A stretch of 17,905 nucleotides of DNA from Candidatus Hydrogenedentota bacterium (GCA_045863295.1 BTWA01000019.1:90188-108092); one strand, 5' to 3'; counted from the stretch's first letter, positions 1 through 17,905 are shown. A program made the numbers and translations. The notes: generated from the sequence alone by a model not told the origin.

Positions 1-1598
1 GCAAAGGTCTTCTGGCCGCCCGACAACACGTCTTCGGGCTTTTGAATCCGGTCCTCGGAGACCTCGCTCACATGGATGAGGCCTTCCACGCCGTTATCAA
101 GGCGCGCGAACGCGCCAAAGCTGACCAGCTTTGCAATCTCGACTTCCAGGATGGATCCAATCGGGTGGCCGTCCACGACTTCCTGCCACGGATCCTTGTC
201 CAACTGTTTCAAGCCGACGCCGATCTTTTCGTTCTCCGGGTCGATGCTCAACACCTTGACCTCGACGACCTGATCCTTCTCCAGCACTTCGGAGGGGTGG
301 GCCACCTTCTTGGTCCAGGATACGTCCGACACATGCAGCAACGCATCGATGCCTTCTTCCAGCTCGATGAACGCACCGTAGTCCGTCAGGTTCCGCACGC
401 GGCCGGACACAATTGAATTGACTGGATACTTCGATTCGATTTCGCGCCACGGATTGGGACGGGTCTGCTTCAGGCCCAGCGCAATCTTTTCCGCGTCCGG
501 ATCGACGTTCAGCACCATCACGTCCACTTCGGCGTCAATCGCGAGGACTTCATTGGGATGGCGCACGCGCCGGGTCCAGCTCATCTCGCTGACGTGCACC
601 ATGCCTTCGATGCCGTCTTCAAGCTGCACAAACGCGCCGTAGTCGGTCATGCTGACCACGCGGCCGCGGACCACGTTACCGATCGGATACCGGTCGAGCG
701 CCGTCTTCCACGGGTTTTGCGACTTCTGCTTCAGCCCGAGGCTGATCCGCTCGGTGTGTGGGTCGAAGCTCAACACCATTACTTCGATGCGCTGGCCCAC
801 GCTCACAACTTGCGAAGGATGCTTCACGCGGCCCCACGACATGTCGGTCACGTGAAGGAGGCCGTCGATGCCACCCACGTCGACAAACGCGCCGAAATCC
901 GTAATATTCTTCACCTCGCCTGGAATCACCTGACCCACGGCAATGGTGCTCAACAACTTGTTCTTTTCGTCCGCGCGCTGTTCTTCCAACAGCTTTCTGC
1001 GGCTCACCACCACGTTGCGCCGGCGTTTGGTCAGCTTGATGATCTTCAGTTCCATCTCCTGACCGATGTACCGCTCCAAGTCGCTGGTGGGGCGCCAGGT
1101 CAATTGGCTGGCCGGCATGAACGCATCAATGCCGATATCCACCTTCAAACCGCCCTTCACACGCCGCACGATACGGCCGCGAATGACGCCGTCCTGTTCG
1201 TAAATTTCCTGGATGTGCGTCCAGTTCTTGATTTTGTCTGCTTTGATTTTCGAGAGCACCGGCATGCCGTCTTCGTCTTCCGGTTCCTCGATGAACACGT
1301 CAAATACCTGGCCGATCACAATTTCATTGCGATGCTGGAATTCCTCGATCGGAATCGCGCCCTCGCTCTTGTAACCGATGTCGACGAGCACGTAGTCTTC
1401 CGCAAGATCAACGACGGTGCCTTTAACGACTTCGCCCTCTTTGAAGCTGTGCATGCTTTCATCGTAGAACGCAGTCATTTCTTCCTCGGTCAGGGGAGCC
1501 CCTTCGCCGGTGAAGTCCGCCACGGCGCTAGCCGTTCTGCCCGCGGTGTTTGCCTCCAATTCGGAGACGCCTGTTGTTACCTGTTTTTCATCAACCAT
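1..1598 (-). CDS. rpsA: 30S ribosomal protein S1 (5' part; 3' end lies beyond the left edge of the window)
   Basis: Absent from the ORF track because there is no stop in the window. Manual translation from ATG 1598 gives MVDEKQVTTG...FKEGEVVKGTVVDLAEDYVLVDIGYKSEGAIPIEEF, and near the window start VEGLIHVSEVSEDRIQKPEDVL in the same frame; these are S1-domain repeats. AAAGGAGG at 1620-1613. Confidence 0.97.
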   Translation of the reverse strand, partial: MVDEKQVTTGVSELEANTAGRTASAVADFTGEGAPLTEEEMTAFYDESMHSFKEGEVVKGTVVDLAEDYVLVDIGYKSEGAIPIEEFQHRNEIVIGQVFDVFIEEPEDEDGMPVLSKIKADKIKNWTHIQEIYEQDGVIRGRIVRRVKGGLKVDIGIDAFMPASQLTWRPTSDLERYIGQEMELKIIKLTKRRRNVVVSRRKLLEEQRADEKNKLLSTIAVGQVIPGEVKNITDFGAFVDVGGIDGLLHVTDMSWGRVKHPSQVVSVGQRIEVMVLSFDPHTERISLGLKQKSQNPWKTALDRYPIGNVVRGRVVSMTDYGAFVQLEDGIEGMVHVSEMSWTRRVRHPNEVLAIDAEVDVMVLNVDPDAEKIALGLKQTRPNPWREIESKYPVNSIVSGRVRNLTDYGAFIELEEGIDALLHVSDVSWTKKVAHPSEVLEKDQVVEVKVLSIDPENEKIGVGLKQLDKDPWQEVVDGHPIGSILEVEIAKLVSFGAFARLDNGVEGLIHVSEVSEDRIQKPEDVLSGGQKTF

Positions 1599-1659
1599 GG
1601 AATCGTTAAAAACCTCCTTTAAGGGAAATGTGTCTGAAAGTTGCCCAGACAGACAAAAT

Positions 1660-1689
1660 ACTGTAACAAACAAGAAAGACCAGAGTCAA
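1660..1689 (-). promoter_or_regulatory. Putative sigma70-type promoter of rpsA
   Basis: On the minus strand: TTGACT (1689-1684), 18 nt spacer, TACAGT (1665-1660), with TGn directly before the -10. Confidence 0.55.
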
Positions 1690-1737
1690 ACCCGCAATTC
1701 GCGGCTTGATCCGGATTCGACGCCTCGCGCGGGCCAG

Positions 1738-1766
1738 TTGATCGCGCGCGCGAATTTTCATATACT
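1738..1766 (+). promoter_or_regulatory. Putative sigma70-type promoter of the tRNA-His-hisS unit
   Basis: TTGATC (1738-1743), 17 nt spacer, TATACT (1761-1766), about 65 nt upstream of the tRNA. Confidence 0.65.
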
Positions 1767-1833
1767 CTTATCCCGATTGTGGTTGCCGATGGATGTGCAT
1801 AGCCGCACGTACCACGGGAACGGCAATGCGTGT

Positions 1834-1910
1834 GCCGGGATAGCTCAGCTGGTTAGAGCGCTGGATTGTGGATCCAGAGGTCGAGGGTTCGAACCCCCCT
1901 CCCGGTACCA
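1834..1910 (+). tRNA. tRNA-His (GUG), CCA encoded; atypical: no G-1, G1:U72, A73
   Basis: Cloverleaf: acceptor GCCGGGA/TCCCGGT, D-stem GCTC/GAGC, anticodon stem CTGGA/TCCAG with loop TTGTGGA (GTG at 1868-1870), T-arm GAGGG-TTCGAAC-CCCCC, discriminator A, then CCA. Confidence 0.97.
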
Positions 1911-2008
1911 TTTCAATTCCCTCCGCAAAGCCCCGTGGGGGCCGGTTGCATTCTGGTACAGACAGGCGAGCCGTGTCACCTGCGCGCGCACCGCGATTTC
2001 GATTAACC

Positions 2009-2029
2009 CGGCGGCCGGGCCGCCGTTTC
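2009..2029 (+). terminator. GC-rich hairpin with a short T-tail between tRNA-His and hisS (possible leaky terminator or processing signal)
   Basis: CGGCGGC-CGG-GCCGCCG (2009-2025) followed by TTTC. Confidence 0.3.
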
Positions 2030-2041
2030 ACAAGGTGGATC

Positions 2042-3481
2042 ATGACCGACCCAAAGCAACTCGTCGAACCACGCACGCTCAAGGGATTCCAGGATTTGTT
2101 GCCGGAGGATATCCTGCCGCGCACCGCCGTGATTCGATCCATTGAAAGCGTATTCGAACGCTACGGATTTCAGCCGCTCGATTCGCCCGCCATCGAACAC
2201 CTCGATGTATTGTTGGGCGCCGGTGGCGAAGAAACCAACAAGGAATTGTTTCGCCTGCAAACGCCCGAGGGCGAGCCCGTCGCCTTGCGATTCGATCTGA
2301 CCGTTCCGTTTGCCCGCCTCATGGCCCAGTATCCCGAACGTCTCAAACCGCCGTTCCGGCGATACGCCATTGGATCTGTCTTTCGCGCCGACAAACCCGG
2401 TCCCGGGCGCTTCCGCCAGTTCACGCAATTCGATATCGATGCCGCCGGTTCGGATGCCGTCGTCGTGGATGCGGAGATCATTTCGATCATGTGCGAAGTG
2501 ATGTCCGTTCTGAATGCTTCTGACTATTGCGTGTGCATCAACAACCGGAAGATTATCGACGCGCTGCTCCTGGGCAACGGCATCGACAATCCCGATCGTC
2601 AGAAACACGTGCTCCGTGTCATCGATAAACTCGCCAAAGTGGGCGTCGAAAACATCCGCCTCGAACTCGGTCCCGGACGTATCGACGCCTCCGGCGATCC
2701 GATTCCCGGTGTCAAGCTGGACGATGCGACTATCAATGCGCTGTTGTCATTCATTGCGATAGAAGCAAGCACCCGCCACGGCATCGTCGCTGCCATGGAA
2801 ACCGCCTTGCCCCCGTCGGAGGCGTCGCAGGCGGCGGTACAGGACATGCGCGATTTGGCGGATGCCCTCGAAGCGCTTGGCGTGGCCGAGCAACATGCGC
2901 GCTTTCAACCCAGCCTCGCGCGCGGTCTCGACTATTACACGGGCACCGTGTTCGAGATGATTCTCCCCACTGCCCCCGAATTTGGATCCGTGATGGGTGG
3001 CGGCCGGTACGATGGACTGGTTTCCCGCTTCCTCGACCGGCCCGTCGCGTGCACCGGCATGTCCGTGGGCTTAGACCGGCTCATGGCCGCACTCACGTAC
3101 CTGGGACTGGTCACGACTCCAAAGACCACCGTGCAGGCGCTCATTGTATCGTTGCCCGGCGTGCCGCCCGCGGAAACGCTCCGTATCGCCGCGGAATTGC
3201 GCCGCGCGGGTATCAACACCGAGCCTTATTTCGGCAGCAAGCGCGGCATGAAGCATCAGATGGCGCATGCCGATCATTACGGCATCCCGGTGGCGGTAAT
3301 CGTCGGTGGCGACGAACTGGCGCAGGGTGTGGTGTCGGTCAAGGACCTATTCGCTGGTAAGGCGGAACGTGAAAACATTGCCGATCGCGACGCCTATCGC
3401 GAAGCCGGCCGCACCGGACAAATCACCGTGAAGCGCGAGGATATGGTGGAGACGGTGCAACGGTTTCTCGGCGTCCACTGA
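2042..3481 (+). CDS. hisS: Histidine--tRNA ligase (alphaproteobacterial-like subtype)
   Basis: PRTLKGFQD at the N-terminus, ALRFDLTVPFAR, motif 2 FRADKPGPGRFRQFTQFDID, HisA RGLDYYTG, HisB GGGRYDGL, motif 3 GMSVGLDRL, C-terminal anticodon-binding domain. Start set to ATG 2042 (AAGGTGG upstream), since the track start at 1868 lies inside the tRNA. Confidence 0.97.
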   Translation: MTDPKQLVEPRTLKGFQDLLPEDILPRTAVIRSIESVFERYGFQPLDSPAIEHLDVLLGAGGEETNKELFRLQTPEGEPVALRFDLTVPFARLMAQYPERLKPPFRRYAIGSVFRADKPGPGRFRQFTQFDIDAAGSDAVVVDAEIISIMCEVMSVLNASDYCVCINNRKIIDALLLGNGIDNPDRQKHVLRVIDKLAKVGVENIRLELGPGRIDASGDPIPGVKLDDATINALLSFIAIEASTRHGIVAAMETALPPSEASQAAVQDMRDLADALEALGVAEQHARFQPSLARGLDYYTGTVFEMILPTAPEFGSVMGGGRYDGLVSRFLDRPVACTGMSVGLDRLMAALTYLGLVTTPKTTVQALIVSLPGVPPAETLRIAAELRRAGINTEPYFGSKRGMKHQMAHADHYGIPVAVIVGGDELAQGVVSVKDLFAGKAERENIADRDAYREAGRTGQITVKREDMVETVQRFLGVH

Positions 3482-3500
3482 GTTCAACAAGGTTTCGCTC

Positions 3501-4337
3501 ATGCCCAGCAACTACACCGTCCGCCGAATGTCGCGCAACGAACTTGACGAGGCGCTGGTACTCGCGCGCGAAGAAGGCTGGAATCCCGGCCTGCACGATG
3601 CCGAGGCGTTCTATGCCGCGGATCCCAATGGCTTCTTCCGAGGCGAACTGGACGGCCAATTCGTGGGGTGCATCAGCGCCGTCGCGTATAACGATGACTA
3701 CGGATTCATGGGTTTCTACATCGTCCGCAAAGAATTTCGCGGACAAGGACACGGACTTCCCCTGTGGAACGCCGCGATCGAATGCATGGGAAGTCGAACC
3801 ATTGGCGCTGACGGCGTGCCCTCCATGCTTGCCAAATACGAAACCATGGGGTTTCGAATTGCCTACCGCAACGTCCGCTACAAGGGCGAAGGCGGGGGAG
3901 AGGAACCCGAGGGTCTGATCGGCCTCGACGCCGTCTCGATGGCCGACCTTCTCGCGTTTGATCGGGAGCACGTCCCGGCACCGCGCGAATCGTTCCTGAA
4001 ATCGTGGATTCATCAGCCGGGATCCGTGGTGCGTGTTCTGCTGGACCAAGGTCGAATCACAGGCTACGGCATGCTTCGGCCATGCCTCAACGCATGCAAG
4101 GTGGGTCCGCTGTTTGCCAACGATCCGGCTGTCGCGGGCCGCATCTTGAACGGATTGCGGGCGCATGCGCGGGGAGACCTGTACCTGGACGTGCCCGAAC
4201 CCAATGCCGCCGCCGTGGCGTTGGCAAAATCCCTGGACATGCAGCCCGTCTTCGAGACCAGCCGCATCTACAAAGGCGCGCCGCCGGCGTTGCCGCTCGA
4301 CCGGATATACGGCGTGACTTCGTTTGAGTTGGGGTAG
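3501..4337 (+). CDS. GNAT family N-acetyltransferase with C-terminal YitH-like domain
   Basis: EGWNPG, motif A FYIVRKEFRGQGHG, LDG-like IGADGV, Y.T.GF, and second-half KVGPLFA / DVPEPN / GVTSFELG, typical of two-domain YitH-like GNATs. Confidence 0.85.
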   Translation: MPSNYTVRRMSRNELDEALVLAREEGWNPGLHDAEAFYAADPNGFFRGELDGQFVGCISAVAYNDDYGFMGFYIVRKEFRGQGHGLPLWNAAIECMGSRTIGADGVPSMLAKYETMGFRIAYRNVRYKGEGGGEEPEGLIGLDAVSMADLLAFDREHVPAPRESFLKSWIHQPGSVVRVLLDQGRITGYGMLRPCLNACKVGPLFANDPAVAGRILNGLRAHARGDLYLDVPEPNAAAVALAKSLDMQPVFETSRIYKGAPPALPLDRIYGVTSFELG

Positions 4338-4418
4338 GGGACCGTCGGACTTTCACAACACCGGGTGATCCCTACTGTCCTCTGTGTCCCTTCCGTCCCT
4401 TGATCCGCCCGCGCCAAA

Positions 4419-4691
4419 TCAGAATGACATAATGCCTTCGATGGTCATAACGCGTTCGTACACTTCCATCACTTGGTGCGAGGAATGAAAATAGCCCCGG
4501 TACGTCAGGGAAATGTACCGTCCGTTGGCCGATGGCCTCGTCTGATACGAGACCTCCTTGAAATGCCCCTCCAACTCCTCGATCTTGTCTCGGGGCACAA
4601 TGAACTTGAACAGGTATTCCCCGGGCCATTCATGGCCGCTATCGATCAGGGCATGCAACCGCATCATTTTTTCGGCGTAATCGGGACTCAT
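4419..4691 (-). CDS. DUF493 (YbeD-like) family protein
   Basis: About 90 aa with WPGEYLFKFIV and RPSANGRYISLT motifs. GGAG at 4707-4704. Start is ATG 4691 or TTG 4697. Confidence 0.8.
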   Translation of the reverse strand: MSPDYAEKMMRLHALIDSGHEWPGEYLFKFIVPRDKIEELEGHFKEVSYQTRPSANGRYISLTYRGYFHSSHQVMEVYERVMTIEGIMSF

Positions 4692-4748
4692 GCTCAATGC
4701 GTACTCCACTGCGATAATACCATCCAATCCGCGCCGATCAAATCCCGA

Positions 4749-6215
4749 TCACGATTCCCGCGCCGTCGAAGCCGGACCCAACTTCCTCGCCCAGAATACA
4801 TAGAAGGGCAGGCCCGAGAGGATGAGCGCAAGGCCGATGCCCGCATCGCGCGGACGCTGCCAGATGGTCACCAACACGAGCGACGCGCAAAACAAGACAA
4901 ACAGGGCCGGCACAACCGGATATCCGTGAACGCGATACGGGCGGTGCGTGTCGTGCATGGTCCGGCGCAATACAAACACGCCGAACGCCGAAGCTCCGTA
5001 GAAAATGAACGACGCGAATATGACCATGTCGCTGAGCTGATCGAATGAGCCCGAAAGCACCAACAGCGACGCCCACACCGCCTGAAACACAATCGACGAC
5101 GTTGGTGTCCGGTACTTGGGATGGCAATGGCCCACTGATTCGAAGAACAACCGATCGCGGGCCATGGCGAAATACATGCGCGACGTGGGCAATAGGGAGC
5201 AGTTCACGGCTCCAAAGGTCGAGAGCATGATCAGGAGCGTAACCAGAAGCGCCGCGTTGCCGCCCACCCCTTTACGCACCACCTCGATGGCCACGATCCG
5301 GTTTTGCTCCGTCGTGAGCGCGGCCATTTCGCTGACCGGCATGACGTACAAGTAGGTCAGGTTAACGATCAGATATATCGCAACCACGCCGCCCACGCCG
5401 AGCCCCAGCGCGAGTGGGATGGTGCGGTTCGGGTTCTTCACTTCGCCGCCAAGATAGGTAATGTTCATCCAGCCGTCGTAGGCCCAGAATGCGCCGAGCA
5501 TGGCCGCGTAGAAGGCCCCCGTCAGGCCAAGGCCGGTGGCATAAGCGGCGTCGGGATTCACCCCAAACGGCGACAGATTGGCCGAAGTTCCATGGGCAAA
5601 GAAAAGGCCGAACACAACCAGCAAGCCAAGTCCCGTGAGCTTCAGTATGGACGAAATACTGGCTATGAGGCCGCCGTATACGACCCCAAAGTAATTCGCC
5701 GCGGACAACAGAATGATCGTCGCGATCGTGAACGCCTTTACCCCGAAATTGTTGAAGGGTTGGAAGATTCCCAGCACCGTCCATTCATCCCACGACTGCG
5801 GCAACCGCGGAAATTCGTACAGCGCGTTCGACGACTCGCCGAATACATAGGCAATCGAAGCAATGGAGGCCGTTCCAATCACCGCGAACTGCGTCCAGCC
5901 AAACATAAAGGCAAAGAGTCGCCCGTACATGCGCTTGAAGAACGCATATTGTCCGCCCGGATCGGCAATCATGCCGGAGACTTCCGCGTTCGCCAGGGCG
6001 CCAAAGAACGAAATGATCCCCGCGACCAGCCACGCCGCAAGCAGCAACCCCGCCGACTGCACCTCCGCCGCCATCGGGGCCGCCTTTTTGAACACGCCGG
6101 ATCCAATCATGTTGCCCATGATGATCATCACCGCCGTAAACAGCCCCAGCCTGGGCAGGAGTGTAGCGGGATTAGAATGAACTGGTGTCTTCACAGGATC
6201 CCCTTGGGTGGACAT
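4749..6215 (-). CDS. APC superfamily amino acid permease (LAT/SteT-like)
   Basis: TM1 GNMIGSGVF, AE...PGGQY, TM6 FWAYDGW, GEVKNPNRTIP, SRMYFAMARD, RPYRVHGYP; about 12 hydrophobic segments. Start uncertain (ATG 6215 or GTG 6194). Confidence 0.92.
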   Translation of the reverse strand: MSTQGDPVKTPVHSNPATLLPRLGLFTAVMIIMGNMIGSGVFKKAAPMAAEVQSAGLLLAAWLVAGIISFFGALANAEVSGMIADPGGQYAFFKRMYGRLFAFMFGWTQFAVIGTASIASIAYVFGESSNALYEFPRLPQSWDEWTVLGIFQPFNNFGVKAFTIATIILLSAANYFGVVYGGLIASISSILKLTGLGLLVVFGLFFAHGTSANLSPFGVNPDAAYATGLGLTGAFYAAMLGAFWAYDGWMNITYLGGEVKNPNRTIPLALGLGVGGVVAIYLIVNLTYLYVMPVSEMAALTTEQNRIVAIEVVRKGVGGNAALLVTLLIMLSTFGAVNCSLLPTSRMYFAMARDRLFFESVGHCHPKYRTPTSSIVFQAVWASLLVLSGSFDQLSDMVIFASFIFYGASAFGVFVLRRTMHDTHRPYRVHGYPVVPALFVLFCASLVLVTIWQRPRDAGIGLALILSGLPFYVFWARKLGPASTARES

Positions 6216-6266
6216 GGCTGCACATCTTAACGATTCCACGGGGAATGAACAACGAGGAGCGTCCGA

Positions 6267-6303
6267 AAAGACGGCCGCCCCGAGGAGGAATCCCCGGGGC
6301 GGC
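6267..6303 (-). terminator. Putative intrinsic terminator after DUF1559 gene 1
   Basis: Minus strand GCCGCCCCGGGGA-TTCC-TCCTCGGGGCGGC (13-bp stem with one G:U), followed by CGTCTTTT. Confidence 0.55.
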
Positions 6304-6364
6304 GTACTTCGAAACGCGGATATCGTCTCCGTTCCCAAATTGGATTGGGAACGCGCTCAGGTAA

Positions 6365-7318
6365 TCAGTACGCGCGGCCGAACGCGGCCACCAACGGCGT
6401 GACCGGAATGTCCGAATTCACCGAACTTGGATAACGGCGCCACGCAACGTGACCGTCCATGAACAACACGTTCGCACCGCCCGGCACGTGAGCAAATTCT
6501 TCCGTGTCCGTGTCGATCGAACCCTTGACCACGTCCCACATCACCGGAATGTTGGACTGGGCCTTGGAGCCGCCCGCCGCGGCGTTGATGTTCGTGATCA
6601 TGAAACGCTCAATGCCATCTTTCAGACGGTACACCGTGTTGCTGCCGCCATTGCCCTTCGCGACCACCGTGGCATACTGCGGGAACTTGGAGCCCACGAT
6701 GCCGTTGATGTACGTGGCGAACAAGCTGGACGTATTCGCCAACGAGGCGTTCATGTTTGAATCGCGCAGGTTAAATGCAGTAACCCGGTTGCCGCCCGCG
6801 CCCGCTTCGTTCACGATCGACGCAAGGACCATCGTGCCCCACACGATGTCATCTTCCGTGACCCAGCCGTAATACACATAGCCGCGGTCATCGAACTTCT
6901 CGGGATCCAGACCCGGGGTATTCGGATTGCTCGCGCCCGTGGCGCACCAATCGCCACCCGGGCACAGCGTGAAGTCGTCTTGATCATCCAAATCCGACGG
7001 ACAGAAATAGGTGTTCATGTCCGTCATGTATTCGGGATAAATGGACGGGCCGTGCGGCACGGCGACGAGTCCCGTATTCCAGGTCGCATCGTCCAGGCTG
7101 CCTTCGTCGCCCAGCGGCGGGAAAAGACCGCCCGCGGACTCGTTCGCGTACATTTTGTACGAGAGGCCCCATTGTTTCAGGTTATTCTGGCAGGACGCGC
7201 GCCGTGCCGCTTCGCGAGCCCTTGCGAGCGCCGGCAGCAGAATGGCCGCCAGAATGCCGATGATGGCGATAACCACCAGCAATTCGATCAGTGTGAACCC
7301 CTTATTACGCTTACTCAT
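6365..7318 (-). CDS. Prepilin-type N-terminal cleavage/methylation, DUF1559 and H-X9-DG domain protein (paralog 1)
   Basis: MSKRNKG^[42 protein letters not shown], central FCPSD, C-terminal [25 protein letters not shown] before ATG 7318. Confidence 0.92.
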
Positions 7319-7418
7319 GGTTGCTCTCCCTCGATAGATGCGTATTTTGAATAAAGGCAAGGAACTGGTAGGGGGTGGGTATGAATCATTCCGTTGCGCC
7401 GACCCTCCCAAGGGTTAG

Positions 7419-7434
7419 AGGTTATCGATAACCT
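7419..7434. promoter_or_regulatory. Perfect 16-bp palindrome, candidate LacI-family operator
   Basis: AGGTTATCGATAACCT with central CG, just downstream of the predicted transcription start of the promoter at 7472-7444. Confidence 0.7.
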
Positions 7435-7443
7435 ATACCCCGT

Positions 7444-7472
7444 ATAATAGTATTACCGGGAAAGCGTGTCAA
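7444..7472 (-). promoter_or_regulatory. Sigma70-type promoter of DUF1559 gene 1
   Basis: TTGACA (7472-7467), 17 nt spacer, TATTAT (7449-7444). Confidence 0.75.
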
Positions 7473-7535
7473 CTAAAAGCGAAATAGCGGAATTACAGGT
7501 CAAACTTTATACAGTATAGTGATATTGTACGATAG

Positions 7536-7549
7536 TAATAACGTTATTA
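7536..7549. promoter_or_regulatory. Perfect 14-bp palindrome, candidate auxiliary LacI-family operator
   Basis: TAATAACGTTATTA, sharing the TAWCGWTA core with 7419-7434. A related ATTAACGATAAC lies at 7569-7580. Confidence 0.5.
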
Positions 7550-7814
7550 TATGTCGCTTGTAACGGTAATTAACGATAACCGCTCCGCCCGTTTGGCGGC
7601 AGGCCATACGGTCAAATCTTGAGAGCCTGCCCCAGGACGGATCCGTCGAACGGAAGCAAACGTAATCCGCCCCCGTATTCAGTCGTTACACGCTTGAATC
7701 GCGTCCAAAGGGGGGCGACGGCCTCCGTGGAGGTGGCGGACTACTTGCAGGGGGTGTTGGAAACGCAGGATTTCAACAATGGCGGGGACCAGAGCGCAAT
7801 GCGAGGTCCGATAC

Positions 7815-7847
7815 AAAAAGCCCCGGCTCCATCGCTGGAACCGGGGC
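7815..7847 (-). terminator. Intrinsic terminator after DUF1559 gene 2
   Basis: Minus strand GCCCCGGTTCCA-GCGA-TGGAGCCGGGGC-TTTTT: 12-bp stem with one G:U, GNRA loop, U-tract. Confidence 0.85.
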
Positions 7848-7889
7848 CTGGGCTGTCAAGTAAACCTGGCTGTAAAACAGGTCCGGAAA

Positions 7890-8819
7890 CTAGTTGAACA
7901 ATTCACCCACCGAGATGGCCATCAAGCGGGAGATAGGGGCCTTGCCCGGGTAGCGGATGAAGGACACGTGGCCGTCCATGTACAGCACGTTGCAACCGCC
8001 GGGGACGTGATTGAAGTTTTTCACTTCCGTCGACAGCGCGTCGTACATGATGTCGATTTCGCTTTGGGCCTTGTTGCCGGAAGCGGACGCATTGATGTTC
8101 GTGATCAGGAAGCGCTCAATGCCTTCCTTCAAACGGTTCACCTTGTTGCTGTTGGCGTTACCGATGGCATTCCACGGGGACTGAAGCGTCAGATCGCCGT
8201 CAATGACGTTGAACATGTTTACATTGTTACCGGAGGTCACGTGAGGCACCGCTGTCGTCAGCAGACGATCCACGGCTGCCAGATACTGGGCCGAACCGGC
8301 ATTCGCGGGGTTGTCGATGCCCGAGCCAAGCACGAGCATAATGCCAGGGAACGTGGAGATCACCGCGGACGGATCGGAGTCGCCGGTGCGGTCGATCAAC
8401 CAGCCCATGTAGCTATAGCTGGCGTCGGCGTCATCACGACGTCCGGGCGTGTACACGTCGATGTTTCCGGTCGCGCTGTTCGTCAGGTCCTGCTCGTCGT
8501 TGTTCGGATCGGACGGGCACAGGAACGTGGCCTGATCCGTCATGTATTCCGGATAGACGGAAAGGACGCGCGGAGCGGCGGCCAAATCCACCGTGCCGGG
8601 GCCATAGGTGTCGATCTGCATGGGCGGGAACTTCTGGCCGAAGGATTCGCCGGCATACATCTTGAACGCCAAACCCCATTGCTTGAGGTTGTTCTGGCAG
8701 CTGGCACGACGCGCCGCTTCACGGGCACGCGCCAACGCGGGCAGCAAAATCGCCGCAAGAATACCGATGATGGCGATCACCACCAGCAGTTCGATAAGCG
8801 TAAAGCCTCTCTTCTTCAT
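7890..8819 (-). CDS. Prepilin-type N-terminal cleavage/methylation, DUF1559 and H-X9-DG domain protein (paralog 2)
   Basis: MKKRG^[73 protein letters not shown] before ATG 8819. The 754-aa track ORF is an upstream over-extension. Confidence 0.92.
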
Positions 8820-8971
8820 GATTGAGTTCCTTTTCGCGGTAGACTTACCGCATATATAATAACGTTGATGCTTGGTTGAAGCAGCCGACACAAGGCGGCT
8901 TCGCAGAGTGGGTGTAGATGTTGCGCCGTTGCACCTCCCCGTCCACATGGGCTCCTTCCCGCAAGGAGCCA

Positions 8972-8987
8972 GGTTTATTGATAACCC
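8972..8987. promoter_or_regulatory. Degenerate copy of the operator palindrome upstream of DUF1559 gene 2
   Basis: GGTTTATTGATAACCC matches AGGTTATCGATAACCT at 12/16 positions and is in a similar position just after the -10 box. Confidence 0.5.
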
Positions 8988-8992
8988 TTTGT

Positions 8993-9021
8993 AGGATACT
9001 TCAAATGAAACCTTTTGGCAA
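8993..9021 (-). promoter_or_regulatory. Sigma70-type promoter of DUF1559 gene 2
   Basis: TTGCCA (9021-9016), 17 nt spacer, TATCCT (8998-8993). Confidence 0.6.
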
Positions 9022-9191
9022 GGGGTAAGATAAATCGCTATACTCATGTCAGACAAACCCCGATTCGGTCGTTCGGTGGAATGGGGAGGCATCGGGGGGA
9101 GGCGCGGCCTACGAGCAGATTTACCCAAGCCGAAGGAGCCGGCATTCTGTAGTGCGGGGTTGATTTCCTGTTCCAAAAAGGTGCAAATGCC

Positions 9192-10265
9192 ATGACGCGT
9201 GAAGTCGAACGGTGGACCATCCACGACATCGCCCGGGAACTGGGCGTATCGGCGATGACCATTAGCCGGGTTATCAACAATGACAAAGGGGTCGGCCAGG
9301 CAACCCGTGAACGCGTGCAGCAGTTTATTGAAGAGGTCGGCTACCAGCCGCATTCCGGGGCTCGGAGCCTCCGGGGCACACACCGCGACTGCATCGGCGT
9401 GACCTTGCCGGCGCCCCCGGAACTCGTTCCCATCAGCCAGGACATGTTGACGTGGCTGTTTGCGGAGTTGTGGCGCATTTTTGGCCTGCGGCGCGATTAC
9501 ATCGTCTTTGATCTGAACCCGTTTGACGGGGAAAACACGCTGGACTATGCCCGTGGATTGTGGCAGCGCCGGTGCGGCGGGTGCGTGATAGCCGGCCCAT
9601 TGCCGACGAACGATAAGATTGTTGAATTGATTCACCGTAAGGGTCACCCGTACCTGACGCTCGGGCGCCTCGATTCGTTTCCGGAGACCAGTTTTGCCAC
9701 CGTCGACTATGACAAGGCCGCATACCTCAGCACGAAGTTTCTTATCGACAAGGGGCATCGCTGCATCGGATTGTTGAAAGCTTTGACAGGGTATCAACCC
9801 GGCGTGGAACGCCTGCGAGGATACCGCAGGGCGTTGGACGAAGCGGGTATCCCGTTTGACGAGGCCTTGGTCCGGCCCACCAATTTTCAGGCTGGCCATT
9901 TGGCAAGCATGGTGTACCGCCTGTTGCACGACACGCGCGTGACGGCCGTGGTTGATTGCAGCGGCACGGGCGACGCCGAAGGCATCCGCGCCGGATCGGC
10001 GCGGGCCGGCCGAATCCCCGGCAAGGATTACGAAATCGTGGTGTGGACCTATGTCTACAACAAGGCCATCCTTCCCGAGGCCTCGGCGCACGTGTGGCTG
10101 CCGGTGCGCGACGCCGCCACCGAGGGCCTCGAACTGCTGGGCAAATGGTTTCACGGAGAGGCCGAAGGCCCCGTGCAGGTGCTGTATCCGCCCATGTTGA
10201 TGCCCGAAGTGACCGGCGGCATCCTGAGCAAGCCGCAGCCGGTATTCGATTTAATCACATCCTGA
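9192..10265 (+). CDS. LacI family transcriptional regulator
   Basis: N-terminal [24 protein letters not shown], hinge [10 protein letters not shown], sugar-binding domain with [20 protein letters not shown] and [11 protein letters not shown]. Confidence 0.93.
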
Positions 10266-10268
10266 TAC

Positions 10269-12296
10269 CTATGAATCCGTTCGCGTCAGCTTTGCCGCAT
10301 ACCCGCGAATGATTGCCGTGCGGCCCGCCGCAAGGTCAGCGTCGATGCGCGCCGCTGTGTTTTCTTCGCCGAATGCATCCGCGATGTCGCAGTCCTTTGC
10401 ATCCGCGGACTCGATGGGCCGTTCGAGCGGTTCCAACGAATCGAGGCCGCCCTTGACAGTGCAGACCTGCACAAACAGGGTGTTCATGTCCCGCAATCGC
10501 AGCGCGGATTGCGAAAGCGACAACACAATGGATCCCTTTCCGGAATTCCACATCGCGTGCTTGTCCAGGTACGTCACGTTGGGAAATTCCGCGCCGCCGA
10601 ATCCCGATGCCTTAAAGGCCGTCCGAATCTCGCCCGATTCGTCGTGCACTTCGACATCGTACTGGCTGTTCGATTCCGAGTCGAACCAGTGGCGCAACAC
10701 GATGCGCGCGCGCAGTTTTCGATCCCATAAGGTCGAGGGAGTCAGCGGGGAAACGCCTTCGCCGGGTTCCTGATCGCTCAGGGCGATGATTACGTCCCGC
10801 AGAATCAATCCTTCCAAATCGTTTGGTGAATTCGAGTCGATGCGCAAATACAGCCGGTCGCCGGACCAGCGGGCCCAGAGTCCCGTCAGGTCCCGCGTGG
10901 GGTCGGTGTCAAACTCGTATTTGGTTTTGGCCGCCTCGGTTCCGTAGGTCCGGATCCAGTCGCCTTCGGGATCCGTTGCTACGCGGTCGGACTCCCGCCA
11001 GATGATCGGCATGGCCTGATTCCGAAGGCTCTGATCCAGGTGGCGCAGCGATTCGATGGCCTCGTCGAGGTCATTGCGCGGAGGAGCCAATGCCATCTGC
11101 ATTCGGGAATACCAGACCGAGTCGTTGAGATCCGTATCCGGAAACCGGAACATCAATTCTTCATAGGCCTTCATTGCCAGCGTGATATCGCCGCTCGATT
11201 CGAACCGTTGCGCTGCCGCGAATATCCGTTCTTCTTCATTTCGCCATACCGTCGTGCCGGTGGCCGTGGCCAGATCCAGCGTGCGAACGACATTGGTGTC
11301 GCCTCCGGGCTGACTCACATAGGCGACCGAATCGTTCACGGGATTGGCAATGGCCCATCCGGCCCCCATGGGATCATGGGTGATCACGTCAACCGCCTTC
11401 GTCTCGATATCGACCGAGACAATCTGGATGGACGAAGGCCAGTTGGCATCCGGGTCCCGATCGAGGTTGTCTGCCGCGGCCGTCGCGATGATGCGCTTGC
11501 CGTCTCGATGCAGGCTGAGTCCCGTAAATGCGAACACGCGATCGGCCAGCACCGCAGCCGACTTGCCGGTCATGGAATACAGCATCAACTTGCCGACTTC
11601 ATCCGGCCCGCCGTCGTTGCCGACTTCTACATAGGCAAATCGCGTATCGTCCACCCACAGCGGCGACATGGCGACCGTACCTTCGTTGCTGGGAATAAGG
11701 GTCTCAACAGCCGGCGGATCCGCCATAAGATCGATGCGATCCAGGGAAACGAGTGTTTTTCCTTCCGGTTCGCTCAACGTGCAAACGAGCACCTGTTTGC
11801 CGGACGGGCTGACGGCAGGCATCAACAGCGTGTCGGGCTCCGAGGTCTTGTGAAGCAACCTGCGCGTTGCCGGATCGTCCAGCGGCTGTTCGAACAACAT
11901 GGTCTCGCTCTTCTCGTCGTCGTACTCGACGATATAGCCCATGCGGCCGTCTGCCGAAATCGTAAAGCCCATGCCCCGCGTCTCATAGCCGTAGTTTTGC
12001 CAGTCCTGTCCTTCCAATCCGCACGTGGCGAATCCGCCCTCGTCGAGGGAATTCGATCCCGTGAACACGAACAACCGGTCGTCGCTAATCTGTTTCGCAT
12101 AGGCGACGGTCTTGGCCGGAAGAATCCATTTCGACTCGCGCAGTTGCGTATCCCACACCCACAGACCTTCTCCGTCCGGATTGGCGATGTACACGTAACG
12201 CCCGTCGGGACTCCATGTGATCAACGTAAACTCGACGCAGCCGCTCACCAGCATGAGTAGCGGCGCCAACAAGAAGACAACCGTGATGCGCTTCAT
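10269..12296 (-). CDS. Predicted lipoprotein: TolB/WD40-like beta-propeller, TPR-like segment and beta-rich C-terminal domain
   Basis: Signal peptide with lipobox LVSG^C; blade-like motifs WSPDGRY, ISADGRM, VSPSGKQ, LHRDGKRI; TPR-like AMKAYEELMFRFPDT. AGGAGG RBS; ATGA overlap with the upstream gene. Confidence 0.75.
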   Translation of the reverse strand: MKRITVVFLLAPLLMLVSGCVEFTLITWSPDGRYVYIANPDGEGLWVWDTQLRESKWILPAKTVAYAKQISDDRLFVFTGSNSLDEGGFATCGLEGQDWQNYGYETRGMGFTISADGRMGYIVEYDDEKSETMLFEQPLDDPATRRLLHKTSEPDTLLMPAVSPSGKQVLVCTLSEPEGKTLVSLDRIDLMADPPAVETLIPSNEGTVAMSPLWVDDTRFAYVEVGNDGGPDEVGKLMLYSMTGKSAAVLADRVFAFTGLSLHRDGKRIIATAAADNLDRDPDANWPSSIQIVSVDIETKAVDVITHDPMGAGWAIANPVNDSVAYVSQPGGDTNVVRTLDLATATGTTVWRNEEERIFAAAQRFESSGDITLAMKAYEELMFRFPDTDLNDSVWYSRMQMALAPPRNDLDEAIESLRHLDQSLRNQAMPIIWRESDRVATDPEGDWIRTYGTEAAKTKYEFDTDPTRDLTGLWARWSGDRLYLRIDSNSPNDLEGLILRDVIIALSDQEPGEGVSPLTPSTLWDRKLRARIVLRHWFDSESNSQYDVEVHDESGEIRTAFKASGFGGAEFPNVTYLDKHAMWNSGKGSIVLSLSQSALRLRDMNTLFVQVCTVKGGLDSLEPLERPIESADAKDCDIADAFGEENTAARIDADLAAGRTAIIRGYAAKLTRTDS

Positions 12297-12898
12297 CCTG
12301 TCCTCCTTTCAAAGAGGCGAACTCGTTCGCGAACTTGATCGAGCATTCGGATCAAACCGGTATCGCCTCCGGCCCGCGTGTCCGGATACTCCCGTTGCAA
12401 CAACGCCAGCCGGGCCTCCGCCTGATCGATTTTGCGATCGGCAAGCAACTGCACGATCTGGCCGTGCAAGGCTTCGGCCGCCGATTCGCGCACCAGCCGA
12501 TCCGCGCGATCCCTGGACATCGCGACGTCGCTACTTGACGTGATAGCCGCTGGGACGGGGGGCGACGCGGGAATCACAGCATCGCGAGAGGGCGATGCCG
12601 CAAACAACCCCACGGCAATCCCCGCGGCAAAACCGGCCGCGAGTTGGCCCCACTGAAAGCGGCGCCACGTCGATCGCCGCTTTCCCAATACCGCTTCCGG
12701 TGGCCGGATGTCCGGCGCCTGCCATTCCGACATCACCGCGGAAACCTTGCGAAGCTCACGCACCTGATTTTGCCGCACGGTATCCGTGGCGAGATATCCT
12801 TCCAGCCCTGCGGTCTCCTCGAAGGACAGTTCACCGTCGACGTAGGCCGACAGCACTTCGTTCCAACCTTCTTCTGTTTGTGGTGGCATCCAACTCAT
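12293..12898 (-). CDS. Transmembrane anti-sigma factor (ZAS/zf-HC2-like N-terminus without the His/Cys ligands)
   Basis: LSAYVDGELS motif, single TM segment (LAAGFAAGIAVGLFAA), directly downstream of the ECF sigma gene with ATGA coupling at 12895-12898. Confidence 0.8.
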   Translation of the reverse strand: MSWMPPQTEEGWNEVLSAYVDGELSFEETAGLEGYLATDTVRQNQVRELRKVSAVMSEWQAPDIRPPEAVLGKRRSTWRRFQWGQLAAGFAAGIAVGLFAASPSRDAVIPASPPVPAAITSSSDVAMSRDRADRLVRESAAEALHGQIVQLLADRKIDQAEARLALLQREYPDTRAGGDTGLIRMLDQVRERVRLFERRTG

Positions 12899-13416
12899 TC
12901 GTCCATCTCCAACACGTTTCGCAGTTGGTGTCGCAATAACTCCCGGGCCCGGGCAATGCGGCTTTTTACCGTGCCCAGCGGACAATCGACAATCGACGCA
13001 ATGGCCTCATAGCTCAGTCCTTCATACTCGCGCAGTACAATCGCCTCCCGCATGTCCACGGGCAATGCGTGGACAGCGGCCTGCACCAGCGCGGCCCGCT
13101 CGTTCGCGGCCATTGCATCGGCCGGACCCGCCGCGCGCGCGGGAAGCCCGTGGCCGAGTTCCGTTTCCGGATGGCGCGTGCGCCGGCGCAAATGGCTGAT
13201 GCACAGGTTTCGCGCCACCACAAACACCCAGCGCCGGCTCTCTTCCACGCCGCCGTCGCGCAGGGCCGATTGTGCAAGGCGCGCAAAGGCCTCCTGGGTC
13301 ACATCTTCGGCGACGGTCCGTTCGCCGGTCATGCGCCACGCAAAACCGAACACAGCGCGATAGTGCGCATCTATCGCGTCCCAAAAAGGGCCGCCCGGAC
13401 TGTCGTGGTGCTGCAT
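12895..13416 (-). CDS. ECF-type RNA polymerase sigma factor
   Basis: Region 2 AEDVTQEAF...WVFVVARNLCISHLRR; region 4 LPVDMREAIVLREYEGLSYEAIASIVDCPLGTVKSRIARAR. Start ATG 13416 or TTG 13422. Confidence 0.93.
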   Translation of the reverse strand: MQHHDSPGGPFWDAIDAHYRAVFGFAWRMTGERTVAEDVTQEAFARLAQSALRDGGVEESRRWVFVVARNLCISHLRRRTRHPETELGHGLPARAAGPADAMAANERAALVQAAVHALPVDMREAIVLREYEGLSYEAIASIVDCPLGTVKSRIARARELLRHQLRNVLEMDE

Positions 13417-13442
13417 GTTCAATTAATTTTCTCTGCTTTCAC

Positions 13443-13467
13443 AACGCGGAGAGGTTGGAATAGTTCC
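13443..13467 (-). promoter_or_regulatory. ECF-type promoter, probably autoregulatory
   Basis: GGAAC (13467-13463), 16 nt spacer, CGTT (13446-13443), about 25 nt upstream of the ECF start codon. Confidence 0.7.
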
Positions 13468-13522
13468 AGGCACACTTGCAGCATTTTGCTATTTGTGACG
13501 CTTTCGGACAAGATGGAAGGCA

Positions 13523-13534
13523 TGAATATATTCA
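13523..13534. promoter_or_regulatory. 12-bp palindrome upstream of the TA operon (candidate operator overlapping a -10-like TATATT)
   Basis: TGAATATATTCA, 18 nt before the toxin start codon. Confidence 0.4.
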
Positions 13535-13552
13535 GCGTGAGGCACTGAAATC

Positions 13553-13804
13553 GTGCAATACACATGCAAGTTTAAACCTCAAGCATTGAAAGATTTGCGA
13601 AGTATTCCTGAAAAGGAAGCACACCGCATATTAGCGGCCATACGAATCATGGGCAATGACTTGCAGGGTGATGTAAAGCACTTGACATCATTCTCTCCGG
13701 AATATCGACTTCGTGTTGGCAACTACCGGATTCTGTTCGAACTGGAAGGTGCAGTCATAACGATATATCGTATAATTCCGAGACAAGACGCCTATCGCAT
13801 GTAA
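13553..13804 (+). CDS. Type II toxin, RelE/ParE superfamily
   Basis: 83 aa: FKPQALKDLRSIP, GDVKHL, YRLRVGNYRILFE, IYRIIPRQDAY. GTG start with GAGG upstream. Confidence 0.9.
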   Translation: MQYTCKFKPQALKDLRSIPEKEAHRILAAIRIMGNDLQGDVKHLTSFSPEYRLRVGNYRILFELEGAVITIYRIIPRQDAYRM

Positions 13805-13817
13805 GAAAGGGACAAGT

Positions 13818-14015
13818 ATGAAGCTACACCCCAGTTTTATAGAAGAAGATGGGAAACGTCGTTTTGCCGTATTGCCCATACGCGAATACGAGAATCTTAC
13901 CAATTACCTTGAAGATCTCGAAGACCTTCTCGAACTTCGACATGCCAAAAAGGGCGAAGCCAACGAACCGGCAGTTGGGCTCGATGAAGCGGAAAAACTG
14001 ATATCCGGACAGTGA
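13818..14015 (+). CDS. Putative cognate antitoxin (small acidic protein)
   Basis: 65 aa, acidic; FAVLPIREYENL..YLEDLEDL and GLDEA resemble Phd/RelB-like antitoxin tails. Starts 13 nt after the toxin stop, with AAAGGGA RBS. Confidence 0.8.
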   Translation: MKLHPSFIEEDGKRRFAVLPIREYENLTNYLEDLEDLLELRHAKKGEANEPAVGLDEAEKLISGQ

Positions 14016-14046
14016 CTGTGTATATCGGATATCACTACGGGTCTCA

Positions 14047-15477
14047 TCACTGCTTCGCCGTGAAGCTCAGATCGTCAAAATATACCACTTGCCCGTTCCC
14101 ATCGACCCATGGCGTTACCAGTCCAAACCGGTTGAACACGGCATCCGGAGATACTTGATCGGCCGGCAGCGCGATTTCTACCGTCTTGCCGTCCAAACTC
14201 AACGCAATCGTCGCGTCCTTACCTTTTGCCGCTGGCTTATATTCCAACGTCCAATGGTGGACAGCGCTGTCCGGGTAAACAACCGGAGCGTTGTCGTACG
14301 CCCCGGACGCCGCTCCCAAGCCGTGGCCCCGATACACCGGATACACAAAGAATCCCTGGCTGGATGGGCCTTCGATGCAAAACCCAAGCACATCGGAAGG
14401 CATGCCGTCGCTCTGACTGTCGTGCACTTTGACGCTGTGTTCGGCGTTGAAAAATCCGAAGAGCGTGGTGCTGTCCGAAATGCCGCGCTTAAACGTCAGC
14501 TTGCCCGCCGCCTTGATCGGTTTGGCCAGCGTCAACGGCTCCAGCACCGCCCCATAGTAGGCGAGCTTGTCCGGGTACCGGCAGTCGCCCCGAAAAAACA
14601 GGCCGCCCATTTCACCCGGGGCCCCGCCGGCAAAGCTCGTTTTGCTGAAACCGAAATTGAAGCGCGGGCGCACATCCTCGGTGTAATACCTCACCCGGTT
14701 GCGCCGGCGATCCCATTGGGGATCGGAGGACAGATCGATCGACTCGCCATTGACCGTTAGATCGCGAATCCACATGCGGCCCGGACCATCGGCATGTTTA
14801 ACGATGTTGAACAATCCAAAGTGATCAAAGGTCGCCCCATCGGCACGGAGTCCAGCGGAAATCTCAAAGTCTGCCGTGACGCCGTTGAGCGTGGCATGGA
14901 CCATTCCCGCGCCGTCCTTGCCGTTCGGGTCGTAGGAAAGCGTCCAGGTGTACTCTCCCGAACTTGGATTTTCCACGGCATTGTTCCGGTCCGTCTGCGG
15001 GTTGTATGTGCCGATGATGCCAGCGGTTGCGCGCCACTTGTTAGAGCAAAACTCCGTGTGCGCGTGAAACGTTTCGCCCCGGCCGTTGATTCGAAACGCG
15101 AGTGTGTTTGGCGTGCGCCATTCGTTCATTGTGCTCGCATTGAAGAACCCGAGCAGGTGATTTCCGCCGCCCGGTTCCATCACCAGCGTGCCCGAGGCTT
15201 CAAAGGGTTCATCCAACGTTTTGATTGGGATGGGCAACGCGTAGTAGGCCGGCACGCCGTCCGGCGTAATCAAGCCGCCGATGGACGGCGCGCGGTTGGC
15301 ATCGCCGGGGTCGTAGCCGAAGTCCTGTTCAATGGGACGGATCTCCATTGCGGATCGGTTGTTCAGTCCGTCCCATTGCGGATCGTCGTCAAAGGACTCG
15401 GATCGAATCTCGGCGCCCAACGCCGTCAGTCCGCCTAGTAAACCCATCACGGCTGCTGCAATACGGTGCGTACGCAT
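14047..15477 (-). CDS. Secreted hypothetical protein with two homologous ~220-aa beta-rich domains
   Basis: Sec-type signal peptide (MRTHRIAAAVMGLLGGLTALGA); duplicated motifs DPQWD, AYY, GFFNA, WTL.Y.P, F..FGL. AGGAG RBS. Confidence 0.8.
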   Translation of the reverse strand: MRTHRIAAAVMGLLGGLTALGAEIRSESFDDDPQWDGLNNRSAMEIRPIEQDFGYDPGDANRAPSIGGLITPDGVPAYYALPIPIKTLDEPFEASGTLVMEPGGGNHLLGFFNASTMNEWRTPNTLAFRINGRGETFHAHTEFCSNKWRATAGIIGTYNPQTDRNNAVENPSSGEYTWTLSYDPNGKDGAGMVHATLNGVTADFEISAGLRADGATFDHFGLFNIVKHADGPGRMWIRDLTVNGESIDLSSDPQWDRRRNRVRYYTEDVRPRFNFGFSKTSFAGGAPGEMGGLFFRGDCRYPDKLAYYGAVLEPLTLAKPIKAAGKLTFKRGISDSTTLFGFFNAEHSVKVHDSQSDGMPSDVLGFCIEGPSSQGFFVYPVYRGHGLGAASGAYDNAPVVYPDSAVHHWTLEYKPAAKGKDATIALSLDGKTVEIALPADQVSPDAVFNRFGLVTPWVDGNGQVVYFDDLSFTAKQ

Positions 15478-15528
15478 AAAGGGCTCCTGTGATCGTGCGC
15501 GATGTACTGCAGTCGCGATTTGAAATTC

Positions 15529-16302
15529 TCACTCTCCAAAGACAATCCGTTTCAAACGGCGCGTGGCTTCCGCCGGATCGGGGAATCCCCAAATGTTCCG
15601 GCCTACGGTTGCGCCCGCGGCGCCACTCGCGACGACTTCCGCGATCATCGATTCCGCATCTTCAATCGTCTTGCACGTGGGACCGCCCGCGCTGACGATG
15701 GGTACCGGCGAACAATTGACAATATCACGAAACGACGCCACGTCGCCGGTATAGGGCACCTTTACAATGTCCGACCCCATCTCGATCCCGATTCGCGCCG
15801 CGTAGAAGACATCGTCCGCGAGGAGACTCACGGAATGTCCCTCGTCCTCCGCTCCGATGGGGTAGATGTGCGGAATAACCGGGAGGCCATACGGTTCCGC
15901 TTCGCGCACCACGGAGGCCAGATGTTTGATTTGATCGGCCTCGGTTTTGTTCTTGACGCAGATCGCCACTGCAATCGCATCTGCGCCGAGGCCCACCACT
16001 TCCGCAACAGAAGCATGCGCGCCAAAATACTCGTCGGGATGCGGACGCACGACCATCTGCTGCACGATGAATGGCACTTTACCCGCATAAGGTTCCATAT
16101 ACCGCATCGCGATGCCCTTGTTCATGGTGATCGCGCTCGGTTCGCCCGCCACTATTTGCCGCAGGCAGTCCGCCATGTCGCGAATGCCCGCCGGCATGCC
16201 CATGGGATAATTGCACATGTGATCGACCGCCACGGAAAGTATCCGGCGGGAAGGATGGCTGAAAATCCGGTTCATTCGCACACGTTTGCCGAGGGAACTC
16301 AT
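15529..16302 (-). CDS. Class I aldolase, DhnA/FbaB/LsrF family
   Basis: AVDH, GADAIAV, IYP, Schiff-base lysine motif GSDIVKVPYTG, SAGG, GATVGRNIW. AAGGAG RBS 5 nt before ATG 16302. Confidence 0.9.
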   Translation of the reverse strand: MSSLGKRVRMNRIFSHPSRRILSVAVDHMCNYPMGMPAGIRDMADCLRQIVAGEPSAITMNKGIAMRYMEPYAGKVPFIVQQMVVRPHPDEYFGAHASVAEVVGLGADAIAVAICVKNKTEADQIKHLASVVREAEPYGLPVIPHIYPIGAEDEGHSVSLLADDVFYAARIGIEMGSDIVKVPYTGDVASFRDIVNCSPVPIVSAGGPTCKTIEDAESMIAEVVASGAAGATVGRNIWGFPDPAEATRRLKRIVFGE

Positions 16303-16304
16303 GG

Positions 16305-17657
16305 TCACTCCTTAATCAGTGGCATGGGCTGAAAGCCCAACAGGGTTTGCGGTGTCTCAAATAGAATGCTGCGCGCGATGTCGATCGCGGTGGGCAGCGA
16401 ATACTGACCTGTGCGAATCTTCCGCGCAAATACTTCCGCGAGGGCGTGCCGGGCCGTGTGGGCCTTTCCGTACGTCCACTCCACGCAGTATGCGTCGGAA
16501 AAAAAGGCAATGTGCTTGTTCACCGGAAGCATGTCCAGCCGCTCTTCGAATACTTGGCGGATGATCGACGGAAAGAAATTGTGCCACCAGAATCCCGCGA
16601 GCGACAGATTGGGCAACTCCCGGCATAGCGTGCACAAAGATTGGTTCGCGGACGCGGATGCCACAAAACACTGAAATCGCAGGCCCGGATGCCTGTGAAC
16701 GATCTCCGCGAGTTGTACAAGGGTGCGCTGGTACAGCCGGCTCCCGGTCTCGTGCGGAAGCGGTTCCGCCGCGAAGCTGAATTGAAACGCAACATGCGGC
16801 GCATAGGCCTCCAGCGACGAAAGAAACGCCTCCTGAATATACGAAGCGTATATGCTTCGCTCCGCTTCAGTCGCGCGGGATCTATTGCGCAGGGCCGCCG
16901 CCATCTTATCGTCGTCCACCGCGCGCAAGTCGAGATCGGTCGACAAGTGGGCCGCTGTCGTGAGAACGCCGGTTTCAGCGATGTTGCGCACATACTCGTG
17001 CACGGCTTCGTGAATGTCGTCAATCGAAGTTATCCGACGCTCCACCGGCGGTCTTGGACCCGACCCGATAGGAGTCGCAGGGCCGGGTTTTTTGCCCCAG
17101 GCGCTTTCCAGTTCGCACAAGGCCGTATCGAATTCACCCCACCGGCAGCGTGCGAAGAATACCCACTCCAACGAATATTGAAACAGATCGTCGTCGATTC
17201 CGCCTTCTCGCCGGGCCCACTCCGCGCCGACACGCCGGATATTGACGCGGTCCAGAATCGTGCGATGCCATGCCCGGTCGTCCGCGCGCTCGCGTATCAT
17301 GGCGTCCAGCGTTCGCCAGTTGTCCACCGTAATTTCGTCTTGCCAGTCGTAGAGATCCGCGAGAATGTGGCGGATCGTCCACGATGTGCTTGTATTTTGG
17401 ACCAGGGGCAGAAACGGCAGTGCCTCTTCGATACGGCCGTGGGCTTCTGCCTCATCCGTCCAACCGGGATATTCGGTCAACCTCGAACCGGTGGGACAAC
17501 CCGCCGCATAGAGATCGCTGACCCCCATGTGGTACAGAAGAATATCGTGCAGGCCGCGCGCACCCAACTTGCCGCCCACAAGGTGCGTATGGATGTCGAT
17601 GACAGGCACGTCCGCCATTGCGCGGTAGACATCTTCGAGCAACGTATTGCCAAACAT
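16305..17657 (-). CDS. Amidohydrolase-superfamily protein, divergent uronate (glucuronate) isomerase-like
   Basis: PVIDIHTHL (HxH), ILLYH, GFWWH, ERLDML, FSDAY..E..YGK. This layout resembles the Bacillus halodurans Bh0493-type uronate isomerase (comparison from memory). Confidence 0.72.
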   Translation of the reverse strand: MFGNTLLEDVYRAMADVPVIDIHTHLVGGKLGARGLHDILLYHMGVSDLYAAGCPTGSRLTEYPGWTDEAEAHGRIEEALPFLPLVQNTSTSWTIRHILADLYDWQDEITVDNWRTLDAMIRERADDRAWHRTILDRVNIRRVGAEWARREGGIDDDLFQYSLEWVFFARCRWGEFDTALCELESAWGKKPGPATPIGSGPRPPVERRITSIDDIHEAVHEYVRNIAETGVLTTAAHLSTDLDLRAVDDDKMAAALRNRSRATEAERSIYASYIQEAFLSSLEAYAPHVAFQFSFAAEPLPHETGSRLYQRTLVQLAEIVHRHPGLRFQCFVASASANQSLCTLCRELPNLSLAGFWWHNFFPSIIRQVFEERLDMLPVNKHIAFFSDAYCVEWTYGKAHTARHALAEVFARKIRTGQYSLPTAIDIARSILFETPQTLLGFQPMPLIKE

Positions 17658-17862
17658 GGGGAACCCCTGGTTTCAAAAGAGGCGGGATTATAACGGAAGC
17701 GGCGTGAATGCGGCATCCTGCCGCTACCCGGCCGAGGTTCGACCGGATGAGATGGCGGCAACGGGCCGGATTAGTGCGGGAACGATGGTTTGGGCGTTTC
17801 CCTATCGCGCAACGTGGTACGCCGGCCTGCCGATGCAGCAAGCGTAGAGGGATTAGACTGCT

Positions 17863-17891
17863 TTAACTTATTATGCCTACGGTGATATACT
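17863..17891 (+). promoter_or_regulatory. Putative promoter facing out of the right edge of the window
   Basis: TTAACT (17863-17868), 17 nt spacer, TATACT (17886-17891), with TGn extension; ATG at 17898. Confidence 0.45.
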
Positions 17892-17905
17892 GTGGTCATG
17901 AGATC

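Follow-up and report, generated by a model that had tools for sequence, protein, structure and literature searches.

A histidine tRNA without encoded G-1 beside a G-1-less-type histidyl-tRNA synthetase in Hydrogenedentota

Main

Here, we report a tRNA-His gene that encodes no G-1 directly upstream of the gene for a histidyl-tRNA synthetase (HisRS) of the G-1-less type in a genome of the phylum Hydrogenedentota, and we conclude with high confidence, from sequence comparison, that this pair is the sole histidine-charging system of the organism and works without G-1. An extra 5' G (G-1) marks histidine tRNAs in most of life, and the G-1-less pair of Alphaproteobacteria is reportedly described in two founding papers, by Wang in 2007 and by Ardell and Andersson in 2006.

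In the passages cited here, previous papers confine the bacterial G-1-less trait to Alphaproteobacteria (PMC3064791, PMC4357726, PMC3937112, PMC3245924, PMC3561963, PMC4338351, PMC9976931, PMC7590224, PMC5370408, PMC11551756), and among the papers listed from freely available main texts we found no report of the trait outside that group, including in Hydrogenedentota, planctomycetes and verrucomicrobia. The mechanism of G-1-less charging is itself of an already known kind. As for its history, we give an even chance to a reading in which G-1-less identity, far from a one-off that Alphaproteobacteria took from eukaryotes, belongs to a single old lineage of bacterial HisRS that spreads as a swappable unit of tRNA-His and hisS, with or without hisG; that became fixed in Hydrogenedentales, maybe the reservoir for copies in at least eight other titled phyla; that gave way to a restored canonical pair inside one genus; and that reached Alphaproteobacteria from a planctomycete- or Lernaella-related bacterium.

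Results

The tRNA-His-hisS locus

The window, that is, the whole stretch of 17,905 nucleotides that we analysed (Candidatus Hydrogenedentota bacterium, GCA_045863295.1, BTWA01000019.1:90188-108092), carries the following features.

1738-1766, + strand: sigma-70-like promoter candidate TTGATC-17-TATACT upstream of the tRNA gene (9 of 12 matches, by consensus match only)
1833, + strand: base before G1 of tRNA-His (-1), a T where canonical genes have G (read from the sequence)
1834-1910, + strand: tRNA-His(GUG) with G1:U72, C3:G70, a 9-nt D-loop with U20a, A73 and encoded CCA (ARAGORN and sequence)
1911-2041, + strand: 131-nt spacer between tRNA and hisS (no terminator-like site called on this strand; folding z 0.29 against shuffles)
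2042-3481, + strand: hisS, a 479-aa G-1-less-type HisRS (profile match)
2267-2269, + strand: codon of Glu76 in the G-1 pocket loop, Gly-Gly in Thermus thermophilus HisRS (correspondence by alignment)
2384-2422, + strand: motif-2 loop RADKPGPGRFRQF, with Gly120 replacing the canonical Gln (alignment)
2669-2710, + strand: insertion-domain insert G-R-x-D-x-S-G-D, residues about 210-223, a predicted beta-hairpin (alignment and model)
3350-3418, + strand: anticodon-binding-domain insert of about 20 residues (about 437-459), a predicted helix-loop-helix (alignment and model)
1-1598, - strand: rpsA (partial), a divergent neighbour and taxonomic marker outside the system

The tRNA-His (anticodon GTG in the DNA) is the single tRNA gene of the window, and both canonical features, an encoded G-1 and C73, are absent from it. 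With T at 1833 there is no genome-encoded G-1, the acceptor strands GCCGGGA and TCCCGGT give G1:U72 and put C at position 3, and the discriminator A73 precedes the encoded CCA. The hisS reading frame starts with ATG at 2042, 131 nt past the CCA, ends with TGA at 3481, and scores 353.8 bits against the TIGR00442 hisS profile (cut-off 286.75) and under every HisZ cut-off. Sequence and ARAGORN thus confirm the arrangement that had been read from this DNA in the original prediction. Its further claim, that both genes lie behind the same promoter, is less secure: there is one sigma-70-like site, and the + strand has no predicted terminator-like site between the two genes, but a consensus match is weak evidence.

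The spacer folds no better than shuffled sequence. The leader of the window folds well (z -2.85), but z falls below -2 in only 9 of 58 relatives and the TTGTGG word of the window occurs in none of the 58, and a conserved leader structure was dismissed. A conserved neighbourhood was dismissed as well, because the rpsA and GNAT genes of the window adjoin hisS at no other fetched locus.

These 58 relatives derive from 60 of 120 tRNA-His matches that were fetched across families, of which two dropped out, one truncated at the end of its contig and the other a tRNA-Met. As they were found by similarity to the window tRNA, their counts are biased towards the G-1-less type: position 73 is A in 57, G in one and C in none, pair 1:72 is G:U in 56 and G:C in two, and position -1 is T in 37, G in 16 and C in five. 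The prevalence of A73 shows that the sequence of the window tRNA is no accident of sequencing. Counting against charging without G-1, a U-1:A73 pair is conceivable, and 16 of the 58 relatives encode G at -1. The 9-nt D-loop was dismissed as a diagnostic feature, since the canonical tRNA-His of one Hydrogenedentota genome (G096) has the same D-loop.

Host genome and distribution within the phylum

The host assembly (6.3 Mb, 96.25% complete) contains 43 tRNA genes, one of them a tRNA-His, and one HisRS/HisZ-family match, which is the hisS of the window; in this draft neither a canonical tRNA-His nor a second HisRS was found. As the tRNA set is incomplete, without Ile-GAU and Ala-UGC, the lack of a second tRNA-His is likely and not proven, and the window pair is likely the sole means of charging histidine in this organism. 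The search for a Thg1-like protein (PF04446) found none in the assembly and one in the 135 genomes of the phylum. The hisG gene of the host lies on another contig than the window.

Among the best 80 of 534 matches, the nearest HisRS loci are mostly titled Hydrogenedentota, with up to 74% identity, and further near loci are titled uncultured Nitrospiraceae/Nitrospirales or bacterium. For rpsA, five of the six organism-named matches among the 120 listed are Hydrogenedentota and one is Nitrospiraceae. By these two markers the host is a member of Hydrogenedentota, outside the RRCH clade of Alphaproteobacteria, and the non-alphaproteobacterial host that had been proposed from neighbouring genes is upheld. 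A recent import of the pair into this genome is ruled out by the grouping of the enzyme with Hydrogenedentota rows and by its GC content (0.60 for hisS, 0.58 for the contig).

Across the phylum, 130 of 135 genomes have a HisRS match, and in 126 of the 130 it is at least 51% identical to the window enzyme. The four exceptions (G001, G002, G096 and G098), with a single HisRS match each, combine a motif-2 Gln with a tRNA-His that has G-1, G1:C72 and C73, and form a natural control for the matching of tRNA and HisRS. Two of them, G001 and G002, lie outside the order Hydrogenedentales, and the other two belong to genus g13 in the family of the window genome. In G096 and G098 the tRNA-His lies about 200 nt behind a canonical-type hisS, whose product groups with an Embleya enzyme in the trees; this looks like a swap back to the canonical pair. 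On these comparisons the G-1-less trait appears to be order-wide in Hydrogenedentales and long-resident in the host. Contrary to the original reading as an additional loss of G-1, the loss was probably not independent, as two conserved inserts are shared with the alphaproteobacterial enzymes.

Hallmarks of the G-1-less-type enzyme

We compared 44 HisRS of the G-1-less type with 26 of the G-1 type, a division that for most rows rests on the tRNA as read here, for the five alphaproteobacteria on papers and for a few, by assumption, on the order they belong to. Asp215, Gly218 and Gly223 of the insertion-domain insert are present in all 44 and in none of the 26, as is Arg329, and Arg245 and the anticodon-domain insert also separate the two sets. 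The two inserts were modelled by AlphaFold as a beta-hairpin and a helix-loop-helix, respectively (pLDDT 93). All 44 G-1-less-type enzymes have Glu or Asp at position 76, whereas the G-1 type has Gly there in 19 of 26 and Asp in three of 26. The Gly-Gly of the T. thermophilus G-1 pocket is described in the cited part of PMC4357726 as blocked by two Asp in Caulobacter; the pocket of the window enzyme has one acidic residue, Glu76.

The motif-2 loop reads RADKPGPGRFRQF in the window, RNEKPGPGRFRQF in Sinorhizobium and RHERPQKGRYRQF in Klebsiella. Its arginine, which binds the 5' phosphate (Arg125), is kept in all 44 G-1-less-type enzymes. The motif-2 Gly was dismissed as a diagnostic feature: it occurs in 35 of the 44, but also in six of the 26 G-1-type enzymes, and in G171 it is found together with a G-1/C73 tRNA. 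Overall, the window enzyme is 36-39% identical to the alphaproteobacterial type and about 26% to that of Klebsiella, and its best solved relatives by sequence are the Nostoc and human HisRS, not that of E. coli. A HisG fusion in the 796-aa protein P0122 was discarded, as it had no Pfam support.

Origin of the enzyme

With all alignment columns, a single clade unites the alphaproteobacteria, the planctomycete-type rows and the window clade, with a support of 98 in a FastTree tree of 272 rows and an SH-aLRT of 98 in an 80-row quick tree (LG+G4 without mixture, the groups having been named after the first tree was seen). Removal of the two inserts and the motif-2 loop splits this clade in the quick tree, although on the insert-free data a tree constrained to monophyly is 40.75 log-likelihood units better than the quick free tree. 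In a careful 41-row insert-free tree the deep branches are open, and monophyly of the insert-bearing enzymes without their inserts is not rejected (p 0.90, and 0.28 in the 41-row tree). A single origin of the G-1-less HisRS type is likely, and the main argument for it is the inserts that both halves have in common, as the insert-free trees give the clade no clear support.

In the 41-row tree the rows from alphaproteobacteria are nested (100/98) among Uabimicrobium-, Phycisphaerales- and Lernaella-named clusters and genomes of our planctomycete sample. An exclusive clade of alphaproteobacterial and Hydrogenedentales-type enzymes is rejected (p 5e-6), as is a grouping of alphaproteobacteria with eukaryotes (p 4e-5), in a set that has four or five eukaryote-type rows, every named one of which is an animal, and eight 'alpha' rows, four of them unnamed proteins assigned by the tree; a first test of the latter grouping had given p 0.058, with a poorer free tree for comparison. 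Eukaryotic HisRS fall outside the G-1-less-type clade in these trees, which do not include the Acanthamoeba and Trypanosoma sequences. The alphaproteobacterial HisRS has been called eukaryote-derived (PMC3937112, in the part cited), whereas a later study is said in PMC5370408 not to have supported such a eukaryote-to-alphaproteobacteria transfer; our trees agree with the latter.

The window system lies on a separate branch of the G-1-less enzyme family. Its HisRS had been labelled alphaproteobacterial in type, and it does have the hallmarks of the G-1-less type, but its 36-39% identity and the rejected exclusive clade indicate that it was not taken directly from Alphaproteobacteria.

Gene linkage and probable transfer

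The gene adjacency is not widely conserved among relatives: in Hydrogenedentales the tRNA-His lies at most 700 nt upstream of hisS in only 19 of the 118 genomes with both genes located, a count from which contig breaks may hide a few cases. Among the best 80 HisRS matches of 534, 19 loci are titled as other phyla, by the record titles of metagenome-assembled genomes, and in 14 of these the tRNA is directly upstream of hisS (Verrucomicrobiota five, Sumerlaeota two, and Omnitrophota, Abditibacteriota, Planctomycetota, Nitrospirota, Acidobacteriota, Chloroflexota and Actinomycetota one each). The tRNAs of these 14 linked loci have A73 in 14, U72 in 13 and G at -1 in two. In ten other-phylum genomes that were searched whole, there is a single HisRS match in each; the G-1-less tRNA-His is the only type in nine of them, and the tenth yielded no tRNA-His.

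Around such hosts the type is rare. It occurs in one of 85 genomes with a match (101 searched), in three of 52 in a second host sample (61 searched, one spurious match dropped) and in one of 44 in a third (51 searched), counts that were made by eye from printed matches and that include the centre genome of each sample. This sporadic occurrence and the linkage at 14 of 19 loci agree with transfer of both genes together, and support a joint movement of the G-1-less pair in other lineages. In our own view, a pair would arrive linked since its two parts are both required, and the linkage would decay after fixation. The original idea of a linked unit that can be transferred as one fits these lineages but not the host, where the pair appears long-resident and not a recent import.

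Three HisRS of family f1 fall inside the other-phylum clade (98/98), and AU tests reject HisRS monophyly for genus g13 (p 6e-6) and for family f1 (p 9e-6). Monophyly of all Hydrogenedentales HisRS is not rejected (p 0.17), which makes Hydrogenedentales as the donor only a possibility.

The hisG gene stands beside the pair in ten loci, and also beside a second tRNA copy in G142. It is the only gene that recurs among 47 neighbouring ORFs (25 loci, one or two ORFs per locus), which include no integrase or transposase. An autonomous mobile element was dismissed on this absence of integrases, transposases and conserved flanking genes. In phage and plasmid collections there was no match above 40% identity.

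Co-variation of tRNA and enzyme outside the phylum

Among 151 genomes in the phylum of G135, a genome titled Phycisphaerales, only the G135 enzyme exceeds 50% identity, and 59 others have 35-44%. From this planctomycete sample we took the best 29 and recovered the tRNA-His in 27, with G-1/C73 in 22 and U72/A73 in five; the five U72/A73 genomes are exactly those whose HisRS has both inserts. The A73-type tRNA-His pattern was found in five of 111 genomes, namely G135 and four of the five U72/A73 genomes, and in no others. In Dehalococcoidia the tRNA-His pattern matched only five of 51 genomes, too few for a survey of that group to be informative.

Proposed mechanism and alternatives

In the mechanism that we favour, RNase P would cleave the precursor at its usual +1 position, as a G-1:C73 pair is lacking, and the mature tRNA-His would start at G1. 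An acidic residue would fill the G-1 pocket of HisRS, and the enzyme would recognise the tRNA by its GUG anticodon (aided by the insert of the anticodon domain), by the G1:U72 wobble and, to a small extent, by A73, in keeping with kinetics from Caulobacter crescentus, where U72C causes a 91-fold loss, anticodon changes 91-1000-fold, A73C 3-fold and an added G-1 5-fold (PMC3064791). We infer the biochemistry of the window from Caulobacter, and given the identity of 36-39% and the absence of the longer loop near residues 58-70, recognition details may differ from the alphaproteobacterial type. The G-R-x-D-x-S-G-D hairpin of the insertion domain may, as we suggest ourselves, clamp the shortened acceptor stem. 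Each partner would be poor with its canonical counterpart, such that a swap would succeed only if both genes arrive together and the system would move as a unit of tRNA-His and hisS, in many cases accompanied by hisG; the Hydrogenedentales pair would have been fixed long ago, its genes having since mostly drifted apart. By extrapolation from Caulobacter, the pair might also be orthogonal.

Two alternatives concern the 5' end of the tRNA. RNase P might cut at -1 and the tRNA keep that nucleotide, either as a U-1:A73 pair or as any N-1, with HisRS reading the extra 5' phosphate and not the base. Such a pair would be Watson-Crick, T is the commonest base at -1 (37 of 58), Arg125 is retained in 44 of 44 enzymes and, in the cited part of PMC9976931, the Aeropyrum pernix HisRS takes A-1 and C-1. 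We nevertheless regard retention as improbable: U-1 is ordinary next to A73, being present in 13 of 23 other A73 tRNAs of the host genome and no commoner in tRNA-His (Fisher p 0.62), which argues against a required U-1:A73 pair; 21 of the 58 relatives are unable to form one; all 44 G-1-less-type enzymes have an acidic pocket residue; and G-1 slows the related Caulobacter enzyme. Addition of G-1 after transcription by Thg1 or another guanylyltransferase, as in eukaryotes, to a tRNA whose HisRS needs it is extremely unlikely. Even though A73 is the eukaryotic pattern and the solved relatives of the enzyme point to Nostoc and human HisRS, it groups with the G-1-less type and not with eukaryotes, G1:U72 is the alphaproteobacterial element, and the Thg1-dependent route was dismissed, with PF04446 absent from the host genome and present in a single genome of the phylum.

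The other two alternatives accept G-1-less charging and dispute its history. Hydrogenedentales may have lost G-1 independently of Alphaproteobacteria, arriving at the same identity rules by convergence, with the gene adjacency incidental. We find this unlikely, given that the two inserts with the same conserved residues and an identical tRNA signature occur in both halves of the clade, that this clade is single with a support of 98 when all columns are used, and that its monophyly without inserts is not rejected (p 0.90 and 0.28); on the side of convergence, once the insert and motif-2 columns are taken out no supported branch unites the Hydrogenedentales-type clade (100/100) with that of alphaproteobacteria and planctomycetes (96/85), a row bearing the inserts is paired (96/81) with one from outside, and the quick tree split the two halves, while linkage in only 19 of 118 genomes would suit an incidental adjacency. 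Alternatively, the scattered other-phylum copies could be binning errors, that is, Hydrogenedentota contigs in other genomes, with no mobile pair. Titles or bins can indeed be wrong, as all these hosts are metagenome-assembled, and Hydrogenedentota-like enzymes occur in several Nitrospiraceae-titled records and on one short contig titled Rhodothermaeota (L043, 70% identical). However, contigs as long as 0.8-5.0 Mb carry several of the pairs (L058, L081 and L083), the long-contig genomes have no second HisRS or tRNA-His, and most Hydrogenedentales enzymes fall outside the clade (98/98) formed by the other-phylum enzymes, which makes misbinning a very unlikely account of them.

Discussion

A second large lineage in which the trait is fixed, sporadic linked copies elsewhere and a swap back in one genus together weaken the argument for the trait as a marker. 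They also offer an example from nature of tRNA identity being altered when both partners are transferred. Within that genus, genomes with opposite rules (G094, G095 and G097 against G096 and G098) make the switch directly testable.

With the canonical bacterial system of E. coli and T. thermophilus (PMC4357726, in the part cited) the window shares the class IIa HisRS fold, the catalytic motifs and the GUG anticodon, and differs from it in lacking G-1, C73 and the motif-2 Gln and in the change of the pocket Gly to Glu. The eukaryotic G-1-independent HisRS of Acanthamoeba and Trypanosoma likewise charge a tRNA-His without G-1 and with A73, but in the cited parts of their descriptions (PMC3561963, PMC4338351) they are without the G1:U72 element and the motif-2 Gly. 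A looser likeness is that of archaeal-type TyrRS and TrpRS in CPR bacteria (PMC5370408, in the part cited), where a synthetase and its tRNA identity rule also appear together outside their described home group; these concern other amino acids, whereas the closest relatives of the window enzyme are bacterial.

The nearest described system is the RRCH (RCS) alphaproteobacterial pair of Caulobacter crescentus and Sinorhizobium meliloti (PMC3064791, PMC3937112, in the parts cited), whose tRNA equally has no encoded G-1, G1:U72, A73, C3:G70 and a 9-nt D-loop. Its HisRS has in common with that of the window the motif-2 Gly, an acidic G-1 pocket and both the anticodon-domain and the G-R-x-D-x-S-G-D inserts, and Thg1 is not needed. 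The window enzyme stands in its own clade, lacks the alpha-type loop near residues 58-70 and has one acidic pocket residue where Caulobacter has two Asp (PMC4357726, in the part cited). Its type occurs in Hydrogenedentota and in patches across phyla, and appears to swap both ways. The window tRNA is directly upstream of hisS, whereas none of five alphaproteobacterial loci has a tRNA within 1.5 kb, and two annotated ones have the order hisS-hisZ-hisG.

Acceptor end and other tRNAs of the window's genome

The combination of U-1, G1:U72 and A73 that marks the tRNA-His of the window is also found in a tRNA-Glu(CUC) of the same genome (G000:C4:41342-41416), so the acceptor end by itself cannot specify histidine in this cell. 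Among the 43 tRNAs of the genome there is also a tRNA-Leu with the anticodon AAG (G000:C3:230131-230217) and no Leu-GAG. Bacterial tRNAs with A34 are uncommon apart from tRNA-Arg, and this tRNA-Leu(AAG) would suggest a broadened adenosine deaminase.

Variation of the tRNA-His/HisRS pair across genomes

In two genomes of a genus from the same family as the window's genome, a canonical G-1/C73 tRNA-His lies immediately 3' of a gene for an Embleya-like HisRS (G096:C200:12751-14213, locus L155; G098:C174:7038-8521, locus L156), and the HisRS of the remaining genus members is of the type that accompanies tRNA-His without G-1 and with U72 and A73. The two genomes represent an apparent swap back to the canonical tRNA-His/HisRS pair.

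Six genomes of the planctomycete sample (G259, G244, G192, G228, G273 and G211; loci L280-L284 and L288) combine C1:G72 with G-1:C73 in their tRNA-His genes, and in four of the six HisRS carries a C-terminal extension of roughly 100 residues. Odd acceptor ends also occur, with G73 and G1:U72 at locus L141 (genome G111) and C73 with U72 in genome G410. A tandem pair of identical tRNA-His copies, with T and A at position -1, stands 5' of hisS at L045:2432-2617.

At ten loci (L045, L049, L058, L061, L077, L083, L084, L159, L160 and L163) the pair is adjoined by hisG, which encodes ATP phosphoribosyltransferase. The order is hisG-tRNA-hisS in at least four of them (L061, L077, L083 and L163). Two annotated alphaproteobacterial loci have hisS-hisZ-hisG.

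Among the proteins, P0170 is a HisRS with an aminoacyl-tRNA editing domain at its N-terminus, and P0122, a HisRS similar to the window's enzyme, has about 310 unannotated N-terminal residues. A frameshift, possibly an assembly error, splits hisS in the L058 and L024 assemblies; in the L058 genome this split gene is the only HisRS match.

Surroundings of the pair in the window

On folding, the tRNA leader forms a long hairpin (window 1767-1840, z -2.85); relatives do not conserve it. The leader contains an 8-mer identical to one in the tRNA anticodon arm.

The original prediction placed DUF1559 paralogs near tRNA-His and hisS; two are present, and Pfam confirms the first:

6365-7411, minus strand: first prepilin-type N-methyl/DUF1559 paralog (Pfam)
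about 7890-8850, minus strand: second prepilin-type N-methyl/DUF1559 paralog (called in the original prediction)
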